Shown piece by piece: positions 1 to 64,000 of a DNA stretch of 64,000 bases; positions within the stretch are counted from its first letter, which is position 1, and the number at the start of each line of letters is the position of its first letter. This stretch comes from an uncultured delta proteobacterium. Lineage in GTDB: Bacteria > Desulfobacterota > Binatia > UBA9968. The translations under genes were made by a program, and so were the position numbers. The stretch is taken from positions 64,001 to 128,000 of the forward strand of contig CAVUZH010000005.1 in the NCBI GenBank assembly GCA_963745835.1, read 5' to 3'. Below the pieces are notes generated by a model. That model was given only the letters and a program-made list of their open reading frames with translations. It searched no databases and was not told where the DNA came from.

Positions 1-342
1 CGCTTGCGGAAGATGCCGCGGACGAAGTTGCCCGTGAGGGTCAATCCGCGAGCGATCGAAGTGGTCAGCTTGGGTTTGATCAAGCCGCTGGATCAAGAGA
101 CGGTTCTACAATCAGCAAGTAAGACCGGCAGGGTGCTTATTGTTCAAGACGAGCCACCTTATGGCGGATATGCGCTTTACCTGCGTTCGTTACTGGATAA
201 GCTTCCCTCCGGCCGGCTCAAAGTTGCGCCACGCATCATTCACGGCGCGGAGCAATTTTTGCCATATTACGATGAGACGTCCTTCTTGCCGTCGGTAGCA
301 AATGTTGTCGCAGCCGCCAAAGAGCTCATACAGATAACCTGA
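1..342 (+). CDS. Transketolase C-terminal domain / 2-oxoacid dehydrogenase E1 beta-like protein (5'-truncated by window edge)
   Basis: EVVSLGLIKPLDQETVLQSASKTGRVLIVQDE...LPSVANVVAAAKEL matches the E1-beta C-terminal pattern; frame is open to base 1. Confidence 0.75.
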   Translation, partial: RLRKMPRTKLPVRVNPRAIEVVSLGLIKPLDQETVLQSASKTGRVLIVQDEPPYGGYALYLRSLLDKLPSGRLKVAPRIIHGAEQFLPYYDETSFLPSVANVVAAAKELIQIT

Positions 343-480
343 GGATGGCACTGTGCCGGATGGCAGGGGATCGTCGGCAACTTCATGGTTTACCAGAGCG
401 GTTGACGAGCGCGTCCTGTAAATAGATGCGCGAGCAGCTCAGGCCGCGAATAAAAAGATCGAGAAACGATTCCCTGCTAA

Positions 481-1581
481 CTAGTGCTTCAATCCATAGA
501 ACCTTGCCGCATTACCGTAGAGAATCGCCTCCTTCGCCGATGCGCTGATCTCCTCGTTCTCGCGCAGCTCACGGATTTCTTTCTGCACGGTGTGAGTGTT
601 CACTTCATGAGGGAAGTCGGAGGAAAAGATAAACGCTCCTTCGCCGCCGACTTTGATCGCATAGGGCAGGTCCGATTCGCCGCCTTCGATGCCCACCACC
701 AGCCGGCCGTCTTCAACGAGCTTGCGGACATAGTCAGCAATGGTTTGACCCTGCGGCAGTTGGAGCAACTCTCCGCGCGGATTGATCGGCACGCCCGCTT
801 CGAAGGAGCGAGTAAGCCGCGCGATCGCCATTAGAAACCACATAGGTCCACCTTCCAAATAGGCGACCCGAAGTCCCTTGTAACGTTCGAACAGATTGTT
901 GAGCAGCATTTCTGTCAACGCGATCGCAAGAGACATTGGATGTCCAATGGCATTGGCGCCGGTGGAAATATTCATCGTGTCCATCCCGAGATCCCAATGG
1001 CCCCCGCCATGGACCACGACGGGACAGCCCAGTCGCGCCGCTTCCTCATAAACCGGCCAGTAGGGTTTGGCGCCGAGATTCAATTGCACTGCTGTGGCCG
1101 GGAACAAGACTCCGGAAAAACCTAATTTCGTATAGGCGCGGTTCAACTCCTCGACGGCGGCCTCGGCATCGTGCATCGGGATGAGAGCAATGCCTTTGAA
1201 ACGGGCATCACGTTGCAGATAGGCTTCGGCCAGCCAGTCGTTGTAGGCGCGCGCTGCTCCGAAGGCATAGTCGCGATCGACGATGCGGCCGATGCGCTGG
1301 CCGTGTGTCGGGAACAGAACGGTATATTCGAAGCCGGTCTGATCCAGAAATTGGAGCCAGCCTTCCGGCCCCGGGTTGTGAAACTGACCATCGGCGCCGG
1401 CGCCGAACGCGCCGGGCGGGGTTCGGGTGAGAGAATACTGCATGTGGCTGTTGGCGGGGAACAAGCCATTTCGGAACGTTATCCGGCCGGTTTCGACGCT
1501 ATAGGGAAAGTGCCGGGCGATTGCCTGGTTGTCCTCGAAAACATGGCCGTCGCCGTCAATAATCTTCAACTGATCTTTCAT
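481..1581 (-). CDS. Amidohydrolase family protein (Amidohydro_2)
   Basis: IIDGDGH metal motif, AYNDWLAE, VVVHG, YLEGG, FSSDFPH; start moved to ATG 1581 behind a GGAGG RBS. Confidence 0.85.
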   Translation of the reverse strand: MKDQLKIIDGDGHVFEDNQAIARHFPYSVETGRITFRNGLFPANSHMQYSLTRTPPGAFGAGADGQFHNPGPEGWLQFLDQTGFEYTVLFPTHGQRIGRIVDRDYAFGAARAYNDWLAEAYLQRDARFKGIALIPMHDAEAAVEELNRAYTKLGFSGVLFPATAVQLNLGAKPYWPVYEEAARLGCPVVVHGGGHWDLGMDTMNISTGANAIGHPMSLAIALTEMLLNNLFERYKGLRVAYLEGGPMWFLMAIARLTRSFEAGVPINPRGELLQLPQGQTIADYVRKLVEDGRLVVGIEGGESDLPYAIKVGGEGAFIFSSDFPHEVNTHTVQKEIRELRENEEISASAKEAILYGNAARFYGLKH

Positions 1582-1671
1582 CGCATCCTCCTTGCCACTT
1601 ACGATTTGCGCTCGAGTTTTGGTCGTTAACCATAGCTCATATCGGGATAAACTTTTCAAATCCGGGTTTAA

Positions 1672-2724
1672 TCAATGCGCCGGACTAGTATTGTACAGCC
1701 GATCAATGAAGCCACTCTCATCGAGCTTACGCAAGATGCGATCGTCGACCAGTTCCTCGACTTTCGTGTTCTCCACTTTCGGATTTCGTATTTTCATCAG
1801 TCTTTGAATGTTGCGCAATCCCTCCAACGAAGGGTAGGGTTTTCGGTCCAAGCCTAACGCCATATCCTTGAATCCCTCTTCAGCCTCACTGGGGCTTACC
1901 CGGAGGCGGCGCTGCAGTAACTGCAGAGTCGCAGGCTTATTGCCAGGCGCGTGTACGAAAGCGATTCCCTCAAGTAGAGCGCTCAGCAAATTTTCAGTGA
2001 CTTGAGAATTTTGTTGAATGTAAGAACTGCGCGCGACGACGCCGAGGCTCGAGATCGGAATGTTGTACCTGCCTAATTCCGCTAAGATCGGAAAACCTTT
2101 GTCATGCAACCGCCGGCTAAAAACCATGTCGACGAGTGCCGCGTCGACCCTGCCGTCCTCTAGCGCCTGACTGAGAACGGCCGCATCGCCAATCGCGAGA
2201 AAGCGAATGTCATCCCGGTTAACATCTAGCCCCAGGCGCTCCAAACCCAAAATGGCGCTCATCCACAACGTCCCACCGATGGCGGCCGTGCCGAAGCGTT
2301 TACCGCGCAGTTCCTCAGCGTTCTTGACACCCGGACGCGCTACCAGATCGAGCGTTATCCGGTTGGTCAAAACAGCAAGGATTTTCAAATTGAATCCCGC
2401 GACACTTGCCCCCAGAACAGCCGTTCCACCTGTGAGACCAAAGTGCATATCGCCGGAACTTAAGGCCGCGAGAAGAGTCGGCGCCCCGCGGACAAAAACA
2501 AGTTCGGCATTGATACCGTTTTTGGTGAAAAATCCTCGCTCTTGGGCAGCCCAGAGCGGTGCCACCCTGGGGCTCATGGCCGCATAAGCGATTACGAGTT
2601 TCGCGGGTGCCGAGGCCGCCCCGACGGGAAAGCTAATTGCCAGGAACGCTATTGCGGCCAACAAGAACAATCTGTAGGGACTCATCAGCTTGACCCTTCT
2701 GTTCCTGTGCACCGCGCGCTTCAT
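1672..2724 (-). CDS. ABC transporter substrate-binding protein, NMT1/THI5/SsuA-like
   Basis: Signal peptide; LWAAQERGFFTKNGINAELV, ALSSGD, ELRGKRFG; C-terminal VDDRILRKLDESGFIDRLY. Confidence 0.85.
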   Translation of the reverse strand: MKRAVHRNRRVKLMSPYRLFLLAAIAFLAISFPVGAASAPAKLVIAYAAMSPRVAPLWAAQERGFFTKNGINAELVFVRGAPTLLAALSSGDMHFGLTGGTAVLGASVAGFNLKILAVLTNRITLDLVARPGVKNAEELRGKRFGTAAIGGTLWMSAILGLERLGLDVNRDDIRFLAIGDAAVLSQALEDGRVDAALVDMVFSRRLHDKGFPILAELGRYNIPISSLGVVARSSYIQQNSQVTENLLSALLEGIAFVHAPGNKPATLQLLQRRLRVSPSEAEEGFKDMALGLDRKPYPSLEGLRNIQRLMKIRNPKVENTKVEELVDDRILRKLDESGFIDRLYNTSPAH

Positions 2725-2832
2725 AGTTCAATCGCTGTACTCCGTTGAAACCGTTTACCGAAAACAGCCATCCAAATACTCAAAATTAACCCAAGGGAAA
2801 GTTCCACGTTTACTTTTTTAGTTCTGCATCGA

Positions 2833-3975
2833 TTATCTCGCCGGTAAATTCTCTTCCTTCAGGTTAAACCAATTTCGCGCGTTGTCACCGAGCACGTGGC
2901 GCAGCTTGTCTTCGGTCATCCCGGGGATTTTTCTGACTTGGTACACGGAGTTGGGAAATTCTGAATCCCAGTGGCGGTAATCCGACGCGTACATCACTTG
3001 AGTGATGCCGATGGTGTCGAGGACGTAGGGCAGAATGGTTTCCTCCGGCTCACAGGTAAAAGCCACCTGGGAGCTTTTTACAATTTCGGATGGCTGGCGT
3101 TTCAAAAGCGGCCATTGCGGCCGGAGCTTGTGAAAATGCTCATCCATGCGCTCGGCCCAAAACGGCACCCAACCACACGCGCCTTCCATGAAAGCGATTT
3201 TAAGTTTGGGATAACGATCGAAGACTCCTTCGCCGATCAAGTGCATGAGCGCGATCATCAGCTCGAATGGAAACGCGGTCATGTGCACGTAGCTGTATTT
3301 CTCCATGCGCTCGCTGCCGGCGCCCATCACTCCCCAGACGCCGTATTGCCCATCGTGCTCCGTTTGCGGATGGACCGACAGCGGCATGCCAATCTCTTGT
3401 GCGGCGGCGTAAACGGGATCGAACATACGGTGCCCCAAATTGATGCCGTAAACGTTCGTCGGCAGCATGGCCGTGACGATCGAGCGCTGCTGCGCGAGAA
3501 ATTCCAACTCCTTCACGGCTGCAGCTGGATCCTGCAACGGAATCAGACCGACGCCCTTCAAGCGTTTTGGATCGGGCGCGAGGTATTCTTCGACCAACCA
3601 GCGATTGACCGCATGGCACACCGCGGCCGCCAAGGGTTTGTCGGCCATGCCGTTGACCATGAGCGCGATAGAGGTGCCGAAGATGATGGCGACGTCGATG
3701 CCTTCTTCGTCCATGTCGGGCAGGCGCTTCAGCGGATCGGTCATGCCGGGACGGCTGCGTTCAATGTGCGCTGCGAACACCTCGCCGCGGTCCGGACCGC
3801 CGCCCCAACGGCGTCGCGCCGCGAGCCGGCCTTCGATCATCAAGTGCGAATAGCCAGAACTGTCGGTCACACGATTGGGCGCCAGATGAGCAAGCTCTTT
3901 CGGCATCCATTTCGCAAGCTCACTATCGGGCTCATAGCAGTGGCCATCGGCATCGATGACTAGACTTCTCGTCAT
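2833..3975 (-). CDS. Amidohydrolase family protein (Amidohydro_2)
   Basis: VIDADGH, RLPDMDEEGID, LSVH, FMEGACGW, YASDYRHWD; GGAGG RBS. Confidence 0.87.
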   Translation of the reverse strand: MTRSLVIDADGHCYEPDSELAKWMPKELAHLAPNRVTDSSGYSHLMIEGRLAARRRWGGGPDRGEVFAAHIERSRPGMTDPLKRLPDMDEEGIDVAIIFGTSIALMVNGMADKPLAAAVCHAVNRWLVEEYLAPDPKRLKGVGLIPLQDPAAAVKELEFLAQQRSIVTAMLPTNVYGINLGHRMFDPVYAAAQEIGMPLSVHPQTEHDGQYGVWGVMGAGSERMEKYSYVHMTAFPFELMIALMHLIGEGVFDRYPKLKIAFMEGACGWVPFWAERMDEHFHKLRPQWPLLKRQPSEIVKSSQVAFTCEPEETILPYVLDTIGITQVMYASDYRHWDSEFPNSVYQVRKIPGMTEDKLRHVLGDNARNWFNLKEENLPAR

Positions 3976-4332
3976 AATTCCTCCAAGCCGTATTCGAGAT
4001 TGCTATCTTCCTAGTCGGCTTCTCCGGCGAATGCAACCGATTCAACCACTGATTCTCTGCTCAATCGAATGGTGATTATCAGTGCGGCGCGAACTCGATA
4101 CGCTCTTGGAAGCATGCAGAAAATCGACAGGGTAAGACCTGAGTTGATATGTTTTTCCTGATGGCTCGCGGCGTCTCGTGCGTGCTTCGTACGTAGATGC
4201 TCTAAAGATCAAGATTGCGAGCCGGCATTGAGTCGGTCTCGAAGTGCGCCGATCAGTTTTTTGCCCGCCATTACACGAGCAGGCGGAAAGTTGACTCCCT
4301 TTCCCGTGATGTTATTAACAGTCAACACCGGA

Positions 4333-5295
4333 ATGGAAGCAAGTTTCGATACGAAGCCAAAACTCGGCATCAGCGCGTGTTTGCTCGGTCAGAAGGTCCG
4401 CTTCGACGGCGGTCATAAGCGCGAACAGTTTCTGACCGATCTGTTTGGCAGGTTCGTTGAATGGATTCCGATCTGCCCGGAGGTCGAAGTCGGCATGGGT
4501 GTGCCGCGCGAGAGCGTTCGTCTGGTGGGCACGCCTTCCAATCCGAAAATGATCGCCGATAAATCGGGCAGAGACTGGACTGCTGCGATGAGCCAGTTCG
4601 CGGCGAAGCGGCTGCGCGACATGGCTGAAATAAGTTTGTCGGGTTACGTCTTGAAAAAGAATTCACCTAGTTGCGGCATGGAGCGTGTAAGAGTTTATAG
4701 CTCCAAAGGCATGCCGGAGCGGCAAGGCCGAGGTCTTTTTGCCGCCGCGCTGATGGAACAGTGGCCGCTTTTGCCGATCGAAGAAGAAGGGCGCCTAAAC
4801 GATTTAAAGCTCCGAGAGAACTTTATCGAACGAGTTTTCGCCTACCATCGCTGGCAACAAGCATCAGCCCAGCGAAAATCGCTGGGAGCGCTGGTGCGCT
4901 TTCATACGCGCCACAAATATTTGTTGCTCGCACATAGTCAACGTCATTATCGCCAACTGGGTAGGCTGGTGGCGACGGCGAAACAAAGATCGCTTGGCGC
5001 ACTTTACGACGACTACGGGATGGTTTTTATGAAGGCCTTAGCGGTTCACGCCACCGAGAAAACCCATGCCAATGTCTTGGATCATATGATGGGATATTTC
5101 TCCAAGCAATTGACCGCATCTGAGAGACAAGAACTGTTGCAGCTAATCGGCGATTTTCGCCACCAACTCATTCCCTTGATCGCGCCGATCACGTTGGTGC
5201 GGCACTATACCAAGAAATATCAAGTCGAGTATTTGCAGGGTCAGCTGTACTTGGAACCTAATCCGAAGGAGCTGATGCTGCGAAATCATGTCTAG
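4333..5295 (+). CDS. ybgA: DUF523 (TudS-like) + DUF1722 protein, YbgA family
   Basis: ISACLLG-VRFDGGHK, PICPEVEVGMGVPRE, KKNSPSCG, EEGRL, FHTRHK, NVLDHMMGYF, ELMLRNHV; ATG 4333 chosen as start. Confidence 0.88.
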   Translation: MEASFDTKPKLGISACLLGQKVRFDGGHKREQFLTDLFGRFVEWIPICPEVEVGMGVPRESVRLVGTPSNPKMIADKSGRDWTAAMSQFAAKRLRDMAEISLSGYVLKKNSPSCGMERVRVYSSKGMPERQGRGLFAAALMEQWPLLPIEEEGRLNDLKLRENFIERVFAYHRWQQASAQRKSLGALVRFHTRHKYLLLAHSQRHYRQLGRLVATAKQRSLGALYDDYGMVFMKALAVHATEKTHANVLDHMMGYFSKQLTASERQELLQLIGDFRHQLIPLIAPITLVRHYTKKYQVEYLQGQLYLEPNPKELMLRNHV

Positions 5296-5561
5296 CAAAA
5301 GACTTCCCGGTGCATGAAATGGTTTGGCTCAAAAACGATAACGCAGCACGGACGCGTGATTCTATAATCGTCTTGGGAAGCACATGATTCTCATGGTGGC
5401 CCAAAAAACTAGCCTGCTTTCAATCGTCGTGCCGAGCCTTTAAATCCGTAGCGTGATATATGTCGGTGGATGTGCGTTTCCGCCCAGCCGGACGGCGTCT
5501 CATTTAATACGCCTTTTTTCATTGAATAACCTTTCGCGGCGGCTGTGTCAGCGTAGCCGCG

Positions 5562-6926
5562 ATGACTACGGATAAGATACCCAATACTCGCAACTGGAGC
5601 CCCAGCTTGACCGACACCCATGTCACTGAAGAATCCGGAAAAAAGGGACGGATTTTTTTTGGCTGGTATATGGTTGCCGCAAGCGTCGTGGCCAACACGA
5701 TTTTCTCCGCGGCCTATTTCCAGGGCTTCGGCGTTCTCATCCTCCCGATAGAGCGCACCTTCGGCTGGGACCGCTGGGTTATTTCCGCGGCCATGTCGCT
5801 GCGTCAGTTGGAGTCCGGCATTGTCAGTCCCGCTGTCGGCTTCCTGCTGGATCGCTTCAGCGCGCGTAAATTGATTTTCTGGAGCGCCGTCATCTCGGGC
5901 CTCGGCTTCATCGGCCTCGGCTTCACCAGCGGCATCGTCATGTTTTTTCTCTGCTTCGTGGTCATTTCCCTGGGAGCATCCGGCATCAGCCACGCTGTTA
6001 CCTGGCCCGTGATCATCTCGCGATGGTTTCGTCGCAACCGCGGTCTCGCCACCGGGCTTGCGGTAACCGGCCCGATCTTCGGCTCGCCTATCGTCATACT
6101 GAACACGCAGATCGAGGAGGCGTACGGCTGGCGCGTCGTTCTGTTTGGCTACGGCATTTTGATCTTGGTGGGGATTACTTTGCTCAGCATGCTGGTGCGC
6201 GACCGACCCGAGCCCTACGGCTTGCGGCCCGATGGAGACCCGCCGGAGGATAGCATCACCAAGGAACACCATGCCGGCTCACCACGGCGAATCGATGCGG
6301 GGCTGACGATGCACGCGGTGTTTCGCACCAAGGAGTTCTGGCTATTCACGAGCTACTTGTCCGGTACGTTCGCCGTTAATTCCGCGATTCAGGGCCACAT
6401 GATTCCCTACTTCCAGCAAGACATCGGACTTACCGCCGCCTGGGCGGCCGTGGTCATGTCCATGGTCTTCATCATCAGCGGGATTGGGCGCATCGGTGGC
6501 GGCTATCTGCTGGACAGGATGGACTATCGGCTGGTCCTCGCAGTTGTAGCCGCGATGATGGGCCTCGGGCTCTTGTACCTTCAGGTCGTGCCCGTGAAAA
6601 CGGTTTGGGCCACATTGCCATTCGCGGTAATGTTCGGCGTCAGCTTCGGCTGCCTGGTTCCGATGCGCGGTACCGTCGGCAGCATCATGTTCGGCACCCG
6701 TACCATCGGAGGAATTTTGGGGCTGCTGCAAGGGGGGCCGATTGCGGCGGGAGTCATTGGGCCCTTTGTCATGGGACTGATCTTCGACCTAAACGGGAAC
6801 TACTCCACTGCCATATGGGGACTCATCGTCATCAGCGCTTTGATGATACCGATGTCGCTGGCTATGGGCTCGCCCGCCGACCTGGCTAGGCGCATTAGGG
6901 CAGCCGACAGCGATAGGCGCAGTTGA
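5562..6926 (+). CDS. MFS transporter
   Basis: About 12 hydrophobic segments; GFLLDRFSARK motif A and second repeat GYLLDRMD; WFRRNRGLATG. Confidence 0.88.
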   Translation: MTTDKIPNTRNWSPSLTDTHVTEESGKKGRIFFGWYMVAASVVANTIFSAAYFQGFGVLILPIERTFGWDRWVISAAMSLRQLESGIVSPAVGFLLDRFSARKLIFWSAVISGLGFIGLGFTSGIVMFFLCFVVISLGASGISHAVTWPVIISRWFRRNRGLATGLAVTGPIFGSPIVILNTQIEEAYGWRVVLFGYGILILVGITLLSMLVRDRPEPYGLRPDGDPPEDSITKEHHAGSPRRIDAGLTMHAVFRTKEFWLFTSYLSGTFAVNSAIQGHMIPYFQQDIGLTAAWAAVVMSMVFIISGIGRIGGGYLLDRMDYRLVLAVVAAMMGLGLLYLQVVPVKTVWATLPFAVMFGVSFGCLVPMRGTVGSIMFGTRTIGGILGLLQGGPIAAGVIGPFVMGLIFDLNGNYSTAIWGLIVISALMIPMSLAMGSPADLARRIRAADSDRRS

Positions 6927-7078
6927 CCTACAACGAAACATTGGGCGAATTGTCAGTTACTCGAGAACCATCGCGCAAATTTCATCATGCGTTATAGGAA
7001 TTTTTGTACCGCAGCAGCGCAGCGCACAGAGTAGCGCCTTTGGTTTTCCTCTAGATAACGGCATTAGCGGCTTCATGT

Positions 7079-8029
7079 TTACTGGTTGGCGGCGGCGCGG
7101 AATTTGTTATTCTTTAGCAAATTGTAGTTGTCGATGAGCTGTTTCTTCTCGGCGTCGGAAATGCCGAGCTGGGGCCGGCGCACGAATGTTGTTTTAATCA
7201 GCCCTTCGTGTTGTAAGACGACCTTGATGCGCGCCACGGCTTCGACAATGGGTTCGCTGAAAACCAACTCTTTCAGGGCTTCCAATTCATTCTGGATGGC
7301 GGCGGCTTGATCGAAGTTTCCGGCCCGTCCGGCCAAATCCAACGCGCCCCATTTTTCCGTCGCAACATTGGCCACGCCGATGAGCGCGCCGTCAGCCCCC
7401 ATCTTATAACTCTCGGCAACAAACCGATCATTGCCAGTCAACACCCGCATCTCGGCGTTGTCGCGCTCCAGCGCTTGGATGGTGTCACGGAAAAGATTAA
7501 TGTCGAAAGACGCTTCTTTGAACGCGACGACGTTTTCGAGCCGGGCGATGCGGCAAATGGTTGCCGGATCGTAGTAATAACTCTTAACCGGTATCTGAAA
7601 AAGCACGATGGGCAGCTTGGTTTCTCGGGCCAGATCCTCGAAGAAGCGCACTTTGAGATTCGGGTCAACCTTGCCCCAGGCAAACAGCAAAGGCGGAAAG
7701 ATCATCACGCCATCGACCGGAATATTCTCCAGATCGCGCACAAGCGCAACTGCTTCATCCGTCGACTGAGGCGCGATCGTGGCGATATGCACCTTGCCGG
7801 CTTCGCGCGCGACTTTGCCGGAAATCTCGTAAACGCGGCGCTTCTCCTCGATGCTCAGCACCGGGCTTTCGCCGATACGCGCGCACGAGACCAATCCCGC
7901 GACGCCGGGGAGCGAAGCGAAATAAGCGGTCAGCCGATTTAAGCTCTCCACATCGATAGCTCCGGATCGATCGAACGGCGTTACATGGGGGATGAAGAGA
8001 CCGCTGAAACGTTCATGAAGCGATGGCAT
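7079..8029 (-). CDS. Dihydrodipicolinate synthase (DapA/NAL) family protein
   Basis: VTPFD, GESPVLS, catalytic Lys in VAFKEAS, TGND, GADGALIG, VRRP. Confidence 0.85.
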   Translation of the reverse strand: MPSLHERFSGLFIPHVTPFDRSGAIDVESLNRLTAYFASLPGVAGLVSCARIGESPVLSIEEKRRVYEISGKVAREAGKVHIATIAPQSTDEAVALVRDLENIPVDGVMIFPPLLFAWGKVDPNLKVRFFEDLARETKLPIVLFQIPVKSYYYDPATICRIARLENVVAFKEASFDINLFRDTIQALERDNAEMRVLTGNDRFVAESYKMGADGALIGVANVATEKWGALDLAGRAGNFDQAAAIQNELEALKELVFSEPIVEAVARIKVVLQHEGLIKTTFVRRPQLGISDAEKKQLIDNYNLLKNNKFRAAANQ

Positions 8030-8210
8030 AAATTCCTCCGGCGGATTGTGCTAAGAACTCAATAGGCATTATCGTGATTGAAAAAGACTCAGGCATAAGT
8101 AGAACAAATTACCAGGACAGGTCAAGGCGAACAATCGTCACAGTCGGTTTCGAGCGCAGCCGAAGGTTTCGAGATGTCAGGCTCATTGTTAGCCATCGAG
8201 GGAGCATAAT

Positions 8211-9773
8211 ATGAATGCGGCTATTTCCTGCGACGACCTCGCTCGACTGATGGCGTCGGCGCAGCGTTTCGCGGTTTTCGACGTGCGCGAACGCGGTGAA
8301 TACAACCAATGTCAGATTCCCGACACAACTTCACTGCCGCGGAGTCAGATCGAATTCCGTGTCGCCGAGTTGGTGCCCGATCGCAAAGTGCAGTTGATTG
8401 TTTACGACGAGGGCGGCGCGCGCGCGCCATTGGCGCGGGCGACGTTGACGCGCCTCGGCTACCAACATGTTGCGATACTCGACGGCGGCTTGGGTGCATG
8501 GCAAAGCCAAGGACGCCCTACATTTGCCGGCGTCAATGTGCCGAGCAAAGCTTTTGGCGAGCGAGTTCATCATGAGCGGGATGTTCCCGATTTAACCCCG
8601 GAAGAGCTTAAGTCACTGCAGGATCGTTCGACGGATCTGGTTATTCTCGATGTTCGCACTCCGGAGGAGTACGGCCGGTTTTGCATTCCCGGCGGCATCA
8701 ATGTTCCTGGCGGTGACCTGATTCTCTGGGTCGAAGAATTGAAGCAGCGCAAGCCGACAAATGTCATCGTCAATTGCGCCGGGCGCACACGCAGCATCAT
8801 CGGCGCCGCCGCGCTGCGCCGCCTCGGCCTCACCAACGTTCGGGCGCTCAGAAATGGAACCATGGGTTGGGTGCTTGCCGGATTCGAATTGGAAAAAAAA
8901 CCTCAACGGCCGGCGCCGCCCCCACCTGCCATAGGTCGTGACAAGGCGGCGGCGTTGGCGCGCCGCATCGCGGAGGAAGAATCCATCTCGTGGATCTCTA
9001 CTTTAGAGTTGTCGGATGCGCTCGAAAGCAGAAGCATTGATTATCTCATCGACGTTCGCTCCGAAAACGAGTTCGCATTCGGTCATGTGCCGGGATCGAT
9101 CAGCATCCCTGGCGGGCAGGCGGTGCAACGCGCGGATGATTTCGTCGCCGTGCGCAACGGGCAGATCGTCTTCATCAGCAATGAATCTGCGCGCGCCGTT
9201 ATGGCGGCATTTTGGTACCGCCAAATGGGTTTCTCCCATGTGGCGGTGCTGCAAGGCGGTCTGCGCGCATGGGCGGAGAGCGGCGCACAAATCGAGAAAG
9301 GATCACTGCGAAATGAGCCGATTGGTTTCGAAGCTGCCCGTCAGACTGTGCGCGTCGTTGACCCTCCCACCATTGAAGTGAAAATGCGCGATTCCTCGGT
9401 TTTGCTTCTCGACGTCGGCGCGAGTCTCGATTTCGAAACGGCGCATCTTCCCCGCGCTAAATGGATTTCACGTGGCTGGCTTGATCTTAAACTACCGGAA
9501 CTTTACCCAGAGCGAACTCAGCCGATCGTCTTGACTTGTGCCGACGGTCGCTCGTCGATACTAGCGGCGCTGACACTGAGCGAGTTAGGTTACAGCGATG
9601 TTGTGGTTCTTGGCGGCGGCGTGCGCGCGTGGTCGGCGGCCGGCTTTCCCACTGAACAAGGAGTAGACGGCTGCTTGGTCGAATGCAACGACGTGGTTTT
9701 ATCGCCGTCGATCCGCGGCACCAAGGAAGACATGCAGCGTTATCTGGATTGGGAGTTGACACTAACGAAGTAA
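8211..9773 (+). CDS. Multidomain (four-repeat) rhodanese-related sulfurtransferase
   Basis: Four DVR/DVG...L.GG..AW repeats; GVNVPSKAFGE; active-site loop NCAGRTRS; terminal MQRYLDWE. Confidence 0.88.
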   Translation: MNAAISCDDLARLMASAQRFAVFDVRERGEYNQCQIPDTTSLPRSQIEFRVAELVPDRKVQLIVYDEGGARAPLARATLTRLGYQHVAILDGGLGAWQSQGRPTFAGVNVPSKAFGERVHHERDVPDLTPEELKSLQDRSTDLVILDVRTPEEYGRFCIPGGINVPGGDLILWVEELKQRKPTNVIVNCAGRTRSIIGAAALRRLGLTNVRALRNGTMGWVLAGFELEKKPQRPAPPPPAIGRDKAAALARRIAEEESISWISTLELSDALESRSIDYLIDVRSENEFAFGHVPGSISIPGGQAVQRADDFVAVRNGQIVFISNESARAVMAAFWYRQMGFSHVAVLQGGLRAWAESGAQIEKGSLRNEPIGFEAARQTVRVVDPPTIEVKMRDSSVLLLDVGASLDFETAHLPRAKWISRGWLDLKLPELYPERTQPIVLTCADGRSSILAALTLSELGYSDVVVLGGGVRAWSAAGFPTEQGVDGCLVECNDVVLSPSIRGTKEDMQRYLDWELTLTK

Positions 9774-9807
9774 GCGCGGCAAGCGCACAGGAGCTTTCTG
9801 CTCTACC

Positions 9808-10380
9808 TCAGCAGTTCTCATATTTCGGACTGGCAAACGTTTTGACGGCTTTGGTGTCAATGTCGAAGCGCAATCGCGGCATGTCGGTCAGATCCTTGCC
9901 GTAAACGTGGATCTCTACGGTATTGCGATCGGTAACGTTGTTCATCTCATGGATGTCATCTGCGGGCGCGACCAGGCAAGAAACCATTCCCGCTTTGTTA
10001 TTGACCACGCCCGTTACTTCAAGTTCGGCATAGCTGGCTTTGGTGCCGTCATCATTGCGCCGAAATCGAGTTTCTTGAATTTCGTTTTCGATTACACCGA
10101 CCAAACCCCATGTATCATGGTTGTGAGCCTTGGCGTTATCGCCCGGACCCCAAACGATGGAGGAGACGTTGAACAGCGGCGCCCGGTGCAGCATATAGCG
10201 GCCGTATGCTGTGCTGCCGCGGCGTGTGTACTTCTCATCCAGGCAGTCCGGCCGCTCGATGAGTTTGGCAAGTAGTGGCTTTGCCTTGGCGACGATGCTT
10301 TCCTGCGAAGTTTCCGCGCGCGTGATCCGATCGAGATCCTCGATGAAATCCGGCAACGAATAGCTGGCGGCCATGTTCAT
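9808..10380 (-). CDS. Cysteine dioxygenase family protein
   Basis: WGPG..HNHDTWG, DIH, EIHVYG: three-His cupin. Confidence 0.85.
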   Translation of the reverse strand: MNMAASYSLPDFIEDLDRITRAETSQESIVAKAKPLLAKLIERPDCLDEKYTRRGSTAYGRYMLHRAPLFNVSSIVWGPGDNAKAHNHDTWGLVGVIENEIQETRFRRNDDGTKASYAELEVTGVVNNKAGMVSCLVAPADDIHEMNNVTDRNTVEIHVYGKDLTDMPRLRFDIDTKAVKTFASPKYENC

Positions 10381-10612
10381 TTTCTAGCACGATTCGCAGG
10401 AAGGTCAAAAGGCGTTCACGCCTTTACTCTGCTGAACCTGAACATCGACGCATGCGAGCCGTGCGGGAGCAAGAGTATAGGTGTCGTACGAAAATGATCG
10501 AGTAAACGATAAATGTTGGTTCGGTAACCGGACCCTGACTATCTCGACCGTTTAAGTCGTTGTTAAAGCTACGATTAATGACCGAAAGTCTTAGCTTACA
10601 TATGTCTTTAAT

Positions 10613-10628
10613 CGGCACAACCGTTGCT
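10613..10628 (+). promoter_or_regulatory. Sigma54 (-24/-12) promoter candidate
   Basis: CGGCACAACCGTTGCT = GG-N10-GC with GGCAC and TTGC, in AT-rich intergenic DNA upstream of ORF 10774. Confidence 0.7.
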
Positions 10629-10773
10629 ATCTATAAGGGAAGAATTGCAGAATTGATGACCGAAGAATGCAACGAAACCTGAACCGATGTGGCGAATATA
10701 GCTACTACAAATTCACCACCACTATTAAAACAGCGGCCCCTTGCTGTGGACGTGATTCCTCAGGAGAGATTCG

Positions 10774-11103
10774 ATGAAAATAGCGACCGCTTCGGAATAT
10801 GATGAGCAAGAATGCATCCTCGATGAGACATCACAGAGTTCGGCCGCCTATGCCGGTGTCGGCGATGATTGTTTAATCATAACGATGCCGCCGCCCGAAG
10901 TGATTGCCCAGTGGGACGGGCATGATGATTGTTGTGAGTTGAAGCGTATCGTACGTGATCTTCGCTGGACCAGCATGATCAGCGACGCGTTGGTTGTGCT
11001 GGCAATCACCGCAGCGATTTATTTTTCCCCGAGCCTCGACACCCTGCGAGGTCTTGTGGAAAGGACCGCCGTGTCCGTTGCCGAGGCAGCCCGAGCCCAC
11101 TAG
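10774..11103 (+). CDS. Hypothetical small protein, acidic N-terminus with one C-terminal TM segment
   Basis: AGGAG RBS, upstream sigma54-like motif, hydrophobic ALVVLAITAAIYF. Confidence 0.55.
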   Translation: MKIATASEYDEQECILDETSQSSAAYAGVGDDCLIITMPPPEVIAQWDGHDDCCELKRIVRDLRWTSMISDALVVLAITAAIYFSPSLDTLRGLVERTAVSVAEAARAH

Positions 11104-11467
11104 TCTCAATCCGCTTTAGTCTCCTGCATATCGATCCGGTTCCCAAGCCACCATTTGCTTTTAGTCCTTCGCACTTTGGTCCGCCTCCAAGGGTCTGCGA
11201 GGTCATAGCCAGTCGGTTCGAGCTGGCTCTACTCCTGCAACCGGCGGTTGTTTCGGTTGTAGCCGCTCGGCCGGTAGCGTAGAGACTCACCCCGTTCCTT
11301 CCTGCCAACGATAAATTGCGTCAACCGGAATGTCGGAATCGGGTAAAGCTTCTTTCTGATTTGATACGACTTGCGAAATCCGTTGTGAGGATCGGCGCTT
11401 TTGCGTATGGGCGTTGCGGGAATGAGCTTACCTATTCGCCGCCTCCAGGCAAATCGTTATCGAGAGC

Positions 11468-11502
11468 AAAAAAATCGGCCAGGCTTTGGGGGCCTGGCCG
11501 AT
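11468..11502 (-). terminator. Rho-independent terminator
   Basis: Perfect 11-bp stem ATCGGCCAGGC/GCCTGGCCGAT with a U-run following on the minus strand. Confidence 0.8.
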
Positions 11503-11577
11503 GCCACTGAACGGGGTGAGTCCAGTGGTGCCGTTCTTCCCGAGTAGCTGAGTTAAGGAGGCAGCGCGGGAAGCGGC
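11468..11577 (-). ncRNA. Putative 3'UTR-derived three-hairpin sRNA with C-rich/anti-SD loops
   Basis: Three abutting hairpins on the minus strand with loops CCUCCUUAACU, UCACCCC and CCCCAAA, ending in the terminator; a G-U pair in hairpin 2 favours the minus orientation. Confidence 0.55.
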
Positions 11578-11580
11578 GAA

Positions 11581-11784
11581 CTAATTTAGCTCAGCTCTGT
11601 TTGCTGTGTGATACCATTTCGATTTCGATTCATGGAGACGCCTTTGCAGATAAGTATCTTTCGGCCAATCCCAAATCCGGCCAGGCAGCTGCTCACCATT
11701 GTATGGCGCGCCGTTGACCTTGCTCTGAGAAAAAACGAGCTGCCAAAAACTTGGTGTTTCTAAATTTTTTTCGATGGTTTTCAT
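11581..11784 (-). CDS. Hypothetical 67-aa protein
   Basis: Strong AAGGAG RBS, upstream sigma54 motif, downstream structured terminator. Confidence 0.6.
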   Translation of the reverse strand: MKTIEKNLETPSFWQLVFSQSKVNGAPYNGEQLPGRIWDWPKDTYLQRRLHESKSKWYHTANRAELN

Positions 11785-11864
11785 TTGAGTCTCTCCTTAC
11801 CTTTCTTGCAGATGATCTGTCCTTTTTGCTCTGCTGAATGGGTTGCGTAGCTGGGTTCCGATGG

Positions 11865-11880
11865 AGCAGACGGCGTGCCG
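11865..11880 (-). promoter_or_regulatory. Sigma54 (-24/-12) promoter candidate
   Basis: Minus strand CGGCACGCCGTCTGCT (GG-N10-GC), about 80 nt upstream of ATG 11784. Confidence 0.6.
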
Positions 11881-12362
11881 GGCGTGCGAGATCCACTGCA
11901 CGTCAACTTTGTCGTGATTTTTGCCGCGATTTTCCCTGGATAGCTCCGGCAGCGACGACCTCTTTGAGGGTTTCTAAGGCTCATCGGTCAGAACTGCCGG
12001 CTCTGGTCTTCGGTGTCTTTAGGAGCACGCCGGCACTAGCAATTCATCTTGTTTGCCGCATATTGCCGCCCACATACGCCGGACTCATCTGGTGACATCC
12101 TGTTTGATTTAGCTCAGCAGCAAACTTTATGAAGCGATGACGTTAAATTGGCTTGCAACACAACCCGGTGATTCCGCTCGAATGCAATCCTTACGGATCT
12201 GAGTTAACTAATGGGCGTTGAAAAGTCGCCGCAGGAAAAAAGAAAGGTACGGCTAGAGCGTTTGTGCCGCGAAGCGTGCGCCTGTGACTTTAGCAGTTGA
12301 GGAGCTAGAGGGAGAACACTATCGCGGTATCTTAAAGCGATGCAGCCAGTGGACGCTCCGTT

Positions 12363-13358
12363 CTACACGTGATAGACATGCAGCGTCTCTTTCGCAAAAA
12401 GGTCATCCACTTTTATGTTCCGGTTGCTCAGGCCTTGTTCCCGGGAGTACCGGAGAAAAGTTTCCAAGGTATTACGGTTAGGTTCGACACCGTAAGGCCA
12501 ATAATCGTGCCCCATCAACTGTCTGGTTTCGTCGAGGTAATGGCCGGCCCAAGGAAGCGCGGCGTGAAGTGAGTCATTCTTGTAAAGAGTTTCAATGCAG
12601 TGCGTCTTGGCTTCGAGCAGCGCTTTGTAGAGGCTTTGCGCCACCCAGGGATGGCGTTTATAGATATCTTCGCGAAGGACCATTACATGCATGATCGGAA
12701 ATATCCCTGTGCGCTGAAAATGATCTCGTTCGGCCTCACGCGGATTGGCGAAGAGTCGCCGTACTTGCGAGAGCCGCTTCACATACGGCGCAGGCACCTG
12801 GGCTGTCATTAGGGCATCGACTTCGCCGGCCACCAGCATGGCGGAAAGATTCTTGCCTTCGGCGATGGCTTCAACTCTAATATCCGGCGGTAACTGCAAT
12901 GGCACCTTCTCTTTGCGGCCCGAAGATTCAAGTCCTCCCGTCAGCCATTGTACGTCTTGCGGACGGACGCCATAATCGTCTTGCAAAAAGCCCCGCAACC
13001 ATACAGTGGCGGTCATCTGCCACTCGGGCACACCGACGCGCTTTCCTTTCAAATCCTCAGGCTTGACAATACCGGCTTTGACGTTGACGTAAGCGCATGA
13101 GTGTCGAAACTTACGATATACGAAAGCGGGAATGCCAATGAACGGATATTCATCGCGCGCCTTGCCCGCCACGAAACTGCCCAGTGACATCTCGGCGGCA
13201 TCAAATTCTTCATTGATCCCCATGCGCCAATGAACCTCAGGCGGTTTATTGATCGTGACGAAGTTGATTTCCATTCCTTCCGCTCTGATGATGCCGTCGC
13301 GCAGCGGCCGCACAATATCATAATCACCGCAAGCTAAATCAATCTGTAAAACGGCCAT
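12363..13358 (-). CDS. 4,5-dihydroxyphthalate decarboxylase-like / periplasmic-binding-fold protein
   Basis: LACGDYD..RPL.DG, FDAAEMSL, FRHS, GVPEWQMTA, TGIFPIMH, DYWPYGVEPNR; no signal peptide. Confidence 0.8.
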   Translation of the reverse strand: MAVLQIDLACGDYDIVRPLRDGIIRAEGMEINFVTINKPPEVHWRMGINEEFDAAEMSLGSFVAGKARDEYPFIGIPAFVYRKFRHSCAYVNVKAGIVKPEDLKGKRVGVPEWQMTATVWLRGFLQDDYGVRPQDVQWLTGGLESSGRKEKVPLQLPPDIRVEAIAEGKNLSAMLVAGEVDALMTAQVPAPYVKRLSQVRRLFANPREAERDHFQRTGIFPIMHVMVLREDIYKRHPWVAQSLYKALLEAKTHCIETLYKNDSLHAALPWAGHYLDETRQLMGHDYWPYGVEPNRNTLETFLRYSREQGLSNRNIKVDDLFAKETLHVYHV

Positions 13359-13436
13359 GCGTGAACTCCTGAATCTTCGTTGGTTCCTACAAGGATAAAG
13401 CTGACCGGGACGGATGGAAATGTGTCCTCGAAAGAA

Positions 13437-14408
13437 TTACTTCCTCTCCTTTAACACTTCATCGGTTAGTGAGTAGTCCATAACCTTAGCTACCGGCACT
13501 GGCGTCGGGATCATCTGGGTGGAGTAAGCAAGGTCGTAAATATCCTGTAAGTCCTTTAACGGAATCTTGCCGTCCGGCGTTAGACCCTCCAGCCAAAAAC
13601 GATACGCTTCATCCGCGGCTTTAGGCGATAGTTTCCATTTATTCTGAACGTAATTAACCATCCACGTTTTCTCTTTGCGATTAAAATCCATCGAGTCGAA
13701 GAGAGCGCGAATGACGGCTTTGACGCCGGCGGGATCTTGTTTCAGTTTTGCTTCGCGGGTTGCAATGCCGCCGGAAGCCGAGCGCATATTGAACTCGGTG
13801 GCGGAAGCTATCTCACGATATCCTCGCTGCATCATGACAACGTTGTGAGGCAGGGAGAGCAGGGCTGCGGCTACCGAATTTTGGCTCAGCGATTGAACGC
13901 TGTTGGAAACCGATCCGGTTTGAACAAAGGTGACTCGTTCGGGATTTACACCTTTTCTTTTGATCAGATCTCTGGCGATGATGTCTTGCAGTGTTGCAAG
14001 CCGATCGACGGCAACAGTTTTGCCGATCAAATCTTCGGCGCGACGAATCTCCGGGTTGGCAATGAGCCAAAAGAGCGGCCGTTCATGCGTCACCAAAATT
14101 CCTTTAAAAGGCAGGCCGCGCGCGGCGGCGACCAGCGGCCCGGTGATACCAGTGAGATGGTCGATTTCACCTGCCACTAAGGCGGATGTTTGAACCGCTC
14201 CCGCCAGTTGGATCAACTCGACATCGAGTCCGTGCTTCTTAAAGATGCCGGCGTCCTTGGCAACAAAGAAAGTCAGAAAGGTAAGACTAAAAGCAGGGTA
14301 GCCGATTTTGACCTTCTTGAGTTCCTGCGCTCCGGCGCAAATCGGGGATGAAAGGAAAAAAACCAAGGATCCGAACAGAATTAATCTTGAAATGAATTTC
14401 CGTGCCAT
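13437..14408 (-). CDS. ABC transporter substrate-binding protein, NMT1/SsuA-like
   Basis: Signal peptide; VAKDAGIFKKHGLDVELI, ALVAGEID, DLIGKTVAV. Confidence 0.85.
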   Translation of the reverse strand: MARKFISRLILFGSLVFFLSSPICAGAQELKKVKIGYPAFSLTFLTFFVAKDAGIFKKHGLDVELIQLAGAVQTSALVAGEIDHLTGITGPLVAAARGLPFKGILVTHERPLFWLIANPEIRRAEDLIGKTVAVDRLATLQDIIARDLIKRKGVNPERVTFVQTGSVSNSVQSLSQNSVAAALLSLPHNVVMMQRGYREIASATEFNMRSASGGIATREAKLKQDPAGVKAVIRALFDSMDFNRKEKTWMVNYVQNKWKLSPKAADEAYRFWLEGLTPDGKIPLKDLQDIYDLAYSTQMIPTPVPVAKVMDYSLTDEVLKERK

Positions 14409-14466
14409 TGCGTCTGCTCTTTGTGCGGCAGTAAAGCTTCACGCCAATTTTGCTGAAACGGAATTG

Positions 14467-15456
14467 TCACCGATAGAGGCGCTCGATAAACCCTTCTTTT
14501 TCTATCTCGCGCACGACAGTATCATCAATCACATCATCGAGCGTAACCTTGCCGGCGGGATTGGCGCTGCGAGCCTGATCCAGTTGCGCTTTCATTCCGT
14601 CGCGTGTGACGTAGGGTGATCGCTCCAGGATTTTGGCTGTTGTACGGTAGGCGTCTTCAAGGTACGCCGTATTGGCCGAAGCATGGTACTTGGCGATGAT
14701 CTTTTGCGTCCCGTCTTTGTCGTTCTTGAAGTAGTGCGTCGCTTCAGTCAAGGCCATGACGAAGCGCTTTACCGTGTCGCGCCGTTTCGCAAGAAAGCTC
14801 TTGGTGGTTGCCGCACAGACCCATGGAAATGCCGGCGGTTTCTGCAGATCGGCCATGCTGATCAGAACTTTGTGCGGCACTGCTTTGCCGACCAGGTGAA
14901 TGCTCCCGGGCGGATTGATAAATCCCGCCACTGCGCCTTGGCTAAACGCGGCAATTCGTTCCGGCGCCCCACCGATTTGCCGCAAACCCACGTCATCGAT
15001 TGCCCTCAGACCCAAGCTTTTCAGCAGCTCGCGCGCCGCAACATCCGAGACGCTGCCAATCCGGCTTATCGCGATCGCTTTGCCTTTGAGGGCGTTTGCT
15101 GAGGTTATGGAGGGGTGGACCACCAGATCGAAATCGATGGTGTTGATGAAACAGGCAACGCTCAGTAGATCGGCGCCCTGTACGGCCGCATTGGCGACAC
15201 CGCTACCACCGGCCATCGCGATTGGCACATCCTGCCCGAGAATTGCCGCCGCAGTGACCGTAGTGCTGCCGATGTAAACCACGTCAACGTCGAGGCCATG
15301 CTTTTTATAGAAGCCTCGTTCTTTAGCAATGTTCCAGATCGCATTGGTGGCGCCGATGGACGCGTAGGAGGTCTTAAGTCTCTCTTGAGCAACGGTATCG
15401 TCGGTCACACCGACTGCAATAAGAATCACAAGAGCAGCTATTGAGATAAAATTCAT
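14467..15456 (-). CDS. ABC transporter substrate-binding protein, NMT1/SsuA-like
   Basis: Signal peptide; AKERGFYKKHGLDVDVV, LKGKAIAISRIGS, EKEGFIERLY. Confidence 0.85.
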   Translation of the reverse strand: MNFISIAALVILIAVGVTDDTVAQERLKTSYASIGATNAIWNIAKERGFYKKHGLDVDVVYIGSTTVTAAAILGQDVPIAMAGGSGVANAAVQGADLLSVACFINTIDFDLVVHPSITSANALKGKAIAISRIGSVSDVAARELLKSLGLRAIDDVGLRQIGGAPERIAAFSQGAVAGFINPPGSIHLVGKAVPHKVLISMADLQKPPAFPWVCAATTKSFLAKRRDTVKRFVMALTEATHYFKNDKDGTQKIIAKYHASANTAYLEDAYRTTAKILERSPYVTRDGMKAQLDQARSANPAGKVTLDDVIDDTVVREIEKEGFIERLYR

Positions 15457-15594
15457 TGCGCAGACGTACCTTTCGCGCGCTGCCCGTGGAGAGAATCAAT
15501 TCTGCGTTCCGACTTCAGAAGCCCGGCTGAAAGACCCGAACCTAATTTATGAGTCTGAATTCTGAATCTTTATTTTTCCCTAAAAGAGCTCGAG

Positions 15595-16557
15595 TCAGCG
15601 CAGCGATTTTCCAAAAACCTTTTCGATAAATCCCTCTTTGGCGATTTTCTCGACGACACTGTTGTCGATGACTTTGGGGGTCAGCGTTTCCGCATCCGCG
15701 CCTTTGACCGGCTCGAACTCCAGGACCGTAGCGACATTTCGCGCATCGACTCGCGGTATCTTCTCAGTAAAGCGAGTGACAATGCCGTAGGTTTCATCGA
15801 GAAAACTGGCGTCATTGCGCTTGAAATATTTCGCCAGTACTTTGAGAGTTGCCTCTTTGTCATTATTCATCTTGGCCACGGCTTCGATGTAAGCCTTCAT
15901 TGCGCGTTCCACGGTATCGGGATTCTTCTGTAGGAATTCCCGCGTCACTGCCATGACGTTCATGGCGAAGGGAATATCAAGGTCCGCCGCATTCAGCAGA
16001 GCGCGCGCCGGCGCTCTTGGCTTGACCGCGGTAACCATTCCGGCAATCTGCTTTTGTTCGAATGCGGCCTGGATCTCCGGCTGGCCGCCCAGCGGACGCA
16101 TGGTCGCGGACTGTTCCAATCCTAATTTGCGCAGAATCAACGTCGTTACGGTGTGAGCTGTCGAATTAAACCTTGTAATGCCAAGTGTCTGACCCTTTAA
16201 TTGTTCGGTTCGGGTGATGTCAGGATGAACGTACAAGGTCATCGGCGGACGATTGGTCATGGCGCCGATTGCCAGCACGGGCGCGCCGCGCGCCGCTGCC
16301 AGAACAACGCCGCTTATTCCGGGAGCGCTCATGTCGAGGCTGCCGCCGAGAAGCGCCTGGATATTCGTGCCACTTGAAGCGATATAAACCAGCTGAACGT
16401 CTAAGCCGTATTTTTTGAAAGTTCCGTACTCATGTGCCATCCAGATGCCTGCGACGGTGGGGCCGACCACGGAATACGACAACCGCAGGGGTGCCGCCGA
16501 AATCTCGCCCATTGTGCAAAACCAGAGCAGTGAAACCAAGGAGAGCAGCTTCATCAC
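15595..16557 (-). CDS. ABC transporter substrate-binding protein, NMT1/SsuA-like
   Basis: Signal peptide; FKKYGLDVQLVYI, QALLGGSLD, LKGQTLGITRF, KEGFIEKV. Confidence 0.85.
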   Translation of the reverse strand: MMKLLSLVSLLWFCTMGEISAAPLRLSYSVVGPTVAGIWMAHEYGTFKKYGLDVQLVYIASSGTNIQALLGGSLDMSAPGISGVVLAAARGAPVLAIGAMTNRPPMTLYVHPDITRTEQLKGQTLGITRFNSTAHTVTTLILRKLGLEQSATMRPLGGQPEIQAAFEQKQIAGMVTAVKPRAPARALLNAADLDIPFAMNVMAVTREFLQKNPDTVERAMKAYIEAVAKMNNDKEATLKVLAKYFKRNDASFLDETYGIVTRFTEKIPRVDARNVATVLEFEPVKGADAETLTPKVIDNSVVEKIAKEGFIEKVFGKSLR

Positions 16558-16618
16558 GCTTTAACTCATCCCAAAGGAAGAAAATACCGGTCAGAGAATC
16601 TTTCGAATGGGGCCTCGC

Positions 16619-16652
16619 GCGAGCGGGCCCGTTCACCGACGGACCCGCTCGC
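16619..16652 (-). other. GC-rich intergenic hairpin (mRNA stabiliser or atypical terminator)
   Basis: 14-bp stem GCGAGCGGGUCCGU/ACGGGCCCGCUCGC with one G-U on the minus strand, 20 nt after the hydrolase stop; no U-tract. Confidence 0.55.
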
Positions 16653-16672
16653 ATCTAATTTCGTAGAGAAGC

Positions 16673-17546
16673 TTAGGCCTTGAGATGTTTCTTTAAGAAT
16701 TCTTGGGTTCGGTCCCATGCTTCGCGGGCCGCTGCTGCGTTGTAGCGCTCCGGATTAGTGTCGTTATTAAAGGCGTGCTGCGCGCCCGGATAAATCTTAT
16801 GATCGTACGTCTTATTGTACTTCCTCATGGCGGCTTCGGTATCCGGAATGCTTTTGTTAACGCCCGGATCCTTTTCACCGTAGTGCGCCATAATCGGGGT
16901 TTTTATGCTTTGCAGCCGATCCGGTTCCGGACTTCGGCCATAATAAACCACCGCCGCCCTGAGCGCCGGAACCTGAGTAACCGTCGCAAACGTCACTTCC
17001 CCTCCCCAGCAAAACCCTACCATGCCGATTCGATCGCCGCGGACATCGGGAAGGACTCGCAGATATTGAACTCCTGCTTGAGTATCTTCCGCAACGTTTT
17101 GCCAGGGCGCCAGTTCACGAATGTTCGACAAGCCGCCACCTTTCGGATTGGCTTTGGCCGTGCCGCCCTGGCGCGACAGGTAATCGGGGGCCAAAGCGAC
17201 ATAGCCTTCTTTGACGAAACGACGGGCCACATCGTGAATATGATCGTTGAGACCGGCGTTTTCATGAACCACTATGACTGCAGGGTATTTCCCAGCTTTT
17301 ACGCGGGCGAGCCAGATAAGCGAAGATTGGCCCGACTTTGCCTTCGTATTGAACATTGTGGGTGAGGATATCGGGATCGTTGGGCGGTACTTGGGCTGCA
17401 ACTGCAGCGGAAGGGAGAAGACTGGCGATCAAGCTGTTTGCCGCAGCTAAGCTCCCGGTAGCGATAATCGCTTGTCGCATGAATTCCCGCCGCGACAATT
17501 TACCCTGCTGATATTCGCGCAACAGTTCTCTTATCTTCTCGGCCAT
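16673..17546 (-). CDS. Dienelactone hydrolase family protein (YghX-like), one frameshift near 17300
   Basis: N-terminal part (LSRREF..AAQV..FAYLARP) in ORF 17262-17546 joins PAVIVVHEN, GFCWGG nucleophile motif and YPGAQHAF in ORF 16673-17401. Confidence 0.82.
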
Positions 17547-17855
17547 AAGATCTCCTTTGCTGAGTTTTTATCAAGCATTCATTCGGCTCCGCGTGCAACC
17601 TATATATTGATCCGAACAGCAAGGTCAAGGTGTTTCCTGGTTTGTTTCCGTGGATCGTTCCCAGTGCCGAATTGGTTCCATGCCGGACCTCGTAAAACCC
17701 TCGATCCGATGATTGACCCCTATGGTTTAGATCTGCCAGTCGTCTAAAAAGACAAAGCCGTGCGTGCAAAGGGCTGATAATTTGGTATCATTGAACCAGT
17801 GCTTCTACGGATATCGCATGAATTAACGATTGACTGCAACAAAAGGAGGAGCGAA

Positions 17856-18829
17856 ATGATGCAGAAACTCTTTGTGCTTATCATCAGCTTTCTTGTTGTC
17901 GCGCTATCGTCGGCAAACGCGCAAAATTATCCGACCAAGGTCGTCACCATGATTGTACCTTTTGCGGCCGGTGGACCGACCGACACTGTGGCTAGGTTGC
18001 TGGGTGGGCCGATGACCAAGACGCTGAAGCAGCAAATCATCGTCGAGAATGTCGGCGGCGCTGGAGGCACGATCGCCGCGAACAGGGTAGCCAAGGCAAC
18101 ACCCGACGGTTACACCATTTTGATACATCACATCGGCATGTCGACTGCCCCGGCGCTGTACCGCAAGCTGGCTTACAACCCGCTTACTGATTTCGAACAC
18201 ATTGGCCTGATCAATGAGGTGCCGATGACTCTTGTGGCAAAAAAGGATTTTCCGCCAAAGATCTCAAGGAGCTAATCGCCTATGTGAAAGCTAACAAGAA
18301 CAAGGTTAATTACGCCAATGCCGGTGTGGGTGCCGCCTCGCATCTATGCGGTATGATCTTTATGAGCGCGATCCAGACAGAAGTGACCACGATTCCCTAC
18401 AGCGGTACGGCCCCGGCGATGAACGATCTTCTCGGCGGCCAGGTAGACTTTATGTGCGACCAGACCACCAACACGACCAGCCAGATCAAAGCGGAAAAGA
18501 TCAAGGTCTATGGCGTGACAACTAAAAAGCGCGTGCCTTCTCTGCCCAACGTACCGACCATGGATGAGGCTGGGTTAAAAGATTTTGAGGTTTCGATCTG
18601 GCATGCTCTCTATGCGCCGAAGGGGACGCCCAAACCGGTTATCGATACTTTAACGAAAGCTCTCCAGGTCGCACTAAAAGACTCGACGGTTAAACAGCGC
18701 TTTGGTGACCTGGGGACGGAACCGGTCAGCGAGGATCGTGCCACGCCGGAAGCGTTGCGCAAACACCTCAAATCTGAAATCGACAGATGGGGACCCATCA
18801 TCAAGAAAGCCGGTGTGTACGCAGACTAA
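17856..18829 (+). CDS. tctC: Tripartite tricarboxylate transporter substrate-binding protein (Bug/TctC), frameshift near 18260
   Basis: YPTK.VTMIVPFAAGGPTD, ENVGGAGG, PDGYT, then PYSG.APAMNDLLGGQVD and PKGTP; AGGAGG RBS. Confidence 0.88.
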
Positions 18830-18850
18830 CGGGATCTAATTACAAGACCG

Positions 18851-18883
18851 AAAAAAGGCCGGGCATATGCCCGGCCTTTTTTT
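18851..18883 (+). terminator. Bidirectional intrinsic terminator between tctC and tctB
   Basis: Perfect palindrome AAAAAAGGCCGGGCATATGCCCGGCCTTTTTT. Confidence 0.85.
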
Positions 18884-18960
18884 CTTTACATATTGTTGTA
18901 GAAGGCGGCTTGATCATTGCGCACCCGAGGAGGCTTTCTGCAACAACCAGACGACTTCTC

Positions 18961-19417
18961 ATGATCCGCAGCACCAGAGATTTTTGGACCGGCGCGATTT
19001 ACGTTTTGATCGGTTTGAGCGCTGTCCTGATTGCACGCGACTACGGCATGGGTAGCGCGCGTGAGAATGGGCCCGGCTTATTTTCCTACCCTCCTCGGAA
19101 TCCTATTGATGATTGTCGGGGCGATCGCTCTGATTCGCTCGTTTATCGTACCCGGCATCCCGATCGGCGCGTTCGCCATCAAGGGCCTCTTGCTGGTTGT
19201 TTCTTCGGTGTTCCTATTCGGCTTTATCGTACGAGAAGCCGGGCTGATCATTGCCTTGCCGCTCCTGGTGATTATCAGCGCCTTTGCCAGCAGCCACTTT
19301 CGCTGGGTGCCGACGATTGCGTTGGCAGCCGGACTCACGGTTTTTTGCGCTCTCGTGTTCATCAAGGGATTGGGTGTGCCTTTGCCACTTATCGGGTCGT
19401 GGTTCGGCGGCGGTTGA
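18961..19417 (+). CDS. tctB: Tripartite tricarboxylate transporter TctB, frameshift near 19060
   Basis: MIRSTRDFWTG..DYGMGSA joins RMGPAYFP..KGLGVPLP; four TM segments. Confidence 0.82.
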
Positions 19418-19447
19418 TGCGCTGTCATCGCTAAACAGAAGTCTCTT

Positions 19448-20947
19448 ATGGACCTCGTCAACAATATCGCTCTCGGTTTTCAAACTGCCTTTACCTTCGC
19501 CAACCTGTTTTACTGTCTGATCGGTGTCTTTCTCGGGACGCTGATCGGCGTATTGCCAGGTCTCGGGCCGACTGCCACGATCGCCATGCTGCTGCCCATC
19601 ACGTTTGCACTGCCGCCGATATCATCGCTGATCATGCTGGCGGGGATCTATTACGGCTCCCAGTACGGCGGATCGACAACTTCGATACTTGTCAATCTCC
19701 CAGGCGAAGCAGCATCGGTAGTTACCACTTTGGACGGCTATCAGATGGCCAAGCAAGGCCGGGCGGGAGTCGCGCTGGCGACGTGCGCGATCGGCTCGTT
19801 CTTCGCCGGGACGGTGGCGACTTTTCTGATCGCGGCGTTCGGACCGCCGCTTGCTGCGATTGCGCTGAAATTTGGTCCCGCAGAATACTTTTCGCTGATG
19901 ACCTTGGGACTGGTGGCATCCATCGTGCTCGCTCAAGGATCGCTGCTGCATGCTTTCGGTATGGTGGTACTCGGACTTCTTCTGGGACTCGTCGGCACCG
20001 ATGTGACTTCGGGGGTGCAGCGGTTCACGTTCGATAGGCCGGAACTCGCCGATGGAATCGGCTTTGTGACCGTCGCCATGGGGATGTTCGGTCTCGGTGA
20101 GATCATTCGTAATCTAGAGACGGAGGCTCAGCGCTCGGTGGTGGTGGCAAAGATCACCACCTTGATGCCGACGCGGCAAGATTTTAAGCGAATGATCGCG
20201 CCGATTTTGCGCGGCACGGCGATCGGCTCGGCTTTGGGAATTTTGCCCGGCAGCGGTTCGATTCTCGGGGCGTTTGCCGCATATTCGATCGAAAAGAAAG
20301 TCTCAAGGAACCGAGCGCAATTCGGCAAGGGCGCCATCGAAGGCGTCGCCGCGCCTGAGTCGGCCAACAACGCCGGCGCGCAAACTTCGTTTATCCCGAT
20401 GCTGACGTTGGGAATTCCTTCGAATCCAGTGATGGCGCTGATGGTAGGAGCGATGATTATTCAAGGGATTCAGCCCGGCCCGTCGGTGATCACGGAGCAG
20501 CCGGCGCTGTTCTGGGGAATCGTCGTTTCCATGTGGATCGGCAATCTGTTCCTACTAGTCCTCAATCTCCCATTGATCGGACTCTGGGTGCGAATGATCA
20601 TGATCCCATATCGGCTGCTCTATCCAGCCATTCTAGTTTTCTGCGCCATTGGTGTCTTCAGCCTCCGAAACTCCGAGTTCGATGTTTACATGATGGCGCT
20701 GTTCGGGATTCTTGGCTATGTCTTTTCAAAGCTCGGTTGCGAGCCTGCGCCGATGTTGCTGGCATTTATTTTGGGTCCTCTAATGGAAGAATTTCTCCGA
20801 CGCGCCATGTTGCTCTCGCGCGGCGATCCCTTGGTATTTATACAACGGCCGATCAGCGCGACATTGTTGGGTATAGCCGTGCTGGCGATGTGCGCCGTGC
20901 TGCTGCCTACATTTGGAAAGACAAGAGAAGTCGCGTTCAAAGAATGA
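19448..20947 (+). CDS. tctA: Tripartite tricarboxylate transporter permease TctA
   Basis: GVLPGLG, YYGSQYGGS, NLPGE, EGVAAPESANNA, PMLTLGIP. Confidence 0.93.
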   Translation: MDLVNNIALGFQTAFTFANLFYCLIGVFLGTLIGVLPGLGPTATIAMLLPITFALPPISSLIMLAGIYYGSQYGGSTTSILVNLPGEAASVVTTLDGYQMAKQGRAGVALATCAIGSFFAGTVATFLIAAFGPPLAAIALKFGPAEYFSLMTLGLVASIVLAQGSLLHAFGMVVLGLLLGLVGTDVTSGVQRFTFDRPELADGIGFVTVAMGMFGLGEIIRNLETEAQRSVVVAKITTLMPTRQDFKRMIAPILRGTAIGSALGILPGSGSILGAFAAYSIEKKVSRNRAQFGKGAIEGVAAPESANNAGAQTSFIPMLTLGIPSNPVMALMVGAMIIQGIQPGPSVITEQPALFWGIVVSMWIGNLFLLVLNLPLIGLWVRMIMIPYRLLYPAILVFCAIGVFSLRNSEFDVYMMALFGILGYVFSKLGCEPAPMLLAFILGPLMEEFLRRAMLLSRGDPLVFIQRPISATLLGIAVLAMCAVLLPTFGKTREVAFKE

Positions 20948-21153
20948 CGCTTGAGCTTTTAGAATGACGGCCGCTTTGGTGATCTGCCGCTCTACATCGC
21001 AGGACGATAAGTCAATGCGACGACGGCTTCTCGATCGTATTCCGGTCGTAGCATCGCGTTTGCCGAAGGGTGAGCATCACGCTAATCCGCTATAAGTTTT
21101 CGACCTATGTTTACTAGCGGTCTCTTTGGCGTTTTTGGTGAAGCAGGTAAGCC

Positions 21154-21471
21154 TCATTGAGGGGGCGCTGAAACAAAATATTTCAACAGAGCGGGGCAGA
21201 GCCAGCCCTCCATGTTTAGCGCAGGGCAGTAGTACCAGTTACCGCTGAACTCTTCACGGCGCCATTCAAACTCAGCTTTGAACCCGGGAAACGGTTGTGC
21301 CGAGAAGACCAGGGTAAAACCCGACTCAGCGTCAGGGATCTCTTGAACCAACCGATCGATGATGGCATCGGCGCCGGAAACGAATGGTTCTTGCCTAAGC
21401 CTCACTGCCGGGTCATCGAAGACCCACATGTCTCCGGCCTTGTATGGGTGAATGGCGATCAATTCATTCAT
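21154..21471 (-). CDS. Conserved hypothetical protein (DUF6717-like)
   Basis: HPYK..WVFDD..L.QEPFVSGAD..F.L.FS..PFPG..GNWY..EGWLCPALLKYF; family recognised from memory. Confidence 0.7.
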   Translation of the reverse strand: MNELIAIHPYKAGDMWVFDDPAVRLRQEPFVSGADAIIDRLVQEIPDAESGFTLVFSAQPFPGFKAEFEWRREEFSGNWYYCPALNMEGWLCPALLKYFVSAPPQ

Positions 21472-21671
21472 GCATCAGCTCCTTTCGATCCCGCAGTGAG
21501 TGCACTGATTTGCGATGAAGAGTTAGAGCTGATGATCGCCCAAGAGATTTCGTATCCGCACTTGGCGCACCTGCCATGGATTGCTTGTGATCCGCTCCCG
21601 TCAGGCTTGCCGATTGTTACGCCCCAGTAGTTACCGCACCGGGGACAGTTACGAGCCAAATAGACAGCCAT
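21468..21671 (-). CDS. Small zinc-ribbon protein
   Basis: CPRC..CAKC; stop overlaps the next start (ATGA). Confidence 0.55.
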   Translation of the reverse strand: MAVYLARNCPRCGNYWGVTIGKPDGSGSQAIHGRCAKCGYEISWAIISSNSSSQISALTAGSKGADA

Positions 21672-22187
21672 GTACTTAGAGTAGCGAGCGACTTAGGGCT
21701 GTTCAATCGGGTGCCAAGAGCGGCCAGTATCATAATATGCAATTGGAAAGTGGTAAGCTGAGAAGTGACAGGTCAAACCGGAGACGGAGAAGCAAGGCGC
21801 AACTCCGTCATGGACGGAATATAACGCTTACTCTTTCGATGTTTTTGTTAAGCGGTAGCCGACAGCAATCGATTGACATTCACGGCTGTGGTGCACATTC
21901 CGCAGGGAGCTACGCGATCGCATGACGGAACTGAATTGCATCAGGACTTAGCAGCGAAGCCGAGGTAGAGATGGAAGCTATCGCATTGGTAAAGACGTCG
22001 ATCGATGAGGGCAGGGCTCCTTTGTAATTAAGCTAAAGCGAAGATAATTGACCGATCGTCTTAGTAAGAAAAGACAGAAAATCGACATGATCCGGTCTCT
22101 TGGATGAGAACGGCCGATTGCTAACCTTGAGCGGATGCGGGATTTATTTCCAATGGCAACCAAATGCGCGTCAGGAGGAACTAACCA

Positions 22188-22277
22188 ATGATCCCACCCT
22201 TCTGTGATTATCTGCTGGGGGCTGCTCCTTATCTATTGATGATGTTGTTCGTAGGCACCTGCGGAGGTGCTCTCTAG
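22188..22277 (+). CDS. Putative 29-aa hydrophobic peptide
   Basis: AGGAGG 9 nt before ATG; MIPPFCDYLLGAAPYLLMMLFVGTCGGAL. Confidence 0.4.
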   Translation: MIPPFCDYLLGAAPYLLMMLFVGTCGGAL

Positions 22278-22799
22278 TTTTCCGCGCTCACTTGCGCTCT
22301 GGTAGCTCAGCCGGAAAATCGTGATACGATTTGGTCACTCATGCTTCACCTTGCATTGAGCGACGGAAAAGATTTGCTACGCGCCGGCTGTTTTTGCCCG
22401 CAGTTTTCTTTGACTCCGATTGCGTGACCCTGCTCCTGTCCAACGGCGGTGGAAAACTGCTTTTCAACCACCGCGTCATGTAAGCCCTTGTTAAGACGCC
22501 GGCGGTATAAACAACCAAATGACAAATGGATCCACATCAAGCTATCCGATGTGTGGAAGTTGAGAGGTAGCGTTGTTGCGCCAGAGTCGGTTTGTGGCCT
22601 CCGCGGGTACTGGCCGCAGAGAAAGGCTTGACTCATGAGCCGACCAATCTGCTTGCCGCAAACAGCGACGTTTGATGCCCTTTGAGTTAGCAAGGCTTAC
22701 CAAGTACATTCAAGAGATCTTTCGAAAGCAGAAGGTCGCCTTGCCGCCGGGTGGAAAATTCACTCTGCGGACGCGCGCTGAGATTTTTTAGGATTAATC

Positions 22800-24718
<1,919 letters not shown>

Positions 24719-24722
<4 letters not shown>

Positions 24723-26878
24723 AGCTCTGGCCAGGCAAACCTTATCCGCTCGGGGCGCTCTGGGATGGCGCGGGGGTCAATTTTTCCGTGTTTTCCGAGA
24801 ATGCCGAGAGGGTCGAGCTTTGTTTGTTCGATTCGTCCGAGGGTAAAGAGAGCGCGCGTATTCCGCTAAGAGAAAAGACCGCGCACGTCTGGCACATTTA
24901 TCTTCCTGAGGTTCGCCTTGGGCAGCTTTATGGTTACCGAGTGCACGGACCCTACGAACCCGAGCAAGGCCATCGCTTCAATCCGGCAAAACTGCTGTTA
25001 GATCCGTATGCCATGGCTATTGCCGGAACGATCAAGTGGGGCGATGACCTGTTTGGCTATCCGATCGGTCATCCCGATGCCGATCTGACGGCGGACCAGC
25101 GCGACAGCAGCGATGGCCTGCCCAGGTGTGTGGTGGTAGATCCGGCGTTCAGTTGGGGCAACGACGTGGCGCCGCGCACACCATGGCACAAGACGTTGAT
25201 TTACGAGCTTCACGTCAAAGGCTTCACCGCGCGGCATCCGGGAGTGCCCGAGCGGCTACGAGGCACCTATGCGGGACTTGCCTGCCCGGCAGTGCTGGAA
25301 TATTTTCATTCTCTGGGGATCACCGCGGTAGAGTTGATGCCGGTGCATCAATTTGTCGCCGACCGCCAGCTGGTTGACCGGGGTCTCACCAACTTCTGGG
25401 GCTACAATTCCATCGGCTTCTTCGCCCCTGACGCGCGCTACTCGAGCAGCGGCGTGCTCGGACAGCAGGTGGCGGAATTCAAAACCCTGGTCAAGACGCT
25501 TCATCGCGAGGGCATCGAGGTCATACTCGACGTTGTTTACAATCACACTGCCGAAGGCAACGAGCTGGGGCCGACGCTGTCTTTTCGCGGCATTGACAAC
25601 GCGTCGTACTATCGACTTGTGGAAAACGATCGCCGTTACTACATGGACTACACCGGCTGCGGCAACACGCTCAATGCCACCCAGCCGGCGGTGCTCCGTT
25701 TGATCATGGATAGTTTGCGCTATTGGATTCAGGAGATGCATGTCGACGGTTTCCGTTTTGATTTGGCTTCCGCTCTGGCGCGCGAGCTTCATGCCGTGGA
25801 CCGGCTCGGCGCCTTCTTCGATATCATTCATCAAGATCCGGTGATCTCGCAGGTGAAACTCATTGCCGAACCATGGGATCTCGGCGAAGGTGGATACCAG
25901 GTGGGCAACTTCCCGGCGCTTTGGGCTGAATGGAACGGCGTGTACCGCGATACGGTGCGCCGCTTCTGGAAAGGCGACAGCGGACAAATCGGCAGCATGG
26001 CCTATCGCGTGACCGGCAGCAGCGACTTGTACGGCAGCAGCGATCGTCAGCCCCACGCCAGCATAAATTTCATTACCGCGCACGATGGATTTACTTTGCA
26101 CGACCTGGTCAGTTACAACGACAAGCACAACGAAGCCAACGGCGAAGACAATCGCGATGGCCACAACGAAAATCTGAGCTGGAATTGCGGCGCGGAAGGC
26201 CCAACCGACGATATTGGGATCATCGAACTAAGAGAGCGGCAGAAAAGAAACTTCTTAGCCACTCTGCTGTTATCGCAAGGCGTGCCGATGCTTCTTGCCG
26301 GCGACGAAATAGGCCGCTCGCAAAGCGGCAATAACAATAGCTATTGCCAGGACAACGAGATCTCCTGGGTCGATTGGAATCTCGACCCACGGCGGCAGTC
26401 GTTGTTGGAATTTACTCGCGGTCTGATTCAATTGTTTCACGATCATCCGGTGTTGCGGCGGCGCCATTTCTTTCAGGGTCGCAGTATCCGTGGTACCGCA
26501 GTCAAGGATCTGAGCTGGTTTCGCTGCGATGGCAAAGAAATGACCGAAGAAGATTGGAACAATACGGAAAACCGCTGCATCGGTTTGATCCTGTCGGGCG
26601 ACGCTGTCGACGAACTCGACGCGCGTGGCAATCAAATCAGCGACGACACATTTTTGTTCCTGCTGAATTCGTACCACCAACGGGTCGGGTTCATGCTGCC
26701 AGGTCCCAGCGCCAAAGCACAATGGCAGGTAGTTCTCGACACCCGCGAAGGGATGGCGCGCCGGACGAGGCGCGTGAACAAGGGCGCCAACTACAATCTG
26801 GAGGGTCGTTCGCTGGCTTTGTTTAGGCTGTTCGACAGCCAAGAGGCCTTACCGATGGCGTTGGCGCGCCGGCGCTAG
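24719..26878 (+). CDS. glgX: Glycogen debranching enzyme GlgX
   Basis: WPGKPYPLGA, NFWGYN, DGFRFDLAS, LIAEPWD, TAHDGFTL; ATGA overlap with treZ. Confidence 0.95.
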
Positions 26879-26893
26879 TAAAAAGATTTGATC

Positions 26894-29800
26894 ATGCGAA
26901 TTCCTGTCGCCACATACCGGTTGCAATTTCACCGGAATTTCACTTTCGCCGAATGCAAAAGCGGTGATCTCGTATTTAAGAGAGCTCGGTATCTCGGATC
27001 GTCTACGCTTCGCCGATTTTTCGCGCCCGGGTGGGAAGCCTTCACGGATACGATGTTGTTGACCCGAACCAGATCAACCCGGAACTTGGCGGCGCTAGAG
27101 CAGTTCGACGAGTTAGCCGGCGAAATACAGCGTCAGGGTATGGGTTGGCTCCAAGATATCGTTCCCAATCACATGGCCTACGACAGCGAGAACTGGATGC
27201 TGATGGACGTGCTGGAGAACGGATTGAATTCGGCTTATGCCGATTATTTCGACATCGAGTGGGATCACCCGATGGAGAACATGCATCACAAAGTTCTGGC
27301 TCCTTGCCTCGGCAAATTCTACGGTCAATGTCTGGAAGACGGCGAGATTGTCCTGAAGTATGATGCCCAAGGATTGGCGGTGCATTACTTTCAGTTGCGG
27401 CTGCCAATCAACATAGAATCCTACAGCATGGTCCTGGCGCCGAGTCTCGGCGCTTTAAGACGAAAATTGGGGCGTCATAGCCCCGATCTGATCAAGCTTT
27501 TGGGTGTTCTTTACACGCTCAAAAATCTGCCCTCCAGTGAAGAAGCAAGGGAACGGGCCGACCAGATCATCTTCGTCAAGAACATGCTTTGGGAGCTGTA
27601 CACAAGTAACGAAGAGATCAAGAACTTTCTCGATGAAATCATCGCGCGTTTCAACGGACGGCCCGGGGTGCCCGAAAGCTTCAATCCTTTGGATCAGCTG
27701 CTGGCGCAACAGTATTATCGACTCTCGTTCTGGAAAGTCGCCACGGAAGAGATCAATTATCGCCGCTTCTTTAATATCAATGAGCTGATCTCATTGCGGG
27801 TAGAGGATCCGAACGTATTCGAGCTTTGTCATCGGCTGATCTTTCAGCTGATTCGCGACGGCAAGATCACCGGGCTGCGAGTCGACCACATCGACGGGCT
27901 TTACGATCCCGCCGTGTATCTCGGGCGTGATCCGGCAAAACGTCGGAGAAGTTTACGTCGTCGTCGAGAAGATCCTGGAGCTGCGCGAGAACCTGCCGGA
28001 TGACTGGCTGGTGTGCGGCACGACTGGGTACGAATTCGCCAACTTCGTCAACGAAATTTTCTGCCAGAGCGATCACGAGCAAAAGTTCACCGACTTGTAC
28101 CGGCGCTTCACCGGACTCACCGCTGCCTTCGGCGATCTCGTCAGCGAGAAAAAACGTCTGATCATCGGCCGCTACATGGCCGGAGACGTCGACCGCTTGG
28201 CGCATTTGCTGAGGCGGGTTTCGAGCCGGGATCGTTTCGGCGGCGATATTACGCTTTACGGCTTGAAGCGCGCGCTGGTCGAGGTTTTAACCTTTTTTCC
28301 GGTTTATCGAAGCTACATTAGCCATGAAAAGTTTGGCGCTGAGGACCGGAACCGTATGCAGGAAACCTTGAACAAGGCCAAGGAGATGAATCCAGGTTTG
28401 ATCCTTGAGCTGTCGTTTATCGGCAAGTTCCTCCTGCTCGAAAATGGTGACCAGCTAAGCGAACAGGAAAAGAGCCAGTGGATTGATTTCATTATGCGCC
28501 TGCAGCAATTAACCGGACCGCTGATGGCGAAAGGCTTCGAAGATACCACCTTGTACATTTACAATCGTTTCTTGTCGCTCAATGAGGTCGGCGGCGATCC
28601 GAGCCAGTTCGGCCTTGGCCCGCATGCATTTCATGATTTTAATCTACGACGAGCCCGAGCCTGGCCGTGTAGTCTCAACGCCACCTCGACCCACGATACC
28701 AAAAGAGGAGAAGACGTGCGCGCCCGGCTGAATGTGTTGTCGGAATTGCCTGATGAGTGGGAGCGCCATGTTTTTGAATGGGCCGAGATGAACCGGTCCC
28801 ATAAGCGGCTGGTAAGAGGACGTGAAGTTCCTGACCGCAACGATGAATACTTTCTTATACCAGTCTCTGACCGGCGCGCTGCCGCTGGCCAAAGAAGAAC
28901 ATGCCGGGTTTATCGAAAGAATCAAGAATTACACGATCAAAGCGGTGCGCGAAGCCAAGGTGTACACCGGTTGGCTCAAGCCCGATAACGACTATGAAGA
29001 TGCTTTCCTCGGTTTCATCGAAAAGATTCTCGCAGCCATCAAAAGACAATGCTTTTCTTGGCCAGCTGCGGCAATGGACCCGCAAGATCGCGTGCTTCGG
29101 CGCGCTTAACTCTTTAGCGCAGACACTTCTCAAGCTAACCTGTCCGGGCGCGCCTGATCTCTACCAGGGAACCGAGCTGTGGGATCTTCACTTCGTTGAT
29201 CCGGATAACCGCCAGGCGGTGGACTTCGAGCAGCGACGCAAGTTCCTCGCCGAGATCAAAAAACGCGAGAAGGAGAGTCTGCAACCTTTACTGCTGGATC
29301 TGCTGGCTCACTGGGAGGACGGTCGAGTTAAGTTGTTTTTGATTTATAAAGCCTTGAACTTTCGCCGGCGGCAAAAAGCGTTATTCCAAAATGGCAGCTA
29401 TGTTCCGCTTGCGGTATCCGGCATGGCCGCGAGCCGCGTCTGCGCCTTCGCCAGGCGCGATGGCGCCGTTTGGAGCGTAGTCGCGGTTCCACGCCTTTCA
29501 ACCGCTATCTTTTCGACCGAGAATGCGCCTTTGGGCCGGCAAGGCTCCTGGGAAGACACGGCGCTTGAGCTGCCGGGCGATAGCCCCGCCACATGGAGAG
29601 ATGTATTCACCGGAGAAACGCTGCCAGAGGGTAAAACAGCCGATGGAAAAAGATATTTGTACTTGAGGGATCTTTTTCGCGATTTCCCGGTTGCTCTGCT
29701 TGAGCGGCAGTTCGACGGCGTCGAAGGCCATGCCGGCTTCCTTGCCGCTCGAAGAGCGTTTGCAGTGAGCCGCGGGCGCCGCGAGCGAGTCGCGGATGGG

Positions 29801-29968
29801 ATCTGGGGAAGTTTTCTCCCGACGCTCTCACACTCTCGACTCGTTAATACTGAACCTCACCTCCCAAACAATCGAGGCCTGAGAGCGTGCGGAAAGATTC
29901 GCACCACGGCGTTCTTACCGGCGATTAAAACTCGGTTGGTTATCTTAACACTATGGCGTCGGACGTAA
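26894..29968 (+). CDS. treY: Malto-oligosyltrehalose synthase, broken by about six frameshifts; true stop uncertain (homology appears to end near 29710)
   Basis: [96 protein letters not shown] spread across three frames. Confidence 0.88.
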
Positions 29969-30864
29969 TTGTTATCGTCAACGCCGGTGCGCGAAAGGCG
30001 GACGACACTGCAGTCCATCAGCGGCTGGCCGAAATATTTACCGCCGGGGGCTTGCGCGCGGAGATCCAACTGGCGCGAAGCGGCGGCGAAATCGTTGAGC
30101 TGGCGCGGCGTGCAATCAAGGCCGAAAGCTCTGTTGTCGTTGCCGCAGGTGGGGACGGCACTATCAATGCCGTCGCTTCGGAACTAGTCGGCAGCAACAA
30201 GATATTGGGAGTTTTACCGCTGGGAACTCTCAACCATCTGGCAAAGGATCTCAGGATGCCTCTGGATCTCGAATCAGCCGTAGACGTCATCGCGCAACAG
30301 AAACTCGCGCAAATCGATATCGGTGAGGTGAACGGCCGCTACTTCTTGAACAATTCCGGCCTGGGACTTTACCCCGGTATCGTGCACGAGCGCGAACAAC
30401 AGCAGGCGCAAGGGCGGAGCAAATGGCTGGCGTTCTTTTCCGCGCTGCTGATCATCATTCATCGATATCCGCTGTTGACGGTGCGCCTCAGCACCGAAGC
30501 TCGCGAACTCAGACGTCGCACGCCGATGGTTTTTGTCGGTAATAACGAGTACGAGCTGCAGGGCCTGAACATGGGCAGCCGAAGGTCTCTGAACCGTGGA
30601 AAGCTTTTTTTGTATGTCACGCGCGAAATGAGTCGTTGGCGGCTTGTCAAGATAGGCGTGGCTGCGCTTTTCGGCAGATTGAGCGACACCCATGATTTCG
30701 ATGCTATGTCGGTCAGAGAAGTTTCCGTACAGGCGCGCCGGAGGCGTTTGCGAGTGGCGCTGGATGGCGAAGTGGTGGTGATGAGACTGCCGCTGCGTTA
30801 TCGCATACATCCGGCTGCTCTGCGCGTGATCGTGCCTGGGGACAAGGAAGAAAGCGGCCGCTAG
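29953..30864 (+). CDS. Diacylglycerol kinase family lipid kinase
   Basis: IVN, AGGDGT, LPLGTLNHLAKDL, FLNN, ALDGE. Confidence 0.88.
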   Translation: MASDVIVIVNAGARKADDTAVHQRLAEIFTAGGLRAEIQLARSGGEIVELARRAIKAESSVVVAAGGDGTINAVASELVGSNKILGVLPLGTLNHLAKDLRMPLDLESAVDVIAQQKLAQIDIGEVNGRYFLNNSGLGLYPGIVHEREQQQAQGRSKWLAFFSALLIIIHRYPLLTVRLSTEARELRRRTPMVFVGNNEYELQGLNMGSRRSLNRGKLFLYVTREMSRWRLVKIGVAALFGRLSDTHDFDAMSVREVSVQARRRRLRVALDGEVVVMRLPLRYRIHPAALRVIVPGDKEESGR

Positions 30865-30869
30865 ACATC

Positions 30870-31707
30870 ATGCGTACTCTGGTTCACCTCTCGGATCTTC
30901 ACTTCGGCACCGTGCGTCAAGAGATTGTCCTGCCTCTGCTTAGTTTACTCGAACGGATCCAGCCGGATCTAGTCGCGGTGTCAGGCGATCTGACGCAGCG
31001 AGCGCGCAAAGAACAGTTTCGCCGCGGCGCGGGATTTCTTGGATGCCATGCCGTTTCCGAAGATCGTAGTCCCCGGCAACCACGACGTCCCGCTGTATAA
31101 CCTGTTCGCCCGTTTCGTCCTGAAGCTGGCCAGATATCGGCGCTACATCAGCGACGACCTTGAACCATTCTACGGCGATCCTGAAATCGCGGTTTTGGGG
31201 ATCAATACCGCGCGTTCGGCAACTTTCAAGGGCGGGCGCATCAACTCTCGACAGGTTGCGCGTATGCAAGAGCGGCTCGGACCTCTCAACGGCGTTACTA
31301 AAATCGTCGTGACGCATCATCCCTTCGATTTGCCTGAGGCTTACCCGGACAAAGCACTGGTTGGTAGCGCCCGCAGAGCGATGCAGCAGCTTGCCGGCTC
31401 AGGGATCGATCTGTTTCTCGCTGGTCACCTGCATATCGGTCTGAGCGAACCGACAGCTTTGCGTTTTCAAATTGGCGGACGCTCGCCGTTGATGATCCAG
31501 GCCGGCACAGCTTTATCGTCGCGGATGCGGGGCGAGGCGAACTCCTTCAACGTCATTCGTATTCAGCATCCCAATATCTCCGTGAGCCGGCTGACCTGGA
31601 GAGCCGATCTGAAGGTGTTTGTTTCCACTCATGCCGACTATTTTCGCCACTCCGAGGCAGGTTGGGCACGTGGCAGCAAATTGGATTTCGCCGAGCCCGA
31701 AGAATGA
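30870..31707 (+). CDS. Metallophosphoesterase (CpdA/Icc-like), frameshift near 31030
   Basis: HLSDLHFG, SGDLTQRA, PGNHD, THHP, GHLH. Confidence 0.85.
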
Positions 31708-31806
31708 CCGACGGTAAGTCTATCTGCCACTCATCTGGTTGCCTTAACCGCGCATCCTACGGGTAGATACTGTATACTATACGGCGTGGATGCCTCAGGT
31801 AATGAA

Positions 31807-31842
31807 ATGATCCGAACCCGTCACAGCCTTGGGAATCGGTAG
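31807..31842 (+). promoter_or_regulatory. Putative leader uORF (MIRTRHSLGNR*) upstream of prfC
   Basis: 11-codon ORF ending in TAG, overlapped by ATG-AAA-TGA at 31802-31810, weak AGGT RBS. Confidence 0.4.
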
Positions 31843-31915
31843 ACCTTTTGCCGTGTCTCCGAACGGGCCGTCGCGAACAATTCCCGTAATTACTTACTGA
31901 TACGAAGAAGGAACC

Positions 31916-33538
31916 ATGGAACTCGCAACCGAACAAACCGACGCGGCGCGCCTTTCAGAAGAGGTGGCGCGCCGCCGAACCTTTGCCATCATCTCGCACC
32001 CCGATGCAGGCAAGACGACCCTCACAGAAAAACTTTTATTGTACGGTGGCGCCGTAGAGACGGCGGGTGCCGTGCGCGCAGGTAGGAATCAGCGCCATGC
32101 CACCTCGGACTGGATGGACTTAGAGCAGGAGCGAGGCATTTCGATTACTGCAAGCGCCCTGGAGATCGAGTACCAGGGATTCCGGCTCAACCTGTTAGAC
32201 ACACCCGGGCACCAGGATTTCAGCGAAGATACTTACCGCACTCTCATGGTCGCCGATAGCGCAGTCATGGTGCTCGATAGCGCCAAAGGGATCGAAGCTC
32301 AAACAGAGAAGCTTTTCCAGGTGTGCCGGATGCGCGGCATTCCGATCTTGACCTTTATCAACAAGCTGGATCATTTCGGGCGGGATCCTTTGGAACTGAT
32401 GGACGAGATCGAGCGGGTTTTGGGAATCGCAACCGCGCCAATCAATTGGCCCATCGGCATGGGATCGACATTCCAAGGCGTATATGACCTGCAACATCGC
32501 CGGGTTCTCCAGTTCGAAAGGACCGAGCGCGGGCAGTGGCGGGCCCCGGTCGCGGTCAGAAGCCTGGAAGACCCATCGCTCCCTGGGCTTTTGGGCGAAA
32601 CGCTCAGTGGTGAGCTGCGTGAACACATCGCGCTTCTGACCGGAGCAGGCAACGCCTTTGACCGGCGGCGGTTTCTGGCAGGAGATCTCACACCTGTCTT
32701 CTTTGGCAGCGCGCTCAATAATTTCGGTGTCGAACCGTTTCTGGATGCGCTCTTGAATCTAGCGCCTGAGCCCAGCGCGTTTGAGAAGAACGGAACTGTG
32801 CTTCAGCCCAGAAACGAATCCTTCACCGGATTTGTTTTTAAGATCCAAGCTAACATGGATCCGCGGCATCGTGATCGGATGGCCTTTCTGCGCATTTTGT
32901 CCGGTCGTTTTGAAAAAGATATGACGGCCTATCACTCCCGATTGCAACGGGAGGTGCGGCTGTCGCGAGCGTACCGGATCTTTGCCCGAGAACGGGAGCC
33001 GGTGCGGGAGGCGTTTGCCGGCGATATCATCGGCGTCATCAATCCGGGTCTATTCGTTATTGGCGACACAGTAACCACGGGAGAGCCAGCGGAGCTCATT
33101 GATATCCCGCGTTTTCCCCCGGAACACTTCGCAGTTCTCGTTAACCAAGAGATTGTTCGTTATAAGCAGTTCCACAAGGGATTGTCACAATTGGAGGAAG
33201 AGGGTGCGGTCCAGGTCCTGTATGCCGCAGGAGGTGCCCGCCGCGAGCCGATTCTCGCGGCTGTGGGAGCCCTACAGTTCGATGTCGTTTTGGCTCGCTT
33301 ACGGCAAGAGTATGGTGTTGAGGCCAGAATCGAGCGGCTGCCATTCACATGTGCTCGCTGGATCGAGGGCCAAAGCATAGAGCGAATGACTCTGGGCAGT
33401 GGCGTATTGCGCTGCCGCGATCGCAACGGCGAGACGGTGGTGCTTTTCGCGTCCGATTGGCATCTTGAATATTTTCGCAAAGAGAACCCGGATATTGAAA
33501 TTGTCACGGTGGGCTCGCCCTGGATGACCAAAAATTAA
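31916..33538 (+). CDS. prfC: Peptide chain release factor 3
   Basis: RRRTFAIISHPDAGKTTLTEKLLL, SDWM..EQERGISIT, DTPGHQDFSEDTYRTL, NKLD, FKIQANMDPRHRDR. Confidence 0.96.
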   Translation: MELATEQTDAARLSEEVARRRTFAIISHPDAGKTTLTEKLLLYGGAVETAGAVRAGRNQRHATSDWMDLEQERGISITASALEIEYQGFRLNLLDTPGHQDFSEDTYRTLMVADSAVMVLDSAKGIEAQTEKLFQVCRMRGIPILTFINKLDHFGRDPLELMDEIERVLGIATAPINWPIGMGSTFQGVYDLQHRRVLQFERTERGQWRAPVAVRSLEDPSLPGLLGETLSGELREHIALLTGAGNAFDRRRFLAGDLTPVFFGSALNNFGVEPFLDALLNLAPEPSAFEKNGTVLQPRNESFTGFVFKIQANMDPRHRDRMAFLRILSGRFEKDMTAYHSRLQREVRLSRAYRIFAREREPVREAFAGDIIGVINPGLFVIGDTVTTGEPAELIDIPRFPPEHFAVLVNQEIVRYKQFHKGLSQLEEEGAVQVLYAAGGARREPILAAVGALQFDVVLARLRQEYGVEARIERLPFTCARWIEGQSIERMTLGSGVLRCRDRNGETVVLFASDWHLEYFRKENPDIEIVTVGSPWMTKN

Positions 33539-33675
33539 AACACACCATTCGTAACGCGCCGGCTTCCTAACGATCCGCGCTTGGCGCCAGAACATCGTCT
33601 CGATAAATTAGCAGCCTTGATGAAAGCAAAATACCCTGCGGTTAAATCTGTCATGTAGGGCGAAAGTCGGGATCT

Positions 33676-35715
33676 GTGAAAGCTGGATTGAACTTCATAC
33701 TGGAAAAGCGGGCCAGTCGATCCAAAGCACGGGCGGCAAAGTTCTTCACTCTTCATGGCGAGGTCCAAACTCCGATCTTCATGCCTGTCGGAACCCAGGC
33801 AGCCGTCAAAGGCCAGACTCTCGACAATTTGAAGGCGGCTGGCGCGCGGGTGCTTCTGGTCAATACCTATCACTTGCTGCTTCGCCCGGGGGCTGATGTT
33901 CTGAAGAGCTTCGGCGGCATTCACAGCTTCATGAATTGGCATGGGCCGGTGCTCAGCGACTCCGGCGGTTTTCAGATCTTTTCTTTGCCGCGCTTAAGAG
34001 AGATCAACGAAGAAGGCGCTCGTTTTAAAAGTTACGTCGATGGACAGTCTTATCTCCTGTCGCCTGAATCGAGCATCGAGATGCAGAAAGCGATCGGCAG
34101 CGATATCATGATGGCGCTCGATGTGTGCATCCCTGCGACGGCGCCCTATGCTCAAGCTCAATCCGCGATGGAGATCACCCATGGTTGGGCCCGGCGTTCG
34201 CTGCGCGCCAGAGGCGATTCGGATCAAGCTCTGTTCGGAATCGTTCAGGGCGCCTGTCATGCCGAACTCAGGATCATCAGCGCCGAATTCTCAAGCAGCC
34301 TTCCCTTTGACGGACTGGCCATTGGAGGTTTGGCAGTAGGCGAAACTCATCGCGAGCGCTACGATGTGACGGCGCTGGTCACCGAACGACTGCCGGAGAA
34401 TCTCCCTCGTTATCTCATGGGAGTGGGGACGCCGATCGATATTCTCGAGAGCGTTCACCGCGGCGTCGATATGTTCGATTGTATCATTCCCTCTCAACTG
34501 GCGCGTCGCGGAGTGGCGTTCACGTCGCGAGGCAAGCTGCAGATGCGCCGGTCGGTGCACAAGTTTTCACAAGAACCGCTGGATACTCGGTGCGATTGCA
34601 GGAGCTGCCAACAGCATTCGCGCGGCTACATCCACCATCTCATCAAGTGCGACGAGGTTTTAGGGTGGCATCTTCTAGGCGTTCACAACATGACTTTCTA
34701 TCAGCGCCTGATGAGCGAAATGAGAAAGAGCATCTTGGCCGATGACTTTCTCTCTTATTACGAGACTAAACGATTCGAGTTAACGCGCGGCGACGAAGAC
34801 AATCCCGTAAGCCGCCCGCGAAAAAGCCCCAAGAGATCTCAGCCCACCCGCCTGGGCGATTATGAAATCCACACGTCCGCGCAGGGTTTCTCCAGCATAC
34901 GCCAGATCAGCTCGGGCGAGATCATGCACTCGGTGAATGCTCCGGATGACGAGGCCAATAGACTCTATGTGGAGCAGTCATGTCTTGCCGGCCGGTCACT
35001 GGAGCAGGAGAGCGAGAGAACCGAGCTGGTCATCTGGGATGTCGGCCTCGGCGCTGCGTTCAACGCCATGGCGGTGATTCACTGTTTTGAAAGTAGTTTG
35101 GCTAAGCCAGGCGCGCTGGTTAGGCGATTGCGTCTAGTCAGCTTCGAATGGGATTTCGATCCGCTCCTGCTTGCTCTGAGATACCCGAGCCGCTTTCCCC
35201 ATCTTCGACACGGCGCGCCTTACCATATTCTTGAAAACGGCAAATGGAAACATGATTCGAAACTGCTCCGGTGGGAGCTTCTCAAAGGCGACTTCAGGGA
35301 TTTCATCGAATCGGCGAAAGCTCCCGATTTTATTTTTTACGACCCGTTCTCATATAAGACAGACGACGCGCTTTGGACGTGGCAAATTTTTTCGCGGATG
35401 GTTAAACGTGCCGGGTCGAAATCCACGGAACTCTATACGTACTCAGCTTCGACTGCGGTTCGAGGAGCTCTCTTGGCAGCGGGCTTTTTTGTCGCGCAAG
35501 GCATCGGCATAGGGCCTAAGTCGGATACCACGATCGGTTTTACCAGCGTAAGCGGGTCGCAAGATCATCCGCTCTCTCCTCGACTGCTAGAGCAATCATG
35601 GCTCATGCGTTGGCGCCGAAGCGATGCGAAATTTCCTGCGACCATGGGAGAGCAAGAAAAGTCTCATTTCGAGAGACTCATTGAAACCCATCCGCAGTTT
35701 TCAGGGAAACTGTAG
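33676..35715 (+). CDS. tgt: tRNA-guanine transglycosylase fused to a C-terminal MnmC-type SAM methyltransferase domain
   Basis: TPIFMPVGT, NTYHL, DSGGFQ, GIVQG, GGLAVGE, PRYLMGVG, DMFDC, CDC..C zinc site; C-terminus IMHS..EA..LYV, DVGLGAAFN, YDPFS, TYSASTAVR.ALLAAGF. Confidence 0.9.
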   Translation: MKAGLNFILEKRASRSKARAAKFFTLHGEVQTPIFMPVGTQAAVKGQTLDNLKAAGARVLLVNTYHLLLRPGADVLKSFGGIHSFMNWHGPVLSDSGGFQIFSLPRLREINEEGARFKSYVDGQSYLLSPESSIEMQKAIGSDIMMALDVCIPATAPYAQAQSAMEITHGWARRSLRARGDSDQALFGIVQGACHAELRIISAEFSSSLPFDGLAIGGLAVGETHRERYDVTALVTERLPENLPRYLMGVGTPIDILESVHRGVDMFDCIIPSQLARRGVAFTSRGKLQMRRSVHKFSQEPLDTRCDCRSCQQHSRGYIHHLIKCDEVLGWHLLGVHNMTFYQRLMSEMRKSILADDFLSYYETKRFELTRGDEDNPVSRPRKSPKRSQPTRLGDYEIHTSAQGFSSIRQISSGEIMHSVNAPDDEANRLYVEQSCLAGRSLEQESERTELVIWDVGLGAAFNAMAVIHCFESSLAKPGALVRRLRLVSFEWDFDPLLLALRYPSRFPHLRHGAPYHILENGKWKHDSKLLRWELLKGDFRDFIESAKAPDFIFYDPFSYKTDDALWTWQIFSRMVKRAGSKSTELYTYSASTAVRGALLAAGFFVAQGIGIGPKSDTTIGFTSVSGSQDHPLSPRLLEQSWLMRWRRSDAKFPATMGEQEKSHFERLIETHPQFSGKL

Positions 35716-35835
35716 AATTAGATAGGCAACTTTCCGATATCGCACACAGAGCGGTCATTGATTCTTGAGCAAGGCGGAAGTCGTTGTTGTTGAACGGCCG
35801 CTCCCTGCGGGTTTCGAAGAACCGGCGTGTTCCTC

Positions 35836-36672
35836 TTATACCGCGATCATCTCGATCCGCTGGAGCTCTTCTTTGGAGAGCGCGAACTGCTCGGCTTGCA
35901 GGTCTTCTCTCATATGTTGTTCGTTCGTGGTTCCGGTCAACGGCAACATGCCAATCTGCATGGCGAACCGGAAGATGATCTGCGCGGCAGTGGCGCCTAA
36001 CCGTGTGGCGATTTGTTGAACTTGCGGAGCAGCGAGAACTTTTCTGTTGGCGGTCAACAGTGAAAAGCCTTGATAGATGATGCCGTGGCTTTGGCAGATC
36101 TCTCTGACGTCTTTATCCCATGCGAGCGCCGCATAGCAGCGGTTCTGCACCACCATCGGTTTATGATCCGCCTGTTCACATAACTCGGTGAGTTGCCCGG
36201 CCGTGATGTTGCTAATGCCGATCATTTTGGTTTTCCCCGATTGATAAAGCGCTTCCATCGCCGACCAGACCTCCCAATCCGCTTCTCCCAAACCCCGCCG
36301 CGAAAAAGGCGCGTGCAAAACGTAGGAGTCCACATAATCGGTGGCCAGGTGAGCCAATGAGCTGGCAAAGGACTGCTGAACCTGTGTGGTGAGATCGGCG
36401 CTGGGATCGTAAGGCGTCCGATGGTCCTGGCCCTCGGCTGGAGTAAACTTGGTCTGAAGAAAGAGGCTGTTCCGCTTAGTGCCCTGCTGCTGCAGCGACT
36501 TCAGCGCTTCACCTACTAGAGCTTCCTGATAATGGATTAATTGATTGGCGGTATCGATGGCTTTGAAGCCGGCTGCTACGGCCATTATCACCAATTCGGA
36601 AGTGGCCTCTTTTTTCCATGCCGTACCATACATAAGAGAGGGCACGGCCACATTATTATAAGCGCGCAACAT
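35836..36672 (-). CDS. Aldo/keto reductase
   Basis: YGTAWK, IDTA..Y.E..VG, LQTKF, DSYVLH, IGISN. Confidence 0.88.
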   Translation of the reverse strand: MLRAYNNVAVPSLMYGTAWKKEATSELVIMAVAAGFKAIDTANQLIHYQEALVGEALKSLQQQGTKRNSLFLQTKFTPAEGQDHRTPYDPSADLTTQVQQSFASSLAHLATDYVDSYVLHAPFSRRGLGEADWEVWSAMEALYQSGKTKMIGISNITAGQLTELCEQADHKPMVVQNRCYAALAWDKDVREICQSHGIIYQGFSLLTANRKVLAAPQVQQIATRLGATAAQIIFRFAMQIGMLPLTGTTNEQHMREDLQAEQFALSKEELQRIEMIAV

Positions 36673-36811
36673 GATTTTCTCCCTGCCGCGGTTAATCAGT
36701 TTCTACCAAAAGGTGCGCTCGAAATCGACGTGCTGACTCGAAACTCACTTGAATGCCCAGTACCATTTCAACCGCAGAAGAAAACCGTCCTTCGTTGAGG
36801 AGCTAGGCTGG

Positions 36812-37807
36812 TTAACGACGGCCATAGAGTTTGTCGATGAAGCCGCTGCTTCGAAGTTGATCGACGAAGCGCAAGTCGACAAAATCTTCGGCTTTGGCCT
36901 TTGCCGCCTTGGGATCCCATGAGGATTGCACTTCCAGTGTGTTTCTCAGTCCCTCCACGGTCGGGTAGGTATCCTCGACAAAAAGCTGGCTGTATGCCGA
37001 ATAAGCCCCTTCAAGAATGGCGCGACTAGGCCCACGGGTGTATTTGCTCATGATTTTGATGGATTCTTCCTTGTTCATTTTAAAGAAGTGAACCCCCGCT
37101 GCAATCGCCTCGACCATACGCTGGACCGCATTGGGTTGCTCGCGAATCATCTGCCTGCTCGTAACCGTGCAAGTATAAAGAAACGGCACTTTGAGCGCTG
37201 CCATGTCGATGACGACCTTGAGGCCGTTACGTTCTCCTTGGATTTTCTCGGCATCGCTAACGATGGTGAAGTCGGTCTGCCCCGCGATCACCGAAGCGAT
37301 GCGCGCCGGACCGCCGCCGACGGTGATCGCCTTGATTTGATTATAGGGAATGCCAACCTGTTTGAGCGCGAGACGCAGGGCAAAATCCGCCGCGGTTCCC
37401 GGAATATGCACCGCCGCCGTTCTGCCTTTTAACTCCTCCCGTGATTTGATGTTGGTTTTGCCGACGACGTAGTAAGGTAAAGTGTTGACCACCCCATTGA
37501 CGATTGCGATGTCGCCGCCGGCGATTCTGCCGTTAATCGCCGAAGTTCCTACTGCTTCGGTAAAACTCAAATCACCCGCCAAAAGGCTCTGGATGCCCCG
37601 GGTGCTGCCGTCGATGAAGACCAGGTCGATATCCAAGCCGTATTTTTTGAACAGTCCTGCTTCCTTGGCGATCCAGGCCGGCACGGACGAGCTCGGAGAG
37701 TCGGAGATGTAAGCTGACAGCAGCTTGCTCTGCGCCGGCGCGCTTGTTCCAACGATTACTGAAAGACAAAAGAATAAAATCAAGCCGCCAACAGAAGCAA
37801 TTTTCAT
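36812..37807 (-). CDS. ABC transporter substrate-binding protein, NMT1/SsuA-like
   Basis: Signal peptide; WIAKEAGLFKKYGLDIDLV, FVDLRFVDQL..SGFIDKLY. Confidence 0.85.
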   Translation of the reverse strand: MKIASVGGLILFFCLSVIVGTSAPAQSKLLSAYISDSPSSSVPAWIAKEAGLFKKYGLDIDLVFIDGSTRGIQSLLAGDLSFTEAVGTSAINGRIAGGDIAIVNGVVNTLPYYVVGKTNIKSREELKGRTAAVHIPGTAADFALRLALKQVGIPYNQIKAITVGGGPARIASVIAGQTDFTIVSDAEKIQGERNGLKVVIDMAALKVPFLYTCTVTSRQMIREQPNAVQRMVEAIAAGVHFFKMNKEESIKIMSKYTRGPSRAILEGAYSAYSQLFVEDTYPTVEGLRNTLEVQSSWDPKAAKAKAEDFVDLRFVDQLRSSGFIDKLYGRR

Positions 37808-38002
37808 AGTGTCCTCAACTGCAAATGATGACTAAGCCCGATCGTCAACGATCTTTATTGCGCATTCGCCAGGGCCCGTCCAATGAGACGTTCCTTTAAG
37901 CCACACAATTAGTGAGGAGCATGAATAGCTGCTGCAATATATCAAGCAGGCATACCATCATGCTTGGTCTTCGAGCGGCGGTCATTTGTCGTGCAACTCT
38001 AC

Positions 38003-39091
38003 TCAGCCAGCGTGTCTGGATAGAGCGGGCATAACCTGGCCGGCAAGGAGTTTGATAGATTCCTCGTAATCCGGGCCGAGCTTGGCAAAAGCAACCTGAT
38101 CGTAACCAAGCCTTCCCGCGGCTCCGACCAACTCGATAATCTGATCCCTGACTTCTTCCGGCCTGCCCGCAGCGTAATAGGTCTTGACCATATGTTCGGT
38201 GACCAGCTCAGAAGCTTCCTCCACGGTGGCTCCCGTTTCGAACGCTCTTTTAAGGCTAAGTACTTGCTCCCGGGTCACGCCCATTTTGCCATACTCATCG
38301 GCGGTGAAACCCAAAGCCTCCCATTGTAGAATTGAATGAGCCACCTGGCGCTTGGGAAACTCGATCGCTTTAACCCGGTTGCTGGAGATCGACACGTTAA
38401 GTTCACATACTTTGCGCAATCGTTTTGCGGGGTCGATTTCCTGTGCGGCATGATCCGCGGCGGCGAGCATGCCGGGGAGCCGTCCAGCCTTGAGCATCGG
38501 AATATACGTTCCCGAGCTGATTAATCCGTCCATGATGCGGCCGCACATTCGCAGCGCCTGCGGGCCATTGCCGCCGCCGTAAAACTTAAAACGCGATCGC
38601 GGTTTGAAAGCGAGGCGAAACCTTCCGCTCGGATTAAGATGGTAAAATTCTTGAAGGAATGGGTAGTCAGCATAGTTCAACTCCTGACCGCTCAATGCCT
38701 GCCGCAGCAGCTGAACTGTTTCGCTGACCATGGCAACAGGCCGAAGAGGCTGAACGTGCTGGGGGGACTGTCCGAGGTCGCCCCTGGCTATCCCCACGCT
38801 TATCTCCCGATCTTCGCACAGCTCGGAAAGAGCGCCGAGCGAGTCGGCGACATCCAAGGGGTTATGAAAGTACGGCACCATGATCGCGGTGCCGAGGCGG
38901 ATCGGTACCTGTGAGGCAATCGCCGTGAGCACGACAATCTGACCGCGGTAACGAATATTATCGTTGACCCAGATCTGCTGAAAACCGTTGTCGGCGGCGA
39001 GATGAGCCAGTCGAACCAAATCTCGAACCGTATATTGATTAGCTAGATGAGTGACAAATTGCAGCCCGAGCTCTCCATTGAAAATTGCCAT
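38003..39091 (-). CDS. LLM class flavin-dependent (F420/FMN) oxidoreductase
   Basis: A..A...GFQQIWVND, IRLGTAI..P...P, GIARGD, GPQALR.CG.I.DG; start set at MAIF. Confidence 0.78.
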   Translation of the reverse strand: MAIFNGELGLQFVTHLANQYTVRDLVRLAHLAADNGFQQIWVNDNIRYRGQIVVLTAIASQVPIRLGTAIMVPYFHNPLDVADSLGALSELCEDREISVGIARGDLGQSPQHVQPLRPVAMVSETVQLLRQALSGQELNYADYPFLQEFYHLNPSGRFRLAFKPRSRFKFYGGGNGPQALRMCGRIMDGLISSGTYIPMLKAGRLPGMLAAADHAAQEIDPAKRLRKVCELNVSISSNRVKAIEFPKRQVAHSILQWEALGFTADEYGKMGVTREQVLSLKRAFETGATVEEASELVTEHMVKTYYAAGRPEEVRDQIIELVGAAGRLGYDQVAFAKLGPDYEESIKLLAGQVMPALSRHAG

Positions 39092-39352
39092 GTCTCTACT
39101 CCGCCGTTTACTGCATCTATGACATGCTCGTGCTGTGTGCGGCAAGCAGATTCAGAATGACCAAGTTTGCATAAAATTGTGATCGAGCAAACTCGCAGAG
39201 TTTTTCGGGTCGAGGTCTGAAAAGGCAGGACCGGATTTACCCGACCGATCGCCTTACGGTGCGTGAGATATGAAAGGTAAGAGCGCTACACTCTATCCGA
39301 AACCAGAGCATTCATCCGCTCTCAAACCGGTGAACCGGCTAGGGTTTAGCGC

Positions 39353-39586
39353 TTATCTTTCTTCGAAAAGATCCGGTTTGCCATCATCGATCCACTTCAT
39401 GGCGAAATCGTATCCCCGTGATATGGCATCGTCTGCCGTGTCGAAGCGGCCGCCATAATCAGTAAACGTCTTTACTCCCGCGTCAGCGCCCTGCTTCGAA
39501 ACCACCCATGTAAATGTCCACTGATGCGTGTGCGGAACGCGTAAGGCGCTCACTCGAATAACGTGTCCGTTGTAATGGGCTTCCAT
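39353..39586 (-). CDS. Hypothetical small protein
   Basis: GGAG RBS; Y.GH.I.V..W..F.T.D.A..G...A.KWID pattern typical of small globular hypotheticals. Confidence 0.55.
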   Translation of the reverse strand: MEAHYNGHVIRVSALRVPHTHQWTFTWVVSKQGADAGVKTFTDYGGRFDTADDAISRGYDFAMKWIDDGKPDLFEER

Positions 39587-40007
39587 TGCTCTCCCCAATT
39601 TTCAAAATCGGCTTACAACGTTCTCGTTAGATTTCTATAAAGTCTAGCACTCAGGGCCAGGAGAAAAAGATAGGCGCCACACATTGATAAAACGGTGGGG
39701 TTTTAGCCTAAGGCGAGTTGCCGCCGATCATCTGTCCGTCAGAACGAGGCGGTTGCTTGTCCCAAATCCGAGTCTGAAAGAGCCGCAAAACTCCAGGTGT
39801 GATACAAGACGGCAAGCGTCACCTGAACAAGAGAAATCCATCGTTTAACTGCCTCAGGCTAGGCGCTGTGAACCTGGCTTCGCTCCAGTGCGCATCTGCT
39901 AGCCTGGTGCGCTTAATCGACTACAGCTGCAAGACGATTCGCTCATTAGCATTGCTCGCTCCGTGTACGACAAAATTAGATGCGATTCGGAGACATCTGT
40001 TTTCTCT

Positions 40008-40023
40008 TGGCATCTCGCTTGCT
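40008..40023 (+). promoter_or_regulatory. Sigma54 promoter candidate
   Basis: TGGCATCTCGCTTGCT upstream of the hemerythrin gene. Confidence 0.7.
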
Positions 40024-40162
40024 GCGCTAGACTTTCATCACGATGCGCTGGACGCCCTGAAAAATTTACCGCCTCAGCAAAACAAACTGCTTTTAACGGA
40101 ACGCATTTAGCCGTCAATTGGGAAACGTACTAACTGTGCTCGAGCGAGTTCAAGGAGGTTTG

Positions 40163-40597
40163 ATGGATGCATTAGAACTTTTGAAACAGGATCACGCGAG
40201 AGTAAAAAAATTATTCGACAAAGCTGAAAGCGCTGATGACCGGGAGCAGAAACGCATTTTCAGTCAAATCAAAAGTGAGTTGGAGATGCATGCCCATCTC
40301 GAAGAGAACATTTTCTATCCTGCCATGCAGAGATACGATGAACTAAAAGAGATGATCGTCGAGTCGCTCAAAGAACACAATAATATGAAAACGCTCCTCC
40401 AGAAGATGGCTACTCTCTCCGATCCTCAAGATTTCGAAGACAAGCTTGAGGAGCTGATCGATAACGTCGAACATCACGCCGAAGATGAAGAAGAGGCAAA
40501 GATGTTCCCGAAGGTCCGTGAGCTTGTCAGTATCAACGAACTGCAGAAACTAGGATCTCAACTCCAGGCAGCCAAAGGCCAGCGTAAAGCGAGCTGA
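40163..40597 (+). CDS. Hemerythrin/HHE domain protein
   Basis: MDALELLKQDH..VKKLF, HAHLEENIFYPA, EH, HHAEDEEE..MFP; AAGGAGG RBS. Confidence 0.88.
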   Translation: MDALELLKQDHARVKKLFDKAESADDREQKRIFSQIKSELEMHAHLEENIFYPAMQRYDELKEMIVESLKEHNNMKTLLQKMATLSDPQDFEDKLEELIDNVEHHAEDEEEAKMFPKVRELVSINELQKLGSQLQAAKGQRKAS

Positions 40598-40661
40598 GCA
40601 GTCTGAGGGCAACAGATTGATTCCGGCGCGGGGATGTGAGTTGTAATAGACTGTGATGACT

Positions 40662-42023
40662 TTAACCGCGGGCGGGAAATTCGATTTTGAAAGTCGTTCC
40701 GGCTCCCTCTTCGCTTTCGACAGTGATGGCGCCGTTATGATCGTCGAGAATAGTTTTTACGATAAACAATCCGAGGCCAGTGCCCTCGGTATTGGCCGAG
40801 CCTTCGAGACGCTTGAACTCCCGAAACAGATTAGGCAACTCTCGTTTAGGAATTCCGATGCCGCTATCCTTGATGCTCAGCGAAATCTTGCCTGCGATCA
40901 TCCGCGAAGTTAGAGCGATGGCGCCTCCCGGCGGCGTGTATTTGATGGCGTTGTCGATCAGATTCCAAAGCACCCTCTCTAACTGATTCTGATCGCCATG
41001 ACAGGGCTTTAGATCATCCGCAAGTTCCACTCGAACATCCAGATCTTTCTTACGGAGGGCGACGGTTTGCTGCCGTATGACGTCTCTCAGTATGGGATTG
41101 ATCTCGACCGCAGTCTTACTGGCTTCCGCCTTGGGTGTCACTAGTTCAGACACGTTCAAAAAGCCGATGACCAGGTTTACTATACGATCGATGTTTTCGC
41201 GGATGCATTTGAGCGACAGAGTTTGCTCAGCCGGGTTGGGTTGTCCGCCGAAGGAGCCGGCGAGCAATTCGGCATGGCCGAGAATGACCGAAAGCGGCGC
41301 TTTAACATCATGCGCAAGGGCACACACCACCTGACGTTTGAATTCTTCGGTTTGTTTTAGCTGTTCGATCCGTCGCTTATCTCGTTTCACCTCATTGGTG
41401 AGATGGCCGTACAGAACCGATATGCCGAGCATGAAAGGAACTCGCAGTAGCAGGTCCGAGTTGATAGCCGAGATATCGATTTGCTGCGAGCTAATGAAGA
41501 TCAGAAAGACGGCACTTAACAATGTGCAACCAACCACAATATGGATCAGATTTTCCCCGGTTGCGGCGATGAACACGCAAAAGAAAAAGAGCGCCAGCAA
41601 GTCCCACGGCGCGCTCTGAGTCAATCCGATGGCAGCAAGAATGAGGATCGAGTCAAACGTTAGAAGTTTCGCCTCAATGTTGTTCCCTGCAAAGATCTTG
41701 AGCGGCAGTCGCTGCAGTGCCGCGGCTGAGATAATGCAAAGAACTATTAGCGCCAAGGGCAGCGGAGCGCCGAGACTCCACGCTTGACTGGATAAGATTA
41801 AATAGGATGTACCGACCGCAACAAACCACTGGAGTGCGATAAGCGCATTGCGGTTTTCTGCCGGCGTAGTCTTTGTGTCCTTGCAGGTCAAATCATTCCT
41901 GAAAAGACCTATGATCTGATCGGCAAGGTCGGCTAGTGAGTCTCTTCGTGCGATGTCAGACATTTTACTATTTTGCGAGCCCAATCCGAGTCTCAGCCAA
42001 GTCAGTTTGAGCATTTCAACCAT
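40662..42023 (-). CDS. Membrane-bound sensor histidine kinase
   Basis: About six TM segments; H-box AHDVKAPL, N-box NLIDNAIKYT, DSGIGI, GTGLGL; start may be downstream (41963). Confidence 0.9.
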   Translation of the reverse strand: MVEMLKLTWLRLGLGSQNSKMSDIARRDSLADLADQIIGLFRNDLTCKDTKTTPAENRNALIALQWFVAVGTSYLILSSQAWSLGAPLPLALIVLCIISAAALQRLPLKIFAGNNIEAKLLTFDSILILAAIGLTQSAPWDLLALFFFCVFIAATGENLIHIVVGCTLLSAVFLIFISSQQIDISAINSDLLLRVPFMLGISVLYGHLTNEVKRDKRRIEQLKQTEEFKRQVVCALAHDVKAPLSVILGHAELLAGSFGGQPNPAEQTLSLKCIRENIDRIVNLVIGFLNVSELVTPKAEASKTAVEINPILRDVIRQQTVALRKKDLDVRVELADDLKPCHGDQNQLERVLWNLIDNAIKYTPPGGAIALTSRMIAGKISLSIKDSGIGIPKRELPNLFREFKRLEGSANTEGTGLGLFIVKTILDDHNGAITVESEEGAGTTFKIEFPARG

Positions 42024-42098
42024 TGAGCCACCAGGAATCTGCGGTCGGCGCTGGCTTCAAAGCGGGTTAGATCAATGATGGATCGTCGATACCTGGCG

Positions 42099-42114
42099 AG
42101 CAACCGATGTGCCA
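42099..42114 (-). promoter_or_regulatory. Sigma54 promoter candidate
   Basis: Minus strand TGGCACATCGGTTGCT, full consensus, 76 nt upstream of the kinase ORF. Confidence 0.75.
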
Positions 42115-42578
42115 GAATGCAAGTTACAGTGTGTTCAATGACTTACGTTCAAGAAAACCAGCTCATTTGTGACAAAATGGTTAATACTCGGAAAAGACGG
42201 CCAAAACTGAGCCTTCAGCTCAGGATGAGTAAAGTCGCAGAGGAAGTCGCAGCTCATCGAAATCTGTGTTCTTGTCTTGCTGAACCCACAAGTGCTGGGG
42301 GGAGATTTCGTTGAGTCGCCTTGTGGCGAGACATTATTGATGAAAACACCGGCACACCCGGACCCAACAGTAATCGAAATGAACTTTATTTATGAGTCGA
42401 AAAGACGACAGCGATACGACGACGCTTGCAGCGAACAGACTAGCCCCGCTTATGAGCTGGCCAGAATTCTTTTAAGGGCAAGTCGGATGATGGTGCTCGG
42501 ATCGGATCAAAGCCCAGTTGTGAAATTACAATACTCGGTGGCGGGTTGACCCCTTATAATGACTATTATGATCAATGA

Positions 42579-43021
42579 ATGATTGGAATGGATAAGGGCA
42601 CTCTTAAATCGGGCTCACTACGGCGCTCCTGATTGCGCTTCCGGCATGCGCCAGTCACAAGCCTTCACTTCATCCGAACGAACACTTGATGCGGGTCGGA
42701 TCTAGCGTTGCCGAGCGTGACATCGATCTATGCATCCAACAGGCAGAAGTTGCTCGCGAAGGTCAAAAGAATCTTGCGGAAAACGGCGCCGTTAGCACGC
42801 CCGGCAGCGCTGCTATCGGAGCAGTCGCTGGCGGTGCAGGCGGTGCAGTGGTCGGTCAGGCCGGCCAAGGGCGCGGCCATAGGAGCGGCAAGCAGCGCTG
42901 CCGCAAGCCTAATGTATTCTCTTTATGAGGACTTTTCGGACCCAATAAGCCAGCCCCGTCTTACGAGGGACTCGTTGACCGGTGCCTTCGCGAAAACGGC
43001 TACGAGCCGGTGTGGAAGTAG
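42579..43021 (+). pseudogene. Glycine-zipper lipoprotein, several frameshifts, start uncertain
   Basis: LLIALPAC lipobox-like, HPNEHL.RVG..AERDIDLC, GAVAGGAGGAVVG..GAAIGAA, VDRCLRENGYEP in shifting frames. Confidence 0.6.
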
Positions 43022-43155
43022 TGTGGTCCGGGGGTGGATCCCCTAAGGGAGTTCACACCTGGTAAAGTAACCTGATGTCTCGCCGATGATACGAAAGTAC
43101 GCTAAAGTACATCTAAAAAGTGGCTTACAGGAGATGGATATGTCAAGGGCAAAAA

Positions 43156-43401
43156 TGTGGATAAGTCGCGATAGCACTCTTTTTTTGTTGATCAGCAGCT
43201 TGGAAAATACTTGACAATGATAGCCAACTCTCTACAGGGGTATAAAATATCAGATCTCTAGGCAGATTTTCTTAAGATCATGAATTTAAACAACAATTGA
43301 TGTCCAATTTTTGGGCATTTTGCTCAAAGCCCGCTCTGTACCGCGTCTCCCACTCGCTGAACCAAATTATCCACAAAGTTATCCACAGTTTCGGTGGAAA
43401 A
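43156..43401. promoter_or_regulatory. DnaA-box cluster flanking an AT-rich segment
   Basis: TGTGGATAA 43156-43164, TTATCCACA 43367-43375 and 43379-43387, near-box GGTGGAAAA 43393-43401. Confidence 0.7.
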
Positions 43402-43534
43402 TCACGCTGCGTGGGCTGAAGATTACGTCGAAGGGGAGCGTCTGTCGCAACTATGGGATTCGACCGTGCGTCTGAATCAGTGTTCCCTTAGAGTCTCCCC
43501 GAATCGATTGGAGCGTCCAATAAGACGAATCCTT

Positions 43535-44289
43535 TCAATCCTTGCGGTGAGGCGGAGCCGGTGGATTCTCAGGCGGTTCGTAAGTGACGCTTCCTCGTCA
43601 GCCAACACAATATCGTCTGTGCCGCCATAGGGTTCCTGGTTAGGAATCGTGCCGGGCAGGACATCCTGCGTCTCTTCTTCTTTCCAGCGATCCTCACGCT
43701 TCCAAGCCAACCGTTCGATCTCTAAGTGATCAACTATTTCTTGCACTCCGGCTACATCGGTCAGGATGTGGAGTAAGATAGAGTGCTCCGCCTCGCTCGG
43801 GAGCGCGCCTTCGAGATAGACCGCCCCATTGCGAGCGATAAGCTGAAGCTCGTGCATATCGACCTGACCGTCTCCGCTGACGAGCGCCCGTAAGTGATCC
43901 TGCAATTCTTCGTCATCCATCAACTCGAGGTCTGGTGGTAGCGGTCCGCTAGGGGGAGGGTCTCCTTCGGCTGACTCTTCTTCCTGTCCGGCTGCATCCC
44001 GCCTCTTCTTCGGAAGCGCAATTACCGCAGAAAGTGGTCGTTGGATTCGCCTCGAGACGCTCCTCGCCGATCGGTTGGCGACAATGTTGCCGAGTCTGTC
44101 CTGCTGTCGCTCTTTCAATGCTTCCAAGAAACAGGCGCACACTGAGGTTGTTTCAGGGATCACGATTTCGGGCTGCAGATCGCCCGCAAGCTTTTTTGAC
44201 AGCTCTTGCTGTCGCGATAGTTCATCGATTAAAACGCGCCGTTCACGCTGTAATCGATCGGTGACCGATCGCACGAAACGTTCGTCCAT
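43535..44289 (-). pseudogene. TraR/DksA C4-zinc-finger + BON domain protein, disrupted (internal deletion and frameshifts)
   Basis: N-terminal coiled coil; CRQPIGEERLEANPTTTFCGNC in a second frame; BON-like DDEEL..DGQVD..GAVYLEG..VAGVQEIVDHL; tail GVTYEPPENPP..KD* after a further shift. Confidence 0.7.
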
Positions 44290-44948
44290 GATGTCCTCCG
44301 TAGTTGTTGAACGGACAGCGAACCGTGGTGTTTAATCAACCTGCGCGCCCGTTGCTGCGAGGATGATATACTTGAGGATTATCGCAAGCCGCATACTAGG
44401 AACACCCTGCACGGGCGGCGGTGTAGACGTGAACCATCGCGAACATCCATGCGGGCAACATGTCGGTGCGCAAACAAAAAAAATCGAGCAATAGTTCGCC
44501 TCATCGACGGTCACGCTTAGTAAAGTCTAGATCTAAGTTTCGATATCACACGGACATCTCGAGGAGTTGCTTCATCTGAGCCCGCGGGCCTGTAACAAAA
44601 ACCGGACTTGGCTTAATCCCAATTGCTTCAGAGAAGAGATAGAAAGTCACGACCAAGTTCACCTTCATGGAGATGCTCATTCTTGATTTCTTCGCGTTCG
44701 CTGCACCGCGACGCGCGAATCTGCCGGACGCGATGATCAAGCTGAATGCAGGTACGCACTTGCGGCAAAATAAACTGTTCGGGAAAGGACCGGGAGAGTG
44801 CAACGGCTACCGGATTTGAGGTGGCAATCTAAAATGAAGTTAGCGGCCGCAGCTCACCGTCGATTCGAACCTGGACTTTTGCGCCTTGCGAGCTGGATTT
44901 CGAAGAAGCGTAACCGTGATACAGAAAATGAAGGCGAGAGCATCAAAG

Positions 44949-45455
44949 TTAACCTGAGCAAGCCAATGCGAGCACCTGATTGTTTCGCGAGATCAGCTGT
45001 GAGCCAATATCGGTAGCTTGTAACTCGTCAGTTTCGAGGCCGAGATTCTTTGCTTCCAGGTGACACGCGTAGCATACGATCATGTTCAGTAAGATCAAAC
45101 CATCTTCTTGGGTTCTCACCAAATAGGCCTTGTTGTTCAGGAGAATGCCCTCGCAATGATCGCATGTTGAATTTGTCTCGATATCTGCAGAGTGAAGCGG
45201 CTCGGGGCGCTCTCTTGTTTTACCAAGATCTGATCGCTCCTGAGACGCCGCCGCCGAGTTCTTTACATATGGTAATGCGTTCAGCTGCTCTTGCGATCGC
45301 TGGGCTGCATATAGATTGCGGTGAGTTGCCTTGAAGCGGAGAAAACTTTGTTCAACAAGACGACGGGAAATCTCGATGGAGCGTTTTGTCCTTGATTTGA
45401 TGTCACCGAGCCGGGCGAAAAGTTGGTCCCGGTCGATTGCCTTGCTGCGGACCAC
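44949..45455 (-). CDS. Hypothetical protein with C-terminal CxxC..CxxC motif
   Basis: AAGGAGG before GTG 45455; CDHC..CYAC. Confidence 0.5.
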   Translation of the reverse strand: MVRSKAIDRDQLFARLGDIKSRTKRSIEISRRLVEQSFLRFKATHRNLYAAQRSQEQLNALPYVKNSAAASQERSDLGKTRERPEPLHSADIETNSTCDHCEGILLNNKAYLVRTQEDGLILLNMIVCYACHLEAKNLGLETDELQATDIGSQLISRNNQVLALACSG

Positions 45456-45796
45456 GATGCTTTCCTCCTTATTTAAATAATTCGCCTTTTGCGGAGCAAT
45501 AAACGGACCCAACCGTAAGTTAATGGAATTTATGAGAGTTACAGCGAGAGCGAAGCCGAAGCTGGAAGTTTTAGATGACATAAATGTACAGCCTGGACAA
45601 AAAATGCAGCCTGGCGCAAGCCGGGGGTTGTTAATTTGCTGTTCTAATATCAGCCCGAGATGGAATCCGGGCAACGCATGAGGGTAAGTGGGCGAAGGCG
45701 CGGACCGATTTGTAAGCGGACTGTGAAGAAAGTTGCTTGTCGGTATTTTTAATCGTGTTGAGCTACGATCGCGCAGAGTACTGCTTCATGAGTGTT

Positions 45797-46357
45797 TCAA
45801 TGCTGCAGCAACTCGGTAGAAGCAATTCGCTTATTCGCTCGTTCAAATACTTCTCTGGCATGCTCAATGTCGTAGGGCCGTTCCTCAAATGTGAGCGGGT
45901 CCCATTCGCTGCGCGGCACGGCGAAGAAGTCGCCGCCATAAACATGGATCGCTGCTGTGATCTGATCAAGCGGATTGGTAACTGAATGGATTACCGCCTC
46001 GCCAAGAGGGATAGTTTCCTTGAGACCAAGCGTCTTTCCGCCTTGAACAATGAGACCGCTTTCGCTTCTGCGATAGAAAGCGTTGTCTTCCCGTCCGGAA
46101 TATATTCCAATCACAGCCCACATTCGATGATCATGCGGATAGAGTGACATACCCGGTCCCCACAGTACGTTGAGAATCGTCAAAGTTTCGGCGCAGTAAA
46201 GGGATTGGAGACCCGACAACTTGGGCTCTCCGAGCGATCTCAAAAGCTCCTGTGGTTGACTCACTGCCTGCGCCACGATTTCCCTCACCGCGGCGTGCGG
46301 GTTTTTTTCCCGAAGAGCACTACGACACGTTTCTATGAAGGCTTCGAGTTCGAACAT
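45797..46357 (-). CDS. Cysteine dioxygenase-like (double-stranded beta-helix) protein
   Basis: WGPGM..PHDHRMWA, REDN, IHSVTNP, AIHVYGGDFF; start set at MFELE. Confidence 0.8.
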   Translation of the reverse strand: MFELEAFIETCRSALREKNPHAAVREIVAQAVSQPQELLRSLGEPKLSGLQSLYCAETLTILNVLWGPGMSLYPHDHRMWAVIGIYSGREDNAFYRRSESGLIVQGGKTLGLKETIPLGEAVIHSVTNPLDQITAAIHVYGGDFFAVPRSEWDPLTFEERPYDIEHAREVFERANKRIASTELLQH

Positions 46358-46795
46358 GAGGGAATCTCCTTCGAAGGAGATTCGATTCCTATCGGGGGTG
46401 CATTCCCTTTTTAACTCGCCGGCGCGGGAAGTCAAGTTAGTTTTCACTGAGTACATGCTCTACACCATTTCAAATGAGCTGCGCTTTCTGACGTGCAGCC
46501 TCGAGTGCAGCAATCTGGATATCAAACCTTAAGGATGGCGGGGCGTTGATGAACTCGATCCGGATTTATTGAATTCTGAAATTCAGAAAATGCGTACAGT
46601 TCGGTCTGATGTATGAGGATCAAGCACACAAGTCAGTCAGGATAGGTTGACTCGCGTGACTCGTTTCAGTTTTCTGCGGCTCCGATCGTCCCATATGTAG
46701 AACAAGTAGGCGCTCTTCCATAGCTGAGTAGCGTCAGTTGGGCTTCCACCAATAAATTTTTACAGTGAATCAGAAGATCTACGTTTCGATCCTGC

Positions 46796-46811
46796 TGGTA
46801 TGCGCATTGCA
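46796..46811 (+). promoter_or_regulatory. Sigma54 promoter candidate
   Basis: TGGTATGCGCATTGCA upstream of the second treZ. Confidence 0.65.
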
Positions 46812-46954
46812 CAAACTGAGAACGCAGAGGCGATTCTGCGTCCCTAGCCTTTGTCGTCCTTCTAATTCCATTCGAACTTTTTGCAGGTCATCGTTAGAGT
46901 TCGATAGATGCGAAACTTCTGAAAGGAAATTTTGTAGGCGACACACGGGAGTCG

Positions 46955-48848
46955 ATGAAAGCGGCAACAATCAGTCCAGGAGTTTACAACCGGCGATTTC
47001 CTGTTGGAGCCGAACCGGCGACGGATGGAGTTTACTTTCGCGTCTGGGCGCCGCAAGCGAAACGAGTCGAGCTCTTGATCGGCGCCGCCGACTCCTTGCA
47101 GCCGGAGGAACTAGAGCCCGAAGCGCAGGGGTACTTTTCCGGTTTTGCGCCCGGGTGCGCTGGAGGCGATCTCTACCGTTTTCGCATAGATGGACGAGAG
47201 CAATTGCTGCCGGATCCAGCGTCCCGATTTCAGCCCGAAGGTCCGTTTGGCCCGTCGATGATCGTAGATGCGTCTCAATTTGAATGGCACGATGCTCAGT
47301 GGAACGGCGTAGGCCTCGCCAATCAGGTTATCTATGAGATGCACATCGGCACTTTTACTCTCGAAGGCACCTGGCAAGCTGCCAGCCGGCAGTTGCGCGA
47401 ATTAAGCATGCTCGGCGTGACCGTGCTCGAGATGATGCCGATCAATGATTTCTGCGGCAGCTTTGGATGGGGCTATGACGGCGTGAATTTTTTCGCACCC
47501 ACACGGCTGTATGGCGCACCCGACGATTTGCGCGGGTTTATCGATGAAGCGCATCGCGCCGGTCTCGCGGTCATCCTGGACGTGGTTTACAATCACGCTG
47601 GCCCAATGGGAAACTTCTTGAAAGATTTCTCGAAAGATTACTTTACCAACCGCTATGAAAACGAATGGGGTGAAGCGATCAACTTCGATGGTTCTAACTC
47701 GGGTCCGGTGCGGGAGTTCTTTCTCACTAATGCGCGTTACTGGATTTCCGAATTTCACTTTGACGGCCTGCGCTTAGATGCCACACAGGCGCTGTTCGAT
47801 GGGTCTGAGAAACACATCCTTGCCGAGCTGGTCGAAACCGCGCGCCAGGCAGCGGCGCCAAGATCAATCATCGTCATCGGCGAAAACGAACCTCAAAACA
47901 GCAAGCTCATGCGTCCTGCTGAGGAGCAGGGTTACGGCCTCGACGGGTTGTGGAACGATGACTTTCATCATACCGCGATGGTGGCTTTGACCGGGCACAA
48001 TGAAGCATATTACGCAGATTACCTCGGTAATCCGCAGGAGTTCATTTCCGCTGCCAAACACGGTTACCTCTATCAGGGACAGTACTACCGCTGGCAAGAG
48101 AAGCGCCGCGGCACCTCAACGATGGGGATCAAGCCCGCGGCTTTTGTCAACTATCTGCAGAATCACGATCAAATTGCTAATAGCGGTCGGGGCTGGCGGC
48201 TCCAACATATGACGGACCCTGCGCTCTACCGGGCAATTACTGCCTTGTTTCTTCTCTGTCCGCAAACGCCGATGCTGTTTCAAGGACAGGAGTTCGCCGC
48301 TTCGACTCCGTTTGCTTATTTCGCCGATCATCAAGGCGAGCTCGGCGAAAAAGTAAAACAAGGCCGGAGGGAATTCTTGCATCAGTTTCCCAGCCTCGCG
48401 ACAGAGGCGATCCAAGCGCAACTTCCCGATCCGACGGATCCGCAGGTTTTTGCCTCGTGCAAGCTCGATTTTTCGGAACGAAGTCGCCATCACGAGACCT
48501 ATGCGTTGCATCAGGATCTTCTTCGTCTGCGCCGCGCGGATGCTGCCTTTAATTCGCAGCAGGCTCGAGCAGTAGACGGAGCCGTGCTCGGCGATCGCGC
48601 GTTGCGTATTGAGATTCTTTGCGCCGGATGGCAAAGATCGCCTGCTGCTGATCAATCTGGGAATCGATACGATGCTCGGGCCGGTTCCGGAGCCGCTACT
48701 CGCCCCTCTCCCTGGCACTACCTGGCAGGTTCTTTGGTCGAGTGAGAACCCGCGCTACGGCGGCACCGGCGCACTGCCGGTGGAAAATGAAAGCGGCTGG
48801 TTGATAATTGGCAAGAGCGCCGTTGTCCTCGCGGATTGTTCTGAATGA
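46955..48848 (+). CDS. treZ: Malto-oligosyltrehalose trehalohydrolase paralogue, frameshift near 48605
   Basis: RRFPVGAE, PDPASRFQPEGP, WGYDG, DVVYNH, LRLDATQ, WNDDFHH, QNHDQ; C-terminus LRFF..DRLLLINLG..PEPLLAP in ORF 48609-48848. Confidence 0.88.
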
Positions 48849-50875
48849 ATCCTCTTCTTGTGCGCACGCTCACCGATATCCCGAAGATAAAGCTCGATCC
48901 ACCGGAGCTTACTCATCACCCGGAATGGCTCGTGACCAATGGCCTTGGCGGTTATGCCTCGGGAACGGTATCCGGGGCGATGACGCGCCGCTATCATGGT
49001 CTGTTGATCGCGGCGTTTCCGGCGCCCTTGGGAAGAATGATCCTGTTAAACGATCTCGATGAAGAGGTTCACCTTCCCAATAATCGCGTTGTCCATCTAA
49101 GTACCCGCTATGGTGATTCCGCCGAGCCCACTGCAGAGTTGCTTGAGTTCCGCCTCGAAATGGGTCTGCCGGTTTGGCGTTATCAGATAGATAATAATTG
49201 GATACTCGAAAAGTGGCTTCATCTGCCCTATCGGCAGAACACGGTTTTTATCACCTACAAAACGCTTGATTGCTCCGATGACATCCGGCTCAAGCTGCGG
49301 CCGTTGATCCAGTTTCGCGGTCACAGCGATGATGTCGACGCGCAACCCAAAGATCCCTATGTGCTGAGTGTGTTGGAAGATCAATATCAGATCTCGACGG
49401 GAAACCTGCCGCCCCTGCGTCTGCTGATCTACGCTAAAAGCGAGTTCGTCATCGAAAGAAAAAAAATTGAAAAGGTACGCTACCTGCGCGAAGAACAGCG
49501 CGGCTATCATGTGATCGGCGATCTTTGGACTCCCGGCACCTTTGTTCTCGATGTAGTCGCCAGCGAAGAGAGTACCCTGGTGGCTTCGACGGAGTCGTGG
49601 GAAGTCATGCGCGCCATGCGACCCGCCGATGCGCTGGCAGCTGAACGTGATCGCCGCGCGCGCCTGATTGCATTAGCCGATAGCAGAGCTCAGTCAGGAT
49701 TCGCCGCCGAGTTAGTGCTGGCCGCGGATCAATTCATTACCGTACCGACGGGCCGCCTCGCCGATCAGACTCGTACCCAGGCTGCGGGCGACGAAATGCG
49801 CACAGTTATCGCCGGTTATCATTGGTTCACCGACTGGGGACGCGACACCATGATCAGTCTGGAGGGCCTGACGCTTGTCACCCGGCGTTTTCTCGAAGCC
49901 GGGTGGATATTGCGCAATTTCGCCAAGAGCATCCGACACGGATTGATTCCCAATCTATTTCCGGAGGGAAGCCGCGAGGGACTCTACCATACGGCGGATG
50001 CCACTCTATGGTTCTTTCATGCGATTGAGCGCTATGTTCAAGCCACCGGCGACCGCTGGACTCTTAGGTTCCTCCTCCCCAAACTGATCGAGATCTTCGA
50101 GGCGCACATCCGTGGAACTTTGTTCGGCATCAGCGTCGATCCCGACGACGCGCTGTTGCGCCAGGGCGAAGAAGGATACCAACTGACGTGGATGGACGCT
50201 AAAGTTGGCGATTGGGTTGTCACTCCGCGCCGCGGCAAGGCCGTTGAAATCGATGCACTCTGGTACAACGCCCTGCGCCTTCTGCAAAAATGGGTCGCGG
50301 AAGAAAACGATCAGAAGAAGGCGCGCGACATAGGCGCTTGGGCCGACAAAGCTAAAGACTCGTTCAACAAAAAATTTTGGTGCGCGGCGGAGGGTTATCT
50401 TTACGACGTCATCGATAGCCCTCAAGGCGACGATGCCGCCTGCCGGCCGAATCAATTGCTGGCCATCTCCCTGGATCATCCAATTCTCGAGTCAGGTCGC
50501 TGGGAGCCGGTCCTGAGAACGGTCCAACAGCGTCTTCTGACTCCATTCGGATTGCGCTCGCTTGCCGCAAACCATCCGGATTACAAGTCAAGATATTTTG
50601 GCGACATTCGCGCGCGCGATGCCGCTTATCATCAAGGGACCGTTTGGGCCTGGTTGATCGGCCCGTTAATCGATGCGTGGCTCAAAGTTTATCCCGAAGA
50701 TCGCACCGGCGCGCACGAGCTTTTACGTGGACTTATTCCGCACATGAATGAGCACGGTATCGGTTCGATCAGCGAGGTCTTCGATGCGGAACAACCGTGG
50801 ACTCCCCACGGCTGTATAGCCCAGGCGTGGAGCGTTGCCGAGGTGTTGCGCTGCTGGGTCAAGACGGCGCCGTGA
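48845..50875 (+). CDS. Amylo-alpha-1,6-glucosidase (glycogen debranching enzyme)
   Basis: EWLVTNGLGGYASGT, RRYHGLL, IAGYHWFTDWGRDTMISLEGL, LTWMDAK, AYHQGTVW, QAWSVAE. Confidence 0.92.
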   Translation: MNPLLVRTLTDIPKIKLDPPELTHHPEWLVTNGLGGYASGTVSGAMTRRYHGLLIAAFPAPLGRMILLNDLDEEVHLPNNRVVHLSTRYGDSAEPTAELLEFRLEMGLPVWRYQIDNNWILEKWLHLPYRQNTVFITYKTLDCSDDIRLKLRPLIQFRGHSDDVDAQPKDPYVLSVLEDQYQISTGNLPPLRLLIYAKSEFVIERKKIEKVRYLREEQRGYHVIGDLWTPGTFVLDVVASEESTLVASTESWEVMRAMRPADALAAERDRRARLIALADSRAQSGFAAELVLAADQFITVPTGRLADQTRTQAAGDEMRTVIAGYHWFTDWGRDTMISLEGLTLVTRRFLEAGWILRNFAKSIRHGLIPNLFPEGSREGLYHTADATLWFFHAIERYVQATGDRWTLRFLLPKLIEIFEAHIRGTLFGISVDPDDALLRQGEEGYQLTWMDAKVGDWVVTPRRGKAVEIDALWYNALRLLQKWVAEENDQKKARDIGAWADKAKDSFNKKFWCAAEGYLYDVIDSPQGDDAACRPNQLLAISLDHPILESGRWEPVLRTVQQRLLTPFGLRSLAANHPDYKSRYFGDIRARDAAYHQGTVWAWLIGPLIDAWLKVYPEDRTGAHELLRGLIPHMNEHGIGSISEVFDAEQPWTPHGCIAQAWSVAEVLRCWVKTAP

Positions 50876-50963
50876 TCAAATAGCCGAAGCCCAGGGTGAC
50901 TTCCAGCCTTGCCGTACATTAGCTAAAATTTTGGCCCGTAGTTGACCGTAGCTACCTCTCTAT

Positions 50964-51011
50964 ATACCGGAATACCGGATACCGGATAACACCGGAATAC
51001 CGGATACCCGG
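50964..51011. repeat. Short tandem repeat of ATACCGG-like units
   Basis: Six CCGG-cored units; 18-bp ACCGGAATACCGGATACC repeated at 50966 and 50991. Confidence 0.85.
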
Positions 51012-51169
51012 CCGCGCGATCCATTCAGCTTTCCGCTTTCCGAATTACTAATCTCCTTTGCTGTCCCGGTTAAGGGGGGATTCATTCACCGCTTGTCCCA
51101 AAATTAGAATGTAGACAGCCCAAGTGTCGGCATTTGTAGTGAATATCGCATGAATAAACTTCCGTTTTT

Positions 51170-51185
51170 TGGCATATGCTTTGCG
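51170..51185 (+). promoter_or_regulatory. Sigma54 promoter candidate
   Basis: TGGCATATGCTTTGCG, ending 35 nt before the CBS gene ATG. Confidence 0.72.
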
Positions 51186-51219
51186 GCCCTGAGTCAGAAA
51201 GAAAAGGAGGTGTTCTACC

Positions 51220-51651
51220 ATGCAGATCAGAGACATCATGACGAGAGAGGTCGAAGTCGTACCAGGTGATGCTCCGGTGCGCGAAGCCGCCGCCAAGATG
51301 AAACAGCTCGACGTCGGAGCAATACCCGTCTGCGACGGGCAGAAGTTAACCGGTGTGCTAACCGATCGTGATATCGCGGTGCGTCTGGCTGCGGAAGGAC
51401 GCAACCCGTCAGAAACTCGGGTCTCCGAAATCATGACCCGGGATCTCTATTATTGTTTTGAGGATCAGGACGTCGAAGAAGCGGCTACGGTAATGGAAGC
51501 AGGCCAGATACGGCGCCTGCCGATACTCGATCAAGATCGGCAACTGGTGGGTATAGTTTCTCTCGGTGATATTTCGGTTCGGTCGGATGAAAAAACGGCG
51601 GCGGCCGAGGCTCTCGAAGGAATCTCAGAGCCGGCGGCGCCGAGACGATGA
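51220..51651 (+). CDS. CBS domain protein
   Basis: IRDIMT, VGAIPV, GVLTDRDI, IRRLPI, GIVSLGDI; AGGAGG RBS. Confidence 0.9.
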   Translation: MQIRDIMTREVEVVPGDAPVREAAAKMKQLDVGAIPVCDGQKLTGVLTDRDIAVRLAAEGRNPSETRVSEIMTRDLYYCFEDQDVEEAATVMEAGQIRRLPILDQDRQLVGIVSLGDISVRSDEKTAAAEALEGISEPAAPRR

Positions 51652-51729
51652 ATGGCACCCGATTCCGCCTCGCCGTGACACTCCCTCAGCAATCATTTGA
51701 TGAACTCATCAAGTCGAGAAGGAATGCCT

Positions 51730-51879
51730 ATGACTATCGATCGGCTCAAGCGTGACAAAAAGCGCGGTGCGGGGCGAGTCCGCACGTCGGGTGACCGGAC
51801 GCGCGGCGAAACTGTGAAAATAAAGCCTAAGGACGAACACGCCTGCAGAACTAAAAACATCAAACCGCGGCGGGTGTAA
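51730..51879 (+). CDS. Hypothetical small basic protein
   Basis: Lys/Arg-rich ORF filling the CBS-Ku gap; AAGGA upstream. Confidence 0.35.
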   Translation: MTIDRLKRDKKRGAGRVRTSGDRTRGETVKIKPKDEHACRTKNIKPRRV

Positions 51880-51884
51880 TAGCA

Positions 51885-52784
51885 ATGGCTCGTTCAAACA
51901 AAACAATCGCTCACAAGAAAAAGACGAAGGCTGCCGCAAACAAGTCCGCCGGACGAGCGCTGTGGAAAGGGTCGATCAATTTCGGCCTGGTGAATATACC
52001 GGTAGCGCTTTATCCCGCGGAAACATCAAAATCGCTGGACTTAGATATGCTTGATCGGCGCGATTTCTCGCCGATCAAGTATCAACGCATTAACAAAAAG
52101 ACCGGCAAGGAAGTTGCCTGGGATCAAATCGTCAAAGGTTACCAGTATCAAAAGGGCGAATACGTCACTCTTAGTGATGAGGAATTGCGCAGCGCCAATG
52201 TCGAGGCAACTCAATCTGTAGATATTCTCGATTTCGTCGCAGGCGATGAGATCAGCCCGGTATATTTCGATAGGCCGTACTACTTGGAACCGCTGAAAAA
52301 CGGGCGGCGCGCCTATATGCTTCTGCGTGAGGTGTTACTCAAATCCAACAAAGTCGCCATCGCCAGAGTGGTCATTCGCACCCGTGAGCATCTCGCGGCG
52401 GTGATTCCGCAGGCCCACGTGCTGATTCTCAACCTGCTCCGCTTTCAACATGAACTGCGCGATAGCAAAGGGCTGGATATTCCCGTGTCGGACAGCAAAG
52501 GTCGGGCAATCAGCGCCAACGAATTGCAGATGGCTGAGCGGTTGATCGAGGCTATGTCGGGCCCGTGGAATCCGGCAAAGTATCGCGACGAGTACCGCGA
52601 AGATGTGGAGAATCTGATTGAAAAGAAAATCAAAAGCGGCCGGCCGCGCGCGGTCTCAACCGACAGTAAAGGTCCGGCGCGCAAAACCGGAGGCAAGGTG
52701 GTCGATATCATGAGTTTGCTCCAGCGCAGCGTGGCTCAGACCCAGAAAAAGGACGATGCTCCACGGCGGCGAAAGGCGAGCTGA
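51885..52784 (+). CDS. ku: Non-homologous end joining protein Ku
   Basis: RALWKGSINFGLVNIPV, IVKGY, YFDRPYYL, YRDEYRE, VVDIMSLLQRS, basic tail. Confidence 0.95.
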   Translation: MARSNKTIAHKKKTKAAANKSAGRALWKGSINFGLVNIPVALYPAETSKSLDLDMLDRRDFSPIKYQRINKKTGKEVAWDQIVKGYQYQKGEYVTLSDEELRSANVEATQSVDILDFVAGDEISPVYFDRPYYLEPLKNGRRAYMLLREVLLKSNKVAIARVVIRTREHLAAVIPQAHVLILNLLRFQHELRDSKGLDIPVSDSKGRAISANELQMAERLIEAMSGPWNPAKYRDEYREDVENLIEKKIKSGRPRAVSTDSKGPARKTGGKVVDIMSLLQRSVAQTQKKDDAPRRRKAS

Positions 52785-52957
52785 AGGAGTCCCAGAAATT
52801 CACTAATGAACCGAAAGCGAAAACCGACACCGGTTTACACGGACATCAACTTTCGTTTCATTGTCAAACTGATCTGAAGCTTCTTGAGTAACACGTAAGC
52901 GCATAGATCAAGAGCATTGCGGCTCATCTGTTACGGCGCGACTTGCTCTTCTGAATC

Positions 52958-54949
52958 ATGAAACGCAGTAATCCCAATGCTTCAGCGAGGGCGGATTCCG
53001 AACGGGAACCTGATTTGCGCAGCGATCGCCGTAAAGGAAATAAAAAAGCTACCGCGGCGCTGATCAAACGCGCGCGAAAATCTCCGCTGCCGGAGTTCGT
53101 AGCGCCGCAATTAGCGACGTTGGTAGATCGCGTGCCGCAGGGCGACGATTGGCTGCACGAGATAAAGTTCGACGGTTACCGAATCCTGTGCCGGATCAGC
53201 GATGGCAAGATTTGCTTGATCACGCGTAATCGACAGGACTGGACTGAACGGCTGAGTTTCCTAGCCCAGGCTGCGACGGAACTCCCGGTCGAACACGCGC
53301 TTCTCGACGGCGAGGTCGTGGCTCTCAACGAAAACGGCACCACTAACTTTCAGCTACTGCAAAATTCTCTTTCAACCCATGCCAGTGATAATTTAGCCTA
53401 TTACGTTTTCGATTTACTTCATCTGAATGGCAATGATCTGATGCCGTTGCCGTTGCTTACGCGCAAAGAAACCTTGGCGGAAATCGTGAAGGCGAAATCA
53501 GCTTCGTCCCCGATTCGCTATAGTGAGCACTGGCTGGGCCAGGGCGATCGGCTCTACGATGAAGCTTGCCGCTCCGGGCTCGAGGGGGTGATTTCTAAAA
53601 AAGCCCACGAACCTTATCGTTCCGGTCGCAGTCGCGATTGGCTCAAAACCAAATGTGTCCAAAATCAAGAGTTTGTCATTGGCGGTTTCACCGATCCCGC
53701 CGGATCACGCGCCGGGCTCGGCGCTCTTCTCGTTGGGGTTCACGACGAGCGCGGCCGTTTGGTTTTCGCCGGTAAGGTCGGCACCGGATTCAGCCGCCAA
53801 AGTCTCACCGAGCTGCGCAATCGACTAGATCCGCTGGTTTTGAAGGCACCGCCTTTCGTCAATCCACCTAGGGGCGCGGAGGCAAGAGGCGTTCACTGGG
53901 TCAAACCCGAACTTATCGGCGCCGTCTCATTTGCCGAATGGACTAGCGATAACATGCTACGCCATCCATCATTTCAAGGCTTGCGCGAAGACAAGCCGCC
54001 GGTAGCGATTACGCGCGAGCGCGTCTCGGGCACAAACAATTCCAATGCTTCCAAGCCTGACGAGACCGTAGAGATTGCCGGCGTAAAATTGACTCACGCC
54101 GACCGCATTCTCTACCCGGAGCAAGGCATCACCAAACGTGAGCTCGCTCTTCATTTCGAACAAATTGCCGCTTGGATTCTACCCCATGTGGCAGGCAGGC
54201 CGTTGACGCTTGTGCGCTGTCCCGAAGGCCAAAGTAAAGAGTGCTTCTACCAGCGACACGTCACCGATTCCGCCAGCGAGTGGATCCGTCCGGTTCCGAT
54301 CAAGGAAAGAGGCAAGCTGGTGAATTACGTGGCCGTTGATAATCTCCAGGGATTGATCGCGCTGGTGCAAATGGGAGTGCTGGAGCTGCATACCTGGGGC
54401 TGCACCACCGATCATATAGATCGACCCGATCGGCTGATCTTCGATCTGGATCCGGACCCGGAGATTGCTTGGGAGCCTCTCAAGCAGGCGGCGCAATCGT
54501 TGCGCGCCTATCTTGGCGACTTGGGATTGCCGAGCTTTCTCAAAACCACCGGCGGCAAGGGTCTTCACGTTGTCGTTCCGCTTGTCCCGAAGATCGACTG
54601 GGAGACTGCCAAAGAATTTTCCAAGCAGATTGCGCAGCGCATGGTGCATCGAGGGCCAGACCGTTACACCGCGACTATGTCGAAGGCCAAGCGACGGGGA
54701 AAAATCTACATTGACTATTTACGCAACGCCAAGACCGCCACAGCTGTCGCCGCCTATTCAACTCGGGCGCGCGTCGGCGCGCCGGTGTCGATGCCTTTGC
54801 GCTGGGAGGAGCTTGGCGCCGATATCCGCGGCGATCACTTCAATCTGCGCAACACACCCGAACGCTTGGCACGTCTTCGTAAAGATCCCTGGCACGAGTA
54901 CGAATCGGCACGCCGCGCGATTACACTGGCGCTGATCAAAAAACTGTGA
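52958..54949 (+). CDS. ligD: DNA ligase D (ligase + polymerase domains)
   Basis: EIKFDGYR, LDGEVV, EGVISK, WLKTK, LRHPSFQGLREDK; polymerase RPLTLVRCP, FDLDP, KTTGGKGLH, IDYLRN. Confidence 0.95.
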   Translation: MKRSNPNASARADSEREPDLRSDRRKGNKKATAALIKRARKSPLPEFVAPQLATLVDRVPQGDDWLHEIKFDGYRILCRISDGKICLITRNRQDWTERLSFLAQAATELPVEHALLDGEVVALNENGTTNFQLLQNSLSTHASDNLAYYVFDLLHLNGNDLMPLPLLTRKETLAEIVKAKSASSPIRYSEHWLGQGDRLYDEACRSGLEGVISKKAHEPYRSGRSRDWLKTKCVQNQEFVIGGFTDPAGSRAGLGALLVGVHDERGRLVFAGKVGTGFSRQSLTELRNRLDPLVLKAPPFVNPPRGAEARGVHWVKPELIGAVSFAEWTSDNMLRHPSFQGLREDKPPVAITRERVSGTNNSNASKPDETVEIAGVKLTHADRILYPEQGITKRELALHFEQIAAWILPHVAGRPLTLVRCPEGQSKECFYQRHVTDSASEWIRPVPIKERGKLVNYVAVDNLQGLIALVQMGVLELHTWGCTTDHIDRPDRLIFDLDPDPEIAWEPLKQAAQSLRAYLGDLGLPSFLKTTGGKGLHVVVPLVPKIDWETAKEFSKQIAQRMVHRGPDRYTATMSKAKRRGKIYIDYLRNAKTATAVAAYSTRARVGAPVSMPLRWEELGADIRGDHFNLRNTPERLARLRKDPWHEYESARRAITLALIKKL

Positions 54950-55006
54950 CCGGATAAATTGCCAACGGCTGGGCTGCGCTCGCAGCAAGAAGTGAAAGGA
55001 GGTCGT

Positions 55007-55732
55007 ATGAAAGACACTGTAATTTTTCTCGCCGGCGCCGCATTTGGAGCCGGTATGATGTATGCCCTCGATCCCGATGCTGGAAGGCGTCGCCGCGCTC
55101 TGACCCGCGATCAGTTAGTAAGGGCTCGGGTAAAGACGCGCGAAACCGCATCGGCTACAGCCCGGGATCTCCTCAATCGCAGCTACGGCATCATGACCGG
55201 AGCGCGCTCTCGCTTGTTTCAAGGCGAGGTTGACGATGAAGTACTCGAGCAAAGAGTTCGCTCCAAGTTTGGCTACGTCGTGCGCAATCCTTCGGCCATT
55301 CAAGCGCGAGTCGACTCCGGGCGTGTGACTTTAACTGGCGCGGTGCGCGCCGATGAAGTGGATCAATTGATCGCCGAAGTCTCCGCGGTGCGAGGCGTGA
55401 CCGCCGTGGAGAACCGTTTGGACGTACATCATGAAGCGGCCCATGTGCCGGAACTGCAAAGCGGCGATAAACCCAGGCCAAGCCGGCCGCGGCTTGACAT
55501 CTTTCAACGGCGCTGGTCGCCGGCGACGCGCCTGCTAATCGGCATCTCCGGCGCTGCGATCATATATGCCGTTGCTCGGCCGCATTTTCTCTGGAGCGCC
55601 TTATTATCGTTAGGGCTGGCGGGTTACGCCTCTGCGGGCGCCGATGCTGGGCGCGCCCTGTTGCCGCGCCGGCTCAAAGGAAAGCAGGTTAATGCGCTGT
55701 ATGACCCTTTGAGCACGAGCTGGAGTAGTTAA
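55007..55732 (+). CDS. BON domain protein
   Basis: GAGMMYALDPDAGRRRRA, DDEVLEQRVRSK, GRVTLTG, VRGVTAVENRL; AGGAGG RBS. Confidence 0.85.
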   Translation: MKDTVIFLAGAAFGAGMMYALDPDAGRRRRALTRDQLVRARVKTRETASATARDLLNRSYGIMTGARSRLFQGEVDDEVLEQRVRSKFGYVVRNPSAIQARVDSGRVTLTGAVRADEVDQLIAEVSAVRGVTAVENRLDVHHEAAHVPELQSGDKPRPSRPRLDIFQRRWSPATRLLIGISGAAIIYAVARPHFLWSALLSLGLAGYASAGADAGRALLPRRLKGKQVNALYDPLSTSWSS

Positions 55733-55851
55733 TCACCGGACGCCGGCCACGCTGGCCGAGCAACCTGCAGGCGGGTTTTAGCTGGTTCTGCAGCATTGTC
55801 AGCCTGGCTTTAGATTTCTTGACCCCGAAAAAATTCGAAAGGGACCGGGTT

Positions 55852-57597
55852 ATGACCACCGCAGCCGATGTTCTTATCGAAGCCATTCAAGATTGGGGAG
55901 TCGATGTCATTTTCGGTCTGCCCGGGGATGGCATCAACGGCATCATGGAGGCGTTGCGCAACCGGCAGGAGCAGATCCGCTTTATTCAGGCTCGTCACGA
56001 AGAAGCGGCGGCATTCATGGCTTGCGCTTATGCCAAATACACGGGCAAGCTCGGCGTCTGCTTGGCGACCTCGGGTCCCGGCGGCATCCATTTACTGAAC
56101 GGACTCTATGACGCCAAGCTTGACGGCCAACCAGTGCTAGCGATCACGGGGCATCACTATCATGATCTGATTGATACTCATGCGCAGCAGGACGTCGACC
56201 TCGATCGTGTCTTCATGGACGTCACGGTCTACAACACCCGAATCATGGGACCGGCGCATGTCGAACAGGTGACTCATCTGGCGTGCCGCACGGCGCTCAG
56301 TTATCGCGGCGTCGCGCACATCAACTTTCCGGTCGATCTGCAGGAGCAGAAGTTAAAGGAGCACTCAAAGCGCAATATTCCAGGGCACACGTCAAAAATA
56401 TTCTCGAGCAAAGCAGGGTTGCCCGAAGAGAAAGATCTGCGCGCCGCCGCTGAAATTCTCAACTCTGGAAAAAAAATCGCGATCATGGCGGGACAGGGCG
56501 CGCTGGCGGCAACCGACGAGCTGGAGGAACTGGCCGGCACGCTGGCGGCGCCGATTATCAAACCGCTCTTGGGCAAGGCGGCGGTTCCCGACGATAGCCC
56601 TTTTACCACCGGTGGCGTTGGCCTGCTCGGCACCAAACCGTCACAGGAGGCATTAGAGGAATGCGACACGTTGCTGATGATCGGCACGTCATTTCCGTAT
56701 ATCGAGTTCCTACCCAAGCCGGGGCAGGCGCGCGGGGTGCAGATCGACATCAATGCGGCGCGCATCGGGCTGCGTTATCCAATCGAAGTGGGGCTGGTCG
56801 GAGACAGTCGTCTCACCTTGAGACAGCTATTACCGATGCTCAAGCGCAACGAAGACCGGAGCTTTCTCAAGAAAGCCCAAGATGGAATGGTCGAGTGGTG
56901 GAAGCTGATGGAAGAGCGAGGCACCCGAACCGATAAGCCGATGAAACCGCAAGTAGTGGCCTGGGAGTTGGGCAAGAGATTAAAGTCCGATGCCATTGTC
57001 TCGGCGGATTCAGGAACTATCGCAACCTGGTTTGCGCGGCAGATTCGTGTCCGGCGCGGGCAGAAGTATTCGTTGTCGGGCACACTCGCGAGCATGGCCA
57101 ATGGCCTGCCATATACGATCGCCGCGCAAATCGCTTATCCCGAGCGACAGTGCGTTGGCTTTGTCGGCGATGGCGGCTTTTCCATGCTGATGGCCGAGTT
57201 CGCTACCTGCGTGAAGTATCGGTTGCCGGTCAAAATCATCGTGATCAAGAATAATACTTTGGGCATGATCAAGTGGGAGCAAATGGTCTTCTTGGGCAAT
57301 CCTGAATACGGTTGCGAGCTGCAGCCGATCGATTTTGCCGCGTTCGCGCGCGCCTGCGGCGGCACCGGTTTTACCATCGAAGAGCCGGCGTCATGCGGCG
57401 CTATTCTCGACCAAGCTCTGGCGGTTCCCGGGCCGGTGATTATCGACGCGGTGGTGGATCCTTTCGTGCCACCGATGCCGCCGAAAATCACTTTCGCTCA
57501 GGCCAGTCATTTTGCCGAATCCCTGGCGCGAGGCGAACCTAACCGATCGAAGATCGCATGGACTGTTCTTTCGGACAAAGTGCGAGAGCTGATTTGA
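55852..57597 (+). CDS. poxB: Thiamine pyrophosphate-dependent pyruvate oxidase/dehydrogenase (PoxB-like)
   Basis: FGLPGDGING, RHEEAAAFMA, TSGPGGIHLLNGLYDA, GDGGF..NN TPP motif. Confidence 0.88.
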   Translation: MTTAADVLIEAIQDWGVDVIFGLPGDGINGIMEALRNRQEQIRFIQARHEEAAAFMACAYAKYTGKLGVCLATSGPGGIHLLNGLYDAKLDGQPVLAITGHHYHDLIDTHAQQDVDLDRVFMDVTVYNTRIMGPAHVEQVTHLACRTALSYRGVAHINFPVDLQEQKLKEHSKRNIPGHTSKIFSSKAGLPEEKDLRAAAEILNSGKKIAIMAGQGALAATDELEELAGTLAAPIIKPLLGKAAVPDDSPFTTGGVGLLGTKPSQEALEECDTLLMIGTSFPYIEFLPKPGQARGVQIDINAARIGLRYPIEVGLVGDSRLTLRQLLPMLKRNEDRSFLKKAQDGMVEWWKLMEERGTRTDKPMKPQVVAWELGKRLKSDAIVSADSGTIATWFARQIRVRRGQKYSLSGTLASMANGLPYTIAAQIAYPERQCVGFVGDGGFSMLMAEFATCVKYRLPVKIIVIKNNTLGMIKWEQMVFLGNPEYGCELQPIDFAAFARACGGTGFTIEEPASCGAILDQALAVPGPVIIDAVVDPFVPPMPPKITFAQASHFAESLARGEPNRSKIAWTVLSDKVRELI

Positions 57598-57610
57598 AAG
57601 GGGGGAGCCA

Positions 57611-58345
57611 ATGCCGCAGATCATCGTAAGCCGCGACGAGCTGCAACAGCGAGTTAATGACGGGGCGCATCTCGTCGAAGTCTTGCCGGCCAAAGAATTT
57701 GCCCGGGCGCATCTGCCGCGGGCGATCAACATTCCTTTGGCAAAACTCAGCGAGAAGACAATTGCGAGCCTGGATAAGAAAAACGCCACGATCGTTCATT
57801 GCTATGATTACCAGTGAGACCTGGCTCCCAGAGCCGCGTCGCGGCTCGAGAGTTTTGGCTTCGAAAAAGTTTTTTACTATAAACCGGGAAAAGCCGATTG
57901 GTTGGCGCACGGATTGCCAGCGATCCGAGAGAATCGAGAGCCAAAAACTATCTGGGTCATGGACCATATGCAGCGCGAATTGCCGACATGCGGACTCGAC
58001 GAACCTGTTGGGCAGGCCGGCGCGCGAGCGGAGCAGCGCGGCTACTCTGTCTGCCCGGTGGTGAACGAAAACGGAATCGTTCTTGGCGTTATCGGTAAAC
58101 ACGATTGGGATACCGATCCGACCGCATCGGTGCAGCAGCTCATGGATTCCGCGCCGACAACTCTGCGTCCGAGCGATCCGCTGGAAAAGGCGCAACAGTT
58201 GCTCCAGAAAATCGATCACGGAGCTGTGCTCATCACCGACTCAGACGGAAAGCTGCTCGGGGCATTTCTCGGCGCCGCAAACAATGAAGAAGCCGGCCGC
58301 AAACAGCAGGGGCCGCAATCAGAGGTCCGGTCTCGACGAGGATAA
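57611..58345 (+). CDS. Rhodanese + CBS domain protein, probable selenoprotein (in-frame TGA 57815-57817)
   Basis: ORFs 57611-57817 and 57902-58345 share a frame; readthrough gives VHCYDYQ-U-DLAPRAASRLESFGFEKVFYYKPGKADW, completing the rhodanese fold; SECIS-like hairpin follows. Confidence 0.8.
57823..57854 (+). promoter_or_regulatory. Bacterial SECIS-like element
   Basis: Upper stem GAGCCGC/GCGGCUC with a G-initiated GUC loop 20 nt after UGA; lower stem GGCUC/GAGUU. Confidence 0.65.
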
Positions 58346-58490
58346 GAGCTCTCGTGACGCGCTGGGCTCCAAGGGGCATTTCGCCGGATTCATTTGTCGT
58401 TCCTGAACGTTTAACGATTTTGTGGCGCGGACCATCAAACATCAGTTCAGGTCGATTAGGCGCAGGCAAATTAAGCAAGGATGATTCTCA

Positions 58491-59357
58491 TTGAAGCGGC
58501 CGCGATCTGGATGGATTAATGGATTAGTCGTAATTGGCGAATTCTGTTTCTTGCTCTGGCTTGAGCGCCGCCGGCCGTTGCGCCGGCCCGTTGAACCGAA
58601 ACTCAGGCGCAGCGCAAGGAATCTTTCGGTTGCGGTGTTGAGCGGAGTTGCCCTGCAAGTCACTGAGCGGCCGCTTATCGCTGCGCTCGTTTCTACTGTC
58701 GAGCGCCGACGGTGGGGGTTACTCAAACTGTGGTCGATGCCGCGCTGGCTCGAAGCGCCGCTTGCGGTGGCGTTGATGGACTACACGCTTTATCTCTGGC
58801 ATGTACTCATGCATCGATCATTCTGGCTGTGGCGGCTGCATCTTCCTCATCACGTCGATCTCGATCTCGACGCTTCGACCGCGCTGCGCTTTCACTTCAG
58901 CGAGCTTGTGGTTTCGATCGCTTGGAGGGGTGGCCAGGTAGTGTTGATTGGGGTTTCTCCATCCGCCTATTCCGGTTGGCAGAAGCTGCTGATGTTTTCC
59001 ATCCTATTCCACCATTCCAATGTCGAGTTACCGATTGAGCTCGAGCGTTGGCTCAGCCGGATTATTGTCACGCCGCGTTTGCACGGTATCCATCATTCGA
59101 TTATTCGCGACGAGACCGACTCGAACTGGTCGAGCGGATTGACATTGTGGGACTGGTTACATGGCACCTTGAAGGTCAATGTGCCGCAGCAAGCAATCAC
59201 CATCGGCGTTCCTGCCTACCGACAAAGTCGGGACGTGAGTCTTCGGAAGATTATTCTGATGCCGTTCGTAAGCCAGCCGCCCAGCTGGCAACTGCCCGGA
59301 AATGGAGAGCCTCGACGAGAAGCTTTGCCGGCGCGCCGCAGCCAACTGATGGTATGA
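58491..59357 (+). CDS. Sterol desaturase / fatty acid hydroxylase family protein
   Basis: His boxes WHVLMH, HLPHH, FHHSN, HGIHH; TM segments. Confidence 0.87.
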   Translation: MKRPRSGWINGLVVIGEFCFLLWLERRRPLRRPVEPKLRRSARNLSVAVLSGVALQVTERPLIAALVSTVERRRWGLLKLWSMPRWLEAPLAVALMDYTLYLWHVLMHRSFWLWRLHLPHHVDLDLDASTALRFHFSELVVSIAWRGGQVVLIGVSPSAYSGWQKLLMFSILFHHSNVELPIELERWLSRIIVTPRLHGIHHSIIRDETDSNWSSGLTLWDWLHGTLKVNVPQQAITIGVPAYRQSRDVSLRKIILMPFVSQPPSWQLPGNGEPRREALPARRSQLMV

Positions 59358-59366
59358 GGAGATGAC

Positions 59367-59436
59367 GGAGTGATGGAGTACTGGAGCGATGGGTTACAAG
59401 AGCATCGAAGTCCAATACTCCAACACTCCAGTACTC
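59367..59436. repeat. Intergenic inverted array of 8-bp units (REP-like hairpin)
   Basis: GGAGTGAT-GGAGTACT-GGAGCGAT-GG ... CCAATACT-CCAACACT-CCAGTACT-C. Confidence 0.75.
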
Positions 59437-59462
59437 GAGCTGTCAAAAAAGGAAGGTGCGCT

Positions 59463-60004
59463 ATGAACCTGGAATTGAGCCGAAACGGAAAGCTAACTCC
59501 GCAGCAGCTACGTCAACAGCTCCAGGAAGGGGAGACTTCGGATTTGCGGCGGCGGCGCGGTGTTATTGGCTTGTCGCTGGTCGTATGGGATGTATGACGG
59601 CGGTGACTTTGTTGCAGACCGGCATCGTCAAGCACCTTCCCGATCCGCCGATGGGCAATTTCGATTCGGACCGAGTGAACTCGTCAGATACGGCTTATCG
59701 CCTTGGTGCTCCGGACGGCTCGATTTCGCTGGCGAGTCTAGCCGCAAATATTCCGATTGCGGCATTTGGCGGCGTCAATCGCGTGCAAACCAAACCTTGG
59801 GTTCCGCTGGGCGCAGCGCTGAAAGCGGCGGGTGAGGCGCTGGCAGCCGGTTGGTATTTCTATCAGATGCCGGCAAAGGAAAAGGCGTGGTGCGGCTACT
59901 GCATCGTGGGCGCCCTGGCAAACATTGGTATCGCGGTTCTAACCATACCGGAGGCTCGAAAAGCCATCGCTGTTTTGATGAGTGAAACTACAAAAGCGCA
60001 ATGA
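59463..60004 (+). CDS. Vitamin K epoxide reductase (VKOR) family protein, frameshift near 59583
   Basis: DLRRRRGVIGLSLV joins LLQTGIVKHLPDPP..FDSDRV..KAWCGYC (CxxC). Confidence 0.78.
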
Positions 60005-60044
60005 TCGGGTTAGGCGCCAAACGCGGTGAAACGACGGAGGAGAG

Positions 60045-60218
60045 ATGAAAAGACCTGTGGAGCCGGACCCAGTACGGCCTGAACGAAAAAACGTCGATGT
60101 CGAACGCCGAGCTGATAACAATGAGAGTGAAGAGCGCCCGCGCAGCCAAAACCGCGGCAGGCGTGGGTCCGGGATGGAGCGCGAGCCCTCGACGCGAAAA
60201 GATCGCGGCCGATCGTAA
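60045..60218 (+). CDS. Putative 57-aa highly hydrophilic protein
   Basis: GGAGGAG RBS; MKRPVEPDPVRPERKNVDVERRADNNESEERPRSQNRGRRGSGMEREPSTRKDRGRS. Confidence 0.5.
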   Translation: MKRPVEPDPVRPERKNVDVERRADNNESEERPRSQNRGRRGSGMEREPSTRKDRGRS

Positions 60219-60336
60219 CTGACATCGTACAAACGATTCATTCCGGATCGGCAACAACCGGGGGAGGCTTTCCCTTGCGAACGTCTTCAACACTAAAGTC
60301 ACGCACGTAAAAGCTGGCTCTTAGCTCGCCTAGAAA

Positions 60337-61080
60337 GTGTGTCCGTTGATCTCGATTATTATTCCCGCGCGCAATGATGCCGTTGCCTTGCAACGCACCC
60401 TCGATCATTTGCAGCAGTTGACCGGAATCGCTGGCGTAGAAATCCTCGTAGCCGCATCGGGTGACTTGAGATCAACCGAACGAGCGGTAGCGGGCCGCGC
60501 GCACTCGATTTGGCCGGCGCGGTCGAGCCGTTCGGCGCTGATGAACTCGGCCGCTAATATCGCAAGCGGCGATATCCTGTTTTTCCTCCATGCCGACTCT
60601 TGGCCGCCACGGGATGCCTTAGCGCGGATACACTCGCTGCTGCAAGATCCGAAAATTCTTGGCGGCGCGTTCGAGCACCGCTTTCTCGAAACGAGCTGGA
60701 GCCTGCGTGCGATCAGTTGGATCAACCGGCGGCGCTACTGGCTCACGCGCAACTACTATGGCGATCAGGGAATCTTCGTGCGCGCAAGCGTTTTTCGGAA
60801 TCTCGGCGGCTATCGCGATCTTGGCTTGATGGAGGATCTCGATCTGAGCCAGCGCTTGAAGCGGAGCGGCCGGACGGCGTTGATTCGCAGTCCGCTGGTG
60901 ACTTCCGGCCGTCGATTTGTTGATCGTGGTCCGTGGCGTACGTTCGCTTTTATCGTCTGGTTGCTTTTTCTTCATACGCTGCGGTTTGATACGCAACGAT
61001 ATGCGCGGCGTTGGCAAGGGCCGCCCGATGGGTTTCCCGGCAGCCGGTGGAGCCGAGTCAGGTGGAGAATCGGTATATGA
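60337..61080 (+). CDS. Glycosyltransferase family 2 (TIGR04283-like)
   Basis: ISIIIPARN, LFFLHADS, YGDQGIFV, LMEDLDL, TSGRRF. Confidence 0.85.
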   Translation: MCPLISIIIPARNDAVALQRTLDHLQQLTGIAGVEILVAASGDLRSTERAVAGRAHSIWPARSSRSALMNSAANIASGDILFFLHADSWPPRDALARIHSLLQDPKILGGAFEHRFLETSWSLRAISWINRRRYWLTRNYYGDQGIFVRASVFRNLGGYRDLGLMEDLDLSQRLKRSGRTALIRSPLVTSGRRFVDRGPWRTFAFIVWLLFLHTLRFDTQRYARRWQGPPDGFPGSRWSRVRWRIGI

Positions 61081-62219
61081 GAGCAGTGGGCGGTGAAGGT
61101 GCGATCTTGATCACCGGAAGCACCGGCTTTATCGGCCGGCATGTCACGCGCCGGCTGTACCAAGCTGGACGACGGGTGATTGCGCTCGGCCGCAGCCAAG
61201 GCGGTGTCCCTGGCACAAAACGATTGAAGAGTCTCTTGGCAATACCAGCCGGCGACAACGGCCTGGAAATGATCGAGAGCGATCTCACTCAGCCGGCCGC
61301 AGGCCTTGGGTTGTCTGAAATCGCGCGATTGCGCGCCAACGTGCAAACGGTCATTCATTGTGCCGGCGACACCAGTTTTTTTCCTAGAACAACAGCGGAC
61401 TCACGGACAATATTCATCGATGCTCCTTTGGCGTTGCTCCAAGCGCTCCTTGCGGGGCGCCTGGAACGCTGGTGCCAGATCTCCACAGCCTTTGTTTGTG
61501 GCCGGCGTGGCGGCGCCGTCTTCGAATCCGAAGGCGCGGTGGGGCAAAAGTTTCACAACCCCTATGAGGAGATCAAGCTCGAGTCCGAGATCGCGTTCAA
61601 AGAATTTTGCGCAAGACTCGGAATCGATCTGCGGATTCTAAGACCCAGTGTCGTCATTGGTCCGGAGTCCTCGACCCAAGGCGGAAGCCCGTCGAGTTTA
61701 CTGTATCAATTCATCCGTTTAGCAGCGGCGCTTTCGGGGTGCGACAAAGGAGCGCAACCTGCCGTGCGCATTCCGGGACGGCCGGCCGCTCATTTCAACA
61801 TCGTTCCGATAGAGTACGTGAGCGCAGCCATCGAGGTGTTGTGTGAGCAGCCCGCCGCCGCGGGCGGAACCTTTCACCTGGTTGTTTCACAGCCGCCAAC
61901 GCAAGAAGCGATGTTGCAGATGATCACTTCCCGGCTAGGTGCCAATGGATTGAGATTGATCGATGAACGCCGCGAACCGATGCTCGGTGCATCATCGCTG
62001 GAAAATAGAGTGGCGCGCATGCTCTCGCCGTACCGGGAATATCTCGAGCAGGATGTCAGCTTCGATGATAGCGCCGCGCGTTCCCTGCTGGGCCCCGCAG
62101 GGATCACTTGTTCAAGGCTCGATGAGAAAACGATCGATGATCTCGTCGCTATGGCTTTGTCTCAAATCTGCCAGCGCGTTCCCACCCGATCTCGCCGCCA
62201 AGCGCCTAGCCGCGCCTAA
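61077..62219 (+). CDS. Extended SDR oxidoreductase (thioester reductase / male-sterility-like)
   Basis: LITGSTGFIG, IHCAG, ISTAFVCG, YEEIK (YxxxK), RPSVVIG, NIVPIEYV; ATGA overlap with the GT2 gene. Confidence 0.82.
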   Translation: MRAVGGEGAILITGSTGFIGRHVTRRLYQAGRRVIALGRSQGGVPGTKRLKSLLAIPAGDNGLEMIESDLTQPAAGLGLSEIARLRANVQTVIHCAGDTSFFPRTTADSRTIFIDAPLALLQALLAGRLERWCQISTAFVCGRRGGAVFESEGAVGQKFHNPYEEIKLESEIAFKEFCARLGIDLRILRPSVVIGPESSTQGGSPSSLLYQFIRLAAALSGCDKGAQPAVRIPGRPAAHFNIVPIEYVSAAIEVLCEQPAAAGGTFHLVVSQPPTQEAMLQMITSRLGANGLRLIDERREPMLGASSLENRVARMLSPYREYLEQDVSFDDSAARSLLGPAGITCSRLDEKTIDDLVAMALSQICQRVPTRSRRQAPSRA

Positions 62220-62426
62220 TTGCAACGGCGTCTCTGTTGTGAACGTTTGGAGACCGAGTTGAAGTGGCTTAATGATTCTTCAGTTTTGCCTCCACAGGTG
62301 ACGTATTGTCACAGCCGCGCGGATTTCCTCCGAGGCTCAGATTCTAGAGAGCATTCTCAGCTCGGCAATGGAGTGCGATTAACGGATCAAACATTCAGCG
62401 CGAAATTTTTCTAATCTCGTTCCTGC

Positions 62427-64000
62427 TCAGCTCTCTTGGCGGTGCTTGGCCGGCCCTGTTGCTCGCGAAAGATTATAAGCGGTATTCACCAGTGAGATAT
62501 GGCTGAATGCTTGGGGAAAATTACCGAGGAGCCGTCGTGTTCCCGGATCGTATTCTTCGGACAGCAACCCCACGTCATTGCGCAGCTCCAGAAGCCGCTC
62601 GAAGAGTTTTAAAGCATCCTCTTGTCGGCCGAGCATCGCAAAATTATCCACCAGCCAAAAAGTGCAGGCGAGAAAGGCCGCCTCGCCTGGCGGCAGGCCA
62701 TCGACGTGTTCTTTTGTCGGATAGCGCAAGACGAAACCGTCGATCACCAAGTCGCGCTCGATAGCCTCGACCGTGCCTTTTACGCGCGGGTCGCTGGCCG
62801 GCAGAAATCCCACCAGCGGTATCATCAAGAGACTCGCATCGAGATCTTTCCCGCCGTAATACTGCACGAAGGTATTGCTTTCGCGATCGAAGCCCTTGTG
62901 AAAAATTTCCTGTCGCATGGTCTCGCGAAGGGCCCGCCAGCGTTCCACCGGCCCCTCCAGACCAAAGCGCTCGACCCCCTTGATCATGCGGTCCACGGCA
63001 ACCCAGGCCATGATTTTGGAGTGCGTGAAATGCCGGCGTGGGCCGCGCATTTCCCAAATTCCTTCATCGGGTTCGCGCCAGCAGGTTTCGAGAAAATCCA
63101 TCAGCGCGCGCTGCACGCGCCAGGCATTTTCATTGGCGTCCAGTCCGGCGCGCCGCGCCAGGTGCATGGTGTCCATCAACTCGCCGTAGACATCCAGCTG
63201 GAATTGTTGCCATGCCGCGTTGCCGGTCCGGACCGGAGCCGAGCCCTCGTAGCCCGGCAGCCAGGCTAATTCCATCTCGGTCAATCTGCGCTCGCCCGCC
63301 AAGCCGTACATAATATTGAGCTGTGACGGTTTGCCCGCCACCGCCCGGAGCAGCCACTCTCGCCAGGCGCAGGCTTCATCGGTGTAACCCGCCAGCATCA
63401 AAGCATACAACGTAAACGTGGCATCTCGCACCCAACAATAACGATAGTCCCAATTGCGCACGCCGCCGAGCTGTTCGGGAAGCGAGGTGGTCGGCGCCGC
63501 GACGATGCCACCCGTAGGCGCATAGGTGAGCGCTTTGAGCGTGATTAGCGATCGCAAGACGGCCTCGCGCCATGGTCCGGAGTAGGTGCAGCGGTTCGAC
63601 CAATCTTTCCACCAAGCTTCGGTGTGCGAGATAACTTCCTCCGCATTGATCATTGAAGGGGTGTCCTCATAGGAGGGATGCCACATCAGCACGAACGGAA
63701 CTCGCTCACCTTCAGATACGGTAAACTCAGCTTCGGTCCGGAAATTTTCGCCACGCAGTGGCACCGCGGTCTGCAGGTCCAAAGTATCGGGCCCGCCCAC
63801 TGCGCGAATTCCATACTCGGTACGGCGCACCCAGGGCACAATCGAGCCGTAGTCGAAACGGATGATGAGCTGCATTTGCATGCGCACTTTGCCGCGTCTG
63901 CCGATCACCATGCGCACCAGATCCGGTTCTTGACTGCGCGGCGGCATGCAATCGATCAAGGTGACGGCGCCGTCGTCGGTCTCATAATCGGTTTCAAGCA
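62427..64000 (-). CDS. Glycoside hydrolase family 15 (trehalase/glucoamylase-like), start beyond the window
   Basis: GIVAAPTTSLPE..RNWDYRYCWVRD, QLDVYGE, GIWEMR, LLSEEYD, GNFPQAFSH. Confidence 0.92.
   Translation of the reverse strand, partial: LETDYETDDGAVTLIDCMPPRSQEPDLVRMVIGRRGKVRMQMQLIIRFDYGSIVPWVRRTEYGIRAVGGPDTLDLQTAVPLRGENFRTEAEFTVSEGERVPFVLMWHPSYEDTPSMINAEEVISHTEAWWKDWSNRCTYSGPWREAVLRSLITLKALTYAPTGGIVAAPTTSLPEQLGGVRNWDYRYCWVRDATFTLYALMLAGYTDEACAWREWLLRAVAGKPSQLNIMYGLAGERRLTEMELAWLPGYEGSAPVRTGNAAWQQFQLDVYGELMDTMHLARRAGLDANENAWRVQRALMDFLETCWREPDEGIWEMRGPRRHFTHSKIMAWVAVDRMIKGVERFGLEGPVERWRALRETMRQEIFHKGFDRESNTFVQYYGGKDLDASLLMIPLVGFLPASDPRVKGTVEAIERDLVIDGFVLRYPTKEHVDGLPPGEAAFLACTFWLVDNFAMLGRQEDALKLFERLLELRNDVGLLSEEYDPGTRRLLGNFPQAFSHISLVNTAYNLSRATGPAKHRQES

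What the first reader, a model, noticed from the sequence alone, without database searches (positions are those of the whole stretch)
33676..35715. TGT fused to an MnmC-type methyltransferase: candidate new wobble-base chemistry
Seen: one uninterrupted 679-aa ORF with a complete bacterial TGT (both catalytic Asp motifs, zinc site, LDVC and GLAVGE pocket residues of preQ1-type enzymes). A basic linker leads to a class I SAM domain with MnmC-methyltransferase-like motifs (MHS..EA..LYV, DVGLG..FN, YDPFS, TYS). It lies directly downstream of prfC. Known: TGT inserts preQ1 (7-aminomethyl-7-deazaguanine) at G34, and the MnmC methyltransferase N-methylates the aminomethyl group of nm5s2U34. Inference: since preQ1 carries the same aminomethyl handle, the fusion might make N-methyl-preQ1 in tRNA as an alternative to queuosine. 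Alternatively it simply co-localises two position-34 activities. I recall similar fusions in database annotations but no characterisation.
Basis: partly seen in the sequence, partly recalled or inferred. Interest (0 to 1): 0.78.

Follow-up and report, generated by a model that had tools for sequence, protein, structure and literature searches.

The report
Second TGT fused to amine methyltransferase
A soil bacterium carries, besides its normal queuosine genes, one gene that joins an extra tRNA base-swapping enzyme to an MnmC-like methyltransferase, which may make a methylated queuosine precursor not yet reported in tRNA.

Summary
Window 33676-35715 (+) is one 679-aa ORF: a bacterial-type TGT, a 33-residue basic linker, then an MnmC2-fold SAM methyltransferase with catalytic motifs intact. 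It is not an assembly artefact: 78 of the 80 best related loci carry both parts in one frame.

New points:
- The genome also has a canonical queA-tgt pair plus queC, queF, queG and mnmG.
- The fused TGT belongs to a separate, well-supported clade ("TGT2"). It was an extra copy in 20 of 20 fusion genomes tested.
- The methyltransferase belongs to a distinct MnmC2-derived subfamily with a C-terminal HPQF tail. It scores 64 bits against NCBI's MnmC2 cut-off of 136, and subfamily members coexist with true bifunctional MnmC.

Best reading (about 0.4, untested): TGT2 inserts preQ1 at G34 and the tethered domain N-methylates its aminomethyl group.

Against this, stand-alone relatives of the methyltransferase live with only a canonical TGT, and no chemistry is shown. 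The fusion type is listed in print without a function.

The parts
33676..35715 (+). Whole fusion gene, 679 aa plus stop
   Evidence: ORF list and translation. Full-length relatives at 66-96% identity, all carrying PF05430 and PF01702 (120 of the 120 listed).
33724..34767 (+). TGT2 domain (residues 17-364), a paralogue of bacterial tRNA-guanine(34) transglycosylase
   Evidence: Pfam and NCBIfam. E 5e-104 to E. coli TGT chains. 47% identical to the genome's own canonical Tgt. Lies in a separate clade with SH-aLRT 100.
33958..33960 (+). D95 codon (E. coli D89), catalytic Asp
   Evidence: Invariant in all 84 aligned TGT rows. Position checked.
34120..34128 (+). D149-V150-C151 (E. coli D143-E144-C145), base pocket
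   Evidence: D and C are invariant. Position 144 is Q in 32 of 36 TGT2 rows and V here; it is E in 35 of 42 canonical rows.
34477..34479 (+). D268 codon (E. coli D264), the nucleophile
   Evidence: Invariant. Its role is taken from passages of PMC13416341.
34591..34608 (+). Zinc motif C306-D-C308-R-S-C311 (with H337 at 34684-34686)
   Evidence: Kept in 36 of 36 TGT2 rows. Positions checked.
34768..34866 (+). Basic, proline-rich linker (residues 365-397)
   Evidence: Sequence. It lies between the two HMM matches.
34867..35541 (+). MnmC2-fold class I SAM methyltransferase core (residues 398-622)
   Evidence: PF05430; NF033855 at 64.4 bits, below its 136 cut-off. Model pLDDT 95.8. Foldseek top hit 3vyw, E 5e-15, TMq 0.68-0.70.
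35035..35064 (+). Motif I WDVGLGAAFN (SAM binding; D455, G457, G459, N463)
   Evidence: Invariant in alignments A1 and A2. The (GX)GXGXN motif is described in passages of PMC3527978.
35341..35349 (+). Motif IV D556-P-F558 (the DXF amine-methyltransferase motif)
   Evidence: D556 is invariant and F558 is at least 90% conserved. It corresponds to Aquifex D193/F195 and E. coli D178 (alignment; passages).
35542..35712 (+). C-terminal helical module ending in HPQF (H672-F675 at 35689-35700)
   Evidence: W642, W646, R648, S649, P654, H672, Q674 and F675 are at least 90% conserved. Modelled as helices at high confidence. A second, start-less relic of this module lies elsewhere in the genome.

Best explanation
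The gene encodes a two-step wobble-base enzyme that forms a side branch of the queuosine pathway.

Proposed steps:
1. The N-terminal domain is a dedicated second tRNA-guanine transglycosylase (TGT2). It exchanges G34 of the GUN tRNAs (Tyr, His, Asn, Asp), or a subset of them, for preQ1 made by the cell's own QueC/QueF route.
2. The C-terminal domain, tethered by a flexible basic linker, is an MnmC2-derived amine N-methyltransferase. It uses SAM to methylate the 7-aminomethyl nitrogen of the newly inserted preQ1.
3. The product would be 7-(methylaminomethyl)-7-deazaguanosine. QueA would probably no longer take it as a substrate.

Shown here:
- Both domains are intact.
- Both belong to separate clades of their families.
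- They are inherited together.
- The canonical pathway is present alongside.

Inferred, not shown:
- The base inserted.
- The tRNA targets.
- The atom methylated.
- The order of the two steps.
For: 1. All catalytic, base-pocket and zinc residues of bacterial TGT are kept in 36 of 36 TGT2 rows: E. coli D89, S90, D143, C145, Q187, G214, L215, V217, E219, M244, D264, C302, C304, C307, H333. The same kind of base and the same chemistry are therefore expected.
2. TGT2 is a separate clade (36 of 84 rows, SH-aLRT 100, branch length 0.81). It is only 47% identical to the genome's own canonical Tgt.
3. TGT2 never stands in for the canonical tgt. There were two TGT loci in 20 of 20 fusion genomes and in 3 of 3 in the family of G242, while 15 of 15 fusion-free genomes of that family had one.
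4. In this genome the canonical tgt sits directly after queA, and queC, queF and queG are present. preQ1 should therefore be available.
5. Every TGT2 found goes with a methyltransferase of the HPQF subfamily: fused in 32 of the 36 tree rows, and unfused in G392, G347 and G387. The fourth unfused row, G357, is cut by contig ends. None of the 10 sampled Bdellovibrionota genomes without an HPQF member had a TGT2.
6. The methyltransferase keeps motif I and the DXF catalytic Asp of amine N-methylases. It has the MnmC2 fold.
7. It fails NCBI's MnmC2 equivalog cut-off (64.4 against 136).
8. Its subfamily coexists with true bifunctional MnmC in G317 (a fusion genome), G295 and G356. There the MnmC2 domains score 192-249 bits and the MnmC1 domains 214-291 bits. 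It also coexists with an MnmC2-like protein (84 bits, below the 136 cut-off) in G255.
9. The fusion is kept in one frame in 78 of 80 loci from several phyla, with TGT parts 63-78% identical.
10. From established chemistry (my knowledge): MnmC2 methylates an aminomethyl group on C5 of U34, and preQ1 carries an aminomethyl group on C7 at the same position 34.
11. Methyl-preQ1 exists in nature, in phage DNA, made by an unrelated enzyme (PMC10516641, passages).
Against: 1. No chemistry was measured, and no conserved neighbour ties the gene to que genes (largest shared neighbour cluster: 7 of 81 loci).
2. Close stand-alone relatives of the methyltransferase (clades B and D) occur in 11 sampled genomes with a single, canonical TGT next to or together with queA: G295, G356, G313, G339, G319, G308, G276, G405, G401, G301, G372. 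The subfamily as a whole therefore does not need TGT2.
3. In this genome, and in 14 of 20 fusion genomes, the fusion is the only PF05430 protein. mnmG is present in 49 of 50 genomes. This genome has no MnmC1 and no PF06962-type (MnmM, name recalled) gene. The domain could therefore be the cell's only nm5U methylase.
4. QueF was not found, or only weakly, in G243, G254, G252 and G253, and was borderline in G282, among 40 TGT2-bearing genomes.
5. The genome has one gene for each GUN tRNA, all with C32-U33-G34-U35. TGT1/QueA and TGT2 would therefore compete for the same four tRNAs.
6. E. coli TGT accepts varied substrates (PMC13416341, passage). The methyl group could therefore be put on the free base first.
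Confidence: 0.4

Rival explanations
1. Two independent wobble activities on one chain. The C-terminal domain is simply the organism's MnmC2 (nm5(s2)U34 to mnm5(s2)U34 on Lys/Glu/Gln-type tRNAs). The N-terminal domain is a second Tgt isozyme that makes ordinary preQ1-tRNA for QueA. The fusion only co-regulates or co-localises them.
For: It is the only PF05430 protein in this genome and in 14 of 20 fusion genomes. mnmG is present here and in 49 of 50 genomes. The best solved relatives are MnmC2 enzymes, and the catalytic motifs are shared. Aquifex shows that MnmC2 can work without MnmC1 (PMC3527978, abstract and passages), which would suit this genome, where MnmC1 is lacking.
Against: The domain scores 64.4 bits against the 136-bit MnmC2 equivalog cut-off. 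It belongs to a separate clade (SH-aLRT 98). That clade coexists with true bifunctional MnmC in G317, G295 and G356, and with MnmC2-like proteins (84-126 bits, below the 136 cut-off) in G255, G334 and G294. A redundant Tgt isozyme should sometimes have replaced the canonical tgt, yet it did so in 0 of 23 fusion genomes tested. The TGT part is also more conserved than the methyltransferase part (63-78% against 52-70%).
Confidence: 0.22
2. Same two chemistries, different target. TGT2 has shifted to another guanine: a different tRNA position, an rRNA or mRNA UGU site, or DNA as DpdA has. The methyltransferase then decorates the inserted 7-deazaguanine there.
For: TGT2 differs from canonical TGT at conserved surface or near-pocket positions. 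In E. coli numbering these are M224 to R and V266 to I in 36 of 36 rows, E144 to Q, Y148 to S, P149 to T, and canonical R316 to H. TGT paralogues have changed nucleic-acid target before (DpdA; PMC5699537, passages). There is one gene per GUN tRNA, so a new target would avoid competition with TGT1.
Against: TGT2 scores above the curated Tgt equivalog cut-off (436 against 306.75). No DNA-modification or defence neighbours are conserved. The MnmC2 fold is known only from tRNA work (passages).
Confidence: 0.13
3. TGT2 serves mainly as a tRNA-anticodon-loop binding or dimerisation module, perhaps pairing with the canonical TGT as eukaryotic QTRT1 and QTRT2 do. It delivers the methyltransferase to Q-family tRNAs, where the methyltransferase methylates something other than preQ1 (for instance Q, oQ or a neighbouring base).
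For: Stand-alone members of the methyltransferase subfamily work with only a canonical TGT in 11 genomes. Bacterial TGT acts as a dimer (PMC13416341, abstract and passages). queA is present in 30 of 30 genomes tested.
Against: A mere binding module would not be expected to keep every catalytic and pocket residue in 36 of 36 rows. Eukaryotic QTRT2 as a non-catalytic partner is recalled, not tested here.
Confidence: 0.1
4. Assembly or gene-calling artefact: two neighbouring genes wrongly joined.
For: None found.
Against: 78 of 80 independent loci have both parts in one open frame. The two exceptions are one contig end and one frame break. All 120 listed full-length database relatives carry both domains. 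Short contigs of two DNA runs and two RNA-library runs from different studies cross the linker, for example 34747-34905 and 34765-34899.
Confidence: 0.01

Closest known systems
Bacterial tRNA-guanine(34) transglycosylase Tgt (E. coli b0406; Z. mobilis TGT structures)
   Same: Same fold family, with an HMM score above the curated cut-off. All catalytic Asp, preQ1-pocket and zinc residues are kept.
   Different: A separate paralogous clade. It is always an extra copy beside a canonical tgt. It is not next to queA. It has clade-specific changes: E. coli positions 144, 148, 149, 189, 190, 224, 266, 316. It carries a C-terminal methyltransferase.
Aquifex aeolicus MnmC2 (DUF752, PDB 3vyw) and the MnmC2 domain of E. 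coli MnmC (2qy6, 3ps9, 3awi)
   Same: Class I SAM fold with the N-terminal cap and a C-terminal helical module. Motif I and the DXF motif IV Asp are shared. These are the best sequence and fold matches.
   Different: 23-24% identity to 3vyw. Below NCBI's MnmC2 cut-off. The motif is DPF rather than DAF/DGF, and the KNP that follows it in MnmC2 is not kept. There is its own conserved tail ending in HPQF. The subfamily coexists with true MnmC. It is fused to TGT instead of to the MnmC1 oxidase.
Phage DpdA2 plus DpdM, which make 7-(methylamino)methyl-7-deazaguanine in DNA (PMC10516641)
   Same: A TGT-family transglycosylase followed by methylation of inserted preQ1. This shows that methyl-preQ1 is a natural base (passages).
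   Different: That system acts on DNA. DpdM is a DUF3109 metal-cluster protein with an unrelated fold. The window's domain is a Rossmann-fold MnmC2 relative, and its TGT is of the tRNA type.
"MnmC2 fusions with TGT" listed by Jaroch et al. (bioRxiv 10.1101/2023.12.21.572861)
   Same: The same domain pair (COG0343/PF01702 with MnmC2), named among four further MnmC2 fusion types (passage).
   Different: The passages I read give only the listing, with no function, no paralogue analysis and no experiment.

Membership tests
Bacterial Tgt (TIGR00430 / PF01702) | Profile score above the curated cut-off | tested here: met
   TIGR00430 scores 436.1 bits against 306.75. PF01702 scores 460.7 against 26.3.
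Bacterial Tgt (TIGR00430 / PF01702) | Catalytic Asp pair, preQ1 pocket (D143, C145, Q187, G214-L215, V217, E219, M244) and zinc site CxCxxC...H | tested here: met
   All are present in the window and in 36 of 36 TGT2 rows.
Bacterial Tgt (TIGR00430 / PF01702) | Orthology with the housekeeping tgt (the single copy, often next to queA) | tested here: not met
   Separate clade with SH-aLRT 100. The queA-linked copy lies on another contig. There were two copies in 20 of 20 and 3 of 3 fusion genomes.
Bacterial Tgt (TIGR00430 / PF01702) | Exchange of G34 for preQ1 in GUN tRNAs | not testable with these tools
   Needs an enzyme assay or tRNA mass spectrometry.
MnmC2 (NF033855; Pfam PF05430) | Pfam family membership and MnmC2 fold | tested here: met
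   PF05430 scores 54.2 bits against 22. Foldseek top hits are 3vyw, 2qy6, 3ps9 and 3awi.
MnmC2 (NF033855; Pfam PF05430) | NCBIfam equivalog cut-off for MnmC2 | tested here: not met
   64.4 bits against 136. By comparison, true MnmC2 domains score 192-249 bits and a small MnmC2 scores 142.5.
MnmC2 (NF033855; Pfam PF05430) | SAM motif I and catalytic Asp of motif IV (DXF) | tested here: met
   D455/G457/G459/N463 and D556 are invariant, and F558 is at least 90% conserved. The motif definition comes from passages of PMC3527978.
MnmC2 (NF033855; Pfam PF05430) | Being the genome's sole nm5U methylase (not coexisting with another MnmC2) | tested here: inconclusive
   It is the sole PF05430 protein here and in 14 of 20 fusion genomes. 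However, the subfamily coexists with bifunctional MnmC in G317, G295 and G356.
MnmC2 (NF033855; Pfam PF05430) | Methylation of nm5(s2)U34 | not testable with these tools
   Needs complementation or an in vitro assay.
Dpd-type DNA 7-deazaguanine systems (DpdA, DpdM) | DpdM-type (DUF3109, Cys-cluster) methylase and a dpd or DNA-metabolism gene neighbourhood | tested here: not met
   The methyltransferase is a PF05430 Rossmann fold. DpdM is described as DUF3109. No conserved neighbours were found in 81 loci.

The most novel reading that the evidence does not exclude
N-methyl-preQ1 (7-(methylaminomethyl)-7-deazaguanosine) is a natural wobble nucleoside of bacterial tRNA that has not been described in tRNA. 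It would be made by a dedicated TGT2-methyltransferase enzyme that competes with QueA for the four GUN tRNAs. Cells carrying this patchily distributed, apparently transferable gene would then decode NAY codons with a mixture of Q and methyl-preQ1. The wider HPQF methyltransferase subfamily, including stand-alone members in Bdellovibrionota, would be preQ1-tRNA methylases rather than MnmC2.
Probability: 0.35. Interest if true: 0.8.

Novelty: new variant of a known kind. Interest (0 to 1): 0.62.

Why it matters
The queuosine pathway has been worked on for decades. Its known tRNA end products are Q and its sugar or glutamyl derivatives (my knowledge). A methylated preQ1 is known only from phage DNA.

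If this enzyme makes methyl-preQ1 in tRNA, three things would follow:
- It would add a new wobble nucleoside.
- It would be a second case of the MnmC2 fold being re-aimed at a different aminomethyl base.
- It would be a bacterial example of two TGT paralogues dividing labour.

There is also an annotation point. Public records call both the fusion and the 270-300 aa stand-alone methyltransferases "queuine tRNA-ribosyltransferase" or "Tgt". That hides the second domain in the first case and is wrong in the second.

The question is directly testable, because the gene occurs in several phyla and E. coli mutants that accumulate preQ1-tRNA exist.

Tried and rejected
Docking of the two domains (complex prediction): no verdict (ipSAE 0.00 and 0.00; controls not run). 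This is neither for nor against binding.

Not pursued further.

Gene neighbourhood:
- 680 ORFs of 81 loci were clustered. No neighbour was shared by more than 7 loci.
- The window's own neighbours (prfC, aldo-keto reductase) are shared only with L016.
- Neighbours of five stand-alone clade-B genes (10 ORFs) gave nothing related to tRNA or queuosine.

Idea that the methyltransferase replaces QueA: rejected. queA matched in 30 of 30 genomes, 26 above the cut-off.

Idea that stand-alone methyltransferases always have an unfused TGT2: rejected. Of 15 such genomes, 11 have one canonical TGT. Three have an unfused TGT2 (G392, where it is the only complete TGT, plus G347 and G387, which also keep a canonical copy). 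One (G357) looks like a fusion broken over contig ends.

Homology to the phage preQ1 methylase DpdM: rejected, because the fold is unrelated.

QueF and MnmG profiles do not discriminate between the readings (45 of 50 and 49 of 50 above cut-off).

tRNA gene duplication that could split the work between TGT1 and TGT2: none. There are 48 tRNA genes, with one per GUN anticodon.

Expression: contigs of two metatranscriptome libraries hold pieces of the gene at 90-99% identity. Contigs in an RNA library do not prove transcription, and parts without cover mean nothing.

Literature: searches for the fusion or for methyl-preQ1 in tRNA found only the phage DNA paper and the one-line listing.

The taxon of the window's genome is left open. 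The closest named record is labelled Candidatus Binatia (L016), and the labels of the next ones disagree.
Full report
**What is there**

Window 33676-35715 (+) is one open reading frame of 679 codons starting at GTG.

- Residues 17-364 match Pfam TGT (E 4.3e-138). The protein passes NCBI's curated Tgt model (436 bits against a cut-off of 306.75).
- Residues 365-397 are a basic, proline-rich linker.
- Residues 398-622 match Pfam Methyltransf_30 (54 bits, cut-off 22). They match NCBI's MnmC2 model only weakly (64.4 bits, cut-off 136).
- A further 57 residues end in a conserved H-P-Q-F.
- The upstream gene is prfC (725.6 bits), 137 bases away.

**Not an artefact**

- All 120 listed full-length database relatives (66-96% identical) carry both Pfam domains.
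- Among the 80 best related loci in a scan of one genome per species, 78 have TGT-like sequence in the same open frame directly upstream of the methyltransferase. The two exceptions are a contig end (L056) and a frame break (L093); L018 has a frame break further upstream.
- Short contigs of independent soil and rhizosphere runs cross the linker.

**The TGT part is a second, distinct TGT**

- The window's genome holds a canonical tgt (365 aa; TIGR00430 at 511 bits) directly downstream of queA on another contig. It also holds queC, queF, queG and mnmG.
- The two TGTs are 47% identical.
- In a tree of 84 TGT sequences, all 32 fused domains and 4 unfused ones form one clade (SH-aLRT 100, branch length 0.81). 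That clade is set apart from E. coli Tgt, from the window genome's canonical Tgt and from all other copies. I call this clade TGT2.
- All 20 fusion-bearing genomes from several phyla have exactly one further TGT locus. In G248 that locus is in frame-broken pieces.
- In the family of G242, 16 of 61 sampled genomes have the fusion. There, 3 of 3 tested fusion genomes have two TGTs, while 15 of 15 without the fusion have one.
- TGT2 keeps every catalytic, base-pocket and zinc residue in 36 of 36 rows.
- It differs from canonical TGT at a set of conserved positions. In E. coli numbering these are E144 to Q (V in the window), Y148 to S/A, P149 to T, 189-190 to A-C, M224 to R and V266 to I (both 36 of 36), and canonical R316 to H.
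- It therefore looks like an active transglycosylase for a preQ1-like base, kept alongside the housekeeping enzyme and not in its place.

**The methyltransferase part is an MnmC2 derivative, not an MnmC2 orthologue**

- A model of residues 395-679 is confident (pLDDT 95.8, pTM 0.93).
- Its best structural matches are Aquifex MnmC2 (3vyw; E 5e-15, TMq 0.68-0.70, 23-24% identity) and the E. coli MnmC N-domain (by sequence).
- SAM motif I and the motif IV Asp (here D556-P-F558) are invariant. Kitamura et al. assign the role of catalytic base for the substrate amine to that Asp (passages of PMC3527978).
- A library-wide search found 202 cluster representatives at E of 1e-30 or better. These are both fused (650-740 aa) and stand-alone (about 270-300 aa), and they share the C-terminal tail.
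- In 151 sampled Bdellovibrionota, profile scores are bimodal. By my count about 50 genomes score 219-363 bits (35 with a fused-length frame, 15 with short frames only). All other matches score 110 bits or less.
- A tree separates the high-scoring "HPQF" subfamily (SH-aLRT 98) from ordinary MnmC2-like proteins.
- The low-scoring partners include true bifunctional MnmC in G295, G356 and the fusion genome G317. Their MnmC2 domains score 192-249 bits and their MnmC1 domains 214-291 bits.
- Two paralogues kept together argue for two functions.

**How the two parts travel**

Within the HPQF subfamily the tree shows four clades.

| Clade | Support (SH-aLRT) | Content |
|---|---|---|
| A | 99 | All 28 fused rows kept; the two stand-alone copies of G392, whose TGT2 is unfused; one tail-less copy in G401, which has no TGT2 |
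| B | 100 | Stand-alone; 7 of 8 rows lie in genomes with only a canonical TGT |
| C | 100 | All 10 rows lie in genomes that also have TGT2 |
| D | 85 | Mixed |

- TGT2 was never found without an HPQF methyltransferase. The methyltransferase subfamily, however, is wider than TGT2.
- queA is present in all 30 Bdellovibrionota genomes tested.
- The gene is patchy everywhere. It was found in 6 of 7 other genomes of the window's genus, 8 of 24 of its family, 0 of 16 in the rest of its order and 0 of 200 others in the phylum sample.
- The closest fused sequences nevertheless come from genomes labelled Verrucomicrobiota, Riflebacteria and others. This suggests transfer between phyla.
- No neighbour is conserved.

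**Most likely mechanism**

A conserved fusion of an intact, dedicated TGT paralogue with an intact aminomethyl-type N-methylase points to two consecutive steps on one nucleotide. TGT2 would put preQ1 at position 34, and the tethered domain would methylate its 7-aminomethyl nitrogen before QueA can use it.

- The stand-alone clades fit this if they act on preQ1-tRNA made by the ordinary TGT. The fusion would then be a later device for privileged access to the substrate.
- That reading is an inference from anatomy and co-occurrence, and I put it at about 0.4.
- The main rival (0.22) is a plain MnmC2 tethered to a second Tgt. It is favoured by the facts that the fusion is the only PF05430 protein in this genome and in 14 of 20 others, that mnmG is nearly always present, and that this genome lacks MnmC1 and a PF06962-type methylase.
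- A changed nucleic-acid target (0.13) and a scaffold role for TGT2 (0.10) are not excluded.
- Facts that fit the favoured reading poorly are listed in the Against line. The chief ones are the 11 genomes with the methyltransferase but no TGT2, the missing or weak QueF in four TGT2 genomes (borderline in a fifth), and the single set of GUN tRNAs.

**What is known**

- Jaroch et al. [quoted passage not shown]
- Methyl-preQ1 is documented only in phage DNA, where it is made by DpdM, a DUF3109 protein of unrelated fold (PMC10516641, passages).
- Searches for methyl-preQ1 in tRNA found nothing else in the open library.
- The architecture is therefore known. The paralogue status of both halves and the predicted product are not in print as far as these searches reach.
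- I file it as a new variant of known kinds, with moderate to high interest because it is directly testable.

**Limits**

- Trees are quick IQ-TREE runs with SH-aLRT support only.
- Many genomes are incomplete metagenome bins, and relatives are not independent samples.

Noticed in passing
G000 contig C2:8880-9038 (-), which is L015:1501-1659 (outside the window): A 75-codon stop-to-stop frame without a usable start encodes a copy (53% identical) of the C-terminal tail of the fusion. It ends in HGQF instead of HPQF. It looks like the relic of a second, lost copy of the gene.
   Followed up: partly
L254-L271, and L110, L115, L117, L118, L122, L123 (canonical-side TGT in the family of G242): The non-fused TGT of this family lacks the CxCxxC zinc ligands (typically L/V-x-N-Y-T-x) in all 18 genomes looked at, with or without the fusion. 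It keeps the catalytic Asp residues and H333. The fused TGT2 of the same genomes keeps CxCxxC. A zinc-less bacterial TGT is unexpected.
   Followed up: partly
L195-L198, L201, L203 (second TGT of G388, G269, G355, G393, G334, G302): A third TGT clade (SH-aLRT 100, branch length 0.97), unfused, occurs in genomes whose only MnmC2-like protein is a small 243-278 aa type. Two of its members have lost the zinc cysteines. Its function is unknown, and the co-occurrence may be simple kinship.
   Followed up: partly
L141, L223-L225, L227-L231, L233 (methyltransferase clade C): A long-branched stand-alone clade of the HPQF subfamily was found only in genomes that also have TGT2 (10 of 10 rows). Nine of these are extra copies beside the fusion. 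It may be a further partner or a further step.
   Followed up: no
Database names of P0145, P0171, P0244, P0262, P0130: Stand-alone methyltransferases of 273-300 aa with no TGT domain are named "queuine tRNA-ribosyltransferase" by their sources. This is probably annotation carried over from the fusions.
   Followed up: no
G243:C37:68772-74700 and G254:C47:565-6229: Two full-length mnmG-like genes (697 and 657 bits; 685 and 649 bits) lie about 2 kb apart in both genomes reached through the Riflebacteria-labelled loci L088 and L070. These same genomes showed no QueF match.
   Followed up: no
window 35836-39145 (-): Downstream, on the other strand, lie an aldo-keto reductase, an SsuA-family substrate-binding protein and an LLM-class (F420-type) oxidoreductase. 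None is related to tRNA modification.
   Followed up: no

Follow-up and report, generated by a model that had tools for sequence, protein, structure and literature searches.

An in-frame UGA in a rhodanese-CBS gene as a very probable selenocysteine codon, with related genes in many bacterial phyla

The window, a stretch of 64,000 nucleotides of bacterial DNA, contains a gene that ORF callers split in two, returning a 68-residue ORF at 57611-57817 and a 147-residue ORF with a TTG start at 57902-58345 (Table 1). Both belong to one reading frame, which opens with an ATG, closes with a TAA at 58343-58345 and has as its sole in-frame interruption the TGA of codon 69. Translated with TGA as selenocysteine (Sec, U), the frame yields 244 residues with only one recoded step, and the active-site stretch reads H-C64-Y-D-Y-Q-U69-D. 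A first-pass annotation of this DNA had proposed such a single broken frame, with the TGA five residues after the active-site Cys and the gene start 13 nt past a pyruvate-oxidase-like gene, and all of its coordinates were verified. The upstream ORF (55819-57597), a ThDP gene matching Pfam TPP_enzyme_N/M/C, ends in a TGA stop at 57595-57597, and a G-rich Shine-Dalgarno-like run lies between the two genes at 57600-57607. Two 151-nt contigs from RNA run X15 (57911-58061 and 58089-58238) match the CBS part only, and none of the contigs from that run spans the TGA; the presence of such contigs in an RNA library is not in itself proof of transcription.

Table 1. Features at the rhodanese-CBS locus, in window coordinates
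Feature	Position	Strand	Basis
Rhodanese-CBS gene, very probably encoding a selenoprotein	57611..58345	+	244 codons + TAA; TGA=U translation
SD-like spacer, 13 nt	57598..57610	+	Between ThDP gene stop and ATG; read directly
Very probable selenocysteine codon UGA, residue 69	57815..57817	+	Same-column TGA or TGC/TGT in orthologue loci
Rhodanese homology domain, residues 8-99, TGA inside	57632..57907	+	PF00581, 50 bits vs cut-off 22.2
Active-site loop C64-Y-D66-Y-Q-U69-D70	57800..57820	+	Alignments A1, A3
SECIS upper stem-loop (predicted), 7 bp GAGCCGC/GCGGCUC	57831..57847	+	Comparative pairing; SECIS constraints
CBS pair (Bateman module), about residues 117-220	57959..58270	+	PF00571, two stretches; fold matches

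The single frame encodes a rhodanese domain and, after it, a CBS pair, as the first-pass annotation had claimed, with PF00581 and PF00571 both above their cut-offs. The rhodanese match runs through the TGA, so that the 28 codons between the two called ORFs complete the domain; in the family alignments R74, A75, R78, E80, G83, F84 and W97 are invariant, and all of them lie within these 28 codons. The AlphaFold2 model of the full protein has a mean pLDDT of 92.9 and a pTM of 0.83, and residues 51-100, which span the TGA, reach a pLDDT of 98. In the C-terminal half, PF00571 matches in two stretches (54.3 bits against a cut-off of 24), which makes this a CBS pair, and the half resembles the CBS-pair modules of AcuB, CBSX1/2, MJ0922 and IMPDH by sequence and fold, with fold matches to AcuB, CBSX2 and MJ0922. 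The titles of several PDB entries among these matches describe complexes with adenosine or guanosine nucleotides, AMP, ADP and ATP among them. None of the solved entries joins a rhodanese to a CBS pair; each match covers half of the model, at a TMq of about 0.4.

The ORF calls could also be taken at face value, as a 68-residue fragment and an independent CBS protein started at an internal TTG or ATG (ORF 57902-58345). Databases do contain 23 clusters of CBS-only proteins of 136-177 aa, 59-97% identical to the C-terminal part of the window protein. However, the codons between the ORFs are among the most conserved of the family, the 30 full-length Cys-form homologues in the databases (158-340 aa) are single proteins, and the 68-residue piece would end before the final helix and strands that complete the domain in the AlphaFold2 model. 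We therefore consider two separate genes very improbable. The 23 clusters, several of which bear the name 'CBS domain-containing protein', are C-terminal parts of Sec forms, in keeping with the expectation of the first-pass annotation that standard annotation would miss the gene. Automatic annotation systematically loses selenoprotein genes. Here the mis-annotation, seen in JGI, ENA and NCBI records, cuts a widespread protein of two domains in two: the first part is discarded as a fragment, and the rest appears, with the wrong start, as a 'CBS domain-containing protein'.

The first-pass annotation had looked to homologues for a Cys or TGA at the column of codon 69, and both were found. A set of 81 loci gave 71 TGA, 8 TGC and 2 TGT, and a further 70 Cys-form metagenome loci had TGC or TGT in every case. 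Over all loci collected from other genomes, TGA stands in this column at 83 (77 distinct 66-nt segments) and a Cys codon, TGC or TGT, at the 80 that are not TGA (52 distinct segments), so that all 163 encode Sec or Cys at position 69. Among 61 related genomes, including G000, the genome holding the window locus, the 13 best matches all have a TGA inside the match, and after translation 12 of them have U in the same column. The 30 full-length database homologues have C there in 29 cases and W in one (P0054).

A lone in-frame stop has the look of a fresh nonsense mutation, and degraded relatives of the gene do exist: L032 and L034 are broken copies with extra stops or frameshifts, and L033 is without the CBS part. 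If codon 69 marked a pseudogene, though, the same TGA would not be expected in 77 distinct sequences whose proteins are only 36-65% identical and which show purifying conservation on both sides of it. An assembly error is contradicted by the contigs of three independent studies, in which the TGA of the window locus is unchanged; this also bears out the TGA, whose verification had been proposed. We give almost no credence to a pseudogene, a nonsense mutation or an assembly error at this codon.

A further line of evidence is the hairpin GAGCCGC-GUC-GCGGCUC, which begins 13 nt after the TGA, where the first-pass annotation had described it. Its apical loop is the 3-nt GUC at 57838-57840, 20 nt separate the UGA from the loop, and the isolated fold has an energy of -11.6 kcal/mol. 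The constraints on bacterial SECIS elements (bSECIS), as given in a 2026 review (PMC13188914, Fig 2 legend), allow a loop of 3-9 nt and a stem above the UGA of 4-16 bp (the upper stem), place the loop 16-37 nt from the UGA, and call for G at the first two positions of the loop (G[G/U]N) and a minimum free energy (MFE) of at most -7.5 kcal/mol. The hairpin falls within these constraints in loop, 7-bp stem, spacing and energy, and the claim that it fits the bacterial model thus stands. As a single sequence, it does not fold beyond chance (z = -1.61, with 11 of 200 shuffles equally stable), so its significance comes from comparative data only.

The comparison separates the two forms of the gene. 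The stem pairs along all of its 7 bp in 75 of the 77 distinct 66-nt segments from Sec forms versus 2 of the 52 from Cys forms (Fisher p = 9e-31, a value that overstates independence because the sequences inside each group are related), and 42 of those 52 come from a scan seeded with one Cys-form protein, P0026. That scan yielded 44 distinct Cys-form segments, and the 7 of the 42 that are placed in the tree all belong to one Acidobacteriota-type clade. Orthologue hairpins have the 7-bp stem and a 3-nt G[U/G]N loop at the same 13 nt past the UGA. Specifically, Sec forms fix the pattern GCC-GCG-nnn-CGG-CTY at synonymous sites: Ala is GCC in 77/77 and GCG in 77/77, Arg is CGG in 76/77 and Leu is CTC or CTT in 77/77. 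In the Arg codon just before, only A or G, which pair with U, occur as the third base in Sec forms. Cys forms likewise encode the peptide RAAxRLE, but they use all synonymous codons, which vary freely. In other words, the synonymous sites are constrained in Sec forms only, which supports the hairpin as a functional signal.

We found no compensatory double changes at any of the 7 pairs across the 77 sequences. Because the stem is invariant, covariation is impossible, and the evidence is the invariance of synonymous sites relative to Cys forms, not covariation. One variant comes from a second strain in run X9, in which an A-U pair of the stem has become G.U and the loop GUC has become GUG, while the stem and the TGA are retained. 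The lower stem that the first-pass annotation had added to the hairpin did not survive: it is present in the MFE fold of the window sequence and missing from the RNAalifold consensus of the 77 orthologues, which retains the 7-bp upper stem only, and we dropped it. A permissive Rfam scan of 57000-59000 returned four chance-level matches (E 0.27-6.6), none of them at the hairpin. Like SECIS elements of the E. coli fdhF type, the hairpin lies in the coding region just past the UGA and has a loop of the G[G/U]N form; it differs from bSECIS in its minimal 3-nt loop and in having no predicted bulged U. Its stem sequence, unlike that of other bacterial SECIS elements, is near-invariant across phyla, partly because the stem also encodes the conserved peptide. 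Because it recurs in so many phyla, the hairpin offers a clean natural series for learning which features SelB proteins of diverse kinds recognise.

The machinery for Sec insertion, whose presence had been named as a check, is found in G000, a binned genome with an estimated contamination of 9.33%, none of whose Sec genes is on the contig of the window. Contig C22 carries in one cluster selA (608.6 bits), selB (394.3 bits) and selD (383.4 bits), and a tRNA-Sec with anticodon tca was detected at 74.2 bits and also called by ARAGORN as tRNA-SeC(tca); all four are above curated cut-offs. The selD gene has its own TGA, with U in the motif G-U-AAKL and an 8-bp hairpin with a GUU loop 33 nt downstream. 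In other phyla, all three Sec-form genomes tested have selA, and the Cys-form Streptomyces genome lacks it.

UGA can also be read without Sec, by near-cognate insertion of Trp or Cys or under a reassigned code, and the W of P0054 at the residue-69 column could be cited for such a reading. On the other hand, TGA ends other genes here, namely the upstream ThDP gene and, in relatives, a channel fusion; the alternative residue is Cys at every non-TGA locus; the SelB-type hairpin is maintained beside TGA only; and the Sec form is accompanied by the Sec machinery. We regard non-Sec readthrough as extremely improbable. The codon-69 UGA, judged from the sequence comparisons, very probably specifies Sec through SelB and the hairpin, giving a 244-residue rhodanese-CBS protein with U69 as its likely reactive centre. 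SelB carrying Sec-tRNA(Sec) would bind the GC-rich, GUC-loop hairpin past the UGA, and this binding would allow the ribosome to read through to the end of the frame.

The gene is not a single hidden curiosity. The first-pass annotation was right about the locus itself, but what it took for an isolated case belongs to a large family across many phyla. Contigs carrying family members are titled Chloroflexota, Actinomycetota, Dormiibacterota, Acidobacteriota, Gemmatimonadota and others, and at least 386 matching stretches occur in a one-genome-per-species collection. Carriers of the Sec form include bins titled Rubrobacter (L052, L058), and L110 encodes a natural Cys form from Streptomyces. A sample of the gene's own phylum, in which 2 of 401 genomes (G000 included) match at E <= 1e-20, was uninformative, and the spread of the family was revealed by the genome_contigs scan. 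A curated model for the rhodanese-CBS Sec form would correct all of these stretches, and it would enlarge the known soil selenoproteome, notably in lineages titled Chloroflexota, Actinomycetota and Dormiibacterota. On the tree, parsimony requires at least six changes between Sec and Cys, at least two of which are forced by strongly supported branches. One Cys form, L093, has a Sec form, L075, as its sister and retains an intact hairpin.

Genomic context proved less informative. The first-pass annotation had placed the gene in a stress operon; this did not hold, as the neighbouring genes are lineage-specific. No neighbour is conserved across phyla among 86 loci, and no pathway can be inferred from them. 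The two largest non-self clusters, at 58/86 and 55/86 loci, were rejected as antisense ORFs over the gene itself. Real neighbour clusters reach at most 13/86 loci and comprise ABC ATPase, HhH-GPD, ArsR, pirin, amino-acid permease, LigB and DsbD_TM genes. The upstream ThDP gene is matched in 13 of 100 loci, three times as a short remnant only, and these loci belong to relatives of G000 and to two 'delta proteobacterium' bins.

Five rhodanese-like selenoprotein forms are tabulated in the 2026 review (PMC13188914): UxxS (form 1), UxxG (form 2), CxU (form 3, NF041203), UxxG (form 4) and the UxxxxU form TsoB (form 5, NF045694). They share with the window protein the rhodanese fold PF00581 and a Sec in or beside the active-site loop, and like the window family they are predictions from comparative genomics with homologues of the Cys form. 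Sec takes the place of the canonical Cys in forms 1, 2 and 4, whereas the window protein keeps this Cys and has Sec at +5; form 3 is CxU, compared with a Sec five residues after the Cys here. The window protein (P0001) scores 15.6 bits on NF041203, against a cut-off of 115, and 17.5 bits on NF045694, against a cut-off of 805. TsoB likewise places a Sec at +5 of the canonical site, but it is a 572-position model with a DsbD-like membrane fusion and two Sec, whereas the window protein is soluble, with one Sec and a CBS fusion. None of the five forms has a CBS pair in their accessible descriptions, and the terms 'CBS', 'PF00571' and 'CxxxxU' have 0 occurrences in that portion of PMC13188914. We did not find a rhodanese-CBS CxxxxU form in literature searches, in the available text of PMC13188914 or PMC9312934, or covered by any model of NCBIfam release 20.0. 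Older surveys, in their accessible parts, name 'Sulfurtransferase COG0607' selenoproteins with the motif not given (PMC2398784, PMC1088965, PMC1976440), and their supplements might already include members of the family.

The loop of the window protein has the form C-x-D-x-x-U-D. C64 is the canonical rhodanese Cys, in line with the Cys in the loops of BH2092 and YgaP, and is the less constrained of the two chalcogen positions: S or G replaces it at 8 of the 80 Cys-form loci, and at 2 of the 83 Sec-form loci it is itself U. In one binned genome, L072 and L118 have TGA at both loop positions, giving UxxxxU. D70 is constant in 163/163 loci from other genomes and D66 in 161/163. The loop is thus acidic, unlike those of the sulfurtransferases GlpE and PspE, and on the models for these (NF001195 and NF007627) the window protein scores 22 against 102 bits and 15.8 against 102, in both cases below the cut-off. 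The closest solved fold is BH2092 of Bacillus halodurans (PDB 3nhv, 3o3w), with an rmsd of 1.4 over 107 columns at 25% identity. Its loop, C-W-G-P-A-C, lines up with C64 to U69 position by position, but it has Cys in place of Sec, is without the two Asp and belongs to a single-domain protein without a CBS pair. BH2092 is a structural-genomics rhodanese with no assigned function, and its CxxxxC loop is a precedent for the C64/U69 pair. Selection holds the +5 position rather than the textbook catalytic Cys, which is a testable handle on the role of C-x4-C rhodaneses such as BH2092.

The protein probably functions through an intraloop Cys/Sec redox or chalcogen-transfer centre. U69, kept in Sec or Cys form at every locus examined, would be the reactive centre, and C64, at the opposite end of the six-residue loop, its partner. 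The two may form and resolve an intraloop selenenylsulfide, or may carry a persulfide or perselenide; the outcome would be a redox switch or a chalcogen-transfer site, with the CBS pair as a putative ligand-sensing or dimerising regulatory module; the adenylate binding that the first-pass annotation ascribed to the CBS domains is likewise putative. Two findings count against this chemistry, namely the acidity of the loop and the failure of the neighbour comparison across phyla to point to a pathway. Low molecular weight protein tyrosine phosphatases (LMW-PTP) have a P-loop, C12-x4-C17-R, for which a reversible, protective disulfide between the two thiols is reported. Here too a cradle loop, anion-binding in LMW-PTP, has reactive residues at both ends with the C-x4-C spacing, but the phosphatases have another fold and superfamily, Cys instead of Sec and a basic rather than an acidic loop. 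The likeness concerns a possible way of working, not membership, and offers a model for the proposed C64-U69 selenenylsulfide.

The same loop in a real selenoprotein could alternatively be a site for binding or sensing a metal or metalloid rather than a persulfide carrier or a redox pair, with Cys and Sec as soft ligands alongside two carboxylates. D66 and D70 vary hardly or not at all, and thiosulfate-type anions should be repelled by a loop that is acidic. C127 (in a PTC motif) and C148 of the CBS pair, each kept in at least 90% of the rows of alignment A3, could add ligands, and ArsR-family regulator genes lie near 11 of the 86 loci and genes for DsbD-type membrane proteins near 8. Yet the tolerance of S or G at position 64 in Cys forms is odd for an obligatory ligand, and the conserved neighbours at the 86 loci include no metal transporter or resistance gene. 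We judge a metal site unlikely, and prefer the Cys/Sec redox or chalcogen-transfer centre.

A wider reading, which we offer tentatively and consider less likely than not, is that this is a large selenoprotein family of soil phyla, undescribed in the sources searched, in which the catalytic residue has moved to a Sec at the loop end and an acidic cradle supports new chemistry. This chemistry would be unlike that of any characterised rhodanese, for instance a selenenylsulfide redox switch or the capture of a cationic or metalloid substrate, and the attached module would read out the result. The existence of both CBS and K+ channel pore fusions suggests a portable 'seleno-rhodanese sensor' gating different outputs. 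In the relatives concerned, the rhodanese domain with the C-x4-U loop is joined to the channel pore; at the window locus, it is joined to the CBS pair.

Open reading frame callers cut the gene into pieces of 68 and 147 residues, the second beginning at TTG 57902. The first-pass annotation had joined these pieces into a single frame broken only by a TGA at codon 69, and its coordinates proved exact. Translation of the whole gene with TGA as U yields a protein of 244 residues (P0001), in which the Pfam Rhodanese model matches residues 8-99, across the TGA, at 50 bits against a cut-off of 22.2, and a CBS pair follows in two Pfam stretches at 54.3 bits (cut-off 24), in the order that had been proposed. 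A G-rich ribosome-binding run lies ahead of the ATG at 57611, which itself is 13 nt past the stop of an upstream gene for a thiamine-diphosphate (ThDP) enzyme (Pfam TPP_enzyme_N/M/C). We consider it very probable that UGA69 encodes selenocysteine (Sec), and the interpretation of the gene as a Sec-encoding rhodanese-CBS fusion holds.

Features of the rhodanese-CBS locus, in window coordinates
Feature	Position	Strand	Remark
BON-domain protein gene	54959-55732		upstream
Rhodanese-CBS selenoprotein gene	57611-58345	+	one frame, ATG to TAA 58343-58345
UGA, codon of residue 69	57815-57817	+	sole interruption of the frame
Hairpin GAGCCGC-GUC-GCGGCUC	57831-57847	+	13 nt after the TGA
Fatty-acid hydroxylase family (PF04116) and VKOR-family (PF07884) genes	58491-60004	+	downstream

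In G000, the genome to which the window belongs (25 contigs, 97.1% complete, 9.33% contamination), contig C22 carries selA (608.6 bits), selB (394.3 bits) and selD (383.4 bits) next to one another; the genome also encodes a tRNA-Sec (74.2 bits; called tRNA-SeC with anticodon tca by ARAGORN). Its selD (C22:69235-70161) is a selenoprotein gene itself, with one TGA (G-U-AAKL) and, 33 nt past it, an 8-bp hairpin with a GUU loop, an example within the same genome of the hairpin style seen in the rhodanese-CBS gene. We found selA in all three Sec-form genomes tested from other phyla and in one Acidobacteriota genome with the cysteine (Cys) form; it was not found in a Cys-form Streptomyces genome. 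As a further check on the TGA, we examined contigs assembled from sequencing runs of three studies, and all span the codon without a difference; one of these runs may be the window's own source. A second strain in one run carries 57832 A>G (A-U to G.U) and 57840 C>G (loop GUC to GUG), keeping both stem and TGA.

All 13 best matches in 61 related genomes (E <= 1e-44, 42-100% identity, G000 included) have the TGA, and 12 of them translate as VYC-x-D-[YFS]-Q-U-DL with U in a single column; another two copies (L032 and L034) are disrupted by additional stop codons or frameshifts. When a collection with one genome per species was scanned, 386 relatives were found. Among the best 80 of these plus one further locus (L041), the codon at column 69 was TGA in 71, TGC in 8 and TGT in 2, and record titles named Chloroflexota, Actinomycetota (including Rubrobacter), Dormiibacterota, Acidobacteriota, Gemmatimonadales, Eisenbacteria, Binatia and others. 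Searching metagenomes with a Cys-form protein added 70 loci covering the column, every one with TGC or TGT. As expected of homologues, all 81 and all 70 loci have either a Cys codon or TGA here. On a maximum-likelihood tree built from 77 Sec and 19 Cys rows (96 in all, with the Sec column treated as a gap), parsimony requires at least six Sec/Cys changes, at least two of them forced by strongly supported branches. Position 69 is Sec or Cys in 163 of 163 loci. Position 64, the site of the canonical rhodanese Cys, has S or G in 8 of the 80 Cys-form loci and TGA in 2 of the 83 Sec-form loci. These comparisons show that column 69 is under strong selection.

The two loci with TGA at both positions 64 and 69 (Y-U-M-D-x-x-U-D) are paralogues on two contigs of one Chloroflexi-titled bin (L072:3287-3979 and L118:1503-2186); their spacing is the UxxxxU reported for TsoB. 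Among 30 full-length database homologues (158-340 aa, mostly about 230), 29 have C at column 69. The sole exception, P0054 (231 aa), reads CYDYQWDLS, and its W could be a true TGG or the depositor's translation of TGA under another code.

The hairpin had been proposed as a bacterial SECIS element. The local fold of the single sequence is within chance (z = -1.61; 11 of 200 shuffles fold equally well), and the weight must therefore come from comparison across sequences. Across 77 distinct Sec-form segments, RNAalifold retains a stem of 7 bp, always in the same place, capped by a loop of three nucleotides that reads GUG, GUC or GGC. Because the stem overlies the codons of the invariant peptide R-A-A-x-R-L-E, protein conservation alone could account for part of this. 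Synonymous sites answer the objection: in the 77 Sec-form segments the stem codons are Ala GCC (77), Ala GCG (77), Arg CGG (76) and Leu CTC (73) or CTT (4), and the preceding Arg codon has only A or G in its third base, pairing with the opposite U, whereas among 52 distinct Cys forms every synonymous codon is in use for this peptide (first Ala GCG 26, GCA 11, GCC 9, GCT 5). Of the 77 Sec forms, 75 pair at all seven positions, against 2 of the 52 Cys forms; the p value of this contrast is indicative only, because the sequences are related. One of these two Cys forms (L093) is sister to a Sec form on the tree. RNAalifold detected no compensatory covariation among the 77 segments because the stem never varies. 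The hairpin agrees with every constraint of the bacterial model in the Fig 2 legend of a 2026 selenoprotein review (PMC13188914): a 3-nt loop starting G[U/G], a 7-bp upper stem, 20 nt from UGA to loop and -11.6 kcal/mol. Judged by these sequence comparisons, it is a SECIS element. Both the signals for UGA recoding and the Sec machinery are established.

That review lists five rhodanese selenoprotein forms, namely UxxS, UxxG, CxU (NF041203), a second UxxG and TsoB UxxxxU (NF045694); 'CxxxxU', 'PF00571' and 'CBS' are absent from its main text. P0001 falls well under the cut-offs of NF041203 and NF045694, and it scores below threshold for every other NCBIfam model. Older surveys (PMC2398784, PMC1088965, PMC1976440) describe COG0607-type sulfurtransferase selenoproteins but give no motifs, and their supplements could contain members. 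In a full-text literature search, rhodanese, 'CBS domain' and selenocysteine never occurred together. The protein is a new form among rhodanese selenoproteins, distinct in its Sec position (C-x4-U) and its fusion to a CBS pair. Standard annotation does miss it, as had been predicted: public databases, NCBI records included, represent the Sec forms by 23 clusters of CBS-only proteins, 136-177 aa long, and several of these bear the name 'CBS domain-containing protein' or 'predicted transcriptional regulator'. The rhodanese-CBS selenoprotein is widely distributed in soil lineages and systematically mis-annotated.

An AlphaFold2 model from a 44-row alignment (mean pLDDT 92.9, pTM 0.83) has an N-terminal half that fits onto BH2092 (PDB 3nhv; rmsd 1.4, 107 columns), an uncharacterised rhodanese, and a C-terminal half that superposes on CBS pairs, AcuB, CBSX2 and MJ0922 among them; a fold search of solved structures returned no entry with both halves. 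The BH2092 loop C-W-G-P-A-C pairs residue by residue with C64..U69; a C-x4-C rhodanese subtype therefore exists, of which the rhodanese-CBS protein is the Sec form. Of 163 loci, all have D70 and 161 have D66; R74, A75, R78, E80, G83, F84 and W97 are invariant in both family alignments (A1 and A3), and C127 and C148 of the CBS part are conserved in at least 90% of rows. The acidity of the loop speaks against a classical thiosulfate sulfurtransferase, and P0001 is below the GlpE and PspE cut-offs by wide margins.

U69 would be the reactive centre and C64, at the opposite end of the six-residue cradle, its partner, the two forming a reversible selenenylsulfide or relaying a persulfide or perselenide; the CBS pair may serve ligand sensing or dimerisation. 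In low-molecular-weight tyrosine phosphatases, the C12-x4-C17 pair of the P-loop forms a reversible bond of this type, and we use the likeness as a working analogy. The main functional rival is that the loop is a metal or metalloid site; we rate redox or transfer chemistry at Cys64/Sec69 as an even chance.

The gene's placement in a 'stress operon' was not supported. The upstream ThDP gene occurs in 13 of 100 loci (3 as remnants), all of them in relatives of G000 or in two 'delta proteobacterium' bins; the most widely shared neighbour reaches at most 13 of 86 loci across phyla, and the PF04116, PF07884 and BON-domain neighbours were matched solely in loci of G000's relatives. Remnants of the pyruvate-oxidase-like ThDP gene of about 172, 67 and 29 residues (L022:970-1485, L027/L043 and L023) adjoin an intact rhodanese-CBS gene, which suggests that this neighbour is decaying in some relatives. 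In a close strain (L033, G001:C617; 93% identical over residues 1-84) the CBS part is gone, and the sequence leaps from just past 'RLESFGF' to the region ahead of the downstream fatty-acid hydroxylase gene. One contig of run X1 (record 2) has the same joint (window 57862>58446; 583 nt skipped, 46 other letters between), which is probably a deletion remnant.

A second candidate selenoprotein was seen in relatives G021, G028, G012, G032 and G030 (L035-L039, for example L035:1459-2667, +). This protein of about 400 aa (Pfam Rhodanese and Ion_trans_2) fuses a rhodanese with the same kind of C-x4-U loop (CAGPTU or CGSFTU) to a potassium-channel pore with a GYGD filter, and in all five loci the loop column is TGA, with a GC-rich hairpin after it; a search of G000 with that query did not find it. 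Within the window, a 526-aa open frame at about 8223-9659 (+; G000:C5:72223-73659), without an internal stop, gives three weak rhodanese-type matches that suggest a multi-rhodanese protein.
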